Assembly (NCBI GenBank): GCA_044226625.1
Contig: JBGAGQ010000034.1
Span: 1-63,119 of the forward strand
Direction of reading: 5' to 3'
Origin: Thermoanaerobaculia bacterium
Lineage (GTDB): Bacteria; Acidobacteriota; Thermoanaerobaculia; Multivoradales; UBA5704
DNA length: 63,119 nt
Within the stretch, counting starts at the first letter, position 1. Every line of letters begins with the position of its first letter. The notes under the pieces are model-generated. The model did not search any database and was not told the DNA's origin. It was given only the letters and a program-made list of their open reading frames with translations. A program made the translations under genes and the position numbers. Positions 1-63,119 of the stretch are shown one piece after another.

Positions 1-11
1 GCTAAAAACCT

Positions 12-320
12 CTACCCGCCGAACTTGATCGGGTCGCCCAGCTCGTCGAGCGAGAAGTTGGCCATGATCTGGTGGCCGTTGAAGTCGAGCACCCGGATGT
101 CCTCGTCGTTCTCGAGGTCCTTGAGGATGTTGGCGAAGGAATGCTCGTACCGCGTCTCGACGGCGTCCCGATCGACCTCGTAAGCGATGAACTTGTCGAT
201 CCCCTTGTAGCGCAGCTTGGAGACCAACCGCTCGTCGGTCAGCTTCGGATAGGTCGACAGCACGAGGATCGGTCCGGTGCCGGTGAAGATGATGTAGGCG
301 CGCAGCGTCGACTTGGGCAT
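12..320 (-). CDS. conserved hypothetical protein (102 aa)
   Basis: Start moved to ATG 320, which follows an AGGAG RBS. Protein-like globular sequence (AYIIFTGTGPILVLS...RVLDFNGH). Confidence 0.75.
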   Translation of the reverse strand: MPKSTLRAYIIFTGTGPILVLSTYPKLTDERLVSKLRYKGIDKFIAYEVDRDAVETRYEHSFANILKDLENDEDIRVLDFNGHQIMANFSLDELGDPIKFGG

Positions 321-509
321 TCCGACCTCTCCTTGGGCACTTCTTTGGACGGCCGACATTGAACCGGCCCGTTCTTGTGTACTGTGCGGCCAAGGTAACC
401 GGCCGCTCGTAGCCCTGTCAATGGCCGCCGGGGCCCGTTGGCCGGCGCCGCGCGTCCCGGCCGAACGGGCTCGATCCCCGTGAGATCGCGGCGAGGTCCG
501 GTCGACGGC

Positions 510-1829
510 TCAGCGATGCTTCGCGAGATATCCGACCACCAACCGCGACATCGCCCGGATCCCCACCGGGACCGCGCCGTCGTCGCCGCGGAAGGTCGGC
601 GTGTGGAGCCCGCCGGAGGCCTTCCCCTCGCCGAGCGTGCCGAGCCGGAAGTAGAAGGATGGGACGGTGTTGGCGAAGTAGGCGAAGTCCTCGCCCCCCA
701 TGGTCGGCTCCGAAACCACGTAGTTCTCCGCGCCGAGCGCCTTCTCCAGAATCGCGCGCCCCTCCGCGGTGAGCGCGGGGTCGTTCACCGTCGGCGGCGC
801 GGTTCGCTGGTAGTCGAGCTCGTGGGAACCGCCTCCCGCCTTCGTGATCCCGTCGAGGATTTCGCGCATCCGGCGCTCGACGAGATCCTGCACCGCGGTC
901 GTATAGGTGCGCACCGTCCCTTCGAGCCGCACCTCGCCGGGGATGATGTTGAAACGGTCTCCGCCGCGGATGATCCCCACGGTCACGACGGCCGTCTCGA
1001 GCGGCGGCACGTTCCGCGACCGGATGGTCTGGAGGGCCATGACTGCCTGGGCTGCGATCACCACCGGATCGACCCCCTGATGGGGGTAGGCGCCGTGCGA
1101 CTGCTTGCCGATGATCTTCGCGGTGAAGTGATCGACCGCCGCCCAGGTCGGTCCGGGGTTCCCGGCGACCTTGCCCACCGTGAGCTCGGGGAAGGAGTGG
1201 AGCGCGAAGATCGCGACCGGCTTGATCTCCTTGAAGATCCCCTCTTCGAGCATCACGTCGGCGCCGCCCCGCTCGCCCGGCGGCGGCCCTTCCTCCGCCG
1301 GCTGGAAGATGAACATCACCGTACCCGGCAGATCGGCCTTCACCGCCGCGAGCACCTCGGCCACGCCGAGCTGCACCGAGGTGTGGATGTCATGCCCACA
1401 GGCGTGGGCGATTCCCACCTCCTGGCTGTCGTAGGTCCCTCGCTTCGTCGACTTGAACGGGAGGTCGGTCTGCTCGGTCACCGGCAGCGCGTCGATGTCG
1501 GCGCGAACGGCGACCACCGGCCCCGGCTTCCCGCCGCGCAGGATGCCGACCACGCCCGTCTTCGCGATCCCCGTCTTCACCTCCATCCCGAGCGCACGCA
1601 GTCTCTCCGCGACCAGGGCGGCGGTCTCCGTCTCCCGATTCCCGAGCTCCGGGTTCAGATGGATCTTGTGCCGGATCTCCGTAATCTCCGGCGTCACCCG
1701 GGCGACCTCGCGATCGACCCGAGCACCGAGGTCGTCGGGCTTCGACGCGGCCTTCGCCGCGTGGACGGCCGGCGAACCGAGCGTGAGGGCAAGGAGTAAA
1801 GCGGACGAGGCGGCAGTTCTCGAAGGCAT
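510..1829 (-). CDS. M20D family amidohydrolase, with signal peptide
   Basis: Motifs PELGNRE, RADIDALP, HACGHD, FQPAEE, GGEDF, LHTP; N-terminal hydrophobic signal peptide. Confidence 0.93.
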   Translation of the reverse strand: MPSRTAASSALLLALTLGSPAVHAAKAASKPDDLGARVDREVARVTPEITEIRHKIHLNPELGNRETETAALVAERLRALGMEVKTGIAKTGVVGILRGGKPGPVVAVRADIDALPVTEQTDLPFKSTKRGTYDSQEVGIAHACGHDIHTSVQLGVAEVLAAVKADLPGTVMFIFQPAEEGPPPGERGGADVMLEEGIFKEIKPVAIFALHSFPELTVGKVAGNPGPTWAAVDHFTAKIIGKQSHGAYPHQGVDPVVIAAQAVMALQTIRSRNVPPLETAVVTVGIIRGGDRFNIIPGEVRLEGTVRTYTTAVQDLVERRMREILDGITKAGGGSHELDYQRTAPPTVNDPALTAEGRAILEKALGAENYVVSEPTMGGEDFAYFANTVPSFYFRLGTLGEGKASGGLHTPTFRGDDGAVPVGIRAMSRLVVGYLAKHR

Positions 1830-1905
1830 GGCGAGAGTCTCCGGCGGAAAGCGATGCGGAAGCGTTTACCGGGGAGCTTATCGCGGTCGAGCGCGGCGGG
1901 CGCGA

Positions 1906-2733
1906 TTACCCCTGCGCGTAGGCGAGGGCCAGGGCGTTCCGCTCCGTCTCCTCGTCGAGCGGGAAGAAGCTCTCGATCCGCAGCTCTTGCAGGAGAGCGT
2001 CCTGCGGCGTTCCGAGCGTGGTCACGGTCGAGAAAAAGGCGAAGCGGTAGGGCGCTTTCTCGAACGTGACCGGAACGACCGGCGAAAGCGGCACCCCGGT
2101 TCCCGACGGGCGGCGAAAGCGCTCGACGTCGGGAAAGCCGAGCACCTCGTCCAGCAGCTCGCCCGTCGCGTCGTCGAGCGCGCCGCCGATCGCCTCTCGC
2201 CCGATCCGATCGAGAAGCGCCGCGGCGACCGCCTCCCAGTTCGCGACGTACGGCCGAAGCCCGTTTGGATCGAGCATCATGCGGACGACGTTCGCTGGCC
2301 CGGCCGGGGAGGATTCCCCGAGCAGAAAGCCGAAGAAGCGGGCGGCGCCCTCGTTGGCATCGAGGATGTCCCAAGAGCGGTTCATCACGATGGCCGGGTA
2401 CGGCTCCTGCCGGCGAAGGATCGCCGCGAGCGCCATTCGCACCGCCTCGGCCTCGGGCGCTTCGAGGCCGACGTCGCGATAGGTCGGCGCGTAGCCCGCA
2501 GCGAGCAGCAGGGCGTTGCGCTCGCGGAGCGGCACGTCCAGCGTCCTCGCGAGATGGAGCACCATCTCGCGGCTCGGCCGTGCCCGGCCGGTCTCGATGA
2601 AGCTGATGTGGCGCGGCGAGACCTCCGCCTCCACCGCGAGGGCGAGCTGGCTCATGCGCCGCGCCTGGCGCCACTGCTGGAGCAGGACGCTCACGGGGCT
2701 CGAGGCGGAGGTGGGGACGCGGACGGTCGGCAT
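1906..2733 (-). CDS. XRE-family HTH regulator with MmyB-like ligand-binding domain
   Basis: WRQARRMSQLALA...SPRHISFIETGRARPSREMV; C-terminal TTLGTPQD...ELRIESFFP. Confidence 0.93.
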   Translation of the reverse strand: MPTVRVPTSASSPVSVLLQQWRQARRMSQLALAVEAEVSPRHISFIETGRARPSREMVLHLARTLDVPLRERNALLLAAGYAPTYRDVGLEAPEAEAVRMALAAILRRQEPYPAIVMNRSWDILDANEGAARFFGFLLGESSPAGPANVVRMMLDPNGLRPYVANWEAVAAALLDRIGREAIGGALDDATGELLDEVLGFPDVERFRRPSGTGVPLSPVVPVTFEKAPYRFAFFSTVTTLGTPQDALLQELRIESFFPLDEETERNALALAYAQG

Positions 2734-2745
2734 GCTCGGAATTAT

Positions 2746-3300
2746 CTACGCAGCCTTTTGCCAGGCGAACGCCTGCATCTGCTCGTTCAACGGCGCGTCG
2801 GCGAGATGGCCGGCATAGTTCGCGAGGACCGAGAACCCCATCCCGAGCACGACTTCGAGCGCCTGCTCGCGGGAGAACCCCGCGTCATGAAACCGCGCGA
2901 GCCCTGCCGGGCTCACGGCGCCGCGGGAGCGAACCGTCTCGCGCGCGAAGTCGCTCAACGCGGCGAGGCGAGGCTCCATCGGCGCAAGCCCCCCGCGTAG
3001 CGCCTCGATGCTTTCGGGCGCGACCCCCGCCTTGGTTCCCGCCATCGAATGAAACGCCATGCACCACTCGCAGCCGTTCTCGTACGCCGCGGTGAGGGAC
3101 AGCACCTCGATCTCCATCTCCGAGAGCGTGCCCTGGCGATAGATCTCACGCAGGGCGAGAAATCCTTTGAGAAGCGTCGGCGATTCCGCCATCGCCGCGG
3201 CCAGGTTGGGGATCATGCCGAGATGTTCCCGCAGCCCGGCAAGCAGCGGCTTCGAGCCGTCGGGTGCGGTTTCGAGCGTATGGATCGCGTACGAGCTCAT
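2746..3300 (-). CDS. carboxymuconolactone decarboxylase / AhpD-like peroxidase
   Basis: ENGCEWCMAFH (ExxCxxCxxxH) motif; GMIPNL; GGAG RBS. Confidence 0.9.
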   Translation of the reverse strand: MSSYAIHTLETAPDGSKPLLAGLREHLGMIPNLAAAMAESPTLLKGFLALREIYRQGTLSEMEIEVLSLTAAYENGCEWCMAFHSMAGTKAGVAPESIEALRGGLAPMEPRLAALSDFARETVRSRGAVSPAGLARFHDAGFSREQALEVVLGMGFSVLANYAGHLADAPLNEQMQAFAWQKAA

Positions 3301-3371
3301 GGGAAGTCTCCTGATTTTCGTGCCGGCACCGCGCCGGCGAGGGAGACGGTACGGGCTCGGGGGAGCGAGCT

Positions 3372-3389
3372 CAATTCCCTGGGAGGTAA
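3372..3389. promoter_or_regulatory. candidate operator (imperfect palindrome) upstream of the AhpD-like/XRE genes
   Basis: Reads TTACCT-CCC-AGGGAA on the minus strand, about 70 bp upstream of the AhpD-like start. Assignment to the adjacent XRE regulator is inference. Confidence 0.35.
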
Positions 3390-3570
3390 AGGCGGAGGGT
3401 GGGGTTGAGGCGTTTCTACCTCCCGCACAAAGAGGTTGGCTTTTTGGAAAGGTTTGACGATCCGATGCCGGCGCGCCTTCGCCTCGGGTGCCTGTGCAAA
3501 GGTTCCCGGGAGCGCCGCGCCGCGTTCCGACCGAGGACCCCCGGCAGCCGGCTGTGGTTGCAAAGCCTTG

Positions 3571-3864
3571 TGCAGAGGTACACCGCGGCTTTGCAGCGGT
3601 GCAAAACTCCAGTGCCGTGGTGCCCTGGCGAAATGCACGGGTGCAATCCGGCGATGCATCACGGCACAGCCTCAGCGCACCCCTGCAAAGTCGCTGTGCA
3701 CCCGTGCGCTGGCAGAATGCACCGCTGCAAAGCTCCAGCGCACCTTTGCAAAGCCGCAGTGCACCGCTGCAATCTCCCAGCGCACCTCGACAAAATCTCA
3801 GCGCACCGCGGCAAAACTCCAGCGCACTGCCGCAAAACCCGAACGCACCGGTGCAAAGCCCGGT
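3571..3864. repeat. phased array of 14 degenerate 21-bp units with palindromic core YGCA-N4-TGCA
   Basis: Cores start at exactly 21-bp intervals: 3571, 3592, 3613 ... 3823, 3844 (e.g. tgcagcggtgca, tgcacgggtgca, tgcaccgctgca, cgcaccggtgca). Confidence 0.9.
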
Positions 3865-3889
3865 GCGCCCACATCTAAGGTTTTCCGTT

Positions 3890-4978
3890 CTAGTCCTTCG
3901 GAACCGCGTTGCCGCGGAAACCGCGCGGATCTCGTGCGAAGGCGCGGAGCTGGCCGCAGGCGGCGGCGACGTCGTCGCCTCGCGTTTTGCGAACCGTCGC
4001 GGTGTATCCGTGGTGGTAGAGGCGCTCTTGGAAGGCCGCGGTCCGCGCGGGGGGCGGCGGGACCATCGCGGGACCGAGGACGGCGTCTGGATTGGTGGGG
4101 ATCAGGTTGATTTTGCAGGCGAAGCCGCGGAGAAGTTTCGCGAGCTGGTCGGCCTGGCCGAGCGAGTCGTTCACGTCGCGGATCAGGATGTATTCGAAGG
4201 TGATCCGCCGCCGCGGTTCGAGCGGGAATCGGCGGAGGGTTTCGAGCAGGTCGGCGAGCGGATAGTTGCGATTGATCGGCATGATCCGGCTACGCAGCTC
4301 GTCGTCCGGCGCGTGGAGGGAAACGGCGAGGTTCGGCCGGCGCTTCCAACGGGCGATCTCTTCGATGCCGGGAATCACCCCGGCGGTAGAAACGGTGATC
4401 CGGCGGATCGAGATCTGCTCGGCGAGGATCTCGATCGCGGGCTCGACGTTGTCCAGGTTGAGCAGCGGCTCGCCCATGCCCATGAAGACGAGATTCAAGC
4501 CGTCGGCCGGGTGATGGCGATCGTCCTTGATCGTATGGACCTGGGCGACGATCTCGCCCGCGGAGAGGTTCCGCCCGGCGCCCCAGTAGCCCGTCACGCA
4601 GAACGCGCAGGCGAGCGCGCAGCCGGCTTGGCTCGAAAGACACAAGGTCCTTCGGTCGCCGTCGGGAATGTCGACCGCTTCGATCGAGGCGCCGTCGGCC
4701 ATGCGGAACAGATATTTCGCCGTACCGTCCTCGGAGATCTCGCGCGAGGCGATCTCCGGGCGCTCGATGCGGAAACGCTCGGCGAGGGTCGCGCGCAATT
4801 CCTTGCCGAGGTCGGTCATCGCGTCGAAATCGGCGAGGCCCCGGGCGTGGAGCGCGTCGTAGAGCTGCCGGATCCGGAACGGCCGATCGACATAGGGCGC
4901 GAGCGCGGCGGCGAGCCGTTCGCGCGTCAGGCCGAGCAGGTCGGGCGGAGCGGTGGGGGCGATCGGAAGCGAGGTCAT
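3890..4978 (-). CDS. rlmN: dual-specificity 23S rRNA/tRNA adenine C2-methyltransferase RlmN (radical SAM)
   Basis: CLSSQAGCALACAFC, MGMGEP, ITFEY, AACGQL. Confidence 0.95.
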   Translation of the reverse strand: MTSLPIAPTAPPDLLGLTRERLAAALAPYVDRPFRIRQLYDALHARGLADFDAMTDLGKELRATLAERFRIERPEIASREISEDGTAKYLFRMADGASIEAVDIPDGDRRTLCLSSQAGCALACAFCVTGYWGAGRNLSAGEIVAQVHTIKDDRHHPADGLNLVFMGMGEPLLNLDNVEPAIEILAEQISIRRITVSTAGVIPGIEEIARWKRRPNLAVSLHAPDDELRSRIMPINRNYPLADLLETLRRFPLEPRRRITFEYILIRDVNDSLGQADQLAKLLRGFACKINLIPTNPDAVLGPAMVPPPPARTAAFQERLYHHGYTATVRKTRGDDVAAACGQLRAFARDPRGFRGNAVPKD

Positions 4979-5120
4979 GGGTCGTGAGCCGGAACCGGCC
5001 CTCTCGTCGGAGCGGAGTTTACCCCCGACCGAGATCCGAGATTCTTGCGGGCGCAGGAAAGCTCCGCCCGGACGTCGATGGGAACCTTACGAAGCCTTCG
5101 GACAGCCGGCAAGGTTGGGT

Positions 5121-5480
5121 TCAGCTCTTCTTGCGGCGCAGGCGGCGGGTGGGATCGATGCCGATCGAGCGGAGGAACCCCAGGTCGCGGCCGTCGATCT
5201 GGAACGCGGGCTCCGGCGAGGCCGTCCAGGGCGCTTCGGGCTCGAAGCTGCGGACGGCGGGGCGCAGGCGCTTCTCGGCGCGAGGGGTGGCGATCGGCGC
5301 GGGCACGAACGGGGCCGGCTCCTCCTCTTCGCCCTCTCGCTTGCAGTCGAGATGGAGAACCATCGCGTACCCCTCTTCCCGGATGCGGCGAAGAGAGCGC
5401 GACACTTCGGACGACTCCGAGATCGCCTCGGCGAGGGCGCGGCGCAGGTCGCGAATCAGGGGCTTCAACTTCTCGTCCAG
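5121..5480 (-). CDS. small conserved hypothetical protein, probable CTG start
   Basis: AGGAGG lies 8 nt upstream of an in-frame CTG (MDEKLKPLIRDL...); C-terminal DLGFLRSIGIDPTR. Confidence 0.7.
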   Translation of the reverse strand: MDEKLKPLIRDLRRALAEAISESSEVSRSLRRIREEGYAMVLHLDCKREGEEEEPAPFVPAPIATPRAEKRLRPAVRSFEPEAPWTASPEPAFQIDGRDLGFLRSIGIDPTRRLRRKKS

Positions 5481-5609
5481 AGCTCGTTCCTCCTGGCTTC
5501 GTTTCGCCCGCGGTCCCGGCAGCTTTTCGAACCGGGTGCCGACCGCGAAGCATCCGGCCCGACGGGTCCGGATCTCGGGGATGGCTTTTACGGTCGAACC
5601 GACCGGCGG

Positions 5610-5638
5610 ATTATCGCCGCCGATCCCGGGGGTGTCAA
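5610..5638 (-). promoter_or_regulatory. sigma70-type promoter for the hypothetical gene and rlmN
   Basis: TTGACA-N17-GATAAT on the minus strand. Confidence 0.65.
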
Positions 5639-5787
5639 ACCCTTCGTCACCCCGAAAAAATCCCGATCACGATTGACTTTTTCGCGATTCGAAACAGATC
5701 TTGGACCGGTCGCCGAGCCGTGGTAACCTGTTTGAGGTACCACGCCCCGCCGACAGCGCACCTCCCCGTCTGGCCCTTTCGTTCGCG

Positions 5788-6777
5788 ATGAATTTCCCGT
5801 CCCTTTTGCCCTGGCTCGCCGAGCGGGGATTCGAATCGGAGCGGATCGATCCGCTGCCGGGAGACGTGTCGCCGCGCCGCTACGGCCGCGTCCGCTTCGC
5901 CGATGGACGCCGGGCGATCGTGGCGTTCTATCCCGAAGAAATCCGCTCCACCGCGGAGCGCTACCTGCGATCGACGGCCCTGCTCGAAAGCGTGGCGGTT
6001 CCGGTTCCGCGCGTGCTGGCGGTGGATCTCGAGCGCGGTTGGATGCTGATCGAGGATTTTGGGGAGCGGACGCTCGCCGAGCGGAGCGACCTCTCGGACG
6101 AGGCCGCCGCGCCGTACTTTCTGCGCGCGGTCGAGCACGCGCGGCGCATCGCTTCGCTCCCGCCCGCCACGTTGCTCGACGAGGCGACGGGCACGCCATG
6201 GAATCCGCCGCTCGACGGCGCGCTTCTGCGCGCGGAGCTGGTGCAGACCACCGAGCTGTTTCTCGCCCCGCGTGGCCTGCTCGGTTCGGCCGAACAACAG
6301 CGCGCGATCGAATCGCTGTTCGATTCGATGTGCCATCGGCTCGGAGAGGAAACGCCGGCACCCTGTCATCGCGACTTCATGGCGCGCAATCTGATTCCGC
6401 TCGACGAGAGCGATCGCGCCGGGGAGATCGGGGTGATCGACCATCAGGATCTCCGTTTCGGTCCGCCTCGGTACGACCTCGCCTCGCTGCTCAACGACAC
6501 CCGTTTTCCCACCCCGGCGCTCGAGGCGGAGATCCTCGCCGGTCTGCCTGACGACGAGGCCCGCGACGGCTATCGGCGCGCGGCGGCTCAGCGGACGATC
6601 AAGGCGGTCGGCACCTACGCGAAGTTCGCCCTGCGCGGAGCGCCGCGTCATCTGCCGTTGATTCCGCCGACGCTCGCACGTGCGCTCGGGCACCTCGAGC
6701 AATTGCCGGAAGGCGCCGAGTTGGCTCCGGATCTCGCTCGGCTCTGGCGTCCCGCTCTCAGGGAGTCGTCCCACTGA
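5788..6777 (+). CDS. aminoglycoside-phosphotransferase-fold kinase, AmgK-like (MurNAc/GlcNAc kinase)
   Basis: LPGDVSPRRYGR, EDFG, CHRDFMARNL, IDHQD, YDLASLLND. Confidence 0.85.
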   Translation: MNFPSLLPWLAERGFESERIDPLPGDVSPRRYGRVRFADGRRAIVAFYPEEIRSTAERYLRSTALLESVAVPVPRVLAVDLERGWMLIEDFGERTLAERSDLSDEAAAPYFLRAVEHARRIASLPPATLLDEATGTPWNPPLDGALLRAELVQTTELFLAPRGLLGSAEQQRAIESLFDSMCHRLGEETPAPCHRDFMARNLIPLDESDRAGEIGVIDHQDLRFGPPRYDLASLLNDTRFPTPALEAEILAGLPDDEARDGYRRAAAQRTIKAVGTYAKFALRGAPRHLPLIPPTLARALGHLEQLPEGAELAPDLARLWRPALRESSH

Positions 6778-6876
6778 TCTGTTATGCTGCAGGTTGGAGC
6801 GGGCTCGTTTCCGCTGGCTCGATGCGCCGCGCTCCGCTGTAGGAAGACACGTCGGACTAGAGACGGAGACAAGGCC

Positions 6877-7053
6877 ATGCCGAACCTGGGTGTACCCGAA
6901 CTACTGATCATCTTCGTCATCATCATCGTGCTCTTCGGCGCGACCCGTCTGCCGAACATCGGGCGCGGCCTCGGCGAAGGCATCCGCAACTTCAAGAAGG
7001 GTATGCGGGGCGACGAAGATCCGCAGATCCCGAGCAAGACTGACTCCCGGTAG
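6877..7053 (+). CDS. tatA: twin-arginine translocase subunit TatA/E
   Basis: LGVPELLIIFVIIIVLFGATRLPNIGRGLGEGIRNFKKG; GGAG RBS. Confidence 0.95.
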   Translation: MPNLGVPELLIIFVIIIVLFGATRLPNIGRGLGEGIRNFKKGMRGDEDPQIPSKTDSR

Positions 7054-7227
7054 TTTTTGCCGCCCCGGTTCTTCGAGGCGGCAGATTGCGCGCCTCGACG
7101 GCAACCGCCCTCGGGTAAGCCCCAGACGCTTCGAGGGACCCTCGAAGCGAGGAACGCAGGTCAATTCGGCCCGAATCGAGATTCTCTCCGGGTAAAAAAG
7201 CCGAATTGACGCCGGCCCTCTTCCCCA

Positions 7228-7272
7228 GAAAAGAAAAAGGCTCCGAACGGACCCTGGGTCCGTCGGAGCCTT
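7228..7272 (-). terminator. rho-independent terminator for the SLT gene
   Basis: Stem AAGGCTCCGA...TCGGAGCCTT followed by a T-rich run on the minus strand. Confidence 0.7.
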
Positions 7273-7306
7273 GTCGTTTCTGCCGAGAAAGCGCTGCTCG
7301 AAAGGC

Positions 7307-7975
7307 CTAGCGGGCGATCGCGGCGATCGCCTCGGCGACTTCCGGATGTGAGATCACGTCGCCGTCCGCGTGCCAGATTCGGCGGTGGAGCCCCAGATAT
7401 CGCTCCTGGACGCGGCGGACGTAGGATCGGGTCTCCCGGAACGGCGGCACGCCCTTCCAGCGATCGACCATGCCGGGGCCGGCGTTGTAGGCCGCGAGCG
7501 AGCGCTCGAGATCGCCGTCGTAACGCTCCAGCAGGCCCGCGAGATAGCGGCTTCCGGCTTCCAGATTCGCTTCCGGGTCGGTGAGGACGTGCCCCTTCGG
7601 CAGACCGGTCGGCCGAATCTGCATCAGGCCCACGGCGCCGCGCGGCGACACGGCGTCAGCGGCGAAGCCCGATTCCATCTCGACCACCGCGGCGATCAGA
7701 AGTCCATCGACGCCCGATCGGTCGGAGGCCTCGACGATCGCCTCGCCGTAGGGGAGGGTGCGCAAGTAGGCGCGTTGCGCGTCGTGCCCGGTGACCGGCG
7801 CGGGAGCGGTCGGTTCGTGGGCGGGGGCGGCGGGGATCGCGGCGGTCTCGAGGTCCGAAAGGGTCGGAATCGACGAGACCGAGGGGCTGGAAGTGAAGAT
7901 CAGCACTAAGAAAACTGCAAACGACACCACCAGGGCAGGCCGGTGCCAGGACATCGTTCGTTGGTTCGGTTGCAT
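7307..7975 (-). CDS. membrane-anchored lytic transglycosylase (SLT domain)
   Basis: AVVEMESGF, SPRGAVGLMQI, LAAYNAG, ETRSYV. Start chosen at ATG 7975. Confidence 0.9.
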   Translation of the reverse strand: MQPNQRTMSWHRPALVVSFAVFLVLIFTSSPSVSSIPTLSDLETAAIPAAPAHEPTAPAPVTGHDAQRAYLRTLPYGEAIVEASDRSGVDGLLIAAVVEMESGFAADAVSPRGAVGLMQIRPTGLPKGHVLTDPEANLEAGSRYLAGLLERYDGDLERSLAAYNAGPGMVDRWKGVPPFRETRSYVRRVQERYLGLHRRIWHADGDVISHPEVAEAIAAIAR

Positions 7976-8203
7976 CGGGAAACGGCTCCCTCGTTCGTCC
8001 GTTGAGGCGAAGCTCCGGTCACTCACAGTCGTTCTACGAAAGGAGGGACACGGTGCGCGGAACGGCATACACGCCTAACCCGGGAGCCCGGGCAGGCGCC
8101 TTGTTTTCAACCGCTGACTTTTGCTAGATCTGTGCCAGAGAGGCTCGAAAACGGCCGCGACGACGACGTGGGTCGCGGCCGGCGGCGCCTCGCAGCGTGG
8201 ATT

Positions 8204-8470
8204 TTAGGTGACCGGGTCCTTTCGCCGTTGCGCCCGGCGACGATCGTAGTCCTCGGAGTGGATCCCGAGGGTGGAGACCTTATTTCTCAAGGTGTTGCGA
8301 TGCACCCCCAGAGATCGGGCGGAGCGGCAGAAGTTCCCCGAGTTGGACTGCAGAGAGGCCAGGATGAACTGCCGTTCGAACTCGCGTCTCGCTTGCTCCA
8401 GGGTCACGCCGCGCCGAACCAATTCATCGACGATGAGAAACAGACGCCCATTCAGGTTTTGGTCGGCCAA
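8204..8470 (-). CDS. Fis-like HTH_8 protein
   Basis: LEQARREFERQFI...GNFCRSARSLGVHRNTLRNK; TTG start after GGAG. Confidence 0.85.
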   Translation of the reverse strand: MADQNLNGRLFLIVDELVRRGVTLEQARREFERQFILASLQSNSGNFCRSARSLGVHRNTLRNKVSTLGIHSEDYDRRRAQRRKDPVT

Positions 8471-8773
8471 GGTAGAAATCTCCGGATGAAAAGGGGGCGT
8501 GAAGCCCCAAGACCATAGCACAGGGTCTATTGACGCCCCAAGCTGGAGCGCCCCGCAATTCGGCGCCGCGCGAAGGGATCTTTCGCGCGGGCTCTTGGCA
8601 TGAAACCGGCTCCTCTCTCGCGGTCGGCCCGGGGAGTGTTCTAGACTGCGCGCCTCGGCGGAGCCTCGGTAGACCGGGACGAGACCCCATCAAACCGGGT
8701 CGTCGTTTCCCTGCCTTCGGGGCAAGCCGTCAGCCGACCGAGCCAAACTTAAGAATCCCAACAGGAGATCGCG

Positions 8774-9043
8774 ATGGCCGAGAGAAAACCCAACGAGCAG
8801 TTCATGAAGCCGCTGCAGCCTTCCGAAGCGCTCGCCGCGGTCGTCGGAAGCGCCCCGCTGCCGCGGACGGAAGTGACGAAGAAGGTCTGGGACTACATCA
8901 AGAAGCACAACCTGCAGGACCCGGCCAACAAGCGCAACATCGTCGCGGACGACAAGCTCAAGGCCGTCTTCGCCGGCAAGGGCACCGTCACGATGTTCGA
9001 GATGACCAAGCTGATCAACGCCCACCTCAAGGACGTCAAGTAA
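8774..9043 (+). CDS. stand-alone SWIB/MDM2 domain protein
   Basis: PRTEVTKKVWDYIKKHNLQDPANKRNIVADDKL; AGGAG RBS. Confidence 0.93.
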   Translation: MAERKPNEQFMKPLQPSEALAAVVGSAPLPRTEVTKKVWDYIKKHNLQDPANKRNIVADDKLKAVFAGKGTVTMFEMTKLINAHLKDVK

Positions 9044-9131
9044 CAGCCGCCGCGCGGAGCGGCGCCCGCCCTGCGCGGGGCGCCGCCGCTTCGACGAGCC
9101 CGCCTCGCCTTCCGGCCGAGCTTCGAGCCCC

Positions 9132-10127
9132 GTGACCACGTACGTCCCCATTGGAACGCCCCTGCTTTGGGGCGGTTTTCTGGCGCTCGTCTTCGCGCTG
9201 CTCGCGCTCGACCTCGGCGTCTTCAACCGCAAGGTGCATCGCGTCGGCCTCGGAGAGGCCATCGTCTGGAGCGTTGTCTGGACCCTGGTGGCCCTCGCGT
9301 TCAATGCCTGGGTCTACTTCCGTTTCGGTCACACACCGGGGGTGGAATTCCTCACGGCTTATGTGATCGAGCGAAGCTTGAGCTTCGACAACATCTTCGT
9401 TTTCATCGTCATCTTCAACTATTTCGCGGTCCAAGAGGAGCTCCACCATAGGGTTCTCTTCTGGGGCATCCTCGGCGCGCTGTTCGCCCGCGGTCTGTTC
9501 ATCGGCCTCGGCACGGCGCTGCTCGCGAAATTCGCCTGGCTCATCTACGTTTTCGGCGCGTTTCTCGTGATCACGGGATGGAAAGTCCTGCGCGAGAAGG
9601 AGACCAAAATCGAGCCGGAGCGCAACCCCGTGGTCAAGCTGTTCCGGCGGATGTTCCGGATCACGGAAAGCTACCGGGGGTTGAAGTTCTGGTCACGCGA
9701 GAACGGGCTGCTCTACGCGACGCCGCTGCTGCTGGTGCTCGTGGTGATCGAGGCGAGCGACGTGCTGTTCGCGGTCGATTCGATCCCCGCGGTGTTCGGC
9801 GTCACCCGCGATCCGTTCATCGCCTTTACCTCGAACATCTTCGCCATCCTGGGGCTGCGGGCGCTCTATTTCTTGCTCGCCGGTCTGATGCACAAGTTCG
9901 GCTATCTGAGCTACGGACTCGGCCTCGTCCTGATCTTCATCGGGGGGAAGATGGTCATCCACCCCTGGCTCGAGATCCCGATCGAGCTGTCGCTCGGCAT
10001 CGTGATCGTCATACTCGGCGCGTCGGTCGTAATTTCGCTCCTGCTTCCCCCCAAGGCCGAGCCGGACGCGAGCTCGAAACCGGCGGACGAATCAGCGCTG
10101 CCGGCGGCGGGAGCGCCTCCCGAGTAG
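9132..10127 (+). CDS. TerC/Alx family metal homeostasis membrane protein
   Basis: ERSLSFDNIFVF, DVLFAVDSIPA, TSNIFAILGLRALYF. Confidence 0.93.
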   Translation: MTTYVPIGTPLLWGGFLALVFALLALDLGVFNRKVHRVGLGEAIVWSVVWTLVALAFNAWVYFRFGHTPGVEFLTAYVIERSLSFDNIFVFIVIFNYFAVQEELHHRVLFWGILGALFARGLFIGLGTALLAKFAWLIYVFGAFLVITGWKVLREKETKIEPERNPVVKLFRRMFRITESYRGLKFWSRENGLLYATPLLLVLVVIEASDVLFAVDSIPAVFGVTRDPFIAFTSNIFAILGLRALYFLLAGLMHKFGYLSYGLGLVLIFIGGKMVIHPWLEIPIELSLGIVIVILGASVVISLLLPPKAEPDASSKPADESALPAAGAPPE

Positions 10128-10202
10128 GATCGCTCGCAAACGAGAAGTCCTCCGCGGCCTGTCCGCCCTTGCCGCTCGATTCGTTCCCTGAAGGAGGCTC
10201 CG

Positions 10203-11912
10203 ATGAAACGGCCGGTCGCCCTGTTCCTCCTTGCCGTCCTCTTTGTGATGGGCGGCCCGCTGCCGGGCGCCTTCGAGCCCGCCCCAATCGGGCGCGGCGG
10301 CGCGGTCGCCTCGAACGACCGGAGGGCGACGGCGGTGGGCCTGGAGATCCTCAAGAGCGGAGGCAACGCGGTCGACGCGGCGGTTGCCACCGCCCTGGCG
10401 CTCGCGGTGGTCTTTCCCGAGGCGGGAAATCTCGCGGGGGGCGGCTTTGCCGTGGTGCGCCAGAAGGGCGCTTTCTCGGCGCTCGACTTTCGGGAAGTGG
10501 CGCCCGCGGCGGCGCGCCGCGACATGTACCTCGACGAGCAGGGCGAGCCGAGGAAGGGAGCCTCGACCGTGGGCCCCCTCGCGACCGGTGTGCCCGGCAC
10601 GCCGATGGGCCTTTGGGTGCTGCACCGGAAATTCGGCAAGCTTCCCTGGAGCCGGCTGGTCGCGCCGGCCGAGCGCCTCGCGCGCGAAGGATTCATCGTC
10701 GATCGGCCCCTCCACGATCGGTTGCTCCATCCGGATCAGCAGCGCCTGGCTCAGTTTCCCGCGACGCAGGCGGTCTATCCGGTCGGCTCAGGGGCCCTCG
10801 CGATCGGAACGCCGATTCGCCAGCCGGCGCTCGCCCGGACGCTCGCCGCCTACGGCAAACGGGGGCCGGAAGCGATCACCACGGGCGAGGTCGCCGCGGC
10901 GATCGAGGCGGCGGCGAAGAAGCACGGTGGCGTGCTCACCGCCGCGGATCTCGCGGCCTACCGCCCGGCCTGGCGCGAGCCGCTCCGGTTCGAGTCGTTC
11001 GGATGGCAGATCGCCTCGATGCCGCTGCCCTCCTCGGGCGGTTTGATCCTGGGCGAGACGTTCGGCCAGCTGGAGCGCCTCGGCTGGGGCAAGCTCCCGC
11101 GTTTCGGCGCCGACCGGGCGCATCTGCTCGCCGAGGCGCTCCGGCGCTCGTTCGCCGACCGCTATCTGCTCGGTGATCCGGCGACCACGAAAGCCGACGC
11201 GGGGGAGTTGCTCGCCCCGTCCTGGCTGGACCGCCGGGCGGGGTCGATCGACCGGGCGAAAGCCTCGCCGTCGAGCTCGATCCACCCCTGGCCGGACGCG
11301 TCTCCTCCCGAGGAGAAGCCGGAGACCACGAGCCTCTCCGTGATCGACGGCGAGGGGAACCTGATCGCGCTCACGACCACGCTCAACGACCTGTTCGGCT
11401 GCGGCCTCTACGTGCCGGAGGTCGGTTTCTTGAACGACGAGATGGACGATTTCGCGACCGCGCCGGGACGCCCGAACCTGTTCGGCTTGATCCAGGGTGA
11501 GGCGAACGCCGTGGCGCCCGGCAAGAGGATGCTCTCCTCGATGGCGCCCTCGATCGCCTGGCGCGCGACGCCGGACGGCGAAGAGGCGATCGCGATCGGC
11601 GGTCGCGGCGGCTCGCGCATTCCGACCCACGTGGCGCAGGTGCTCCTAAACGTGATGGTCGACGGCGATTCGCTCGCCGAGGCGCTCGGCCGGCCGCGCC
11701 TCCACCACCAATGGCTCCCCGACCAGATCGAGGTCGAGCCCGACACCCTCTCGCCCGAGACGCAGGCCGAGCTGGAGCGCCGGGGGCACGTCTTGAAGCC
11801 GGCGGTCCTGGGCGCGCGGGTTTTCGCGGTCCACCGCCTGCCGGACGGCCGGATCGAGGCCGCGGGCGATCCGCGCGGCCCGAACGGCGGCGCCGTGGTC
11901 GAGCCGGAGTAA
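10203..11912 (+). CDS. ggt: gamma-glutamyltransferase
   Basis: GGNAVDAAVA, DFREVAP, nucleophile region ETTSLSVID, LNDEMDDF, PGKRMLSSMAP. Confidence 0.93.
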   Translation: MKRPVALFLLAVLFVMGGPLPGAFEPAPIGRGGAVASNDRRATAVGLEILKSGGNAVDAAVATALALAVVFPEAGNLAGGGFAVVRQKGAFSALDFREVAPAAARRDMYLDEQGEPRKGASTVGPLATGVPGTPMGLWVLHRKFGKLPWSRLVAPAERLAREGFIVDRPLHDRLLHPDQQRLAQFPATQAVYPVGSGALAIGTPIRQPALARTLAAYGKRGPEAITTGEVAAAIEAAAKKHGGVLTAADLAAYRPAWREPLRFESFGWQIASMPLPSSGGLILGETFGQLERLGWGKLPRFGADRAHLLAEALRRSFADRYLLGDPATTKADAGELLAPSWLDRRAGSIDRAKASPSSSIHPWPDASPPEEKPETTSLSVIDGEGNLIALTTTLNDLFGCGLYVPEVGFLNDEMDDFATAPGRPNLFGLIQGEANAVAPGKRMLSSMAPSIAWRATPDGEEAIAIGGRGGSRIPTHVAQVLLNVMVDGDSLAEALGRPRLHHQWLPDQIEVEPDTLSPETQAELERRGHVLKPAVLGARVFAVHRLPDGRIEAAGDPRGPNGGAVVEPE

Positions 11913-12028
11913 GAACCGACCCTAAATCGGCCGGTCCCAACCTACCCAAACGGCGGAGCGGGCGCACCCTCCGTTCCGGTTAGACTTGGGCGACAGATTT
12001 CGTCTTCGTGGAGCGAGGGAGCCCGATC

Positions 12029-13171
12029 ATGGTCCAAGTGCTCGTGCCGAAAGAGCGCCGGCCCGGCGAAACGCGCGTCGGCGCGACGCCGGAGACGGTG
12101 AAGAAGATGGTCAAAGAGGGTCTCGCCGTGGCGGTCGAGCGGGGAGCCGGAGCGGGCGCCTACTTCTCGGATGCCGATTACGAGGCGGCGGGAGCCGGGC
12201 TGACCGATCGCCCCGACTGGAGCGCGGCCGACGTGATCCTGAAAGTCGGACCGTTCGCCGACGACGAGTCGCCGAAATCCGGCGCGCTCGCGATCGGCCT
12301 CTTCGCCCCCCACGGCCCGATCGAGCGCGTGCAGCGCCTCGTGGCCGGCAACGTCTCCACCCTGTCGATGGAGCTCGTGCCGCGGATCACGCGCGCCCAA
12401 GGGATGGACGCCCTCTCCTCCCAGGCCTCGATCGCGGGGTACAAAGCGGTGCTGCTCGCCGCCGTCCATCTGCCGAAGTACCTGCCGCTCCTGATGACCG
12501 CCGCGGGGACGATCAAACCGGCGAAGATCGTCATCATGGGCGCGGGGGTCGCGGGGCTCCAGGCGATCGGCACCGCCCGACGGCTCGGCGCCGTGGTCGA
12601 GGTCTCGGATGTCCGGCCCGAGGTCAAGGAGCAGGTCGAGTCGCTCGGCGCCCGCTTCATCGAGCTGCCGATGCTCGAACAGGAAAGCGGCGCGGGCACA
12701 GGCGGTTACGCCCGTCAGATGGGCGAAGATTTCCTCAAGCGCCAGCGGGAGATCGTGCGCGAGCGCCTCACCACCGCGGACGCGGCGATCACCACCGCCC
12801 TGGTGCCGGGCAGGAAAGCCCCCACCCTCCTCACCCGCGAGATGGTCGAGGCGATGCGCCCCGGTTCCGTGATCATCGACCTCGCGGTCGAGCAGGGGGG
12901 CAACTGCGAGCTCTCCCAGGCCGACCAGGAGGTCGTCCACCAGGGCGTGCGCATCCTCGGTCCCTCGAACCTCCCCGCGACCCTCGCCCACGACGCGAGC
13001 ACCCTCTACGCCCGCAACGTCCTAGCCCTCCTCCTCCACGTGACGAAGAAAGGCGAGATGGCGCTCGACCCGGAAGAGGAAATCGTCAAGGCCACGCTCC
13101 TCACCCACGCCGGCCAAGTCATCCACGGCCCGACCGCGGAACGCCTGGCGAGCGCGGGGGCGGCAGGCTAA
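12029..13171 (+). CDS. pntAA: NAD(P) transhydrogenase alpha subunit part 1 (domain I only)
   Basis: PRITRAQGMDALSSQ, MTAAGTIKPA, GAGVAGLQAI, DLAVEQGGNC; no TM segments. Confidence 0.92.
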   Translation: MVQVLVPKERRPGETRVGATPETVKKMVKEGLAVAVERGAGAGAYFSDADYEAAGAGLTDRPDWSAADVILKVGPFADDESPKSGALAIGLFAPHGPIERVQRLVAGNVSTLSMELVPRITRAQGMDALSSQASIAGYKAVLLAAVHLPKYLPLLMTAAGTIKPAKIVIMGAGVAGLQAIGTARRLGAVVEVSDVRPEVKEQVESLGARFIELPMLEQESGAGTGGYARQMGEDFLKRQREIVRERLTTADAAITTALVPGRKAPTLLTREMVEAMRPGSVIIDLAVEQGGNCELSQADQEVVHQGVRILGPSNLPATLAHDASTLYARNVLALLLHVTKKGEMALDPEEEIVKATLLTHAGQVIHGPTAERLASAGAAG

Positions 13172-13246
13172 AACGCCCCGCGTCTCTTCAGGCTTCCAGG
13201 GGTACTTGGCGTCCTAGGTAGCCGAGGCGGGGCGCGAGCCGCCTGC

Positions 13247-13294
13247 CGAAAGAGGGTACTGTCTCCCGAAAGAGGGTACGAAAGAGGGTATTGT
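13247..13294 (+). promoter_or_regulatory. three identical 12-bp direct repeats CGAAAGAGGGTA overlapping a probable -10 (TATTGT) of the fic gene
   Basis: Copies at 13247, 13267 and 13279. TATTGT at 13289-13294 lies 7 nt before ATG 13302. Confidence 0.6.
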
Positions 13295-13301
13295 CTCTTC
13301 C

Positions 13302-14357
13302 ATGAGCTCCTTTCGGGGTGACTTCCTTCGGCGCTTACCCCTCCCGATGAGTGCGGCGTGGTTGCTCTCGGACATTGCGGAAGCGAAAGGGCGGCAGGAC
13401 GCGGTTCGCGCGGCACCGCAGGTTCTTACGACGCTTCGCGAGACGGCGCTAGTCCAGAGCGTCGAGTCCTCGAACCGGATCGAAGGCATCACCGTAGGGC
13501 CTGGCCGGATTCGCCCTTTGGTGCTCGGCGACGACCGGCCGCGCGACCGGTCGGAGGAGGAAATCCTCGGTTATCGGCGCGCCCTAGAGGTAGTCCATCT
13601 CCACGCGCGCGACCTGCCGATCGAAACGCGGCTCTTGCTCGATCTCCACGGCCGGGTGCAGGAAGGAGCTGGCGACGCCGGGCAGTGGAAGCGGGTGGAT
13701 AACGAGATCGTCGAGATCTTCCGCGGCGAGGCGCCGCGGATTCGCTTCCTACCGACGCCTGCGAGGGAAACACCCGCGGCCGTCGAGGAAATGTGTTTGG
13801 CCTACCGGGCGATCTCGAGCGAGCGGGAAGCCCCCCCTCTGGTCGAGATCGCGGCTTTCATCCTCGATTTCCTCTGTATCCATCCGTTCCGGGACGGCAA
13901 CGGCCGCGTTTCGAGGTTGCTCACACTCCTCACTCTCTACCAGAACGATTTCGAGGTCGGTCGCTTCGTAAGCCTGGAGCGTTTGATCGAGGAGTCGCGC
14001 GCCGACTACTACGAGGCGCTGCGAAAGAGCTCCATCGGTTGGCATGAAGGGAAGCACGACCTTCTCCCTTGGCTTCACTATTTTCTGGCTATCGTCCGCC
14101 GGGCCTACGTCGAGCTCGAGTCTCAGGTGCGCGATGCCGCGGCCTTCCCACGGGGTGCCAAGACCGCACAGATCGAAGCTGCGATCGCGCGATACCCAGG
14201 AGACTTTTCCCTCGGAGATCTCGAACGCGCCTGCCCGGGGGTGAGTCGAGAGTTGGCGAGGCGAGTCTTGAGGAAACTGAGCGAAGCGGGTCAGGTCGAG
14301 AGCTTGGGCCGGGGGCCGGGGGCGAGGTGGCGAAGGAAACAGCAGGCGCCGGAATAG
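13302..14357 (+). CDS. Fic family protein (class II) with C-terminal wHTH
   Basis: HPFRDGNGRVSR catalytic motif; SSNRIEG inhibitory motif; C-terminal ERACPGVSRELARRVLRKL...GRGPGARW. Confidence 0.93.
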   Translation: MSSFRGDFLRRLPLPMSAAWLLSDIAEAKGRQDAVRAAPQVLTTLRETALVQSVESSNRIEGITVGPGRIRPLVLGDDRPRDRSEEEILGYRRALEVVHLHARDLPIETRLLLDLHGRVQEGAGDAGQWKRVDNEIVEIFRGEAPRIRFLPTPARETPAAVEEMCLAYRAISSEREAPPLVEIAAFILDFLCIHPFRDGNGRVSRLLTLLTLYQNDFEVGRFVSLERLIEESRADYYEALRKSSIGWHEGKHDLLPWLHYFLAIVRRAYVELESQVRDAAAFPRGAKTAQIEAAIARYPGDFSLGDLERACPGVSRELARRVLRKLSEAGQVESLGRGPGARWRRKQQAPE

Positions 14358-14402
14358 GCGGTGTTGTCGCGTCTAGCATTGTTCTGAGCTCTGGAGGCGA
14401 AA

Positions 14403-14490
14403 ATGGATGTCCAGGCTGCGAAAGAGATAATCCAAGGCATCAGAGAAAATCGTGATAAGGAGTTTTCTCGGATCCAGAGGGAGGTTCCCG
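14403..14490 (+). pseudogene. 5' remnant of an unknown gene, fused to the antisense strand of mazF
   Basis: GGAGG-N5-ATG GAT GTC... reads MDVQAAKEIIQGIRENRDKEFSRIQREVP, then runs into reverse-complement mazF and stops at 14573. Confidence 0.45.
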
Positions 14491-14795
14491 TCGGACACGA
14501 AATCGTGAGGCAGATGGCCCATGTATTCGGCTCGGCGCTTTGCCCAATCGATGTTCTTGACCTGGTCAGCTAGCGCCCATCCGGAGACCGGCAGTTGATC
14601 CGGAAGCGCAACTTCGAAGGGATATCCCCTCACCTTGGTCGTTACCGGACAGATGGGCGCGAGGCAAACCCGCGCGTTGTAGGACTCCGGGGATAAGATG
14701 AGCGCGGGCCTTCGGCCTGCCTGTTCCTGCCCGGCCTGAGGGTTGAAGGTCAGGCGGACGGCGTCTCGTTGATCGGGGACGTAGGCACTTGCCAG
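14490..14795 (-). pseudogene. mazF: degenerate, 3'-truncated MazF/PemK toxin
   Basis: AYVPD...FNPQAGQEQAGRRPALILSPESYN...CPVTTKVRGYPFEV...LADQVKNIDW. No ATG/GTG at the natural start; similarity is lost near 14490. Confidence 0.8.
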
Positions 14796-15029
14796 ATCTC
14801 TTTGCCGACGGGAGCGCCAGTTTCGATCTCGTCGTGGAGGTACTCGTCCGTGATGCCCGCGAGCAACTGGTCGAGGGTCACCATTGGTTCGGGCCGGGGA
14901 AAGATCACGAGTTTGCCTCTTTCACTGCGTTTTCGATCGCCATGTCCGCGTCCAAGCCGACATCCTTGGCGAACACCCCTGGAATTCGAACTGCGAAGCT
15001 ATTTCCCGCCGCTGCATTTTGCCGTGCAT
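14789..15029 (-). pseudogene. mazE: MazE/AbrB antitoxin pseudogene
   Basis: Pieces MHGKMQR / GNSFAVRIP...IE / GKLVIFPRP...TLDQLLAGITDEYLHDEIETGAPVGKEIW lie in different frames (two frameshifts). The expected stop after W reads CAA. Confidence 0.85.
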
Positions 15030-15116
15030 TCCGTATCTTCCCGTATTTACAATGGCGAAATAATCTCTGGGCTCGTGAGCGCAACGGCGCGATCACAGAC
15101 CGGTGTTCAGCCTCCC

Positions 15117-17054
15117 TCACCCCACACACCCCAACCGCACCCGCTTCTTTTCCGCGCGATGCTCTGCAAGCGACAGCTCTTTGAAGGCGGGGAAATCGGC
15201 GGGCTCGACGAAGCGGATTTTCGTCTCGGCCGTCCGTTCGAGGACCGCGAGTCCTTCTTCGAAGCGGAGGGTTTGGCGGAAGCTGCCGAGGGCGTTTTCG
15301 GTCGCAGTGTCCTGAGGCTCGAGCTTGCACTCGGCTTCGGGGAGGCGGAAGCGCCAGATCGTCTTGGCGACGCCCGGGGAGAGGACGACCGGGATCGGAT
15401 TCGCGGCGCGGAGGTCGAGCACTCCCGCGGTCGGAGTGGCCGAGAGGGAGTTCGCTTGGAACGAGCGGGTGCCGTTGGCGAGCAGGCCGGGGATCGCGAT
15501 CTGGATCGTGGCCGTGGCGCGAGGAAGACCTTCGTGTTCCGGCTTCCAGGTGATCGGACCGAGGGTGGCCCCGGGGAAGAGTCCGGCGAAGACGGCGCGT
15601 AGGAAGGCGTCGATCTCGTTCGGCTGTTTGCTGGCGACAGATTCGATGTACCAGGCCGCCTGCCAGCCGGAAAGATCGAGCCGTGCCTGCCCTTTGGCGT
15701 CTCCCGTCGCGTCTCCCGTCGGTCCCACGCTCAGGTCGACCGTGAGCGTCCGCGCCTCGGATGCGGGGAGGGTCGGGGTCCGTACCAGCTCGCTCGCCTG
15801 GCCGCGATCACCGCGAACCACGAGGGCGTCCTGGTCCTGGACGTGCGGCGAAAGCCATTGAAGGGAAGAGCCGATCTCCTGTGTCGCGTCGACGAAGAGA
15901 TAGCCCCCAGCGACCGGGGCGTCGGGGGGAAGCTCGAGGCCGGCGGCCGGATCCGCGCGGATCGCCACGATCGCGTGGTTGAAATCGAACGGCGAAGGGA
16001 AGTCGCGGTCGATGCGTCCGGAGCGGTCGAGCCGGATCAGGACCGGGTAGGCCTCGATGCCGACCGCGGCGAGCAGGTCGACCAGGAGCACCGCCTTGTC
16101 CTTGCAGTCGCCGTATTTCTTGCCGATCGCCTCGGTGGGAGGGTGCGGCCGGTAGCCGCCGACGCCCACCTCGATCGCCACGTAGCGGACGTCGCGCTGG
16201 GCGTAGCGGGCGAGGGCGGCGATCTTCTCCCGCTTCGTCGCCTGCGCGGGAAGTGCACGGACGATCCGCTCCGCCTCGGCGCGCACCTCGGGAGCGCCTC
16301 GCGGGACGGCGGAGAGGAGCTGCGACCACCAGATGGCCACCCCTTGCCAGTCGGTCGCGCCGCCCCAGGCGAAACGAAGGATCGGCCCCGGGACGGACGG
16401 TGCCGAGTCGAGCGAACGGTGGGCGGGGAGGTCGCGGCCGATGATCCGCATGCCCCCGGCGAGCGGCTCGATCGAGAGGCCCACGGTCGGGCCGGAGACG
16501 TGGTAACGGAAGCTCGGCCCCGCGCCGCGAACTTCGACCGTCAGGACCGTTGTCCGGTCACGCCCCGGCGAAAGGTCGATCGCACTCCCGGGAAAGTAAG
16601 GCTGCTCGACCACGGCCGATTCGATCTCGATCGTCGAGCCGACCGGTCCCGCCGGAAGCTCGATCGTCCGCACTTTCAAGCCGCTGTGGAGCACGCCCGC
16701 CGAGCTGACCTCGGCGGTGTCCTGGCTCTTCTTGCCCGCCTCGAGGACGCCGCCGTCCGGTGAGATCGTTCGGGCGGCAAGGCGTTCGATCCGGCCGTTC
16801 TGATCGTAGGCGACCGGGTAGGGGGTCCAGGCGGCGAAATCCTCCGCCGCTTCGATCTTCACGCGGAGCTTCTCGGTCGTCCGTAGCGAGCCGTCCGGTT
16901 GCACCTCGGCGACGACGGTTCGTTCGAGCAGGGTCGCGGCGCGCGCGGCAGGGGTCGCCGAGATGCAGGCTACGCCCAGGAAGATGCCGAGCGCGGCGCC
17001 CACCCGGCGCCGGGCGCCCGGCTCAGCGCTTGAGCAGGACGAGGGCCTGGGCAT
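15117..17054 (-). CDS. DUF3857 + transglutaminase-like domain protein (catalytic triad present)
   Basis: VRYVAIEVGVGGYRP...YGDCKDKAVLL, FNHAIV, FVDAT; signal peptide. Confidence 0.9.
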   Translation of the reverse strand: MPRPSSCSSAEPGARRRVGAALGIFLGVACISATPAARAATLLERTVVAEVQPDGSLRTTEKLRVKIEAAEDFAAWTPYPVAYDQNGRIERLAARTISPDGGVLEAGKKSQDTAEVSSAGVLHSGLKVRTIELPAGPVGSTIEIESAVVEQPYFPGSAIDLSPGRDRTTVLTVEVRGAGPSFRYHVSGPTVGLSIEPLAGGMRIIGRDLPAHRSLDSAPSVPGPILRFAWGGATDWQGVAIWWSQLLSAVPRGAPEVRAEAERIVRALPAQATKREKIAALARYAQRDVRYVAIEVGVGGYRPHPPTEAIGKKYGDCKDKAVLLVDLLAAVGIEAYPVLIRLDRSGRIDRDFPSPFDFNHAIVAIRADPAAGLELPPDAPVAGGYLFVDATQEIGSSLQWLSPHVQDQDALVVRGDRGQASELVRTPTLPASEARTLTVDLSVGPTGDATGDAKGQARLDLSGWQAAWYIESVASKQPNEIDAFLRAVFAGLFPGATLGPITWKPEHEGLPRATATIQIAIPGLLANGTRSFQANSLSATPTAGVLDLRAANPIPVVLSPGVAKTIWRFRLPEAECKLEPQDTATENALGSFRQTLRFEEGLAVLERTAETKIRFVEPADFPAFKELSLAEHRAEKKRVRLGCVG

Positions 17055-18984
17055 CGCTCTTGGCGACCGCGGCGAACAGGTCGCGGACGAGGTCGCACTG
17101 TTCCCGGGTGGAGAGCTGCTTCTCCCGGACGGTGAACACGCGGTGAAGGGTCGCCTTCCGCGCCGGATCGTCGAGCTGGATCGAGAGGGAGAAGGAGCCC
17201 ACGGCCCCGTCGATTTCCGCCGTCTTCGGCGCGCTCTCGGCGTGCCAGCCCTCGGGCCAGACGATCTCGAAATCGACCTCCTCGGTGTAGGGATAGTCGA
17301 ACAGGATCGGCGAGCGGCGCTGGGCGGACGAGGCCGAGAAGGGCTCGGTCTGCGGTCCGAGCGGCCGGCTCGGCGCGAGCGTCGCTTCGTCGCCGAGGGC
17401 CTCCTCCTCTTTCTGGGTCATCTTCCAGCGCACCTCGACCGTGCGGGCCTCGATCGACTCCTCGGCGACGATCTCGGACAGGTCGTATCCCTCGAAACGC
17501 TCGCCGAGCCAGTCGTGCCAGGCCTCGGTCGTCTTCTCCGGCGTTTCGCGCCAACGGAGCCGGTCGGTCGCCGAGCTGCCCGAGAGCTGGAGGAGGCCGG
17601 TGCCGGACAGCCGACCCCCTTCTCCCACCGCGAGCCGGACGGTCGCCTTCTCGACGTTCTTTTCGGCGGGGCTCTGCGCGAGCACCACCCCCTCCGGCTT
17701 CTTGGGGTCGGGGAGCAGCGCCGCGGTGCCCTCGTAGTCGGCCTCGAGCTGGCCGAACCCGAGGCGCCGGTCGGTCGGATCGAGGTAGACCCGGCCGCCG
17801 TCCTTCGCGCCGAGCTCGACCGCGACCAGCACCCGATCGAACCAAGCGGGGTTGGCGACCTGGGGATCGATCAGCCCGGCGCTTCGCGGTGCCGCCCAGA
17901 CCGGGCGCGCGTCGAGCTTCGCCGCGTCGAGCATCGTCTCGAGCAGCAGCGCCTTCTCGGCCGCGGTGCCGCGCCCCGCGCGGAGGACCGCGTCGGCCGA
18001 CGGCTCGGTCCCGGTGAGGAAGATCCCGGTCTCGTCGTCGTCGAACGCGATCTCGTCGCGGACGAACGAATAGATCGCCGCGGCTTGATCACGCCGGGCG
18101 GCTCCCGCTTTCTGAGCGAGCGCCAGGGCCCTCTTGCCGCTGTCGCCGCCGCGGCGGTGCGCTTTGTCCCAGCTCTCATGAAGGAAATCGGAGGTCGCGG
18201 CCCAGCTCTCCATCAGCCGTTGGTGAACCGTCCCTTCGTCGAACACGGTGGGAACCAGCATGATCTGGGTAGCGAGATCGGCGAACGGCAATCCGTACGG
18301 CTCGTCGAGGATCGGCGGCAGGTTCTCCGCCCAGGCGCGCAGCGTGCGCCGGCCGAAATCTTTCCCCTGCTCGGTCTTGACGCCGATGCGGAACGGGTCC
18401 CGCATCCATGTCTGGACCCCGAGCGAGCTCGGGATGAGGTAGCGGATCTCCGCCGAGCGGACCGGGACGTCGGAAGAGAAGTAAAACGGCTCGAGATAGA
18501 AGATGTTGTCGAACCGCAGCTCGTACTCGGCGTCGAGGATCGCCCCGACCTCGACGCTCGGAAAGGCGATCGACGTCACGTAGTACCGCTTGCTCTTGGA
18601 CAGCTTGCGTTCGAACTTGGCGTCCTTCGGCAGGTCGACCGCCCGGCCGTCGGGCAGGACGGTGCGCGCGGTGAGGCTGAACAGCCGGACGAACGAGGAA
18701 TGGAAGAGCTGGATCTCGGCTCGCTCCTTGCCCTGCTCGGTGAGGATCTTCACCCGCTCCTTGATCACCAGGCGCGACGACACGTCGCTGCTCGCCGGAT
18801 CCATCATCCGAAATTCGGCCTTGCGGAACAGGACGACGGCCCGAGCGTTCGGCGCGCCGGCCACCTGGGTGAGCGCCTTTTCTTCCGGCGTGATCGGCGG
18901 GAACTCGGCCCGCGCGGCGGCGGGGAGGAAGCCGCGGCCGGCGAGCAGGGCGAGGGCGAGAAGCCAGTGCGAATGTCGGGACAT
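17023..18984 (-). CDS. DUF3857 + transglutaminase-like domain protein (catalytic Cys absent)
   Basis: GRGTAAEKALLL in place of GDCKD; FPSVEVGAILD; YLDPT; GGAGG RBS before ATG 18984. Confidence 0.88.
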   Translation of the reverse strand: MSRHSHWLLALALLAGRGFLPAAARAEFPPITPEEKALTQVAGAPNARAVVLFRKAEFRMMDPASSDVSSRLVIKERVKILTEQGKERAEIQLFHSSFVRLFSLTARTVLPDGRAVDLPKDAKFERKLSKSKRYYVTSIAFPSVEVGAILDAEYELRFDNIFYLEPFYFSSDVPVRSAEIRYLIPSSLGVQTWMRDPFRIGVKTEQGKDFGRRTLRAWAENLPPILDEPYGLPFADLATQIMLVPTVFDEGTVHQRLMESWAATSDFLHESWDKAHRRGGDSGKRALALAQKAGAARRDQAAAIYSFVRDEIAFDDDETGIFLTGTEPSADAVLRAGRGTAAEKALLLETMLDAAKLDARPVWAAPRSAGLIDPQVANPAWFDRVLVAVELGAKDGGRVYLDPTDRRLGFGQLEADYEGTAALLPDPKKPEGVVLAQSPAEKNVEKATVRLAVGEGGRLSGTGLLQLSGSSATDRLRWRETPEKTTEAWHDWLGERFEGYDLSEIVAEESIEARTVEVRWKMTQKEEEALGDEATLAPSRPLGPQTEPFSASSAQRRSPILFDYPYTEEVDFEIVWPEGWHAESAPKTAEIDGAVGSFSLSIQLDDPARKATLHRVFTVREKQLSTREQCDLVRDLFAAVAKSDAQALVLLKR

Positions 18985-19086
18985 CGATCCTCCAGGGGGG
19001 CCGGGGCTCGATCCGATGCTACCAGCGATCTTGAGCGATTCTTGGGACACCGGAACGGCCGATCTCGTGTGGGTCGCCGGCCCGGA

Positions 19087-19112
19087 TCATCCGAAACCAG
19101 GAATCCGGCGTA
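19087..19112 (+). promoter_or_regulatory. candidate autoregulatory ECF promoter
   Basis: TCATCC-N16-CGTA, resembling the TGATCC...CGTA promoters of RpoE-ChrR systems, upstream of the ECF gene. Confidence 0.45.
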
Positions 19113-19185
19113 GAGGGTTGGGTGGCACCGGACGCCCCCGTCCAATCGGCGTTCGGATTCGGAGCTCGGAACAAGGAGGTCTCGG

Positions 19186-19848
19186 GTGTCGCAAGCGTTG
19201 CCGGTCGGTCAGTGGTTCGGTTGGGGGCCGGCGGCGGCCACGGTCGGGTCGATTCGCCCTGGCGTATATTCCGGAAACGATTCCTCGTCCCGGGAGACCG
19301 TCCGTTTGAGCCCGCGTACCGCCGATGCCGACGATCCGGCCTTGCTCGCCGCGATCGCTCGCGGCGACATCGAGGCGTTTCAGGTCTTTTATGACCGCTA
19401 CGCCTCGCGTGTCACCTCCTACGTGCGCCAGTTGAGCCGCGACCGCGAGGGCGTCGAGGACCTGGTTCAAGAGGTTTTCGTCTCGGTCTGGCGCAAAGCG
19501 GGCAGCTACAGCCCGGAGCGCGGCGACGCCGCCGGCTGGCTCTATACGATGACCCGCAACAAGCTGGTCGACCAGTGGCGGCGGGTGCGGGAAAAGGCGG
19601 TCGAGCTCGACGCGATGCAGTCGTGGGAGATGCCGGCGATTCCGGCGCCAGAGGAAGACCTGTTCCTTTCCGTTCGCCAGGCGTTGGTCCAGGTGGCCCC
19701 GGATCAGCGCGAGGCGATCGAGATGGCCTATTTCGGCGGCCTCACCTACGAGGAGACGGCGGTCCGTCTCGACCTTCCCGTGGGAACCTTGAAATCTAGA
19801 ATCCGCGCCGGGTTGCGCTCGTTGCGCTCGGTGCTCGACCCGGGGTGA
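19186..19848 (+). CDS. ECF RNA polymerase sigma factor
   Basis: EDLVQEVFVSVWRKA, WLYTMTRNKLVD, LPVGTLKSRIR; AGGAGG before the GTG start. Confidence 0.93.
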   Translation: MSQALPVGQWFGWGPAAATVGSIRPGVYSGNDSSSRETVRLSPRTADADDPALLAAIARGDIEAFQVFYDRYASRVTSYVRQLSRDREGVEDLVQEVFVSVWRKAGSYSPERGDAAGWLYTMTRNKLVDQWRRVREKAVELDAMQSWEMPAIPAPEEDLFLSVRQALVQVAPDQREAIEMAYFGGLTYEETAVRLDLPVGTLKSRIRAGLRSLRSVLDPG

Positions 19849-20519
19849 TCCAGCTCGTGCATCCATCGGAAGAGATCCTCCTGTCCTTCGTCTCCGGCGA
19901 AGCCGATCTGGCGCGTCGGGCGCTGATCGAAGGACACCTCGAAGGCTGCCCGGACTGCCGGGCGGCCGTTCGCTCGTTGTCGGCGCCGGGTTCTCGGCTG
20001 CTGTCCGGCCTTCCCTCCGAGGGCGTGGAGCCGACGGCATCCGCCGGGCTGTGGAACCGTTTGCGCGCCCGCGTGGCGGAGATCGGTCCCCCTCCGGCCC
20101 TGCCGGCTTCGCCTTTTGCCGATTGTCCAGTTCCTGCGGCGGCATTGCGCGAGATGACCGATCTGGGCCCCGCGCTGCGCGCCCCGAACTGGCGCTTCGC
20201 CGGGGTGATCGGCGGCGCGTTCGCCGTCCTTTCTCGCGATCCGCGAACGGGCGTCATGCTCCTGCTCGGTCGGGCGAAGCCGGCGCGGTTCTACCCCGAG
20301 CATCGGCACCTGGGGCTCGAGGAGATCCTCGTCCTTCGCGGCGGTTTCGAGGACCAGTACGGCGACTTCACCGCCGGCATGTATGCGTCGTACGGGCCGG
20401 GGACCGTACATCGCCCCTGGATCGACGAGGAGGAGCCGTGTTGGACGCTCAGCCGGCTCGAAAAGCCGGTCGAGTTCCTCGGATGGCGCGGGGTCGCCCA
20501 GCGAATGCTGGGCAAGTAG
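19845..20519 (+). CDS. chrR: ChrR-like anti-sigma factor (zinc anti-sigma domain + cupin)
   Basis: HPSEE...HLEGCPDC (HxxxCxxC); cupin PEHRHLGLEEILVLRGGFED...HRP; GTGA overlap with the sigma gene. Confidence 0.82.
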   Translation: MIQLVHPSEEILLSFVSGEADLARRALIEGHLEGCPDCRAAVRSLSAPGSRLLSGLPSEGVEPTASAGLWNRLRARVAEIGPPPALPASPFADCPVPAAALREMTDLGPALRAPNWRFAGVIGGAFAVLSRDPRTGVMLLLGRAKPARFYPEHRHLGLEEILVLRGGFEDQYGDFTAGMYASYGPGTVHRPWIDEEEPCWTLSRLEKPVEFLGWRGVAQRMLGK

Positions 20520-20564
20520 CTCGTCGGACGCTCGAACGTCAACGGCTCGAGCCGCGACCCGTAA

Positions 20565-20598
20565 AATCTTGACAAAACCTGGACAAGACATCTAGGCT
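20565..20598 (+). promoter_or_regulatory. sigma70 promoter of the crt operon overlapped by CarH/LitR-type 11-bp direct repeats
   Basis: TTGACA(20569)-N18-TAGGCT(20593); tandem AATCTTGACAA / AACCTGGACAA. Confidence 0.65.
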
Positions 20599-20687
20599 CC
20601 TCTCGATCTTCGGGTCCACCCCTCGATCTTGCCGGGGCGGATCGGAACGGCTCTCCCCGCATTCCGGGGAGGGGAGGAGCAAATCCC

Positions 20688-22229
20688 GTGTCGAAAGACG
20701 CCCTGATCGTCGGAGCGGGTCCGGGGGGCCTGGCATCGGCCATCCTGCTCGCCGCCTCGGGTCTGAGGGTGCGAGTTTTGGAGCGTCTGCCGTTCGTCGG
20801 CGGTAGGACGTCGACGTTTTCCGAACAGGGGTATCGGTTCGATCTGGGGCCGACCTTCTTCCTCTATCCCAAGGTTCTCTCCGACGTCCTCGCGGTTGCC
20901 GGCTACGACCTGGCGCGCGAGGTCGAGATGGTCAAGCTCGACCCGCAATACCGCTTGAAGTTCGGCGCCGGCGGCGAGATCCAAGCGACGCCCGACCTCG
21001 CGCGGATGGAGTCCGAGGTCGCGCGCTTGGCGCCGGAGGATGCCCGGAACCTCTGCCGGTTCTTCGAGGACAATCGGCGGAAGTTCACTTGTTTCCAGCC
21101 GATCCTGGAGAGCCCGTTCGATTCGGCGGCCGGGCTGTTCGCGCCGGGCCTGGCGAAGAGCCTCCCCTGGCTGCGACCCTGGAGCTCGTTGGACACCGAC
21201 CTCGGCCGCTATTTCTCCGACCCGAGAGTCCGTCTCGCCTTCTCGTTCCAGTCGAAATATCTCGGCATGTCGCCGTTCCGCTGCCCGAGCCTGTTCTCGA
21301 TCCTGTCGTTCCTCGAGTACGAGCACGGCGTGTTCCACCCCCTCGGCGGCTGCGGCGCGGTGTCCGCGGCGATGGCGCGGATCGCGGCGGAGCTCGGTGT
21401 GGAGATCCATCTCGACGAGCCGGTGCGGGAGGTCCTATTTTCCGGCCGCCGCGCGACCGGCGTGCGCACCGATCGGGGCACCTATCGGGCCGACGCCCTG
21501 GTGATCAACGCCGATTTCGCCCGGGCGATGGGCCGCCTGGTCCCCGACCGGCTGCGCCGGAGATGGCGCGATCGGAAGATTTCCGCCAAGCGCTTTTCAT
21601 GCTCGACGTTCATGCTCTACCTGGGGCTCGACGGTCGCTCCGAGCGACCCCACCACAACATCTACATCGCCGAGGATTACGAACGAAACTTGGACGAAAT
21701 TGAGAACCAGCATGTGCTGTCGGACGATCCCTCGATCTACGTCCAGAACGCTTCGGTGAGCGATCCGTCGCTCGCGCCCGCCGGAGCGAGCGGGTTGTAC
21801 GTGCTAGCGCCGGTCACCCACCTCCACCCGAACGTCGACTGGAAACGGGACGCCGAGGCGTTCCGCCGCCGGGTGCTCGCCCAGGTCGAACGACTCGGTT
21901 TCAACGATCTCGAGCGGCGGATCCGATGGGAGCGGATGATCACGCCGGAGGACTGGAGCGACCGGTACGAGGTCCACGACGGCGCGGTGTTCAACTTGGC
22001 TCACAATCTCGGGCAGATGCTCCACCTTCGCCCGCACAACCGGTTCGAGGATCTCGACGGCGTCTACCTCGTCGGCGGTGGGACGCACCCGGGAAGCGGG
22101 TTGCCGGTCATCTACCAGTCGGCGCTGATCTCGTCGCGCCTTCTGCTCGAAGACCTCGGCTATGCCCCGGACTTCGCCCCGCGCGCCGCTCGGTCTGAGG
22201 CGCGGCCCGAGCTCGCGAGGGCCGTTTGA
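20688..22229 (+). CDS. crtN: C30 carotenoid desaturase CrtN (CrtI family)
   Basis: GAGPGGL, FDLGPTF, FQSKYLGMSPFRCPSLF, GGGTHPGSGLP. Confidence 0.85.
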   Translation: MSKDALIVGAGPGGLASAILLAASGLRVRVLERLPFVGGRTSTFSEQGYRFDLGPTFFLYPKVLSDVLAVAGYDLAREVEMVKLDPQYRLKFGAGGEIQATPDLARMESEVARLAPEDARNLCRFFEDNRRKFTCFQPILESPFDSAAGLFAPGLAKSLPWLRPWSSLDTDLGRYFSDPRVRLAFSFQSKYLGMSPFRCPSLFSILSFLEYEHGVFHPLGGCGAVSAAMARIAAELGVEIHLDEPVREVLFSGRRATGVRTDRGTYRADALVINADFARAMGRLVPDRLRRRWRDRKISAKRFSCSTFMLYLGLDGRSERPHHNIYIAEDYERNLDEIENQHVLSDDPSIYVQNASVSDPSLAPAGASGLYVLAPVTHLHPNVDWKRDAEAFRRRVLAQVERLGFNDLERRIRWERMITPEDWSDRYEVHDGAVFNLAHNLGQMLHLRPHNRFEDLDGVYLVGGGTHPGSGLPVIYQSALISSRLLLEDLGYAPDFAPRAARSEARPELARAV

Positions 22230-23581
22230 CCGGATCGGTGGACGACGGCGCTCGCCCCGCCTCCGACGCGGACAACGGAGGGGACGCCCCGGCGCGGATG
22301 GCCGATCGACGGGCCGCACAAGCCCGCTGGGCGACGGTGCCGGTCGCCGAACGCCTCGTTCTCCTGCGGAGGTTCCGCCGGGCGCTCGCTGCGTCTTCCA
22401 CCGAGCTGATCGCGGCGGTGGAGCGCGCGATTCCCGGGCGCAACCCGACCGAGACGCTCACGGCGGAGATCCTGCCGCTCGCCGAGGCCTGCCGCTTCCT
22501 GGAGCGCGAAGCGGCGTTGCTGCTCGCGCCCCGCCGGCCGGGCGCGGAGGGCCGACCGTTCTGGCTCGGCCGGGTCGACCTGGAGATCCGCCGCGAGCCG
22601 CGCGGGGTCGTGCTCCTGCTCGGTCCCGCCAATTACCCCCTTTTGCTTCCGGGTGTCCAGGCGCTCCAGGCGCTCGCCGGAGGGAACGCCGTGCTCTGGA
22701 AGCCGGGCGTCGGCGGCCGACCGGCGGCCCTCGCACTGCAACGGCTCCTCGTCTCGGCGGGGCTCGATCCGGCGCTCCTCGAGGTTTTGGGCGAGGAGGT
22801 CGAGCCGGTGCAGGCGATGCTCCGCTCGGGCTTCGCGCCAGACTTCGTGGTCCTCACCGGCTCGACCGCGACCGGCGGAACGCTGCGGGCCGATCTCGCG
22901 GCGGCGCGGCTCCCGATTCCGGCGGTCCTCGAGCTCTCCGGATGCGACGCGGTCTTCGTGCTACCGGGGGCGAGCCCTTCCGATCTCGAGCGCGCGGCGC
23001 GGGCGATCCGCTTCGGTCTCGAATGGAACGGCTGCGCCACCTGCATCGCGCCGCGGCGGCTGTTCGTCCCTCGATCGCTCGCGGCCGACCTCGCCGCGCG
23101 TCTCGGGAGCTTCGGGCCAGAGGACGCGAGCCGAGCGATCGAGGTCCACGAGGTCGCGGACCTCGACGAGGCGCTCGCCCTGGACGCCGCCTGCCCGTTC
23201 GCGCTCGGTGCGTCGATCTTCGGGCCGGAGGAGGCGGCGCGCGAGCTCGCGGCGAAACTCCGCGCCGGGACCGTCGTGGTGAACGACATGATCGTTCCGA
23301 CCGCCGATCCGCGGCTGCCGTTCGGCGCGCGGGGAGCGAGCGGTTATGGCGTGACGCGCGGCGCCGAGGGGCTGCTCGAAATGACGGTGCCGAAGGCGAT
23401 CACCGTCCGCCGCGGCCGGTTCCTGCCCCACCTCGACGGCGCCCGGGCGGCAGACGCGCTTCTGTTTTCCTCGTTTCTCCGGCTGGTTCACGGTGGCGGC
23501 TGGGGGCGCGCCGGAGCGCTCGTTTCTCTGGTTCGGGCGACGCTCGAAGCGAGGAAGCCGGTTCGAAAGGAGTTGCGATGA
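22226..23581 (+). CDS. diapocarotenoid aldehyde dehydrogenase (AldH/CrtNc-like), internally shortened
   Basis: EPRGVV..GPANYP, WKP, TGS, ELSGCD, ATCIAPRR, LPFG.RG.SGYG; position in the operon. Confidence 0.82.
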   Translation: MTGSVDDGARPASDADNGGDAPARMADRRAAQARWATVPVAERLVLLRRFRRALAASSTELIAAVERAIPGRNPTETLTAEILPLAEACRFLEREAALLLAPRRPGAEGRPFWLGRVDLEIRREPRGVVLLLGPANYPLLLPGVQALQALAGGNAVLWKPGVGGRPAALALQRLLVSAGLDPALLEVLGEEVEPVQAMLRSGFAPDFVVLTGSTATGGTLRADLAAARLPIPAVLELSGCDAVFVLPGASPSDLERAARAIRFGLEWNGCATCIAPRRLFVPRSLAADLAARLGSFGPEDASRAIEVHEVADLDEALALDAACPFALGASIFGPEEAARELAAKLRAGTVVVNDMIVPTADPRLPFGARGASGYGVTRGAEGLLEMTVPKAITVRRGRFLPHLDGARAADALLFSSFLRLVHGGGWGRAGALVSLVRATLEARKPVRKELR

Positions 23582-25140
23582 GCGGTAAGGCGACGGGCTT
23601 GGCCCGGGACTCTGGAGGATCGGAAACGATCGGCGTGGTCGGCGCGGGGCTCGCCGGTCTCACCGCGGCGGTGACGCTCGCCGGGCGCGGCCATCGGGTC
23701 GTCGTCTTCGAGCGCAGCCGGTGGTTCGGCGGCAAGGCGGCCGAGCTGTCGAACGCGGGTTACCGGTTCGACATGGGGCCGACCATCCTCACCCTCCCCT
23801 CGGTGTTCGGCCGCGTGTTCGCGGAGGCCGGGCGCGACATGGCGCGCGAGCTCGATCTGGTGCCGCTCGATCCGCAATGGCGCTGCTTCTACTCGGACGG
23901 AGCGGTCCTCGACCTGGAGGCCGACGTCGAGCGGATGGCGGCCCGCCTGGAGACCTTTTCGCGCGGAGCGGGGGAGGGGTATCGCCGGTTCCTCTCGATC
24001 TCGCAGCGGCTGCACGGCATTTCGGACCGCTTCTTCTTCTGGCGCTCGGTGGGCTCGGTGCGCGACACGCTCGACGTCTCCGCGACCTTCAAAGCCTCGG
24101 TGCTCGGCGACCTGCTCGCCTTGCGCTTCGGCCGGACGGTCGCGGGCACCGTTCGGAAGTCGGTGCCCGAGCCGCGCGTGGCGCAGATGCTCGACCACTT
24201 CACCCAGTACGTCGGCTCCTCCCCGGAAGCTTCGCCGGCCGTGCTTTGCGGCATCGCCCACATGCAGACGGAGGAGGGGATCTGGTACCCGATGGGCGGA
24301 ACCCGGGCGGTCCCCGTGGCGCTCGCGCGGGTCGCCCGTGAGCTGGGGGTCGAGATCCATCTCGAAACGGGGATCCGGAAGATCGTCACCGAGACCCGGG
24401 GAGGGAAAGCCCGGGTGGTGGGCGTCGAGACCGACCGGGGCGAGCGCATTCCGCTCTCGGCCGTCGTATCGAACTCCGACGCCGTCCGCACCCATCGCGA
24501 GCTGTTGGGTGGAGAGCCCGCGCGGCGGTTCGAGCGACGGCGCAAGTATGAGCCGGCCTGTTCGGGCGTGGTGCTCTACCTGGGGCTCGACCGCGGTTAC
24601 GACCATCTCCTGCACCACAATTTCGTCTTCTCCCGCGACCCGCACGAGGAGTTCGACGCGATCTATCGACAGGGCGTTCCGGCGCCCGACCCCACCTGCT
24701 ACGTCTGCGCTCCGGCGCGCACCGAGCCGGCCGTCGCTCCGGAGGGAGGCGAGGCCCTCTACGTCTTGGTCCACACGCCCTATTTGCGGCCGGGGCAGGA
24801 TTGGCGCAAGATCTTCCCGGGCTATCGGCGGACGATCCTCGAGAAGCTCGCGCAGACCGCGGGGCTCGAAGATCTCGAGCGGCGCCTCGTCTTCGAGGCG
24901 GCGCTCACGCCCGAGGACATCGACCGTCGCTACCACGTGCTGAACGGCGCGATCTACGGCCTGGCGAGCCACGGCCGCTTCGTCGGGGCGTTCAAGCCCG
25001 CGAACCGGAGCCGAGAGGTGGCGGGCCTGTACCTCGCGGGCGGCGCCGCCCATCCCGGTCCGGGAATGCCGATGGTCGGAATGTCCGGCTGGATCGCGGC
25101 CGACGCCCTCGATGCCGACCGTCGGGCCGGAGCGGCCTGA
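23578..25140 (+). CDS. crtP: diapolycopene/diaponeurosporene oxidase CrtP (CrtNb)
   Basis: GAGLAGL, FDMGPTIL, HFTQYVGSSP, GGAAHPGPGMP; AAGGAG RBS; ATGA overlap. Confidence 0.82.
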   Translation: MSGKATGLARDSGGSETIGVVGAGLAGLTAAVTLAGRGHRVVVFERSRWFGGKAAELSNAGYRFDMGPTILTLPSVFGRVFAEAGRDMARELDLVPLDPQWRCFYSDGAVLDLEADVERMAARLETFSRGAGEGYRRFLSISQRLHGISDRFFFWRSVGSVRDTLDVSATFKASVLGDLLALRFGRTVAGTVRKSVPEPRVAQMLDHFTQYVGSSPEASPAVLCGIAHMQTEEGIWYPMGGTRAVPVALARVARELGVEIHLETGIRKIVTETRGGKARVVGVETDRGERIPLSAVVSNSDAVRTHRELLGGEPARRFERRRKYEPACSGVVLYLGLDRGYDHLLHHNFVFSRDPHEEFDAIYRQGVPAPDPTCYVCAPARTEPAVAPEGGEALYVLVHTPYLRPGQDWRKIFPGYRRTILEKLAQTAGLEDLERRLVFEAALTPEDIDRRYHVLNGAIYGLASHGRFVGAFKPANRSREVAGLYLAGGAAHPGPGMPMVGMSGWIAADALDADRRAGAA

Positions 25141-25182
25141 TCCGGAGATCCGCGCCGGAGCAACGCAAGGGAGGGGAGATCC

Positions 25183-26016
25183 GTGACCGAAGACGCCGCG
25201 CCCCCCGGGCGATCCCCCAAGGCGAAGAAGCCGCCTCGAACGCCCGAGGTGTCGCCGGCTCTCCTCGGCTGGTTCCGCCGCTACGCCGAGCGCTATCTGG
25301 CCCGACATTTCCACGCGATCCGCCTCGCCCGTGCCGGTTTCGACCCGGCCGAGCTTCCCCTCCATCGCCCTCTCGTCGTCTACCTCAACCATCCGGCGTG
25401 GTGGGATCCTCTTCTCGGCCTCGCGCTCGCATTCGAGCGCTTCCCGGGCCGCCGCCATTTCGCGCCGATCGACGCCACGGCGCTCGCCCGCTACCGGTTG
25501 CTCGGCCGCCTCGGTTTCTTCCCCGTAGAGCTCGGAACGCGGCGCGGCGCGGCCGGATTCCTCGAGACCGCGCGGGCGATCCTCGACGATGCCGACGCGG
25601 CGATCTGGATGACGCCGGGGGGGCGTTTCGCCGATCCGCGCGAGCGTCCGGTCGAGCTGCAATCCGGCCTCGGCCACTTGGCGGCCAAAGTGCCTTCCGC
25701 GATCTTCCTGCCGCTCGCCGTCGAGTACCCCTTCTGGGAGGAGCGGACGCCGGAGGCGCTCGCGCGCTTCGGCAAACCGCTGGACGCCTCGGAGGCGCGC
25801 CTAGGCCCGGGAGATTGGACGGTGCTGCTCGCCGAGCGGCTCACCGCGACCCAGGACGCGCTCGCGGCCGATTCGATCTCCCGCGATCCTGCGCGATTCG
25901 AAACGGTGGCCCGCGGCCGGGCCGGGGTGGGCGGTGCCTATGACGCCTGGCGGCGGCTGACGGCGCGGTTGCGGGGAGAGACGTTCGATCCCCGGCACGG
26001 CCGGAAAGACGGATGA
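25183..26016 (+). CDS. PlsC-like acyltransferase (probable carotenoid glycoside acyltransferase)
   Basis: NHPAWWD (HxxxxD); position in the operon. Confidence 0.8.
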   Translation: MTEDAAPPGRSPKAKKPPRTPEVSPALLGWFRRYAERYLARHFHAIRLARAGFDPAELPLHRPLVVYLNHPAWWDPLLGLALAFERFPGRRHFAPIDATALARYRLLGRLGFFPVELGTRRGAAGFLETARAILDDADAAIWMTPGGRFADPRERPVELQSGLGHLAAKVPSAIFLPLAVEYPFWEERTPEALARFGKPLDASEARLGPGDWTVLLAERLTATQDALAADSISRDPARFETVARGRAGVGGAYDAWRRLTARLRGETFDPRHGRKDG

Positions 26017-27149
26017 CGTTTCTCGCGGTCGCGACCGTCGCGGCGGCGTTCTTCGCGGCCGTTCCCTCGCTGTCTTTCTTTGGGAATCTGCGCCGGTTTC
26101 GCGTGCCCGAGGCCCCGAGCTGCGAGGCGCCGGTTCCCGAGGTCTCGCTGCTAATTCCGGCGCGCGATGAAGAGCGCTCGATCGGCGCGGCGCTCGATGC
26201 GGCGCTCGCGAGCGAAGGGGTCGAGCTCGAGGTGGTGGTGCTCGACGACGGGTCGAGCGATCGGACGGCGGAGATCGTCCGCTCCTACGCCGCGCGCGAC
26301 CCGCGCGTGCGGTTGGAATCGGCGCCGCCGCTTCCCGCCGGGCTCCGCGGCAAGCCGCACGCCTGCGCGGTCCTCGCCGAGCGCGCCCGCCACGAGATCC
26401 TGGCGTTTCAAGATGCCGACGTTCGCCTGTCGCGAGATGGCCTCGCGCGCGCCGCGGCGTTCCTCCGATCGAGCGGCGCGGGGCTGGTCTCGGGCTTCCC
26501 GAGGCAGGTGACCGGAACGTTCCTCGAGGTGCTGCTCATTCCGTTGATGCACTGGGTGCTGCTCGGTTTCCTGCCGATCGATCGGATGCGACGAAGTCGC
26601 CACCCCGCCTACGGAGCCGCTTGCGGCCAGCTCCTGCTGGCCGAGCGCTCGGCGTACCAAGCCGCGGGAGGGCATCGGGCGATCGCCCGCTTCGTCCACG
26701 ACGCGCTCAAGCTCGCCCGCGCTTTCCGCGCCGCGGGGCATTCGACCGACCTGTTCGATGCGACCCCGATCGCCTCGTGCCGGATGTACGAGGACGCCCG
26801 CGGCGTCTGGGAAGGCCTCGCCAAGAACGCCACCGAGGGGATGGGATCGCCGGCCGCGATCGTCCCCTGGACGCTCGTCCTCGGCCTCGGGCAGGTCGCC
26901 CCGCCGATCCTCTTGGGCGTCGGGCTAGCGACCGGCGCGCCGGCCTGGATCCCGATCGTCTCGGCGCTCGCGCTCCTCGCCGGATGGAGCGCGCGCTTCG
27001 CCGCCGCCGCACGCTTCCGCCAGCCGACTCTCGGCGCGCTCCTGCATCCGCTCGGAATCGCCCTGTTTCTCGCGATCCAGTGGCACGCTCTCGCCCGTCA
27101 CGTCGCGGGCAAGCCGGCGGTCTGGAAAGGGCGGGCGCTCGAGGATTGA
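26013..27149 (+). CDS. crtQ: GT2 glycosyltransferase, CrtQ-like
   Basis: LIPARDEE, DDGSSD, GKPHAC, DADV, CRMY, WKGR; position in the operon. Confidence 0.78.
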   Translation: MTFLAVATVAAAFFAAVPSLSFFGNLRRFRVPEAPSCEAPVPEVSLLIPARDEERSIGAALDAALASEGVELEVVVLDDGSSDRTAEIVRSYAARDPRVRLESAPPLPAGLRGKPHACAVLAERARHEILAFQDADVRLSRDGLARAAAFLRSSGAGLVSGFPRQVTGTFLEVLLIPLMHWVLLGFLPIDRMRRSRHPAYGAACGQLLLAERSAYQAAGGHRAIARFVHDALKLARAFRAAGHSTDLFDATPIASCRMYEDARGVWEGLAKNATEGMGSPAAIVPWTLVLGLGQVAPPILLGVGLATGAPAWIPIVSALALLAGWSARFAAAARFRQPTLGALLHPLGIALFLAIQWHALARHVAGKPAVWKGRALED

Positions 27150-27180
27150 ACGACCTCCGCGAAAGATTTCGCTTCTTGTA

Positions 27181-27305
27181 GGCCGCTGAAAAACTCCGTC
27201 GTCGCAGGAGATTCCCTGCGGGCGCCCCTCGTAACTCGCTGCGCTCAGACAGACTCGGGGGCGTCCTCGGGAACTCTGCGACGTGGAGAGAGTTTTTCAG
27301 CAGCC
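27181..27305. mobile_element. 125-bp MITE-like non-autonomous element
   Basis: 16-bp terminal inverted repeats GGCCGCTGAAAAACTC / GAGTTTTTCAGCAGCC (15/16 match); internal imperfect palindrome; no ORF. Confidence 0.6.
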
Positions 27306-27315
27306 ATCTAGAGCC

Positions 27316-28149
27316 CTACAGCCAGCGAATCGCCGCTCCCTGAATCGCCCGGGTCTTCGGGTCCTGGGCGAATGCGGCGACGCCGAGCTTGCGGCCCGGG
27401 GCGGACTCGCCGATCGGTAGCTCGATCGCGCCGGTTCCCCGGCCGCCTGCGGCGGCGGCGAGCGCGAAGGCTTTCTCCAGGCGCCGGACGACGGCGTCGT
27501 TCTTGAGCGTCCGGCCGCCGTTCTCACCTCGGCCGACTTTCGTCACCAGACCGTTTTCGACCAACGCGACGAGGACGTCGGCGTCGCGCGGGAGCGCCGC
27601 CGCATGCGAGGCGGTGACCTGGGCGCGCAATCCCCCCGTGGTCTTCTCGACCGCGAGATCGAGGTCGACTGGCGGTTTCTTCGCGAGCGCCTCGGCGATC
27701 GCCGCGCGAACCTTGCGCTCTTCCGAGCCGACCATCTCGTCGGTGCCGTTCACCACCACTTGCGGCGTATAGATCCGGTTCGTGTTGTAGGCCTGCGCGT
27801 ACTGCTTCTGCCGGGCGGACCAGTTGGAAGACGAGAACGGGTCGGTCCAGCCGATGTAGTCCCAGTAGTCGACGTGATAGGCGAGCGGCACGACCTTCCC
27901 CGCGAGCGTCGGCTCGGCCGCGATGGCCGAAAGGAGCCGATCGGCGGGGGGACAGCTCGAGCAACCCTGCGAGGTGAACAGCTCGACGACCGCGACGCTC
28001 CCCTCGGCGGCCGGCGCGGCGCCAGCTGTCTTCGGATCGCTCGACGGCGAAGTGGGGTTGCGGAGCATCAGGAACGCTGCAAGCGCGAGACCGCCGAGCG
28101 CGAGCGCCGGGATCAGGCGCGGAGTCTTAAGGGTCGGGGTTTCAAACAT
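27316..28149 (-). CDS. DUF1223 thioredoxin-like protein
   Basis: VVELFTSQGCSSCPPAD, HVDYWDYIGWTDPF, YTPQ, RGENGGRTL. Confidence 0.93.
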   Translation of the reverse strand: MFETPTLKTPRLIPALALGGLALAAFLMLRNPTSPSSDPKTAGAAPAAEGSVAVVELFTSQGCSSCPPADRLLSAIAAEPTLAGKVVPLAYHVDYWDYIGWTDPFSSSNWSARQKQYAQAYNTNRIYTPQVVVNGTDEMVGSEERKVRAAIAEALAKKPPVDLDLAVEKTTGGLRAQVTASHAAALPRDADVLVALVENGLVTKVGRGENGGRTLKNDAVVRRLEKAFALAAAAGGRGTGAIELPIGESAPGRKLGVAAFAQDPKTRAIQGAAIRWL

Positions 28150-28254
28150 CGGGAGTCCTCCTGTCGGTGATCCGCGCGGGGCGATGGGGACGGATTCATG
28201 CGGAGGGTTCTATTCAGTAAAGCCTCGTCCCGTCGGAGACCCTAACACGCCGAC

Positions 28255-29310
28255 CTAGCGTGGACAGTCGGGCGTCGCCCCGGGCCGGATTTCTTGGCGA
28301 AAGAGGAGGGTCCCCTCCGAGTCGACGAATTCGATCGCGATCCGCTCGGGGTCGGCGTCGAGCACGGCGAAGCCGGGCTTCGATCCGACGGCCCAGACGA
28401 CGCAAGGGGAGGGGACGTTCACCGCGCGCTGCTCGTGCCCCGCGGCTCCCGAGACGACGAAAGTGACGCCCCCCTCCGGACGCTCGAGCTCCATGTGGTG
28501 GTCGTGCCCGGCGAGGTAGAGGGCGACACGGTGCTTCGTGAAGATCGGCATCAGCGCTGCCTTCTGATGCGGCGAATCCCCGTGACCCGTGCCGGAGGAG
28601 TAGATAGGGTGATGGCCGTAGACGATCTTCCAACGCGCGGTGCTCCGGCCGAGCTCGGCGTCGAGCCAGGCGAGCTGGGGGGTGACGTCCTCCTGCCGCT
28701 CGATCGGGTCGGTATCGATCGCGAAGAACTGCACCGGACCCGCGAGGAAGGTGTAGTAAGGCCGCGGCAGGCACCAGGACGCGCTCCGTTCCGAGCGTTT
28801 CATCTCGGCCTCTGGGCTCGCCGGATCGTAGTAGTCGTGATTGCCTAGCGAGGCGTAGAGCCGCACGCCGAGCGGACCGTAAGGCCGCTCCCAGTCGCTC
28901 GCCCAACGCGGAGCGGCGGGGTCGGCGAGCCCTTCGGGATAGAAGTTGTCGCCCAGGGTCACGCCGAAATCGAACGGCTTCCTTTGATCGTAGTCCGCCA
29001 TCGCGCGCGCGACGGCGAGCTGCGCCGGACCTCCGTCACCGAAATCACCGAATGCGACGAAGCGGACCGCGTCTCCCGCCGGGCGGATCGCCGGCGTTGC
29101 TCCTTGGGCGAGCAAGGCGGGACAAACGTCGACCGGCGGCGAGGGAGCTGGTGCCCCGATTCCGCCGACTTTCACCTTCTCCGCCGAGTCGGAGGCGGGA
29201 GAGGAGCGGCGCGGCTCGTCGACTGGGCCCGATCTGCACGCCGAGATTCCGCTCGAGGCGGCAGCCCAGAGGGCGAAAGCGATCAACCGGCTCGGACGAA
29301 GGCGGGTCAT
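28255..29310 (-). CDS. metallophosphoesterase (purple acid phosphatase-like), probable lipoprotein
   Basis: GDFG, GDNFY, GNHD, GHH, GHDH; lipobox-like ISAC. Confidence 0.9.
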   Translation of the reverse strand: MTRLRPSRLIAFALWAAASSGISACRSGPVDEPRRSSPASDSAEKVKVGGIGAPAPSPPVDVCPALLAQGATPAIRPAGDAVRFVAFGDFGDGGPAQLAVARAMADYDQRKPFDFGVTLGDNFYPEGLADPAAPRWASDWERPYGPLGVRLYASLGNHDYYDPASPEAEMKRSERSASWCLPRPYYTFLAGPVQFFAIDTDPIERQEDVTPQLAWLDAELGRSTARWKIVYGHHPIYSSGTGHGDSPHQKAALMPIFTKHRVALYLAGHDHHMELERPEGGVTFVVSGAAGHEQRAVNVPSPCVVWAVGSKPGFAVLDADPERIAIEFVDSEGTLLFRQEIRPGATPDCPR

Positions 29311-29359
29311 TTCGTCGAGCTTACCGGACGACGCCCTCGGACCTCTTGATCTCCTCTTT

Positions 29360-30955
29360 TCAGGGCTGTCCGGAGATTTGCCGCGACAGGTTCTCCCAGC
29401 GATCGGGTCGCGGGCGCAGGTGGGTGGCGGTCGCTCGGGGTCGTTGGGTCCTGTCGGATACCCAGACCGGCCCACGCCGAACTCTCGATTCCTCCTCGGG
29501 CGGTGGCAGGCGCCAGATCTTCACCTGCGTCGGCTCGTCTTCGGCGAGCAAGAGGATCGATCGGAGGGACCGCATCACCTCTGCTCCGCGCCCTCGGCCG
29601 CGCCGGACCAGGATCGCCCCGCCGCGCGCGGGCCAGCTCGCCGCCAGCCGTTTGATCGATCCGTCGAGGGCGATCATTCGGAGAGGCGGATGACCCTGGG
29701 CCGCCTCGGGGAGGTAGTGGGCGAGGCAGATGGCGGTCGAGGCGTTCAAGGCGAAAACCGGCTCGCCCGGTTGCGCGGAAGCGACCACGACGCGCGCGGC
29801 CCAGAGCCAGTCAGGCCGGTTGGCATAATCCCAGAGAATGCCCGAGGCCCCGGCGAAGGCGACCACGCCGCAGAGAGCCCACCGCAGCTCGACGGAGAGC
29901 GCGGGCCGAACCGGCAGCGCGCGCAGGAGCCGGCAACCTTCCGCGAGTCCGAGGCCCAAGAGGAGGGCGAGAAACAGCCCGCCCACCATCATGTAGCGCG
30001 CCTCGCTCCAGTGCCGGGAGATGCGAAGCACCGCTTCGACGCCAAGCGTTCCCGCGAGGGTCCCGACCAGGAGCGCTCGCCCTTCCGGCGTCCGACCGGC
30101 TCGCCGGACCGCGAGGGCGACCAGGCCGATCGCCAGCACACCCGTCCAGCCGAGAACGTGCGTTTCCGTGCCGAAAGTCAGCTCGTGCCACCGCTCGGCC
30201 AAGAGGCCGAGGCTCCATCGGGTCGCCGGCCGTTGGATCCGCTGGTGCCGCGCGGAGAGCATCACGGAAATCCAAGGCAAGTAGGCGAGGCCCCAACCGA
30301 GGACGAGAAGCGGCGCCCACCGCAGGCACCGGCGCGCTTCGAGGCGCTCGTCGAGGTCTTGATCGGGCCTCCGCCCGAACGCCCGCTCGACCGCGAGCCA
30401 GGCGATCGGCGCGAGCACCACGGCGGCCAGGTAATGGGCATACAGAGTCGCGAGCACCGCGAAAAAGAAGGCGATCAGGCGATCGGTCCGAAAACCCGAC
30501 AGCAAGCGGTCGGCCGTGGAGAGCGAGAGCGCCGCGCAGAACAGAGCGAGCGGATAGGGGCGCAACTCCTGGGAGTAATGGACGAGGAACGGCGACCACG
30601 CCAGGGCCGCGCCCGCGAAGACGCCCTCGCGCAGACCGAATCGGCGCGCGATCCATCGGGCGACGACGAGGACCGTGGCAACGCCGAAAGCGATCGGAAT
30701 CAGACGCCGGGCCGATTCGCCGAGCCCGGCGTGGAGGGCGAGCCAGCTGATAACCCCCTCGAGTGGCGGATGGACCGCGTCGGCCCGGAGCGCCCGGAGC
30801 ATCTCGAGGAAGCCGCCGCTCGCCTGATCGGTCTCGATGATCTCATCGAGCCAGAGCGAGAAACTGCCGAGATTCGCCACGCGCGGAAGGAGAGCGAGCA
30901 GGGCGAGCCACACCGCCCACGGCGTACCGAGAGATTCCACTGAGTTGTCGCGCAC
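29360..30955 (-). CDS. GT-C fold (GT39/PMT-like) membrane glycosyltransferase
   Basis: SLWLDE, HPPL, YSQELRPY, multiple TM helices. Confidence 0.85.
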   Translation of the reverse strand: MRDNSVESLGTPWAVWLALLALLPRVANLGSFSLWLDEIIETDQASGGFLEMLRALRADAVHPPLEGVISWLALHAGLGESARRLIPIAFGVATVLVVARWIARRFGLREGVFAGAALAWSPFLVHYSQELRPYPLALFCAALSLSTADRLLSGFRTDRLIAFFFAVLATLYAHYLAAVVLAPIAWLAVERAFGRRPDQDLDERLEARRCLRWAPLLVLGWGLAYLPWISVMLSARHQRIQRPATRWSLGLLAERWHELTFGTETHVLGWTGVLAIGLVALAVRRAGRTPEGRALLVGTLAGTLGVEAVLRISRHWSEARYMMVGGLFLALLLGLGLAEGCRLLRALPVRPALSVELRWALCGVVAFAGASGILWDYANRPDWLWAARVVVASAQPGEPVFALNASTAICLAHYLPEAAQGHPPLRMIALDGSIKRLAASWPARGGAILVRRGRGRGAEVMRSLRSILLLAEDEPTQVKIWRLPPPEEESRVRRGPVWVSDRTQRPRATATHLRPRPDRWENLSRQISGQP

Positions 30956-31148
30956 ACCCCCATCAAGCTCGTTTCGTTGCGTGCTTCTAGTTTCACGGGA
31001 TCAATCTCGGTGGCCTGGGGGCGAGCCGCCCGCCCCCTGCCAGGAAGCGGCGTCGCCTGAGGAGCACGGGTTCTCCGGTCGCTGCCGGCTCGACATCGCC
31101 GGCCCGCCGTTCGTCCCATCTTCCGGCTCGTGCCACAATCGGCGCGCC

Positions 31149-33749
31149 GTGGCCGACACGAACCCCTCGATTCCTCCCGCCGCTCGTCCGAACCTCGCTT
31201 CGCGGGTTCCTCCCGGAGGCACCAGCGATCCGGACGAGATCCTCTCTCGCTTCATCGACTGGGCGACTGAGGCGGGCTATGAGCTCTATCCGGCGCAGGA
31301 GGAGGCGCTGCTCGAGCTGATGGCGGGAAAGCACGTCATCCTCAACACGCCGACCGGCTCCGGCAAATCGCTCGTCGCCCTCGGACTCCATTTCAAGGCG
31401 CTGTGCGAAGGGCAGGTCTCCTACTACACGAGCCCGATCAAGGCGCTCGCGTCGGAGAAGTTCTTCTCGCTCTGCAACGACTTCGGGCCGGAGAACGTCG
31501 GTATGCTGACCGGCGACGCGAGCATCAATCCGACGGCCCGGGTGCTCTGCTGTACGGCCGAGGTGCTGTCGAACATGGCGCTTCGGAAGGGCGAGACGCT
31601 CGACGCGCCGTACGTCGTGATGGACGAGTTCCACTACTACTCCGACGCCGAGCGGGGCGTCGCCTGGCAGGTGCCGCTCCTCGTCCTTCCCTACACGCGA
31701 TTCCTGCTCATGTCGGCGACGCTCGGCGACGTCTCGGCGATCGCCGAGCACATTCGGCGGATCACCGGGGGCGAGGTCGCGCACGTGATCTCCGAGGACC
31801 GCCCGGTGCCGCTCGATTGGGAGTATCGCGAGACGCCTCTCCACGAGACGATCGACGAGCTACTCGCGACCGGCAAATCGCCGATCTACATCGTCAACTT
31901 CACCCAGCGCGAGTGTGCCGAGCTCGCCCAGTCGCTCACCAGCATGAAGTCCTCCACCCGCGAGGAGCGCGAGAAGATCCGCGACCTGATCTCGGGAGCC
32001 CGGCTCGACACCCCCTACGGCAAGGAGTTCCGTCGCTTCCTGTCGTTCGGCGTCGGCGTCCACCACGCGGGGTTGCTCCCGAAGTATCGGCTGCTCGTCG
32101 AGCAGCTCGCCCAGCAGGGGCTGCTGCGCGTGATCTCCGGAACCGACACGCTCGGCGTGGGCGTCAACATCCCGATCCGCACCGTGCTCTTCACCAAGCT
32201 CGCGAAGTTCGACGGCAAGAAAGTGGCGACGCTCTCCGTCCGAGACTTCAAACAGATCGCCGGCCGCGCCGGACGAAAGGGTTTCGACACGCGGGGCAGC
32301 GTCGTGGCGCAAGCGCCCGAGCACGTGATCGAACAACGCATGCGGGAAAGGAAGGCGAGCGGCGGGGGCAAGAAATCGAAAGCGCCGCTCAAGGGTCCAG
32401 CGAAAGGGGAGGTCTCCTGGAGCGAGGAGACCTTCATGCGCCTGCGGGAGCGGCCGCCCGAGACGCTCCGCTCGCGTTTCCGGATCACCCACGGCATGGT
32501 GCTCAACCTGCTCCAGCGCGACGCCGAGATCAACGATCCGAATCGGCCGAACTTCGCCTCGCTTCGAGAGCTGATCGAGCGCTCGCACGAAGACCCGGTG
32601 AGCAAGGCGAAATGGTTGCAGTTCTCGGCGATCGTCGTCCGCTCGCTCTACCGCGCCGGTGTGCTTCGGATGGCGAAGGACACCCGGCGCGACTACTTCT
32701 GGGTAGTGATTTCGGACGACTTACAGTGGGATTTCTCGCTCCACCAGGTTCTGTCGCTCTTCCTGGTCGAGACGCTCGGGCACCTCGATCCGGATTCGGA
32801 AAACTACGCGGGAGATCTGATCGCGCTGGTCGAATCGATCCTGGAAAATCCGGAGGTGATCCTGCGCCGTCAGGTCGACAAGCTCAAGACCGTGCTGGTC
32901 AACGAGCTCAAGGCGCAAGGGGTGGGCTACGACGAGCGGATGGAAAAGCTCGAAGAGGTTACCCATCCCAAGCCGCTCGCGGATTTCCTCGAGGGGCACT
33001 TCCTCCGCTTCCGCCGCGATCATCCCTGGGTGGGGAGCCGCGAGATCGCCCCCAAGTCGATCGGCCGCGAGATGCTCGAGGGTTTCTACGGCTTCTCCGA
33101 CTACGTGCGGCAGTACGGTCTCGAACGGAGCGAAGGGGTTCTCCTGCGTTACGTCTCCCAGCTCTACAAGACCCTGGAGCAGAGCGTCCCGGAGCTCGCG
33201 AAGAGCGCCGAGGTCTACGACGGCATCGGCTTCTTCCGCGCCCTGCTCCAGCACACCGACACCAGCCTGATCGAGGAATGGGAAAGCCGCCTCCACCCCG
33301 AGCTACTGCTCGAAAAGCCGGAGGAAAGCGAGCGCGACCGCCGCGAGCTGCGGGTCAAGGAACTGCTCGGCAACCCCATGGCATTCGGCGCCCGGGTCCG
33401 CGCGGAGCTCCACCTCCTCCTGCGCGCGCTCGCGAATCGCGACTGGGAAGAGGCGGCGGCCTCGATCCTCCCCGCCCACGACGATCCGGAAGGCCCCTGG
33501 ACTCCCGAGCGCTTCGAATCCGCGCTCGCCCCGTTCCTCGCGGAATACGGCAACCTCAACTTCGGCCCCGAGGCCCGTCGTCACCAGTGGACGACCATCC
33601 GCAAGACCGGCAACCGAACCTGGGAGGTCGCCCAAACCCTGCTCGATCCTCAAGGCGACAACCTCTGGGCCGCGCGGGGAACGATCGACCTCACCGACCC
33701 GAGCGTGCTGGAAGGGCCGCTCGTGCATTTGGAGCGGATCGGGCCGTAG
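31149..33749 (+). CDS. Ski2-like DEAD/DEAH helicase with DUF3516
   Basis: PTGSGKS, PIKAL, DEFH, SAT, GTDTLGVGVN, QIAGRAGR; GTG start at 31149 inferred. Confidence 0.92.
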   Translation: MADTNPSIPPAARPNLASRVPPGGTSDPDEILSRFIDWATEAGYELYPAQEEALLELMAGKHVILNTPTGSGKSLVALGLHFKALCEGQVSYYTSPIKALASEKFFSLCNDFGPENVGMLTGDASINPTARVLCCTAEVLSNMALRKGETLDAPYVVMDEFHYYSDAERGVAWQVPLLVLPYTRFLLMSATLGDVSAIAEHIRRITGGEVAHVISEDRPVPLDWEYRETPLHETIDELLATGKSPIYIVNFTQRECAELAQSLTSMKSSTREEREKIRDLISGARLDTPYGKEFRRFLSFGVGVHHAGLLPKYRLLVEQLAQQGLLRVISGTDTLGVGVNIPIRTVLFTKLAKFDGKKVATLSVRDFKQIAGRAGRKGFDTRGSVVAQAPEHVIEQRMRERKASGGGKKSKAPLKGPAKGEVSWSEETFMRLRERPPETLRSRFRITHGMVLNLLQRDAEINDPNRPNFASLRELIERSHEDPVSKAKWLQFSAIVVRSLYRAGVLRMAKDTRRDYFWVVISDDLQWDFSLHQVLSLFLVETLGHLDPDSENYAGDLIALVESILENPEVILRRQVDKLKTVLVNELKAQGVGYDERMEKLEEVTHPKPLADFLEGHFLRFRRDHPWVGSREIAPKSIGREMLEGFYGFSDYVRQYGLERSEGVLLRYVSQLYKTLEQSVPELAKSAEVYDGIGFFRALLQHTDTSLIEEWESRLHPELLLEKPEESERDRRELRVKELLGNPMAFGARVRAELHLLLRALANRDWEEAAASILPAHDDPEGPWTPERFESALAPFLAEYGNLNFGPEARRHQWTTIRKTGNRTWEVAQTLLDPQGDNLWAARGTIDLTDPSVLEGPLVHLERIGP

Positions 33750-33784
33750 GCACTCCGCGCGCCGATCGCATCCGAGACATCCCT

Positions 33785-36700
33785 CTACTCCCCCGAGCTC
33801 GCGGCGTTGGTCGCGTTCGTGACGCCTAGAGCCGCCTCGCGGGCTCTCTCAAGAAACTGATCCACCCGCGCCTGAAGCTCTACCAGCTCTACTCGCCGCC
33901 CGCGCAACCACGTTTCCAGCGGCGCAAACGCAGGGTTGGCTAATATCTCGGCGACCCGCGGGATTGCTAGCTTGTGGCCTGCCAAGTGGGCTGCCAGGAA
34001 ATGAGGGCCGTAGTTTCGCATCAACATCGGAAGGTGCACTTCGAGGTCGGCCTCAAGAAAATAAGCGAGGGCAGCCACTCGATGCATCGCTGCTTCCTCT
34101 CGATCTTTCGCTTCGGCTCTGATATCCAGATAGTTGGCAAGGTTGCTATGCGCGATCGCGATCTCCTGCGGATCGGGGCGCAGCTCATGGCCGGCGAGAG
34201 CTCGCCGACCGAGTTCAATCGCGTGGGGCCGATCGCCCTGCAGATCGAAAAGGTTTGCAAGGGAGCCGAGAGTGCGAGCTTTGCGAAGCGGGTCGTTCTG
34301 AAAGATCTCCAGGCATGCCTCGAACTCAGCCTTTGCCTCGGCGAAACGGTTCAGGCGGCGGAGGACGTTTCCACGATTCATCATGTCCCGTCCGATGTCC
34401 TCGGTCGGACGCCCCAGGGCTCGTTTAAGGGCGAGGATTCGATCGACGCGATCGAGGGCCGTTTCCCAGTCCCTCAGTGCGAGGTGAGCTTCCTTCGCGA
34501 TATCCAGCGCGCCGATCAATGCTCGGTGTAGGAATTCAGGCTCGGGTGCCTGAAGCGTAGGCCGCCCAGCGCGGTGTTGGTCCCACCAAGCGCTCAACTG
34601 CGCCAGGCGGGCTTCGATCTCAGGCAGGGCCTGGGCGGCGTGGCCCTGGAGCACGTCGATCCGCAAGATCTCGATCTCGTTGCCAAGGACTTGGACCTGT
34701 GGGGCGCCGGCGTGCCTCAGAGCCTCTACACTCTCGCGCTGGCGCCGTCTCGCGGTATCCAAGTCACCGAGGTACCGCAGGGCGATCCCCCAGTTACCGT
34801 AGGTGTTGGCAAGGTCCAACCACGCCTGCTTTGCGCCGATCCCTCCGGCCTCGACCCGGGCAAGGGCTTGTGTTGCGGCCTGCTCGTAGGACGGAAGGCT
34901 GGCGCGATACTGAGTGGCGAGAAGCAAGGAATCAGCAAGGTTCTTGATGAAGCTCCAGCGAATACGGCCATCTGGAACCGAGCGCTCAGCCTCCTTGAGA
35001 TGAGGAAGCAGGCTCGCGAGAAAGATCGGGTCGTGGGAACTTGTAACCACCGCGCTCGCGAAGCGATTGAGCCGGTCCCAGGCCTCGGCTTGGACGCAGT
35101 AGACGAGTGCTCGCCGGCCAGCCTCGAGCGCCGCCGCCATGTCTTTGTGCAGGGCTTCTCGGAGAACGGACTCCAATCTCTCTCCATAGGCGAGGCGGAT
35201 CATGTTCTCTGTAAGGTCCATGTCGCCCGAATGTTTGGAATTGGCCATCCAAGAACGAATGCGTTCCCGAACCAGCTCGTGGCAAGTGAGGACCCAGTGC
35301 TTGAGATTTGGGCCAACGCGCTGCTTGTTTGCCAAGCCAGTGGCGAGGAGATACCTCAGTGGAGGGGCGAGAGCTGCCTCTGGCCAGACCTTCCACAGAA
35401 CTCTTAGCTCGATTGGCTCGTTCGCCACCGCGATCATCCAGAGTAGCCGACGAGCCCCCGGGCTTGCCCCGAGAATCAGCTCGTCATTAGATGTAGCGAG
35501 CGCATTCTCCAGGTAGGACGTCTCGGCATCATCGCCCCGTTCGATGGCGAACAGCTCAGGCAACTGCGTCGCATCGTGATTCGTCTCGATCGAATCGAGT
35601 GCAGTAATTAGCTGTTCGCGTAACTCAAACCTACCCGCGGCGAGCCGGGCGAGCCGGTCCATGAGGAGCGGATGGAATCGGCTAGCCTGGAGAAGGCGTT
35701 CGGCGAGCGCCTTTTCGGCCTCGTCTCGGCCGAGAACCATGCGCCTCAACCCGGGGTGCTCTCGTAGGAAAAGCGCGGCCTCTCTAGCCGGCAGTGGCTT
35801 AAGCTGCACGCGGTGGCAATGCGGTGCTACATCGCCCGCGAGCGCCGCGAGCTGGCGGCGGCAGGTAATCAGGACGCGGGACGGAGCGCCTACCAGATCG
35901 GTCGCGAGGAGCGCCAGACAGCGATCCCAATCGGGATCCTGGCAGGCCCAGAGCGGTTCGGTGGAATCACCCGGCTCCTGCTCGGGCTTCAAATTCGATT
36001 CGAAGTTGTCGAGGACGAGAAGGATCGCCTCGTCGCGAAGCGCTCGAACAAGGTTTCGCACCAGTCGCACGATTCGGTCGGGACCGGTGAAATCGGATTC
36101 CGCCTCTCGGTGGATCGCATCGGCGGGCCGAAACTGGACGTGCCGATAGTAGAGGCCCTGCTCGGAATAGAGCCTCACGTGAAGATCCCGGAGCGTCGAT
36201 TCGAGGCTTAGAGCGTTCGGCTTCGCCTGATAGAGCAGGACCCATTCGAAGCGCTGGTTCCAGAGATCGAACGCCTCGGCCGCAAGCGCCGTCTTGCCCA
36301 TGCCTCCGAGGCCCGTGATCAGCGCCACCGTTTTGGCTTCGGCGTTTCGAGCCGTGCTGATGTAAGAGGTCCCGAGATTTGCCAACTCCCACCCGCGACC
36401 GACGAAGCTCGGATGATCCGCGAGCGTCAGTTCGGCGATCCGGTGCAGACGGCGGTCGCGCGTGTCTAGGGAGGGGCTGCGCTCGTTCGCCCAACGGAGG
36501 CCGGGGTCCTCGGCGCCATACAACACGGGGGTCGCGGAATCGGCCGCCGAGAAGCGGGCGGCATCGGACCTCCCCTTGGCGAGGAGGGCTTTTCTCGCCA
36601 GGGTGAGAGCGGCCACGGCGGTCTTCGGCACGGAATCGACGAAGAGCGAGCGATAGAAATCGAGGGCTAGGGCCAGGGCATATTCGTCCCCGATCGCGTA

Positions 36701-37717
36701 CCGCATCGCGACCACCGACGGCACGCCGCCTTGAAGGAGTGCGTGGGCCGCGCCCGTGTAGCCAGGCTGCTCCACGATCTCGATGTCACGCTCTGGAAGG
36801 TCCTTGAACGCCGCTCGGGTACCGGGCTCCTCGCCCCGGGCCGTCGCAAGGAAGCTCTGCCAATCCTTGACCTGCTCCACGTCGCCCGAATGGCAGGCGC
36901 TCAGAAAGACGAGCCGGGGGAGGAAACCGCCCGCTTCGAAGAACAGGTCTAGAAGTTCCTGGCCCGAGAGGGCGTCGGGGAGGCCGTGGACTCCCGCGAG
37001 TTCCAGGCGGCGGTCCCGGTGGCCGTGACCGCTCCAGTGGACGACGTGATAGCCGCCGCGGTCCTTGACCCGTTCGTGGAGCTGGCCGCGGGTCACGCCG
37101 TGGGCGAGAAAATCGACCACGATCTTTCGGTTGGGATAGACCTCGCGCTCGAACATTCGCTGGATCTCGCGCCGCTCCCGCCGAGTCGAGAGAGGCCGGG
37201 AATGCCGTGCCGCAGCGGATACGTACAACATACGCAAGGAACCGTCCTGGCCGAGATCGATCGGCTGCGAAGGCGGTTCCTGCATGTCGTGCACTACACG
37301 GATCAGGAGGTTGCGCTCGGCGAGGGTCTCCCGAACGGCGGAAGGTCGCGCGATTTCCCAGGGGATGCGAGTTAGCGCGGCGCCGAGCGGGTTCCTCTCC
37401 GCGGTCGCCCCCGGGAGCTGGACGCGCAGGTGGCGTTGATTCCGCGGCGTCCAGAGCGCCAGGAAAATCTCTTCGCCCAAGATCTCCTCGGCGAGGAAGA
37501 CGCCGACTCGGGCGACCTCCTCCTCCTCGTGGCCCGGCTCGACGTAGAGTCGCAGGTAGCTCCGGAGGTCAAACAACGCTTGTTTGCGAGAGATCCGGAT
37601 GGAGTCGAAATCGACCGAGCGGGAGGCTAGCTGCACCCCGGCCTCGCCGAGCAACCGCAGCACGGCGAGGTTGCGGGCGGAATCCGCGGTGACGATAAGA
37701 TCATGGTGAGTCGGCAT
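33785..37717 (-). CDS. CHAT caspase-like protease - STAND NTPase - TPR protein (1310 aa)
   Basis: VHWSGHG and LSACHSG (CHAT His/Cys); FVGR; GLGGMGKT; LLVLDNFE; LITCR; HPL; CHELVRE; C-terminal TPR-like helices. Confidence 0.9.
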   Translation of the reverse strand: MPTHHDLIVTADSARNLAVLRLLGEAGVQLASRSVDFDSIRISRKQALFDLRSYLRLYVEPGHEEEEVARVGVFLAEEILGEEIFLALWTPRNQRHLRVQLPGATAERNPLGAALTRIPWEIARPSAVRETLAERNLLIRVVHDMQEPPSQPIDLGQDGSLRMLYVSAAARHSRPLSTRRERREIQRMFEREVYPNRKIVVDFLAHGVTRGQLHERVKDRGGYHVVHWSGHGHRDRRLELAGVHGLPDALSGQELLDLFFEAGGFLPRLVFLSACHSGDVEQVKDWQSFLATARGEEPGTRAAFKDLPERDIEIVEQPGYTGAAHALLQGGVPSVVAMRYAIGDEYALALALDFYRSLFVDSVPKTAVAALTLARKALLAKGRSDAARFSAADSATPVLYGAEDPGLRWANERSPSLDTRDRRLHRIAELTLADHPSFVGRGWELANLGTSYISTARNAEAKTVALITGLGGMGKTALAAEAFDLWNQRFEWVLLYQAKPNALSLESTLRDLHVRLYSEQGLYYRHVQFRPADAIHREAESDFTGPDRIVRLVRNLVRALRDEAILLVLDNFESNLKPEQEPGDSTEPLWACQDPDWDRCLALLATDLVGAPSRVLITCRRQLAALAGDVAPHCHRVQLKPLPAREAALFLREHPGLRRMVLGRDEAEKALAERLLQASRFHPLLMDRLARLAAGRFELREQLITALDSIETNHDATQLPELFAIERGDDAETSYLENALATSNDELILGASPGARRLLWMIAVANEPIELRVLWKVWPEAALAPPLRYLLATGLANKQRVGPNLKHWVLTCHELVRERIRSWMANSKHSGDMDLTENMIRLAYGERLESVLREALHKDMAAALEAGRRALVYCVQAEAWDRLNRFASAVVTSSHDPIFLASLLPHLKEAERSVPDGRIRWSFIKNLADSLLLATQYRASLPSYEQAATQALARVEAGGIGAKQAWLDLANTYGNWGIALRYLGDLDTARRRQRESVEALRHAGAPQVQVLGNEIEILRIDVLQGHAAQALPEIEARLAQLSAWWDQHRAGRPTLQAPEPEFLHRALIGALDIAKEAHLALRDWETALDRVDRILALKRALGRPTEDIGRDMMNRGNVLRRLNRFAEAKAEFEACLEIFQNDPLRKARTLGSLANLFDLQGDRPHAIELGRRALAGHELRPDPQEIAIAHSNLANYLDIRAEAKDREEAAMHRVAALAYFLEADLEVHLPMLMRNYGPHFLAAHLAGHKLAIPRVAEILANPAFAPLETWLRGRRVELVELQARVDQFLERAREAALGVTNATNAASSGE

Positions 37718-37868
37718 TTTCGCACCTCAATGGGAGACGCGAAGTCTAGCGTTATGCCGCGTCAGCAACTTCAGCATTGACCGGTCGCGGGAAAGAAGGG
37801 ACCCTTCGGCCGCTGACAAACGCCTCATGGGTCGCGACGGGCTTCAAGGGCGGGAGAGGATGTCGCAC

Positions 37869-37931
37869 GTGGTCAGAATCTGACCACCAGGTGGTTGAAA
37901 TTTGACCACCAAGTGGTTGAAATTTGACCAC
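37869..37931. promoter_or_regulatory. three 19-bp palindromic repeats at 22-bp spacing
   Basis: GTGGTCAGAATCTGACCAC (37869); GTGGTTGAAATTTGACCAC (37891 and 37913); ends 23 bp before ATG 37955. Confidence 0.75.
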
Positions 37932-37954
37932 CGAGGGACTACTCTGAGGCTGGA

Positions 37955-39199
37955 ATGCTCGCCCGGAATCTGACCCCGCGGCTGCTCGAAGCCTTGTCGG
38001 ACCGGCCGGTCGTCGTCCTGAATGGGGCGCGCCAGACTGGAAAGAGCACGCTGGTTGCGGGTCTCGGAGACAGGTATCCGGCCCGGTATTTAACCTTGGA
38101 CGACCCGAGCGTGGCCTCCGCCATCACTACGGACCCGACGGGGTTTCTCGCCGGCCTCGACGGTCCGGTGATCCTCGACGAAATCCAGCGTGCTCCGGAG
38201 CTGTTCCTGCCGCTCAAGGCCGCGGTGGACCGCGACCGGCGGCCTGGACGATTCCTGCTCACGGGCTCGGCGAACATCCTCCTCCTGCCTCGTCTGTCGG
38301 AATCTCTCGCCGGACGAATGGAAATCCTCACGCTCTGGCCCTTCTCGCAAGGCGAAATCGAGCGGCGGCAGGACGGCTTTCTTGAGTTTCTGTTCGGTCC
38401 GGGGCGAAAGCTCCCGAACGTCCGAGGATTGGAACGCGTGGACCTTATCTCGAGGATCGTCGCGGGTGGATTTCCCGAGGTGGTCGAGATGCGCCCGGCA
38501 CGTCGCCGCAGTTGGTTCCGTTCCTATCTCACGGCCATTCTGCAGCGCGATGTCCGCGACCTCGCGAACATCGAAGGCCTCTCGGCTCTGCCGAACCTGC
38601 TTGCGCTCCTGGCCGCGCGGTCCGCCTCTTTGCTCAACTTTTCCGAGCTTTCTAGGTCGAGCGGCCTTGCCATGTCGACGCTCAAGCGCTACTTCTCCCT
38701 CCTCGAAGCGCTGTATCTCGTTCAGGTTGTGCCGGCTTGGAGTGCGAATCTTTCCAAGCGGCTTGTGAAGAGCCCAAAGACCTACCTGAGCGACACCGGG
38801 CTTCTCGCGCATCTTCTCGGAGTCAACGAGGATCGGCTGCTCGACAGGCCAAGCGGGGTTGGTTCCTTCGTCGAAAACTTCGTGGCCCTGGAGCTGTGGA
38901 AGCAGGCGAGCTGGAGCGAGCAGCAACCCTCCCTCTACCACTTCCGCACTCAGGCAGGCAGCGAAATCGACTTCCTGTTGGAAGACGCGGACGGCCGTAT
39001 CGCTGCCGTCGAGGTCAAAGCCTCCGCAACCGTCGGAAGCCGAGACGTCCAGCCGATGAAAGTGCTGGCCGACGAGCTGGGCGACCGCTTCGTGCGTGGG
39101 GTCGTTCTCTACACCGGTACGAATGTGGTTCCGTTCGATCGGAAAATTCACGCGCTGCCGATCGACGCGCTCTGGGCGGGAGAGCTCGCTGCGGCCTGA
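37955..39199 (+). CDS. AAA_14 ATPase + DUF4143 (PD-(D/E)xK-like) protein
   Basis: GARQTGKST, LDEIQ, LTGS, GGFP, KSPK.Y..DTGL, EIDFL...AVEVK. Confidence 0.93.
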   Translation: MLARNLTPRLLEALSDRPVVVLNGARQTGKSTLVAGLGDRYPARYLTLDDPSVASAITTDPTGFLAGLDGPVILDEIQRAPELFLPLKAAVDRDRRPGRFLLTGSANILLLPRLSESLAGRMEILTLWPFSQGEIERRQDGFLEFLFGPGRKLPNVRGLERVDLISRIVAGGFPEVVEMRPARRRSWFRSYLTAILQRDVRDLANIEGLSALPNLLALLAARSASLLNFSELSRSSGLAMSTLKRYFSLLEALYLVQVVPAWSANLSKRLVKSPKTYLSDTGLLAHLLGVNEDRLLDRPSGVGSFVENFVALELWKQASWSEQQPSLYHFRTQAGSEIDFLLEDADGRIAAVEVKASATVGSRDVQPMKVLADELGDRFVRGVVLYTGTNVVPFDRKIHALPIDALWAGELAAA

Positions 39200-39255
39200 C
39201 CTCCGCGTCCCCTTTTTTCGCGCGCGCGCACCGGTTCTCTCGAAAGGAGACACCC

Positions 39256-39498
39256 ATGCGTAAGTCGAAGCTCACCCTCCACCGCGAGACCCTTCGTCAG
39301 CTGGCCGCCGGCAATCTGTTCGGAGCCCGCGGCGCTTCCGCGCAGGAGTGCGGCGGCTCGGGGAACACCACTTGCCAGTCGGACCTCAGCAACTGCCTTT
39401 CGAACTACCCCGGCTTCTGCAATCCGTCGAACGACACGGAATGCGCTTCGCGTTGCATCGCCTGCCCGGACACCGGCGGCCCGTCGGTCTACTGCTAG
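39256..39498 (+). CDS. RiPP (lanthipeptide-like) precursor peptide, 80 aa
   Basis: AAGGAG RBS; leader KLTLHRETLRQL...GARGA; core has 8 Cys and 12 Ser/Thr. Confidence 0.75.
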   Translation: MRKSKLTLHRETLRQLAAGNLFGARGASAQECGGSGNTTCQSDLSNCLSNYPGFCNPSNDTECASRCIACPDTGGPSVYC

Positions 39499-39507
39499 CG
39501 GACGACT

Positions 39508-39536
39508 CCCGGGAAGCCGGCCCTCGGCTTCCCGGG
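39508..39536. terminator. hairpin between convergent genes
   Basis: Perfect 12-bp stem CCCGGGAAGCCG / CGGCTTCCCGGG with a 5-nt loop; no U tract. Confidence 0.55.
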
Positions 39537-39555
39537 GCCCCTCGCTCCACGCCCT

Positions 39556-41982
39556 TCATCCGTCCTGGCGTAGCGCTTCGCAGGGATCGATCCGACTCGC
39601 TCGGCGGGCAGGGAGCCAGCTGGCGATCGCGGCGGTCGCGAGGAGAAACGCTCCCGTTCCGAGCGCGATCCAAAGATCGCTCCCCTCGATTCCCACCCAC
39701 AGTTCCTGGAGGCTCGACATCGCTCGGCTTCCGGCGATCGCCACGATCATGCCGAGGGCGATCCCGAAGAGCGCGAGGATCACGCCACGGCGTAGGACCA
39801 GGCCGAGAAGCGTTCGGCGATTCGCTCCGAGCGCGGCGCGGACTCCAATCTCACGGCTGCGCAGGCGGACCGAAAACGACAGCACGCCGTAGAGCCCGAC
39901 CGCGACCAGAAGCAGCGCGAGGCCACCGAAACCGGCGGAGAGCAGGGCATTGAAGCGCGACCGCGCGAGCGGCGACGCGGCGGCCAGGCGTTGTTCGAAG
40001 GGCAGAAGGCGGGAGACCGGAAGATCGCGGTCGAGGGCGCGCACCGCCGCGCGGATCGGTTCGGCAAGCGCGACCGGATCGCCGGAGGTGCGCACGACGA
40101 TCGACAGGCCGCGCAGATAGTCGACCGGCACGGGCTCCTGGTCGAAGGCCAGGTAGACCGTCGGAGAGGCGTCCGCGCCCGGCCGGCGGAGATCGGGGGC
40201 GACGCCGACGAGGTCGAACCACTCGCCGTTGAAGCGGATGCGTCGACCGATCCCCGATCGGCCGCCGAGAAGCTCGCGCGCCGCCGCGACGTCGAGCAGC
40301 GCCACGCGGCGCCCGCCGACACGGTTCTCCGGGCCGATCGTCTCGCCCGAGCCGCCCGACGTGCCGAGCGCCGCGAAATATCCCGGCGTCACGAGCTGCC
40401 AGCCCGCGCTCGCCCCGTCCTTCGTCGGCTCCCCCTCGATCTCCGGCGCGAAGCCCCAGGGCTCCTCCGGCGGGATCTCTTTCGCTCCTCCGACCGCGAG
40501 GACGCCGGGCATCGCGGCGATCCGGTCGAGGAGCCCGCGATAGAACGCGCGGACCTCCGCCGCCTCGCGGTAGCGCGACTCGGGCAACGCCAAGTCGAAG
40601 GTCAACGCGTGATCGGGCCGGAAACCGAGATCCTGGTCGAGCAGATGTCGGAAGCTCCGGACCAGCAGGCCCGCGCCCGCGAGCAGCACGAACGCGAGGG
40701 CGACCTCGGCGACCACCAACGCGCCATGCAAACGCTGCCGGCCGGGGTCCGCGGCCGCCGCGGCGGGGCGATCGATGGAGATCGCCGAGGCCGCCTTTCG
40801 TCCGGTTCGCCAGAACGCGGGGAGGACGGCGAGCAGCGCGCTCAGGAGCGAGATTGCCAGGGTGAACGAAAGGCCCGCGGCTCCCACCGAAAGCGGCAGG
40901 CTTTTCGGCAGGTAGACGCCGCGCGGATCGGGGAGGATGCGCAGAGCGATCTCGGCGAGGAGCAGGGCGAGCGCGCCGGCGGCCGCCGCATGGATCAGCG
41001 CTTCGACCGCCAGGGGCCGGACGATTCGCCAGGTCGAGGCGCCGAGTGCCCGGCGCACGGCGAGCTCCCTTTCGCGCGAGACGGCGCGGATCAGGTGGAG
41101 GCTTGCGACGTTGGCCGCCGCGAGCAGGAGGACCAGGACGACCGCGCCGAAGATCGCCCAGAGGCCCGTCCGCGCGCTCGACGCGTAGCGCTCTGCCAAC
41201 GGCTCGACGCGGACGGTGAGATCGCTGTCCGCGGGGGCTTCGGTTTTCGGCTCGAGGCGGCGCGCGAGCCCCGACAGCTCGGCTTCCGCCGCCTGCAGTG
41301 TGACGCCCGGCCGCAGACGGCCGAGGCCTCCCAGGTAGGCCGATTGGCGATCCGTGGCCGAGCCAGCGGAAAAAACCAGGGGCAGCACGAGATCGGGATC
41401 GCCGCCCGGAAGGCGGAAACTTCGAGGAAGAACGCCCGCGACCTCGAAGGGCTCGCCGTCGAGCGTCAGGGCTTTTCCGACGATCGATTTCTCCCCGCCG
41501 AAGCGCGTACGCCAGAGCCGGTCGCTGATCGCGACCCGGCGCGGGCCGCCCGGGCGATAGTCGGCGGGCGAGAAGAGCTGCCCGGCCGCGGGGCGAAGAG
41601 CGAGCGATTCGAGGGTGCCTTGCGAGACGAGGAAGCGCGGAAGGCGCACGGGATCGCCATCTCCCGTGAGGTCGAGCGTGCCGAACGGCACATAGGCGCC
41701 AAAGGCCGAGAAGGACCGGCTGGCAGCGCGGAGGGCGATAAAATCCGCGGGCGTCAATGATCCCGGCGCATCGCCGCGCGACGGATGGAGCGCGAGAACG
41801 CTGACGATCCGATCGGCCTCAGGATAGGGCGCCGGGCGGAGTACCGCAGCGTCGAGAACCGCGAAGATCGTCACGCAGGCGCCGATTCCGAGCGCGAGCG
41901 TCGCGATCAAAGCGGCAGAGAACGCCGGACGACGAACGATCGAGCGAAAAGAACCGCGAACTTCTCCGGGCAGGTCGGACAT
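39556..41982 (-). CDS. ADOP-family duplicated MacB/FtsX-type ABC permease
   Basis: TLALGIGA, ANVASL...RERELAVRRALGAS, LVVAEVALAFVLL, GLYGVLSF..R.REIGVRAALGA, PARRA. Confidence 0.92.
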   Translation of the reverse strand: MSDLPGEVRGSFRSIVRRPAFSAALIATLALGIGACVTIFAVLDAAVLRPAPYPEADRIVSVLALHPSRGDAPGSLTPADFIALRAASRSFSAFGAYVPFGTLDLTGDGDPVRLPRFLVSQGTLESLALRPAAGQLFSPADYRPGGPRRVAISDRLWRTRFGGEKSIVGKALTLDGEPFEVAGVLPRSFRLPGGDPDLVLPLVFSAGSATDRQSAYLGGLGRLRPGVTLQAAEAELSGLARRLEPKTEAPADSDLTVRVEPLAERYASSARTGLWAIFGAVVLVLLLAAANVASLHLIRAVSRERELAVRRALGASTWRIVRPLAVEALIHAAAAGALALLLAEIALRILPDPRGVYLPKSLPLSVGAAGLSFTLAISLLSALLAVLPAFWRTGRKAASAISIDRPAAAAADPGRQRLHGALVVAEVALAFVLLAGAGLLVRSFRHLLDQDLGFRPDHALTFDLALPESRYREAAEVRAFYRGLLDRIAAMPGVLAVGGAKEIPPEEPWGFAPEIEGEPTKDGASAGWQLVTPGYFAALGTSGGSGETIGPENRVGGRRVALLDVAAARELLGGRSGIGRRIRFNGEWFDLVGVAPDLRRPGADASPTVYLAFDQEPVPVDYLRGLSIVVRTSGDPVALAEPIRAAVRALDRDLPVSRLLPFEQRLAAASPLARSRFNALLSAGFGGLALLLVAVGLYGVLSFSVRLRSREIGVRAALGANRRTLLGLVLRRGVILALFGIALGMIVAIAGSRAMSSLQELWVGIEGSDLWIALGTGAFLLATAAIASWLPARRASRIDPCEALRQDG

Positions 41983-42040
41983 GGTGAGAGACCTTTCGGA
42001 ACCGAAGGAAAGAGCAGCGTGATTGTAGCTCCGCACCCGC

Positions 42041-42838
42041 ATGCCCGAACGATTCGACCTCATTGCCGCCGGCCATCGCCTGGAAGCCGTCTGGCACGGT
42101 CCGCAGCCAGACGTCGCTTCCACGATCGTAATGCTCCACGAAGGGCTCGGCTCGGTCGCCGGCTGGCGCGACGCGCCGGAGCGGTTGGCGCGGGCGACCG
42201 GTCTCGGCGTCCTGGCCTACAGCCGGTGGGGCTACGGAGCCTCAGACCTCGTCGTGCCGCCCCGCCCGCTGCGTTACATGCACGACGAGGCGCTCTCCGC
42301 CCTGCCGGACGTTCTGGCCGCCGCGGGCGTCCGCGAGGCGATCTTGCTCGGCCACAGCGACGGCGCCTCGATCGCGTTGATCTATGCGGGAAGCCCCGCC
42401 TCGCGGTCCCCGGGCGCACCGCGTCTGCGCGGTTTGGCGCTCCTCGCTCCTCACGTCTTCTGCGAGGAGATCTCCGTCCAAGCGATCTCTCGCGCCCGCG
42501 AGGCCTATGTGTCGGGCGATCTTCGCGCCCGCCTCGCGCGGATCCAGGATGCGAACGTCGACGGAGCGTTCTGGGGCTGGAACGGTGCCTGGCTCGATCC
42601 CGGGTTTCGCGACTGGAACCTCGAGGAATTCCTGCCCGGGATCGAAGTCCCCGTGCTGGTGGTGCAGAGCGACGAGGACCCCTACGGCACGCTCGCCCAG
42701 GTCGACGCCATCGAGCGCGGCGTGCGGGGGCCGTTCTCCCGATTGATCCTCTCGCGGTGCGGGCACTCGCCGCTCAAGGAGCGACCGGAGGAGACGATGG
42801 CGGCGATCAAAGCCTTCGTTCGAGACGTCGCCTCCTAG
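42041..42838 (+). CDS. alpha/beta hydrolase
   Basis: LHEGLGS, GHSDGAS, DPYG, CGHSP. Confidence 0.92.
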   Translation: MPERFDLIAAGHRLEAVWHGPQPDVASTIVMLHEGLGSVAGWRDAPERLARATGLGVLAYSRWGYGASDLVVPPRPLRYMHDEALSALPDVLAAAGVREAILLGHSDGASIALIYAGSPASRSPGAPRLRGLALLAPHVFCEEISVQAISRAREAYVSGDLRARLARIQDANVDGAFWGWNGAWLDPGFRDWNLEEFLPGIEVPVLVVQSDEDPYGTLAQVDAIERGVRGPFSRLILSRCGHSPLKERPEETMAAIKAFVRDVAS

Positions 42839-42967
42839 GCTCGATCCTTCGCTTTCGTCTCGCGCGGCATTCTGGCGCCGCGCGTGGCACAAACCCTGCT
42901 CTATCCCCTGCTCGTGGCGGTCATCTTTCCCGAGGGTCATTCCATTTCGCCGCCACCTCAGGAGGAC

Positions 42968-44191
42968 ATGATGAACAGACGACGATGGATTTTCCCAGTT
43001 GCGCTCGCTGGAGCGATCGCCTTGTCTTCCGGCCTGCTCGCTTCGCCCGCTCTCGCGGATCACGGCTCGTTGCGAGCCGAGGTCGGCATCTACTACGACG
43101 AGCTGTCACCCTATGGGGACTGGGTCGACGACACACAGTACGGAGCGGCCTGGTGTCCGCGCCACGTCGGCTCCGACTGGCGTCCCTATTCGGACGGCCG
43201 CTGGGTCGACAGCGACTACGGCTGGACCTGGGTAACGGACGAACCGTTCGGCTGGGCGACCTATCACTACGGCCGCTGGGCCTTCGATCCTCGCTATGGC
43301 TGGATCTGGGTTCCCGGCACGGTCTGGGCTCCCGCGTGGGTGTCGTGGCAGTACGGCGGCGGCTACGTCGGATGGGCTCCGTTGCCTCCTTCGGTCGGCT
43401 TCGACCTGAACGTCGGCATCCGGCTGGGCGGGCTTTCGCTCACCGCCGCTCTGTCGCCGAACGACTACGTGTTCGTCTCGGAGCGCGGCTTTCTGGAGCC
43501 GAACGTCGGCCGGTACGCGGTGCCTCGCGTGCGCAACCGCGATCTGTGGCGGCGCGCCCGCAACGTGACCAATTACACCGTGATCAACCATCGCGTGATC
43601 AACCGCGGCGTGACGGTGAACGAGATTTCCCGCGCCACCCGCCGTCCGGTTCCGCGCTATCGAATCTCCGAGGTAGAGAGCCGGCGCTCGATCGGCGTCG
43701 AAAGGGATCGCGTCCGGATCTACCGTCCGTCCTCCTCGCAGCTGCGCACGAGCCGGGTGGCGGTCCGCAATGACTCGGGTGTGCGGCCTCATGGCAGACC
43801 CACCGTGCGTCCGGACGTGCGCCGAATCGATCGGCCGGCGGAGAATCGCGGACGCGGCCCCGCGGTGCGTCCGAACGAGCGCTACCGCCGTCCGGAAGCC
43901 CGTCCGCAGCCGCCGCCGCAAACCCGGCGGGTGGAGGTACGGCGCACCGAGGTCCGTCGCGAGGAGGTACGCCGAGAGCAGGTGCGACGGACCCAGGTGG
44001 CCCCTCGGCAGCACGGTACGCCGCCCCCTCGGGTGAACCGTCCCACGCCGCGCGAGAACCATCGACCTGAGGTCCGCAAGGAGCGCCACGAGCAACGTCC
44101 TTCGGCACGCCCGAACCGTCCGCACGGTGGCGGGGGCGGAAGCGGTGGCCACGGCGCGGCGAAACCGAAACAGCATGGCCACGGCGGCTAA
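42968..44191 (+). CDS. DUF6600-like secreted protein with Arg/Pro-rich tail
   Basis: LSPYGDW, WRPYSDGRW, GWATYHYGRW, WAPAWVSW, GWAPLPP; GGAGG RBS; signal peptide. Confidence 0.85.
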   Translation: MMNRRRWIFPVALAGAIALSSGLLASPALADHGSLRAEVGIYYDELSPYGDWVDDTQYGAAWCPRHVGSDWRPYSDGRWVDSDYGWTWVTDEPFGWATYHYGRWAFDPRYGWIWVPGTVWAPAWVSWQYGGGYVGWAPLPPSVGFDLNVGIRLGGLSLTAALSPNDYVFVSERGFLEPNVGRYAVPRVRNRDLWRRARNVTNYTVINHRVINRGVTVNEISRATRRPVPRYRISEVESRRSIGVERDRVRIYRPSSSQLRTSRVAVRNDSGVRPHGRPTVRPDVRRIDRPAENRGRGPAVRPNERYRRPEARPQPPPQTRRVEVRRTEVRREEVRREQVRRTQVAPRQHGTPPPRVNRPTPRENHRPEVRKERHEQRPSARPNRPHGGGGGSGGHGAAKPKQHGHGG

Positions 44192-44218
44192 CCCGCCTTC
44201 CGAAAACCCTTCCCCTGA

Positions 44219-44252
44219 GCGGCGGTGCTTCGGCACCGCCGCAGCAATTTTT
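44219..44252 (+). terminator. terminator hairpin with cUUCGg tetraloop
   Basis: GCGGCGGTGC-TTCG-GCACCGCCGC followed by AGCAATTTTT. Confidence 0.65.
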
Positions 44253-44694
44253 GCCGACCTTCTCTGCGGCTCCGCGACCGATTGACGCCTGTTGCCACGG
44301 GTAGGATCCCTCGATGGATCCCTTCGCTCGAACACCAAGCGCGGCAACCTGCCTCAGTGTTGCCCGAGATTCGATCGCCCACGACGTCCGATGCGCCGCG
44401 CTACGGGACCCTCGAAGGCGAGGAAATGTGGGGTCGGCTGGCGGAGATCGTGACCCAAGACCGCTTCCTCTCTCCTCCCGAGATCTGCCGCCGGTCCGCG
44501 GTCGAGAGGAGCCCTTCCGGAATTCGAGGCGCCCTTCAGAGCAAAGGGACAGCGGCTGGAGAAGTTCGGGGCTCGGGCTCTTTCACTCCTTGGAAGACGG
44601 ACGGTCGGAACGACCTCCCGTCCCCAAGAAGCATGCGCGGCATCGCGCCGCCGTCGCTATCGAGAAATTTCCAGATCTTTCCCGGCGGGAAACC

Positions 44695-45456
44695 TCACCG
44701 CACGCCAGGAGGCGGCACGGCGCCAGGATCGGCCGACGTTCCTCCGTCCACCGAGGAGGCGCCGGATTCGATCGAACCGTGTGAAGGCGCGGCACCGGTC
44801 TCGGACCGTTCGGTACCGGGCGAGCTCGCCTGGATCGGCGCGCTCGGCGCGTTCGACACGCTGTCGGGACGCGCTTCGTCCTGAGCGGCGAACGCCTCCG
44901 AATGCGTGGGAGCAACGCCGGGCGCCGCCGCCTCGGTGGGTCTCGTGACCGGGGTCACCGGGAATCCCGCCGAACCGAGAGGAGCCACCCGCGCCACAGC
45001 GGCCTCGCGCTGGCGAACCTGCCGTTCGCGGCGCGCGATCTCGCGCTCCCGCAGCTCGAGGACCTCCGGGTCCGGCCGTCGAAGAGCGGGAGCGATGTAG
45101 ATGCTGGGCCGTTCCGTCGAGACCTGCCCGCCGAGGGTTTCTCCCGGCCGATCGGAAGGTATCGAGTCGACGACCAGATCGGCAGGAATCCCGGCGGGCC
45201 GATCGGTAGAGTTTTCCTCGAGCGCCGCGGAATAGGAAGCGGTCTGGTAGGGAGTGGCCTGCGGGGTGATCTGGTACGAAGCCGCGATCGCGGCTTGTCG
45301 TTGTGCGCGTAGCTCGTCCAACTCGGCCCGCAGGGCCGCGCGTTCGGATTCGAGCGCGGCGGCGTCGAGCCGCCGCTCGGCGATCGAATCGTCACGGTGG
45401 CAACCGGCGGCGGTGAGGGGGAGCAGCGCGAAGAGGATCAAGGCTCGTGAGTTCAT
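44695..45456 (-). CDS. putative lipoprotein with coiled-coil and low-complexity regions
   Basis: MNSRALILFALLPLTAAGC lipobox; GGAGG RBS. Confidence 0.65.
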   Translation of the reverse strand: MNSRALILFALLPLTAAGCHRDDSIAERRLDAAALESERAALRAELDELRAQRQAAIAASYQITPQATPYQTASYSAALEENSTDRPAGIPADLVVDSIPSDRPGETLGGQVSTERPSIYIAPALRRPDPEVLELREREIARRERQVRQREAAVARVAPLGSAGFPVTPVTRPTEAAAPGVAPTHSEAFAAQDEARPDSVSNAPSAPIQASSPGTERSETGAAPSHGSIESGASSVDGGTSADPGAVPPPGVR

Positions 45457-45645
45457 GGCGTTCCACCTCCGTCGGCGCGAAAGAGCAAAGAAAATGCCAC
45501 CTGTGGGCTTCCGCAAACGGGAATTCGAGCGATCTCAGTATCCTTCGCGACACCGGCCCGGCCCGGGATCGCCCTAGCCCGGGATCGGCGCGATTCGTCC
45601 CACGCCGTTGTCGCGGTCGGGGCGGACGCATAGGATCTCCGCACG

Positions 45646-48219
45646 ATGCCTTCGTTCGGTCGTGGCTCCGGTCGCTTCCTCCTCGTGGCGCTGCTCGCGG
45701 GAGGGAGCGGCGGCGCGTGGGCCGCGCCGAAGCCGCCGGCCGCGGAGGCCGGGGCCGAAGTAACAGGAGCCGAGCTCGCGCCCCGCCACCGGCAATGGCT
45801 CGAAGACGTCGCACTCCTGATCTCCGCGAGCGAGCGAGCGGCGTTCGTGGGGCTCAAGCAGGACTACCAGCGCGACGCGTTCATCCGCCGCTTCTGGGCG
45901 GTACGCGACCCGTATCCCGAGACCGGTCGGAACGAGCTCGAGGACCGGTGGAAGGAGCGGGCCGAGATCGCCCGCCAACGCTTCGGCAACCTCGCCGAGG
46001 ACCGGGCGAAGATGATGCTTTGGAACGGCGTGCCGACCAAGACCGAAGAGTTCCGGTGCCCCGAGGCGACGGTGCCGCTCGAGGTCTGGTCCTACCCGGG
46101 CAATGAGCTGATCCACGGCTTCTTCAACTTGGTCTTCTATCAACCGTCCGGCGGCGGCAAAGGGTCGTTTCGCCTCTGGTATCCGAACGAAGGCCCATCG
46201 CGCCTGCTCGGCCTCTCGGCCTCGGCCATCCCCCCGAGCCAGCTCGGCTCGCCGGGCGACGCCGACAGCGCCGCGGCGCGCTTGATCTCCAACTGCCCGC
46301 GCGGCGACGCGATCATCACGGCGCTCTCCCAGGCGGTCGACTGGAGCCAGGCGGAAACCAAGCTCAACCTCGTGCCCAAGCCGGGCGAGGAGTGGCTCAA
46401 GACCTTCCTCTCGCGCTCGACCGACCTGCCGGAAGGGGTCGTGCTGCTGCCGGCCCGGGTCGAGATCGCGTTCCCCGCACGGCGCCAGAGCCGGACGATC
46501 GTCCAAGGGCAGATCGCCGTCGCCAAGGCCGACGCGGGGCTCGCCAAGGTGGGCGACCGCGCGTCCTACGATTTCGTGGTCGACGGTGAGGTGCTGCGTG
46601 AAGGAGAGCTGTTCGACCAGTTCCGCTATCGCTTCAGCCTGCCGGAGAGCGACGCCCGCGGCGCCGACATCCCGATCGTCTTCGAGCGGACGTTGCGGCC
46701 CGGCACCTATCGCCTGATCGTGCGGGTGGAGGACGCGGGGGGAAAGCGTTACTTCCGCGACGAGCGAGAGCTCGCCGTGCCCGGGGTGGTCGAGATCGCC
46801 GGTTCTGCGCCCGCGACGGCCGCCGTCGCCACGGGAGATCCGCGGCTCGCGGAGGCGAACGCGGCGATCCCCGCCGGCGAACAGACCGTGCGCATCCTGC
46901 CCCCATCGCCCGGCCTGAAGACGGGGACCGCACGGGTCGAGGCGATCACCACTGGCGAGGGGATCGCGAAGCTGGCGTTCGAGCTGAACGGCCGGCCGAT
47001 CCTCATGAAGTCGCGTGCGCCGTGGAGCGTCGACCTGCCGCTCGGCAACCAGCCCCGGACCCACCGGCTGCGCGTCCGCGCGCTCGACGCTCAGGGCGAG
47101 CAGCTTGCGAGCGACGAGGTCCTGTTGAACGCCGGGCCGCATCGCTTCTCGGTCCGTCTGGTCGAGCCGCAGCCGGGCAAGAGCTACGCCGCGAGCCTGC
47201 GCGCCCAGGCCGAGGTCGAGGTCCCCCAAGGCGACGAGCTCGATCGGGTAGAGATGTACCTCGACGAGACGCGCGTGGCGACTCTCTATCAACGCCCGTT
47301 CGTTCAGCCGATCCTGCTGCCGGACGGCAACCGCGTGAGCTACGTCCGCGCCGTCGCCTACCTGAAGGACGGCAACTCGGCCGAGGACACGGTGCTGATC
47401 AACGCGCCGGAATCCGCCGAGGTGGACGTCGACTTCGTCGAGCTCTACACCTCGGTTCTGGATCGGCGAGGGCGACCGGTCGACGGGCTCGACAAAAAGG
47501 ATTTCAAAGTCGTCGAGGACGGCACGGAGCAGACGATCGTCCGCTTCGAAAAGGTGCGCGACCTGCCGATCTACGCCGGGGTTCTGCTCGACACCTCGGC
47601 CTCGATGTCGGAGGAGCTGGAGGACGCCGTCCACGGCGCGCTCCGCTTCTTCGAGACCGTGATCACGCCGAAGGACCGCGCGATGGTCCTCACCTTCAGC
47701 GACAAGCCGTCCGTCGCGGTGCCGTTCACGAACGACAAGGAGGTCCTGGCCGGCGGACTCGCGAACCTGGTGGCCGACGGCAACACGGCGCTCTACGACT
47801 CGATCATCCAGGCGCTGTTCGACTTCGGCGGCCTCCGGGGGAAGAAGGCGATCCTGCTCCTCTCCGACGGCCGCGACGAGGGGAGTCACTACACCTACCC
47901 CGACGCGCTCGAATACGCGAAGCGCTCCGGGGTCGCGATCTACTCGGTCGGCATCCATCTCTCGACCAAAGACGCCGACGTCCGGATGAAGCTCACCCAG
48001 CTCGCCGAGCAGACCGGCGGCCACTTCTTCTTCGTCGAAAAGGCGAGCGAGCTCGAAGGGGTCTACAAGGCGATCGAGGAAGAGGTGCGAAGCCAATACC
48101 TGCTCGCCTACCAATCGAGCCAAAGCGGAACCGGCAACCGCGACAAATTCCGCGATGTGGAGATCAAGCTCCAGAAGCCCGGCCTCGAAGCGAAGGCGAT
48201 CCCGGGCTACTATCCGTAG
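45646..48219 (+). CDS. GWxTD-domain + Ig-like + VWA domain protein
   Basis: WLEDVALLIS..ER..F...FIRRFWAVRDP; DTSASM (MIDAS); TALYD; SDGRD; TGG. Confidence 0.9.
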   Translation: MPSFGRGSGRFLLVALLAGGSGGAWAAPKPPAAEAGAEVTGAELAPRHRQWLEDVALLISASERAAFVGLKQDYQRDAFIRRFWAVRDPYPETGRNELEDRWKERAEIARQRFGNLAEDRAKMMLWNGVPTKTEEFRCPEATVPLEVWSYPGNELIHGFFNLVFYQPSGGGKGSFRLWYPNEGPSRLLGLSASAIPPSQLGSPGDADSAAARLISNCPRGDAIITALSQAVDWSQAETKLNLVPKPGEEWLKTFLSRSTDLPEGVVLLPARVEIAFPARRQSRTIVQGQIAVAKADAGLAKVGDRASYDFVVDGEVLREGELFDQFRYRFSLPESDARGADIPIVFERTLRPGTYRLIVRVEDAGGKRYFRDERELAVPGVVEIAGSAPATAAVATGDPRLAEANAAIPAGEQTVRILPPSPGLKTGTARVEAITTGEGIAKLAFELNGRPILMKSRAPWSVDLPLGNQPRTHRLRVRALDAQGEQLASDEVLLNAGPHRFSVRLVEPQPGKSYAASLRAQAEVEVPQGDELDRVEMYLDETRVATLYQRPFVQPILLPDGNRVSYVRAVAYLKDGNSAEDTVLINAPESAEVDVDFVELYTSVLDRRGRPVDGLDKKDFKVVEDGTEQTIVRFEKVRDLPIYAGVLLDTSASMSEELEDAVHGALRFFETVITPKDRAMVLTFSDKPSVAVPFTNDKEVLAGGLANLVADGNTALYDSIIQALFDFGGLRGKKAILLLSDGRDEGSHYTYPDALEYAKRSGVAIYSVGIHLSTKDADVRMKLTQLAEQTGGHFFFVEKASELEGVYKAIEEEVRSQYLLAYQSSQSGTGNRDKFRDVEIKLQKPGLEAKAIPGYYP

Positions 48220-48222
48220 ACT

Positions 48223-48831
48223 TTGACCGCACACCGCGAACCGCTTCCGCCCCTCGTCCTCGCCTCCGCCTCCCCCCGCCGCCGCGAGCTGCTCCAGGGG
48301 CTCGGCCTGACGTTCTCGATCCGTCCCGCCGACCTCGACGAGACGCCGTTCCCGAACGAAGAGCCCGGACCGTATGTCCTCCGCTTAGCGAAGGCCAAGG
48401 CGGCGGCCGTCGTCCAGCCTGGGGAGATCGCCCTGGCCGCTGACACCGTCGTGGTCTTGGATGGAGAGCTGCTCGGAAAGCCTCTAGATCAGGAAGACGC
48501 CGAGGCCATGCTCCGGAAGATCGCCGGCCGCGAGCATGAGGTCTATACCGGGGTGGCCCTTCACTATGCGGCGGAGCCCCTCCGCGAGGTCGCGAACCTC
48601 ACCTGCTCGAACGTCCGCATGGCGGCCATGGACGACACGACGATTCGCTGGTACGTCCAAACCGGCGAGCCGATGGACAAGGCCGGCTCCTACGGAATCC
48701 AGGGCTACGGGGCGCTGTTCGTCGAGAGCGTCCACGGCAACTACACGAATGTGGTCGGCCTGCCGATCCCGGCCGTCGGTGCGCTGTTCGCCGAGCTGGG
48801 GTGGGGGGTGGAGGAGTGGGTCGGGCGCTGA
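48223..48831 (+). CDS. maf: Maf nucleoside triphosphate pyrophosphatase
   Basis: LASASPRRRELL, ADTVV, GKP, DKAGSYGIQG, NVVGLP. Confidence 0.95.
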   Translation: MTAHREPLPPLVLASASPRRRELLQGLGLTFSIRPADLDETPFPNEEPGPYVLRLAKAKAAAVVQPGEIALAADTVVVLDGELLGKPLDQEDAEAMLRKIAGREHEVYTGVALHYAAEPLREVANLTCSNVRMAAMDDTTIRWYVQTGEPMDKAGSYGIQGYGALFVESVHGNYTNVVGLPIPAVGALFAELGWGVEEWVGR

Positions 48832-48914
48832 TGTCACTGTCGAGGCCTGAGCCCGGGCTCATTTTCGTCGGAAGGAAGCTGCATTACGATAGTCGGGGAG
48901 ACAAGGAGATCGTC

Positions 48915-49151
48915 ATGGCAAGAGCCGCCGCGGAGATGGCTGCCGAGATTCGAACTCTCGACCCCGTGGAGCAGAGCAAGCTATTGCGCATGCTGCTCGA
49001 CGACCTGGATGGACCGGCAGATCCCGACGTGGACCGTGCGTGGATTGAAGAGGCTCAGCAACGTAGCCAGGAGCTGGAGGCTGGGCTCGTCAAGGGCATT
49101 CCCGCAGAAGAAGTTCTCGCCAACGCGCGCGCTCGCCTTCGCGCCCGATGA
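48915..49151 (+). CDS. putative addiction module antitoxin (TIGR02574-like)
   Basis: AAGGAG RBS; VDRAWIEEAQQR...IPAEEV; ATGA overlap with the toxin gene. Confidence 0.8.
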   Translation: MARAAAEMAAEIRTLDPVEQSKLLRMLLDDLDGPADPDVDRAWIEEAQQRSQELEAGLVKGIPAEEVLANARARLRAR

Positions 49152-49462
49152 AGGTTGAGTTTCTACCGGCGGCAGAGGAGGAATTGAACGAAGCTGCGGC
49201 CTTTTACCAAGAGCGAGTGCCTGGCCTCGGCGAAGATCTCGTGGCTGAGGTGGAGCTGGCGCAGGATCTCTTGTCCCTCCAACCCAACTTGGGAACAAAA
49301 CTGGACGCCAAGCATCGGCGGTTACCCCTCCGCCGGTTTCCCTTCGGACTCATCTTCCGGGTCGATCCGGACGCAGTCCGAATCGTGGCGATAGCGCACA
49401 ACCGGCGGCGCCCCGGCTACTGGCGATCGCGGACCCTTAGCAGGCCGGCAGAACGAAGATGA
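49148..49462 (+). CDS. RelE/ParE family toxin
   Basis: FLPAAEEELNEAAAFY, RRFPFGLIF, IVAIAHNRRRPGYW. Confidence 0.9.
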   Translation: MKVEFLPAAEEELNEAAAFYQERVPGLGEDLVAEVELAQDLLSLQPNLGTKLDAKHRRLPLRRFPFGLIFRVDPDAVRIVAIAHNRRRPGYWRSRTLSRPAERR

Positions 49463-49585
49463 AGAAGGCTGAAGCTGAAGACGAGGAAAAGCTGAGGCCC
49501 GCCACCGAAACACCCTGACCCTCTGGAACGTCGATCGCCAAGCGTCGCAGCATGGTGAAAAGTCTAAATCGATTCGAGCTTCGAG

Positions 49586-49948
49586 TCATTCCTTCTTCCC
49601 CTCCCCGCCCACCTTCACCTTCTTCGTCCGCTTACGCGGCGTCCGAGGTTCGATTCCGAACGCGACGAGCCTGGGGTAATCGAAACCGAAGTGGGCTTTG
49701 AGATGGGCGGCGAGGACGAGCCGCTTCTGACGGGCGGCGTAGGCGAGCTTTTGGCGGCGTTTGATGAGGCCCCGCAGCTGGCCGTTGGCGACTTCGATCT
49801 CGGCACAGAGTCGCTGCATCTCGTCCATCATTTGCCTTAGCTCTTCGCGATCGGCGCGCGCGTGAGGGACTTCCTCGATGGCGGATTCGAGGTTGTTGAC
49901 CAGAACATGCCACTGCTCGATCTGGTGAGCGTAGGTTCCGTGCGACAT
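49586..49948 (-). CDS. small all-helical protein of unknown function with basic C-terminal tail (120 aa)
   Basis: GAGGAGG RBS; amphipathic helices; ends LKAHFGFDYPRLVAFGIEPRTPRKRTKK. Confidence 0.8.
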   Translation of the reverse strand: MSHGTYAHQIEQWHVLVNNLESAIEEVPHARADREELRQMMDEMQRLCAEIEVANGQLRGLIKRRQKLAYAARQKRLVLAAHLKAHFGFDYPRLVAFGIEPRTPRKRTKKVKVGGEGKKE

Positions 49949-49990
49949 CTGTGTCCCTCCTCGAAATACGACAAGCGGCTCCTCGGTAGG

Positions 49991-50210
49991 CGGTCTCTGG
50001 GTCAGGATACGAGTCCGTGAGTCGGAGAATGAGTCTCGGGCCCGGGGACAAAGTCTCTGAATCAGAGATTCTATCGCGGACTCAGAGACTTATTCCCGGA
50101 AACAGAGATTATATCTCCAGGTGAAGGAGCTGTTCTCTAACCCAGAGAGTCGTTCTTCGGGCTAAAGATTGAGTCTCTGGTCAAAGGATCCATTCTCGGA
50201 TCCAGGGATC
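49991..50210. repeat. phased array of 11 degenerate 20-bp palindromic units (TCTCTG-N3-CAGAGA)
   Basis: TC at unit positions 4-5 in 11/11 units and GA at 17-18 in 10/11; exact 20-bp period. Confidence 0.9.
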
Positions 50211-50464
50211 GCTTGCCAGCGGCTCACGACGACTCTCCGTCGGCACTTCCCGGTTCCGTGACAGAGGAATGGATTGCCCCCTCCCCGTTTGGCGCCGTCG
50301 CGGCCCGCGCGATAGCATCTCCTCTCCGTAGCTCCCGCCGGCCCCCCGGGCCGCTTCGCGCCTTTCCAGTCTTCGAATTCCGGTCGTCCGCCGCGGGACG
50401 GATGCCGACTGTCAAGAATCAGCTCGCTGGCCGGGAGATTCGCCAGGAGATTAGGAGAACCGCC

Positions 50465-51616
50465 TTGGATTTCGCCCTTTCGGCCGAGCAGATCCAGATC
50501 CGCGACACCGCGCGCGAATTCGCGCGGAAGGAAGTCGATCCGATCGTCGACGAGATCGACGAGCAGCAGAAGTTCCCGCGCGAGGTGATGAAGAAGGCCG
50601 GGGATCTCGGTTTCCTCGGCGTCATCTTTCCCGAGGAGTACGGCGGCGCGGGGCTCGGCTACGTCGAATACGTGCTGGTGATCACCGAGCTGTCGAAGGT
50701 CGACCCGTCGGTCGGCATCTCGATCGCCGCCCATAACTCGTTGGGCACCAATCACATCTACAAATTCGGCAACCCCGAGCAGCGGAAGCGCTGGGTGACC
50801 CCTCTCGCCTCGGGCGAGAAGATCGCCGCCTGGGGTCTGACCGAGGCGGGTTCCGGCTCGGACGCCGCAGGGGCGCGGACGACCGCGCGGAAAGTCGACG
50901 GCGGGTGGGTGCTCAACGGCTCGAAGGCGTTCTGTACCCACGGCTCCGTGGGCGACACGGCGGTCGTGATGGCGGTGACCGATCCGGAGGCCAAGCGCGG
51001 CCGGCACATGTCGGCGTTCGTGGTCGAAAAGGGGACCGCTGGCTTCCGCCCGGGCAAGAAGGAAAACAAGCTCGGCATTCGGGCCTCGGACACGGCGGAG
51101 CTGATCTTCGAAGAGTGCTTCGTGCCGGACGAAAACCTGCTCGGCGAGCGGGGCGAGGGGTTCAAGCAGGCGCTCGCGATCTTGGACGGCGGCCGGATCT
51201 CGATCGCCGCCCTGGGACTGGGCACCGCAATCGGCGCCTATGAAACCTCGCTGAAGTACGCCAAGGAGCGCGAGCAGTTCGGTCAGGCGATCGCGGCGTT
51301 CCAAGCCGTGCAGTTCCATCTCGCCGAAATGGCGACCAAGATCGCGGCGGCCGAGATCCTCACGTTCGCCGCCGCCGAGGCGAACGACCGCGGCCAGAAG
51401 TTCTCCCAGCTCGCGTCGGAAGCGAAGCTCTACTCCGGCGAGGCGGCTGTCTTCTGCTCCGAGCGGGGCGTCCAGATCCACGGCGGCTACGGCTTCATCA
51501 AGGACTACCGGGCGGAGAAGTACTACCGCGACGCCAAGATCTGCACCATCGGCGAGGGGACCAGCGAGATCCAGCGCCTCGTGATCGCCCGCGGACTGCT
51601 CAAAGGGAAGGGATGA
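50465..51616 (+). CDS. acyl-CoA dehydrogenase
   Basis: GLTEAGSGSD, NGSKAF, GRI, REQFG, QIHGGYG, IGEGTSEIQR; TTG start after AGGAG. Confidence 0.95.
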   Translation: MDFALSAEQIQIRDTAREFARKEVDPIVDEIDEQQKFPREVMKKAGDLGFLGVIFPEEYGGAGLGYVEYVLVITELSKVDPSVGISIAAHNSLGTNHIYKFGNPEQRKRWVTPLASGEKIAAWGLTEAGSGSDAAGARTTARKVDGGWVLNGSKAFCTHGSVGDTAVVMAVTDPEAKRGRHMSAFVVEKGTAGFRPGKKENKLGIRASDTAELIFEECFVPDENLLGERGEGFKQALAILDGGRISIAALGLGTAIGAYETSLKYAKEREQFGQAIAAFQAVQFHLAEMATKIAAAEILTFAAAEANDRGQKFSQLASEAKLYSGEAAVFCSERGVQIHGGYGFIKDYRAEKYYRDAKICTIGEGTSEIQRLVIARGLLKGKG

Positions 51617-52626
51617 CGTCGGATCTGCCGCACCGCCCCGTACGCGCGCGGGGACCGGAAAACCTGGACGCTCTGATCGACCGTCTGCTCCGGCGCGAGC
51701 CGCGGGCGCTCGCTCGGGCAATCTCGCGGCTCGAAGACGGTGGACCGGAGCAGCGCCACCTCGTCGCGCGGCTCTATCCAAAGACCGGTAACGCCCGGGT
51801 GATCGGTCTCACCGGCCCGCCGGGCGCCGGCAAGAGCACCCTGGTCGATCGCCTCACCCGCCACCTGCGGGCGCGCGGCGAAACGGTCGCGGTGCTCGCG
51901 GTCGACCCGACCAGCCCGTTCACGGGCGGGGCCCTGCTCGGCGACCGCATCCGGATGCAGGGGCACTACACCGATCCGGGGGTGTTCATCCGCTCGATGG
52001 CGACCCGCGGCACGATGGGCGGCCTCGCCCGCGCGACGCGCGACGCGATCGACCTGCTCGACGCCGCGGGGTTCGATTGGATCCTGGTCGAGACGGTGGG
52101 CGTCGGCCAGGACGAGGTCGACGTAGTGAAAAGCGTCGATTCTGTGGTGGTCGTGACGGTGCCCGGTTTGGGCGACGACATCCAGGCGATCAAGGCGGGC
52201 TTGATGGAAATCGCCGACGTCTTCGTGATCAACAAGGCGGATCGTGAGGGGGTCGAACGCTCGGAGCGCGACCTCGAAATGATGCTCTCCCTGGGCGAGC
52301 ACGGCGAATGGATCCCGCCGATCGTCCGCACCGTCGCGAGCCGCGACGAGGGGCTCGACGGGTTGATCGAGGCGATCGAGCGGCACCGCGAATTTCTTCG
52401 CGCCGGCGGCCAACTCGCGGCGCGGCGCCTTTCGCACCTCCGGCTCCGGGTGGAGACGATCCTGAAAGAGCGGGTGATCGCCGCGGCCGACCGCGTGGTG
52501 GGTGTGGAGCGCGCGGTCGAGGCGGGGTTCTCGCAACGGGTGGACCCCTACGAGGTGGCCGAGCGGCTGTTCCGCGGCGTGGTCGAAAGCGCCGCGGCCC
52601 TGCAGAACGCCGAGGAGGAAGAATGA
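51613..52626 (+). CDS. meaB: methylmalonyl-CoA mutase-associated GTPase MeaB
   Basis: GPPGAGKST, AVDPTSPFTGGALLGDRIRM, ETVGVGQ, INKAD. Confidence 0.95.
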   Translation: MTSDLPHRPVRARGPENLDALIDRLLRREPRALARAISRLEDGGPEQRHLVARLYPKTGNARVIGLTGPPGAGKSTLVDRLTRHLRARGETVAVLAVDPTSPFTGGALLGDRIRMQGHYTDPGVFIRSMATRGTMGGLARATRDAIDLLDAAGFDWILVETVGVGQDEVDVVKSVDSVVVVTVPGLGDDIQAIKAGLMEIADVFVINKADREGVERSERDLEMMLSLGEHGEWIPPIVRTVASRDEGLDGLIEAIERHREFLRAGGQLAARRLSHLRLRVETILKERVIAAADRVVGVERAVEAGFSQRVDPYEVAERLFRGVVESAAALQNAEEEE

Positions 52627-53057
52627 TCGGCAAGATCGATCACATCGGGATCGCGGTCGCCTCGATCGCCGAGGCGCGGAAGACCTACGAGGCGCTCGGG
52701 CTCGCGGTGACGGTCATCGAGGACGTGCCGCACGAAGGGGTTCGCGTCGCCTTCATCCCCTGCGGCGAGACGCGCATCGAGCTGCTCGAGCCTCTTTCGC
52801 CCGATTCGACGGTCGGAAAGTTCCTCGAAAAGCGGGGCCCCGGCGTCCACCACCTCTGCCTAGCGAGCGACGACGTCCGTGCCGATGACGCGCGCTTGCG
52901 CGAGCAGGGTTTCGCCGTCCTCCGCCCCGAGCCCACTCGCGGCGCCGGAGGCTGCTGGGTTCAGTTCGTCCACCCGAAAAGCACGGGCGGAGTGTTGCTC
53001 GAGCTGTCCGAGCCGGGGGATCCCGAAGGGCCCGGCGGTCACGGATCTCGGTCCTGA
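52623..53057 (+). CDS. mce: methylmalonyl-CoA epimerase
   Basis: IDHIGIAV, IELLEP, GVHHLC, FVHPKSTGGVLLEL. Confidence 0.93.
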   Translation: MIGKIDHIGIAVASIAEARKTYEALGLAVTVIEDVPHEGVRVAFIPCGETRIELLEPLSPDSTVGKFLEKRGPGVHHLCLASDDVRADDARLREQGFAVLRPEPTRGAGGCWVQFVHPKSTGGVLLELSEPGDPEGPGGHGSRS

Positions 53058-53059
53058 TC

Positions 53060-53849
53060 CTCTAGCGGCCTTTCAGGCCGCCTTTCTGTAGGCAACACCG
53101 GACCCAGGGCATCGGCCTTCGGCCTCAGCCCTGGGCTCCATTCTGCCGGCCCTTCGGGCCGGTCCCATGACCTCGGCCGTCGCTTTGGGCAGGCTGGCGG
53201 CCTTTTAGGCGGCCTTTCTTCAGGCACCGGCAGATACAGGGCATTGGCCTTCGGCCTCAGCCCTGGGCTCGATTCTGCCCGCCCTTCGGGCCGGTCGCAT
53301 GACCGTCGGCCATCGCTTCGGGCAGGCTGGCGGCCTTTCATGCCGCCTTTCTTCAGGCACCGGCAGATCCAGGATATTGGCCTTCGGCCTCAGCCCTGGG
53401 CTCGATTCTGCCGGCCCTTCGGGCCGGTCCCCTGACCGTCGGCCGTCGCTCGAGCTAGGTTTTGTCCGCAATCCACGCGCTGGTCCCCCTGCGAGCTCGT
53501 TTTTTCCGCGTCGACACGCAGAATCCCTGCTCCGTCGCTCCGTCTTCTTCGGCCCAACGGGCCGAAAGAACCCAGCCCAGGGCTGAGGCCGAAGGCCGAT
53601 GCCCTGGGGGAGAGGCACCCCACTTCGTGCCGGTCTCCCGACCATCGGCCGTGGCTCGAGCTAGGTTTTGTCCGCGGTCCACGCGTAGAGCCCCCTGCGA
53701 GCTCGATTTTTCCGCGTCGACACGCAGAATTCCTGCTCCGTCTTTTTCGGCCCAACGGGCCGTAAGAACACAGCCCAGGGCTGAGGCCGAAGGCCGATGC
53801 CCTGGGGGGAGAGGCACACCACGACCCGCGGCCTGAAAGGCCGCTAGAG
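53060..53849. repeat. 790-bp composite REP/BIME-like repeat cluster
   Basis: Three direct ~133-bp units and two inverted ~200-bp units share GGCCTTCGGCCTCAGCCCTGGGCT. The block is bounded by a perfect 22-bp inverted repeat, CTCTAGCGGCCTTTCAGGCCGC. Confidence 0.88.
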
Positions 53850-54094
53850 CCGGGACGCGGACGCCACCCCGTCGATCGCGGCGTGCCGCGCGAGGAGTAC
53901 CGCACCGTGGGTCTTTCGGACCGCTTCGCCGGCGATCGCTACTCGGAGAACCGCTATCGCCAAGAACGGCGGGAGCTCGGCGAAGAGGTTCCCCATCGGA
54001 CGACCTACAACCTGATCGGTGACGAGGCAGGCGGAGGGCGCTCGGATTCCGAAGGAGAGAACGAGGCTGGGCCGCTGCTCGAAGGAAGCGAGGG

Positions 54095-56026
54095 CTATTG
54101 ACGGAGGGAGCCGGGCTCGACCGGATCCCGGGCGATGCGGAAACCGAGGTCCCCCTGGCGCAGGTTGGGCTTCGAGAATTTCCGGCTCCACGCCGCGCAG
54201 TTCTTCGCGTTCATCTTGAAGCTTCCGCCCCTTCGGACCCGGTAGGTTCCGGCCTGCGGTCCGTGCGGGTCGATCGGGTCGGTCTGCGAATAGGTTCCGT
54301 ACCAATCGGCGACCCACTCCTGTGCGTTGCCGTGCAGGTCATAGAGACCTCACGCATTTGGTTCGAACGAACCGATCGGCGCCAGGTCTTCGAAGCGATC
54401 TTGGGTGTCGAGGCAATTGGCACGACCGATCAGATCTTCCTCTCGGTCGCCCCAAGCGTAAGCCGCGGAGCCACCGGCCTTCGCGACGTATTCGAATTCG
54501 GCTTCCCAGAGCAGCCGATACTTCCCTTCGGGATCTCGCCGATTGAGCCGCTCGAGAAGACTCCGGACGTCGTCGTGCGTCACGCTGACCCTCGGGAGAT
54601 CGACACCTGGAGCTATCGTCGCCCGGCCGTTGGTGAGCCCCGCGTTCCACTGATCCTCGGTCACCTCGTACGCTCCAACACAGAAGGCGCGGGTGATCGA
54701 GACCTTGTGCATCGGCCGGTCGTCCGCGTCGCCGCGCCCCTCGGGAGCTCCCACGGTGATCTCGCCGGGTTTGATGTAGACGAATCCTAGATCGAGGCCG
54801 GCCGGCGACGGGCAGCGGGGATCGGAAGGGACGGGGATCAGCGGCTTTGCTGGAACGAATCGCGTGCTCTTCTCGTAGATCTTCTTCCCCTGATACGCCG
54901 CGAAACCCAAAGCCGCGATGGCAAGGAGGGCGGCCGAGGCCACGATTTTCCGCCAGGGGAGTTTGGGCCTGAGGAGTCGCCCCGTCGCCGCCCGCAGATA
55001 GAGCGTGGGGGAGGCCCAAGCCAAGCCGAACGCGCCGGAATTGAGCGCCTTGCGTCCGGCCGCGACCGCCGCTTCGAGGGAGCCGGCGCTCGCGAGCTGG
55101 CGGTAGAACGCGCGGCAGAAGGTCGTCGCCGCGCGATCTCCGATCGGTGTCTGCAGCGCGAGCACGGCCGGAACGCCCGCTTCGAGGAGACGCTGGGCGA
55201 GGCTTCCCGGATCTTCCGTGGAGCCGGAGCGGCTCCCCTCACAGGAGTTCAGGAAGACGAAGCGAAGATCGCGCGCGTCTCGAAAGACCGGTGCGAGGGC
55301 GAAACCCGGCACGGAATCCGAGGAACGGATGCGGCCTTCTCGCTCGAGGCAGAGCGCTCCGTCGCCGAACTCGGGCCACGCTTCCCCATGGCCGGCGAAG
55401 TGGATCGCGTGCACCGGGGGCGCCGCCTCGAGTCGCTCCATGAGCCCGCCGAAAGTCGGCCGGTCAATGCGCTCGACGACGACCGATTTCTCGCTGATGC
55501 GCGCTCCAAGCGCTTCCCGAATCGCCAACAGCTCGCCTTCGGCGTCGAGATCCTGTTGCCCCAAAGGTTGGGGTAGCAGCGCGAGCAGGCGGAACGGCCG
55601 AGGAGGCAGGGGAGATTCGAGAGGGCCGTGCAGCTCCGGATGGCGGACGATCGGCGTCTCGGCCGAAACGGCGAGGAACCGGTGGCCATCGAACAGCAGC
55701 TCCCAAGGGAGCGCCGACAAAGCGCCAGCCCGATCGAAATGGAGGCGAACGCGGCAGTATCCAGCACGCAGCTCCCGCCACCGACCGTAAATCGGCCGCG
55801 GGAAGACGATCTCGAAGAGCTCTCGGCCCAGCTCTCTTGCCGCGTGTTGGGTCGGGGCGTCGACAGCCTCCCGTCCGGCGAAGGCTTCTACGAGCTCTCG
55901 CGTTTTCCGCTCGAGCGCGTCGAGGTCCAGGACGAGCCGATGCGATTCGCCCGCTCCCGAGGCACGAACGCTATAGCCGTCCCCGTCGCGGGCGATCCAG
56001 ACCTCGAAGTCTTCGTACGTGCGCAT
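54095..56026 (-). pseudogene. CHAT protease - TM - formylglycine-generating-enzyme-like domain gene with in-frame TGA at 54350-54352
   Basis: IHFAGHG, FLNSCEG, TM helix, YEVT, WEAEFEY. The frame continues PNA*GLYDLHGNAQEW...RGGSF...LGFRIAR to TAG at 54095. Confidence 0.88.
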
Positions 56027-56199
56027 GGCGATGCAAGGACTTCGAGAGTTCCGCAGGTGGAGCTTACGCAGGAGGTGGGGCTTGCGCCCCGCGCGGTTCG
56101 CTCCGTCCTACCCCTTCTTCTCGAATTCCGTAACCGAGAGGATACCGGTTTTCTCGTTCGTCCCCGAACGCGCCGCGGTCCCCTGCCCGGGGCACTCTC

Positions 56200-56511
56200 T
56201 CAGAGGAAGACCTGCGACAGCGCGGTCGGCGGACAGTCCGGCAGGAACCATAGGGCGTTCGAGGGGGTGTCGTCCCCTTCGATGCGGAGCAGCTTGTTTC
56301 CTTCCGCGTCGTGCTCGATCACCAGATCGTGCTCCTGTCCGTACCAGCGGACGAACAGGCTCCGGGACCCCGTCTCGAGGGCGCGGATGGCGTCCTCCGT
56401 GGCGAGCCGGAACGCTCGGCCGTCCGAGGCGCGCCCCCCCAGGCAGGAGATGCGGGCGTACGCCTCTTCGCAGTTGGTCTTTGCAACGGACAGGATCTCC
56501 AGTCGATGCAT
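56200..56511 (-). CDS. DUF3892-like protein
   Basis: ISCLGG...EDAIRALETG...GNKLLRIEGD...NALWFLPDCP. Confidence 0.7.
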   Translation of the reverse strand: MHRLEILSVAKTNCEEAYARISCLGGRASDGRAFRLATEDAIRALETGSRSLFVRWYGQEHDLVIEHDAEGNKLLRIEGDDTPSNALWFLPDCPPTALSQVFL

Positions 56512-56668
56512 GGCAGGGCTCCCCAGGGCCGGGAAAAATGGGCCTCTCTAGACCTAACGCGAAATCTGACGGCCGCGGGTAGCGGATTTCTCGAAACGAG
56601 CTCGCGGTGCCATATCCTTCGGCTCCTGAGCTCCCGTCACCTCCCGTTTTTCGAGGAGATTGCCGCCC

Positions 56669-57025
56669 GTGATCCGAACCGGTTCGATCATCCTGGTCCA
56701 CCTGGTCAACCCGACCGAGAAGTTCTGGGGAGTGCTCTACGACCTCGGGGTCGCGGGTCTGCAGATGCGCGGCATCAGCGTGGCGAGCTTCGGCGAGTGG
56801 ATGCTCCAGGCGGCGTCGAAAGAGACGCCGACCCTCGGCCTCTCGACCATGTTCGTGCCGCTCTTCCGGATCGAGCGGCTCTACCTCGACGAGCCGGTGG
56901 GGGCCGTCTCCTCCTACCAGCAGAGCTTCGCCGAACGGGTGGGTATGCCGGTCGAGCGCTACCTGCGGCTCTATGGCGGGCTCGACGTACCGCTCGAATC
57001 GGACCTTCACGAGATCCCGTCATGA
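56669..57025 (+). CDS. conserved hypothetical protein
   Basis: GAGGAG RBS with GTG start; LVNPTEKFWGVL...FVPLFRIERLYLDE; ATGA overlap with the next gene. Confidence 0.75.
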   Translation: MIRTGSIILVHLVNPTEKFWGVLYDLGVAGLQMRGISVASFGEWMLQAASKETPTLGLSTMFVPLFRIERLYLDEPVGAVSSYQQSFAERVGMPVERYLRLYGGLDVPLESDLHEIPS

Positions 57026-57669
57026 CCGAAGCTCTCTCCCCGTCCGACGTCCGCCTCGAGCTCCCCGGCTGGACGCTCGCCTGGGCGGAGCTGCGGGCGG
57101 AGCCCGGCTCCGCCCAGGCCCATGACGTCCTGCGCGAGACGATCGCCCGGGTTCGCGAGCGCCACGGGGCGCAGCTCTCCCCCGACGATCCGACCGTCGC
57201 CGCGATCCGCAAGCTGTTCCGCGCCGCCGGGTGCGATCCCACCCGCTACCGGCCGTCGTCCGAAGCGCTGCTCCGCCGGGTGCTCAAAGGCGAAGACCTG
57301 GCGCCGATCCAACCGTTGGTCGACCTGAACAACGCTCTCTCGATCGCGCTCGCGGTGCCCAGCTGCATCATGGCTGCAGAGACGATCGATCCGCCGCTCA
57401 CCCTCCGCGCGGGAGCGGAAGGGGAGACCTTCGAATCGCTCCGCGGCCCGTTCTCGCTCGAAGGAAAGCCGCTCCTCGCCGATGCCCGCGGCCCCCTCGG
57501 CACGCCGATCACCGACAGCGTCCGGGTGAAAATACACCCCGACACCGCGCACGGCTGGCTCGTCGCCTACCTACCGAAAGATGTCGTCTTCCCAAGCGAA
57601 GCCGAGCGAGCGCTGCGCGACCTCGCGGGGCGGTCGGGGGTGGTGGTGGGGACGGTGTTCGAGACGTAG
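57022..57669 (+). CDS. B3/4 domain (PheT-like editing domain) protein
   Basis: DPTRYRPSSEALLRR, PLVDLNNALS, DARGPLGTP.TDS. Confidence 0.88.
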   Translation: MTEALSPSDVRLELPGWTLAWAELRAEPGSAQAHDVLRETIARVRERHGAQLSPDDPTVAAIRKLFRAAGCDPTRYRPSSEALLRRVLKGEDLAPIQPLVDLNNALSIALAVPSCIMAAETIDPPLTLRAGAEGETFESLRGPFSLEGKPLLADARGPLGTPITDSVRVKIHPDTAHGWLVAYLPKDVVFPSEAERALRDLAGRSGVVVGTVFET

Positions 57670-57670
57670 G

Positions 57671-58012
57671 TCAGGAAGGGCGGACGACCCTTCCGAGGCG
57701 TCCGGTCCAATCCGTCTTGCTGGACAAAGCGGAATCGATTCGCGCCGCCAGAGCCTCGAAATTCGGATCGTAGGTACAGACGACGATTCCGGCGTGCTGA
57801 TCGCTCGAACGCTCGTGAAGTCCGATGAAGTGCCGTCGGTTGAGGGGGACGATCACTCGCCCTTGCGTGGCGGCGAAGCGGAGCACGTCGTCGTCCGGTG
57901 TGGCCCGGTTGGCCTGACCTGCTTCCTGCGTCGTGAGTACGTCATGCCCGCGCCGCCGTAAGGCCTCGACGACTTGGAGCGGCAGGTTCTCGTTCGAATA
58001 GATTCGGGCCAT
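57671..58012 (-). CDS. DUF5615 PIN-like toxin
   Basis: YSNENLPLQVVEALRRRGHDVLT, DDDVL, NRRHF, HAGIVV. Confidence 0.85.
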   Translation of the reverse strand: MARIYSNENLPLQVVEALRRRGHDVLTTQEAGQANRATPDDDVLRFAATQGRVIVPLNRRHFIGLHERSSDQHAGIVVCTYDPNFEALAARIDSALSSKTDWTGRLGRVVRPS

Positions 58013-58013
58013 C

Positions 58014-58343
58014 TCAGGCCGCTTCGTTCGACAGGATTTGTTTTTCGATCTCGTCTCGATGGGCTCGGTGATAGGTCCAAGCGTTCGCGAGATCTTCCGC
58101 CCGCAGTTGCGGGTAGGCGTAAAGAAGGTCGGCCTCGCTGCTGCCGAGCTGACGTGCTCGGACCAAGAGCCAGACGGGGATGCGAGTCCGAACGATGCAC
58201 GGCTCACCGCCGCAGACCGCAGGGTCCGAATCGATTCCCGCCGAGGAATCTCCTAGATCGCGCGCAACCCAGCGCAGGACTTCCGCCTTTTCGCCTCGAG
58301 TTAAGGTGGAGAGTTCCTCCTCGATCTGTGCCAGCTTCGACAT
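58014..58343 (-). CDS. DUF433 antitoxin
   Basis: PAVCGGEPCIVRTRIPVW, YPQL.AEDL. Confidence 0.88.
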   Translation of the reverse strand: MSKLAQIEEELSTLTRGEKAEVLRWVARDLGDSSAGIDSDPAVCGGEPCIVRTRIPVWLLVRARQLGSSEADLLYAYPQLRAEDLANAWTYHRAHRDEIEKQILSNEAA

Positions 58344-58496
58344 GAAGAAATCCTAGCACCTCCCGTGAAGAGCGCTCCGAACGAGCCCAATGAGGGCAGG
58401 CGCCGGCCGTCGTTTCGACACGGTGAAACCCGGTGAGAAATTCGGGCTAGGATGCGCGGGCTCGCCGTATCCGGACAGTCCGTTCGAGGAGAATCT

Positions 58497-60503
<2,007 letters not shown>

Positions 60504-60607
60504 GGGGGCGAGCGGGCGAGGGCAGACGCGGCGCTCTCTCGTGGCCACTATCGACCTCTGAAACCCCCGTCGCCGGAGGCGAGTAAGGGTTCGTGGAGGA
60601 AGCCTCC

Positions 60608-62101
60608 ATGAACCCTCGCGCCCTCGCCGTCCTGTCGCTGCTGCTCGCGCCCTGCGTCGGGTCGGCGTTGGGGCAAGAGATCAGGCCTTCCGACGGTCCC
60701 TCGAATTCCGCTCCCGCTCCGGTCGCTCGGTTGGCTCCGCTGGCCCCCTGCCGCGTCCCGGGGGTAGACGAAGAGGTCCTCTGCGGTCGCCATGAGGTGC
60801 CGGAAAATCCCGCGGCGCCGAACGGTCGAAAGATCGCCCTGAAGGTGGTCGTCCTCCCGGCCCGGTCGAAGGAGGTCTTGCCCGACCCGTGGGTCTTCCT
60901 CGCCGGCGGGGGCGTCGCGCCGGCGACGAGCTATGCAGGATATTTCGCCCGTTCGTTCCCCGGGCTGCGGCTCCATCGCGACGTGCTGCTGGTCGATCAA
61001 AGGGGAACGGGGGAGTCGAACCCGCTCGACTGCGACCTCTCGACCGATCCCGGCAGCGCCGAGTATCGGAACGAAGCGCGGTTCGTCGCGGCGGTCCGGC
61101 GATGCCGCAACGATCTGGAAACGAAGGCCGATCTTCGTTTCTATACGACTCCGTTCGCGATGGACGACCTGGACGAGGTCCGCGCCTGGCTCGGCTATCC
61201 GCGGCTCAACCTGTACGGCGTGTCCTACGGCACCCAGGCCGCGCGGATCTTCCTGCTGCGCCACCCGGACCGGGTGCGAACCCTCGCGCTCCAAGGGGTA
61301 CTACCGTTGGACGTGCCGGTCTGGCTCGAGATTCCCCGTTCGACCGACCGGACGCTCGCCCGAGTCTTCGCCGCGTGCGCCGCGCAGCCGGCCTGTCGGC
61401 GAGATTTTCCGTATCCCGCGCGAGAGCTCGACAGCCTGCTTCTCCGCCTCGCCGAGAAACCGGCGCGTGTCGAGGTGAGCGATCCAGAAGGCGGCCGGAC
61501 AGCCGTCGTGACGATCGATGCCGAGGTCCTGCGCGCCTATCTCTTCTCGACGCTCTATTCGGCAGAGAAGATCCGCGCGCTGCCGCTCACGATTCACCGC
61601 GCCGTCCAAGGTGACTTCCTTGTGCTCGCTCGATGGCTCGCGTTTCGCGGCAAGGGCGAGATCCCGAAAGGGGTCTATCTTTCGATCGTCTGCAGCGAAG
61701 AGATCCCCCGCTTCGAGTCCTCCGCGGTCCCGGCCGCGACCGCCGGCACAGCCCTCGGAGACTTTCGACTCCGGCGCGAGCTTCTCGCCTGCCGCGAATG
61801 GCCGCATGGCGGGCTGCCCGAAGGGGACCGGAAAATCGGATCCTCGCAGGTCCCGGCGCTGATCCTCTCCGGCGCGCTCGATCACGTCACCCCACCGCGC
61901 TACGCCGTGCGTGTCGCGCGCTCGTTTCCAAAAGGTCGCGCTCTCGTGCTGCCGAACCGGGGGCACGACGACACGGACCCGTGCGTCGCCTCGATCCTCG
62001 AGGCGTTCGTGTCGGCGGGGAGCGTCACGGGGCTCGACGCGGGTTGCTTAGACAAGTCGGAGGATCTTCGCTTCGCACTTCGTTCCGAGAACCTTCCTTG
62101 A
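60608..62101 (+). CDS. alpha/beta hydrolase (TAP-like / peptidase S33)
   Basis: DQRGTGES, GVSYGT, LDHVTP, RGH; signal peptide. Confidence 0.88.
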   Translation: MNPRALAVLSLLLAPCVGSALGQEIRPSDGPSNSAPAPVARLAPLAPCRVPGVDEEVLCGRHEVPENPAAPNGRKIALKVVVLPARSKEVLPDPWVFLAGGGVAPATSYAGYFARSFPGLRLHRDVLLVDQRGTGESNPLDCDLSTDPGSAEYRNEARFVAAVRRCRNDLETKADLRFYTTPFAMDDLDEVRAWLGYPRLNLYGVSYGTQAARIFLLRHPDRVRTLALQGVLPLDVPVWLEIPRSTDRTLARVFAACAAQPACRRDFPYPARELDSLLLRLAEKPARVEVSDPEGGRTAVVTIDAEVLRAYLFSTLYSAEKIRALPLTIHRAVQGDFLVLARWLAFRGKGEIPKGVYLSIVCSEEIPRFESSAVPAATAGTALGDFRLRRELLACREWPHGGLPEGDRKIGSSQVPALILSGALDHVTPPRYAVRVARSFPKGRALVLPNRGHDDTDPCVASILEAFVSAGSVTGLDAGCLDKSEDLRFALRSENLP

Positions 62102-62290
62102 CGGCGGGAGCTGGCGGTTGGGAGTCGAGATTGATCCGGGAACGAAGGCCTTTACGCGGGTGCTCCAGTCGGAAGGGAAGGTTTTCAACCTTCGGAGCCC
62201 GCCGAATGAAAGCGCAGATCTAATACCCTTCCCGCGTCTCACCGTCTCTCCTTTCGGCGGATGCTCTGCCATTTTTAGGAGGATGCCCCC

Positions 62291-63004
62291 GTGAACCCGT
62301 ATGAACGAGTCGTTTTCTTCATCTGCTTGGCGTACGTGGGGGGGGCTGTTCTCTGGAAGGGACTCGACAAGCTCCTCACCAAGCGGCTGAGCCCTGCGCA
62401 GCGCTGGGCGCTCGCGGCGAGCGGCAATCTGGGCGCGACGTGGAGCGATGTCTTCGACCGGCTCCGTCTGCGGTTCTCGAAAAGGGAATTGCGCCGGATG
62501 CTGCGCGATTCGTGGAGCGTCCACTCGGCGGAGGAGGCCAGGGATATGCTCGCGTGGCTCGCGAACGAGGGGCACTCGGCGGAGTTCCGGGTCTTTCACC
62601 GGGAGCTCTCCCGTTTGGGCCCCGGCGAGCTCGAACCGTGGCTCGCCACGCAACCCGAAGACCGACGGGGCTCGCTGCGCTGGTTGCACGCGAACCTCGG
62701 CCTGTTCAAGGACGGCGATCTCGTCGCTTGGGACATGGAACGCCTGATCAATCTCGCCCGCGCAATTTACACGGTGGGCTGGATCGACGAGGCGACCGCG
62801 TGGCAGCACATCGCATTCGGCGCGCGGCGGTTGCAAACCGCCTACGGCTCCTGGTACGAGATGTCGGACAACTATCTCGCCGGCCGGATCTGGTGGGGCG
62901 GCGACGAGGCTTCGAATCCGCGCTATCGAGAGGCGGCGAATCAGATGCTCACCCGCTGGACGAGCCCCTGGATCAAGCTCCCCTGGAGCACGTCGCTCGC
63001 ATGA
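62291..63004 (+). CDS. DUF1266-like protein with N-terminal TM
   Basis: LRDSWSV, AWDMERLINLAR, GWIDE, YGSW, YLAGR.WW. Confidence 0.75.
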   Translation: MNPYERVVFFICLAYVGGAVLWKGLDKLLTKRLSPAQRWALAASGNLGATWSDVFDRLRLRFSKRELRRMLRDSWSVHSAEEARDMLAWLANEGHSAEFRVFHRELSRLGPGELEPWLATQPEDRRGSLRWLHANLGLFKDGDLVAWDMERLINLARAIYTVGWIDEATAWQHIAFGARRLQTAYGSWYEMSDNYLAGRIWWGGDEASNPRYREAANQMLTRWTSPWIKLPWSTSLA

Positions 63005-63069
63005 ACGGCCTGTCCTTCGGGAGGCTCCCCCTTGGGGCGTTTCCTTCGAGCGAGACGGGAGATCGAATC

Positions 63070-63119
63070 GTAGGGGCGGAGCTTGCCTCCGCCCGCGCGT
63101 TGCGCAGATCTCGGGCGGA
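63070..63119. repeat. GTAG-family REP hairpin; inverted partner cut off by the window end
   Basis: GTAG-GGGCGGAG-CTTGC-CTCCGCCC, then GGGCGGA at 63113-63119. Confidence 0.65.

Follow-up and report, generated by a model that had tools for sequence, protein, structure and literature searches.

What a run of phased, non-coding DNA repeats is for, and whether the small gene that it adjoins encodes its partner, are the questions raised by a locus in the window analyzed here, the whole 63,119-nucleotide stretch of contig JBGAGQ010000034.1 from a Thermoanaerobaculia bacterium (this genome is G000 below). Constant-size, variable-sequence tandem repeats of 20-21 nt are known in bacteria as "satellites"; in the sections covered, Subirana and Messeguer report the class in Bacillus and other phyla, note that its length equals two helical turns and postulate a protein whose polymerization requires the repeats to be of one size (PMC8161180). 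The locus comprises the following features:

48915-49462, convergent with the helical protein gene: Unstab_antitox and ParE toxin-antitoxin pair, whose place is taken by different small genes at orthologous loci
49586..49948, minus strand: gene for a 120-residue helical protein of no known family, one of 19 paralogues
49949..49990, minus strand: 42-bp leader from the last unit to the start codon, a putative promoter region
49956..49962, minus strand: ribosome-binding site GAGGAGG, read from the sequence
49991..50210, no strand: degenerate non-coding tandem array, 11 x 20 bp, consensus TCTCTG-N3-CAGAGA

Constraint on the focal array

The array at 49991-50210 is real and selected. Its 11 contiguous 20-bp units share the full consensus nnnTCTCTG-N3-CAGAGAnn with zero indels; T4 and C5 are present in 11/11 units and G17 and A18 in 10/11, so that column counts, together with shuffles, bear out the gap-free register and near-invariant TC and GA of the original prediction. 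Self-identity reaches 0.55, 0.57 and 0.54 at lags of 20, 40 and 60, against about 0.25 elsewhere, and lies above all of 1000 dinucleotide shuffles, in which the maximum at any period from 18 to 23 was 0.331; Tandem Repeats Finder recovers just 2.8 units. Each period contains two dyads, the half-site orientation flipping every 10 bp, and no purine/pyrimidine or AT sub-period at 10 bp is common to the arrays.

The array is non-coding, because stop codons occur in all six of its frames, which rules out a coding repeat; the argument first offered for this conclusion, the period of 20, is no proof on its own. Frame bias is absent over 109 upstream arrays of the helical-protein family, and the single database protein that reads through a 21-bp array (P0106) is taken as a gene-call extension. 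The focal half-sites do not covary across either dyad (p 0.80 and 0.82), nor was covariation found at any of 56 dyads in gene-linked arrays of the family, and the focal array has no match in Rfam. Compared with dinucleotide shuffles its folding is stronger (z -3.7), but the advantage disappears when columns (z +0.8) or the order of the units are shuffled; the folding is therefore due to the palindromic consensus alone. These controls and the absent covariation rule out unit-specific RNA hairpins, as had been argued from the half-sites. A CRISPR array, also discounted from the start, or a TIGR guide array is ruled out as well: the variable positions within a unit span just 3 and 5 nt, so there are no unique spacers, and neither a Cas nor a Nop-domain effector is found in the helical protein or its recurring neighbors.

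Five further orthologues, the named records of whose clade are Thermoanaerobaculia/Acidobacteriota, keep the 20-bp register, the motif and the leader, and unit number varies by whole units. The TC/GA columns are 95-100% identical among orthologues compared with 65% (323/498) at the four-fold sites of the gene and 27-50% in the spacer columns, an order that places the constraint on phase and a few bases. What is conserved is thus the period and a few columns, not pairing or coding, a DNA-like rather than RNA-like pattern. The array and the gene share their inheritance, moves and losses. At the acyl-CoA dehydrogenase site, three of eight genus genomes carry both gene and array and four carry neither; G006 retains just the gene's 3' end, with the array and the 5' part missing together. 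G007 has the module at another place, plus one gene-less copy of the focal motif. In G000, G001 and G003 the motif has no second site, and the focal gene is 53-70% identical to the orthologues whose array motif is kept.

As originally described, the gene starts 42 bp from the array and has a strong ribosome-binding site, GAGGAGG. The leader measures 41-43 bp in 6/6 orthologues, and a -10-like hexamer (TAATAT/TAATTT) follows the last unit in 4/6, this genome not among them. Pfam confirms the maf, Unstab_antitox/ParE and acyl-CoA dehydrogenase genes named as neighbors. Inclusion of the toxin-antitoxin pair in the unit has to be given up, since orthologous loci hold other genes there; the genes downstream of the helical gene vary among orthologues, which makes the pair cargo of a hot spot. 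The sequence TTGGCG-N18-TAGCAT at 50289-50318, which visual inspection suggests to be the acyl-CoA dehydrogenase promoter, is kept across the genus, also in genomes that lack the module. Elsewhere in the window, a 133-bp unit that contains REP-like palindromes is present in 2.9 copies at 53065-53450, resembled by elements at the orthologous hot spot of G006 and on contig C35, and an AT-richer 22-bp unit, possibly an operator, is present in 2.5 near-perfect copies at 37877-37932.

The helical-protein family and its arrays

The protein belongs to a family with 19 paralogues in this genome and 7-50 matches in each relative (wide-profile search). The family is present in 23/24 other genomes of the host's taxonomic family and was found in 0/16 genomes from other families of the order and in 0/200 genomes across Acidobacteriota, where 21 candidates were scored in each genome; at 50% identity, the clusters that pass 1e-10 number 852. 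After partial and duplicate hits were dropped, 223 loci yielded 201 distinct full-length genes. At an array score of at least 0.47, an upstream array accompanies 121/194 family genes with enough flank, with periods of 20 (23 arrays), 21 (88), 22 (8) or another value (2), i.e., 119/121 within 20-22 bp; under nearly the same settings, 2% of 1500 random 700-bp windows reach that score. The remaining 73/194 have no upstream array at this threshold, and a downstream array is present in 29/197, mostly in other genera. The original proposal that homologues should be flanked by periodic arrays thus holds, with strong enrichment at 20-22 bp.

The link is also evident within G000, where an array lies at most 500 bp upstream of 11/19 family genes compared with 50/4955 other genes predicted by the analysis's own gene caller, three GC-rich low-complexity hits having been dropped. 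When only upstream gaps of at least 250 bp are considered, the counts are 10/15 and 46/1034, an enrichment that is still about 15-fold after this control for gap size. The other 50 array-adjoining genes share no common family. Among 128 gene-linked arrays, a motif similarity above 0.8 is seen in 81-89% of pairs whose proteins are more than 80% identical and in about 0% of pairs below 40%: each paralogue clade has its own 20-22-bp motif. The expected covariation of array consensus with protein clade is therefore observed; it is no proof of binding, because plain linkage or co-inheritance gives the same pattern. The palindromy that prompted the original description stands for the focal consensus but does not extend to the whole family: clear palindromy is seen in 57/128 gene-linked arrays, compared with 0.4% of permuted controls, and is missing from 71/128. 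The locus is one copy of a lineage-specific module made of a satellite and a small helical protein.

Other small genes recur near family genes. A frequent partner is a degenerate, PCD/DCoH-like Pterin_4a gene (37 neighbor ORFs, none at the focal locus); four of five ORFs examined pass the Pfam cut-off, and the array lies between partner and family gene in 14/32 cases. In G000, such degenerate genes stand beside family genes in 6/6 cases (L035, L043, L046, L033 and L038, on contigs C13, C125, C76, C46 and C57, respectively, and one on C109); they carry an LK(A/S/P)ERIQ motif and do not have the HHP motif seen in the canonical C1 copy. Downstream of family genes, a small protein with an N-terminal NAF motif recurs at 11 loci (including L066, L067, L072 and L129) and an HTH-looking small protein at 14 (including L028, L046 and L095); neither has a Pfam match.

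The AlphaFold model of the 120-residue protein (pLDDT 89) contains helices at 6-22, 28-87 and 92-97 and a disordered basic tail; the confident model has three helices and no strand. The interval from P28 to G88 is exactly 61 residues in 358/361 sequences, the long helix bears recurring basic residues, with conserved basic positions at 45, 55, 59, 65, 66, 76, 78 and 84 and in the tail, and 91% of tails have at least four K/R in 12 residues. A homodimer was modeled with a score of 0.68, compared with 0.00 for the best control, with 98% of contacts agreeing between runs and pLDDT of at least 83; the homodimer mark is attained by 20/30 solved homodimers and 1/23 monomers. Predicted contacts 51-61, 40-72 and 44-68 (i+j about 112) describe an antiparallel pair centered on residue 56, which is A, G or S in 97% of the family. 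Calculated from this contact register alone, the two tails would lie roughly 60-70 A apart, compared with 68-71 A for the length of 20-21 bp. The models support an elongated, rod-like, two-fold antiparallel homodimer with a basic tail near each end, and the dimeric state postulated at the outset is thus predicted.

The protein was not placed in any characterized family, as the original prediction required of a new system: sequence searches of Pfam, NCBIfam, PHROGs, PADLOC and PDB returned only sub-threshold coiled-coil matches, Foldseek found no match at E 0.001 in PDB or BFVD, and the best structural matches by VIA-align are generic helical hairpins (Z up to 7.4). No recognized DNA-binding fold is found in it. 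Acidobacteriota clusters are retrieved from the ESM Atlas at 0.97-0.98; DUF6261 (0.76; no match in G000) and a 208-residue Bacteroidota cluster (0.84) are leads only. No homologue was found in viral contigs, searched with close-clade patterns only, or in phage records. Longer forms of the family are tandem doublets or one HTH fusion; heterodimers are hinted at by other genera, in which the helical domain occurs in tandem pairs or as fused doublets (P0163-P0165, L023).

Dispersed arrays without a gene

Beyond what was originally described, the window contains a second array, and the genome about 100 more:

3569..3862, no strand: gene-less array, 14 x 21 bp, of the GCACCGGTGC motif family, with a match to a paralogue's array on contig C123

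This array lies just downstream of an rlmN-like gene; it is present in G000, G006 and G007 and absent from five other genus genomes. Altogether, G000 has 99 intergenic 20-22-bp arrays, 13 of them gene-linked, and 83/96 counted arrays are without a family gene. The gene-less arrays match the home genome: 48/83 resemble a gene-linked array of G000, 57/83 one of G000 or the genus, and 0/83 any of 43 gene-linked arrays from other genera. No remnants of the helical gene were found beside them. Leaders and ends are common within a motif family, which suggests that gene-less copies spread as units of a few hundred base pairs; transposed non-coding satellites are reported as rare in the part of the literature covered (PMC6749651). 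The best case for defining a mobile unit is the CGTCCCG family of 20-bp arrays (G000 C29:5490, C92:155, C100:3660, C133:30885 and others), which has a common 120-bp leader and a sharp end; this large gene-less family has zero linked family genes among those sampled. The sole Y1 transposase match of G000 (C79:1385-3097) is located 1.3 kb from one gene-less array.

In other genomes, arrays accompany the family. Samples from genomes with 50 and 16 family matches gave 15 and 11 array hits per 400 kb; genomes without the family gave three weak hits in 580 kb (G016, of the same taxonomic family) and two weak hits in 400 kb (G031), a contrast of four samples from few related genomes. A further 100 kb from two more genomes gave 0 hits. 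The matching to own gene-linked arrays is weaker outside G000, with few linked arrays to compare: they are matched by 3/9 sampled arrays in G014 and by 1/13 in G013, where only five gene-linked arrays were available for comparison; 3/13 in G013 match gene-linked arrays of other genomes at 0.80-0.84.

A candidate satellite-binding protein

How does this module relate to known systems? Satellites measure 20-23 nt, have at least four units and keep a constant length; the focal array has 11 units of 20 bp, and family periods run from 20 to 22. It is non-coding, as satellites are, and G000 holds several lineage-specific families of unrelated sequence. As in PMC8161180, to the extent covered, the arrays are dispersed and lineage-specific, with a short conserved core per unit and a length of two helical turns. 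Unlike there, the motif families here are each linked to a paralogue within a single protein family; the sections covered name no linked gene or protein family and do not treat Acidobacteriota (PMC8161180). No description of the gene-array pairing was found in the literature covered, and for the pairing the original statement that no described system has this layout may stand; the array type is described, though unexplained, in PMC8161180.

Plasmid centromeres (parC-ParR, omega, ParG) offer a working analogy, with parC-ParR as the nearest: in the parts of the sources covered, an array lies upstream of the gene for a small dimeric protein, here only predicted to be dimeric, protein-array pairs are family-specific, and autoregulation acts through the array (PMC3074162; PMC9426499). 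Unlike type Ib/II plasmid centromeres, the module is chromosomal, has up to 50 paralogues and many dispersed copies, and does not have a ribbon-helix-helix fold; no RHH or HTH DNA-binding domain is found in the three-helix, strandless model or above the Pfam and NCBIfam cut-offs. The centromere-like role that had been suggested finds no support from a nearby ParA-type ATPase: no ParA-type Walker A motif was found in 635 neighbor ORFs within 1.5 kb, and no NTPase cluster was seen to recur among the neighbors.

REP/REPIN-RAYT systems likewise have a cognate palindromic repeat family beside a gene and through extragenic space (PMC3116915, in part). For the helical family the repeats are dispersed, and of the focal motif a single gene-less copy was found, in G007. 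By contrast, the partner is not an HUH tyrosine transposase (there is no Y1_Tnp match in the helical protein, and the single G000 match, on C79, is not at a family gene), and instead of doublets that form hairpins, the repeats make up tandem arrays in phase. Tandem repeats also lie upstream of a small gene in type III toxin-antitoxin loci (ToxIN, CptIN, TenpIN), but there, in the sections covered, two to six units measure 31-62 nt (PMC3401426) compared with 4-27 diverged units of 20-22 nt here. No terminator is found between repeats and gene on the gene strand at the focal locus, and only 9/102 family loci have one; a Kid/MazF-type RNase of the ToxN/CptN/TenpN kind was not recognized, the model being all-helical and without a family match, and no Rfam match or RNA covariation was detected.

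H-NS-, Lsr2- and MvaT-type nucleoid proteins have a helical dimerization region and a basic tail and read AT-rich DNA; we know of none with a fixed period or a cognate linked array. Like them, some family proteins contain GRP (12/357) or K/R-G-R (65/357). No H-NS/Lsr2-like homology appears among the matches listed by Pfam, Foldseek and VIA, an absence that does not exclude likeness.

Our main reading, to which we assign a probability of about one half, is that dimers coat their cognate arrays, one per two DNA turns, controlling their own promoter and binding the dispersed copies. One dimer would occupy each 20-21-bp unit. Its two-fold axis would coincide with one dyad and the dimer-dimer two-fold with the other, and end-to-end packing could build a filament on a cognate array, with the fixed helix length as the ruler that sets the period. 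At the home locus, the filament would control the gene's own promoter (autoregulation); at dispersed copies, the protein might organize or bridge the chromosome, or the copies might buffer or titrate the protein. The ruler would have to be loose, because core length is equal for the proteins of 20-, 21- and 22-bp arrays, and a symmetric homodimer does not predict the 71/128 arrays that are not clearly palindromic. Downstream arrays, array-less genes and copy movement are likewise left unaccounted for.

Alternatively, the array could be a DNA-level control element read by another factor, such as an XRE/RHH-like neighbor, the product of the degenerate PCD/DCoH-like gene, some general nucleoid protein or the shape of the DNA, with the helical protein as a regulated output that has an unrelated job. 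Promoter-like sites between array and start are denser on the gene strand (1.95 per kb) than antisense (0.47), the helical protein has no known DNA-binding fold, and potential readers are at hand: all six degenerate Pterin_4a genes noted in G000 adjoin family genes, the array separates such a pair in 14/32 cases across the family, and HTH-like and further small genes recur. Yet no such neighbor accompanies the focal module in any orthologue, arrays of unrelated sequence adjoin this one protein family and no other, and the downstream position in some genera makes a promoter role unlikely there. We regard this explanation as unlikely.

A distinctly improbable explanation is that the array acts as RNA, its repeat transcript being bound by the basic helical dimer (as a type III antitoxin-like element, in packaging or as a sponge) and RNA intermediates spreading the gene-less copies. 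It draws on the type III-like layout with repeats upstream (PMC3401426, sections covered), on the discussion of transcription of such repeats in part of PMC8161180, on the folding of the focal array relative to dinucleotide shuffles and on the common flanks and ends of gene-less copies, which were thus copied as units. The folding signal, however, is lost against column-shuffled and unit-order controls, covariation is absent, terminator-like hairpins between array and gene are rare (9/102), the period equals two DNA turns, and the -10-like site follows the array instead of preceding it in 4/6 orthologues. Least probable is that the arrays are selfish or neutral repeats at hot spots that also hold an accessory gene, paired by hitch-hiking or insertion preference: most G000 arrays (83/96) do lack a family gene, the focal and rlmN sites are polymorphic for presence within the genus, and the neighborhood of the focal gene shows turnover of toxin-antitoxin genes and further cargo, but the enrichment of about 15-fold survives gap-size control, the focal motif is kept beside a gene only 53-70% identical while undispersed in G000, G001 and G003, and columns are constrained while units diverge without indels.

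Returning to dimers that coat cognate arrays, the array class is already known, and what is new is the protein partner and the large gene-satellite pairing; from sequence, the partner is a candidate for array binding. The helical family is not a general explanation of the repeat class, because the repeats are reported in Bacillus and other phyla and the family was found in 0/200 other genomes of the phylum to which it belongs, unless its homologues have diverged beyond detection. A broader picture, offered tentatively and with more doubt than conviction, is that coiled-coil dimers encoded by paralogues act as "rulers": each would co-evolve with a two-turn satellite of its own, and the dimers would polymerize on dispersed cognate arrays, whose spread they may drive. 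Such a system would be a chromatin with many channels, addressed by sequence and comparable to the satellite-protein pairs of eukaryotes, and its proteins would be a new class of bacterial satellite-binding proteins.

For the published puzzle of 20-21-nt bacterial repeats, fixed in size and free in sequence, the locus gives a concrete candidate for the postulated polymerizing protein. The pair is small, a protein of 120 residues and 220 bp of DNA, testable in vitro or in a laboratory strain with no need to culture the host, and the dozens of paralogue-motif pairs constitute a ready-made specificity matrix. If these proteins bind their cognate arrays, their architecture would be new among DNA-binding proteins, and the protein-array pairs would form a naturally occurring orthogonal set.
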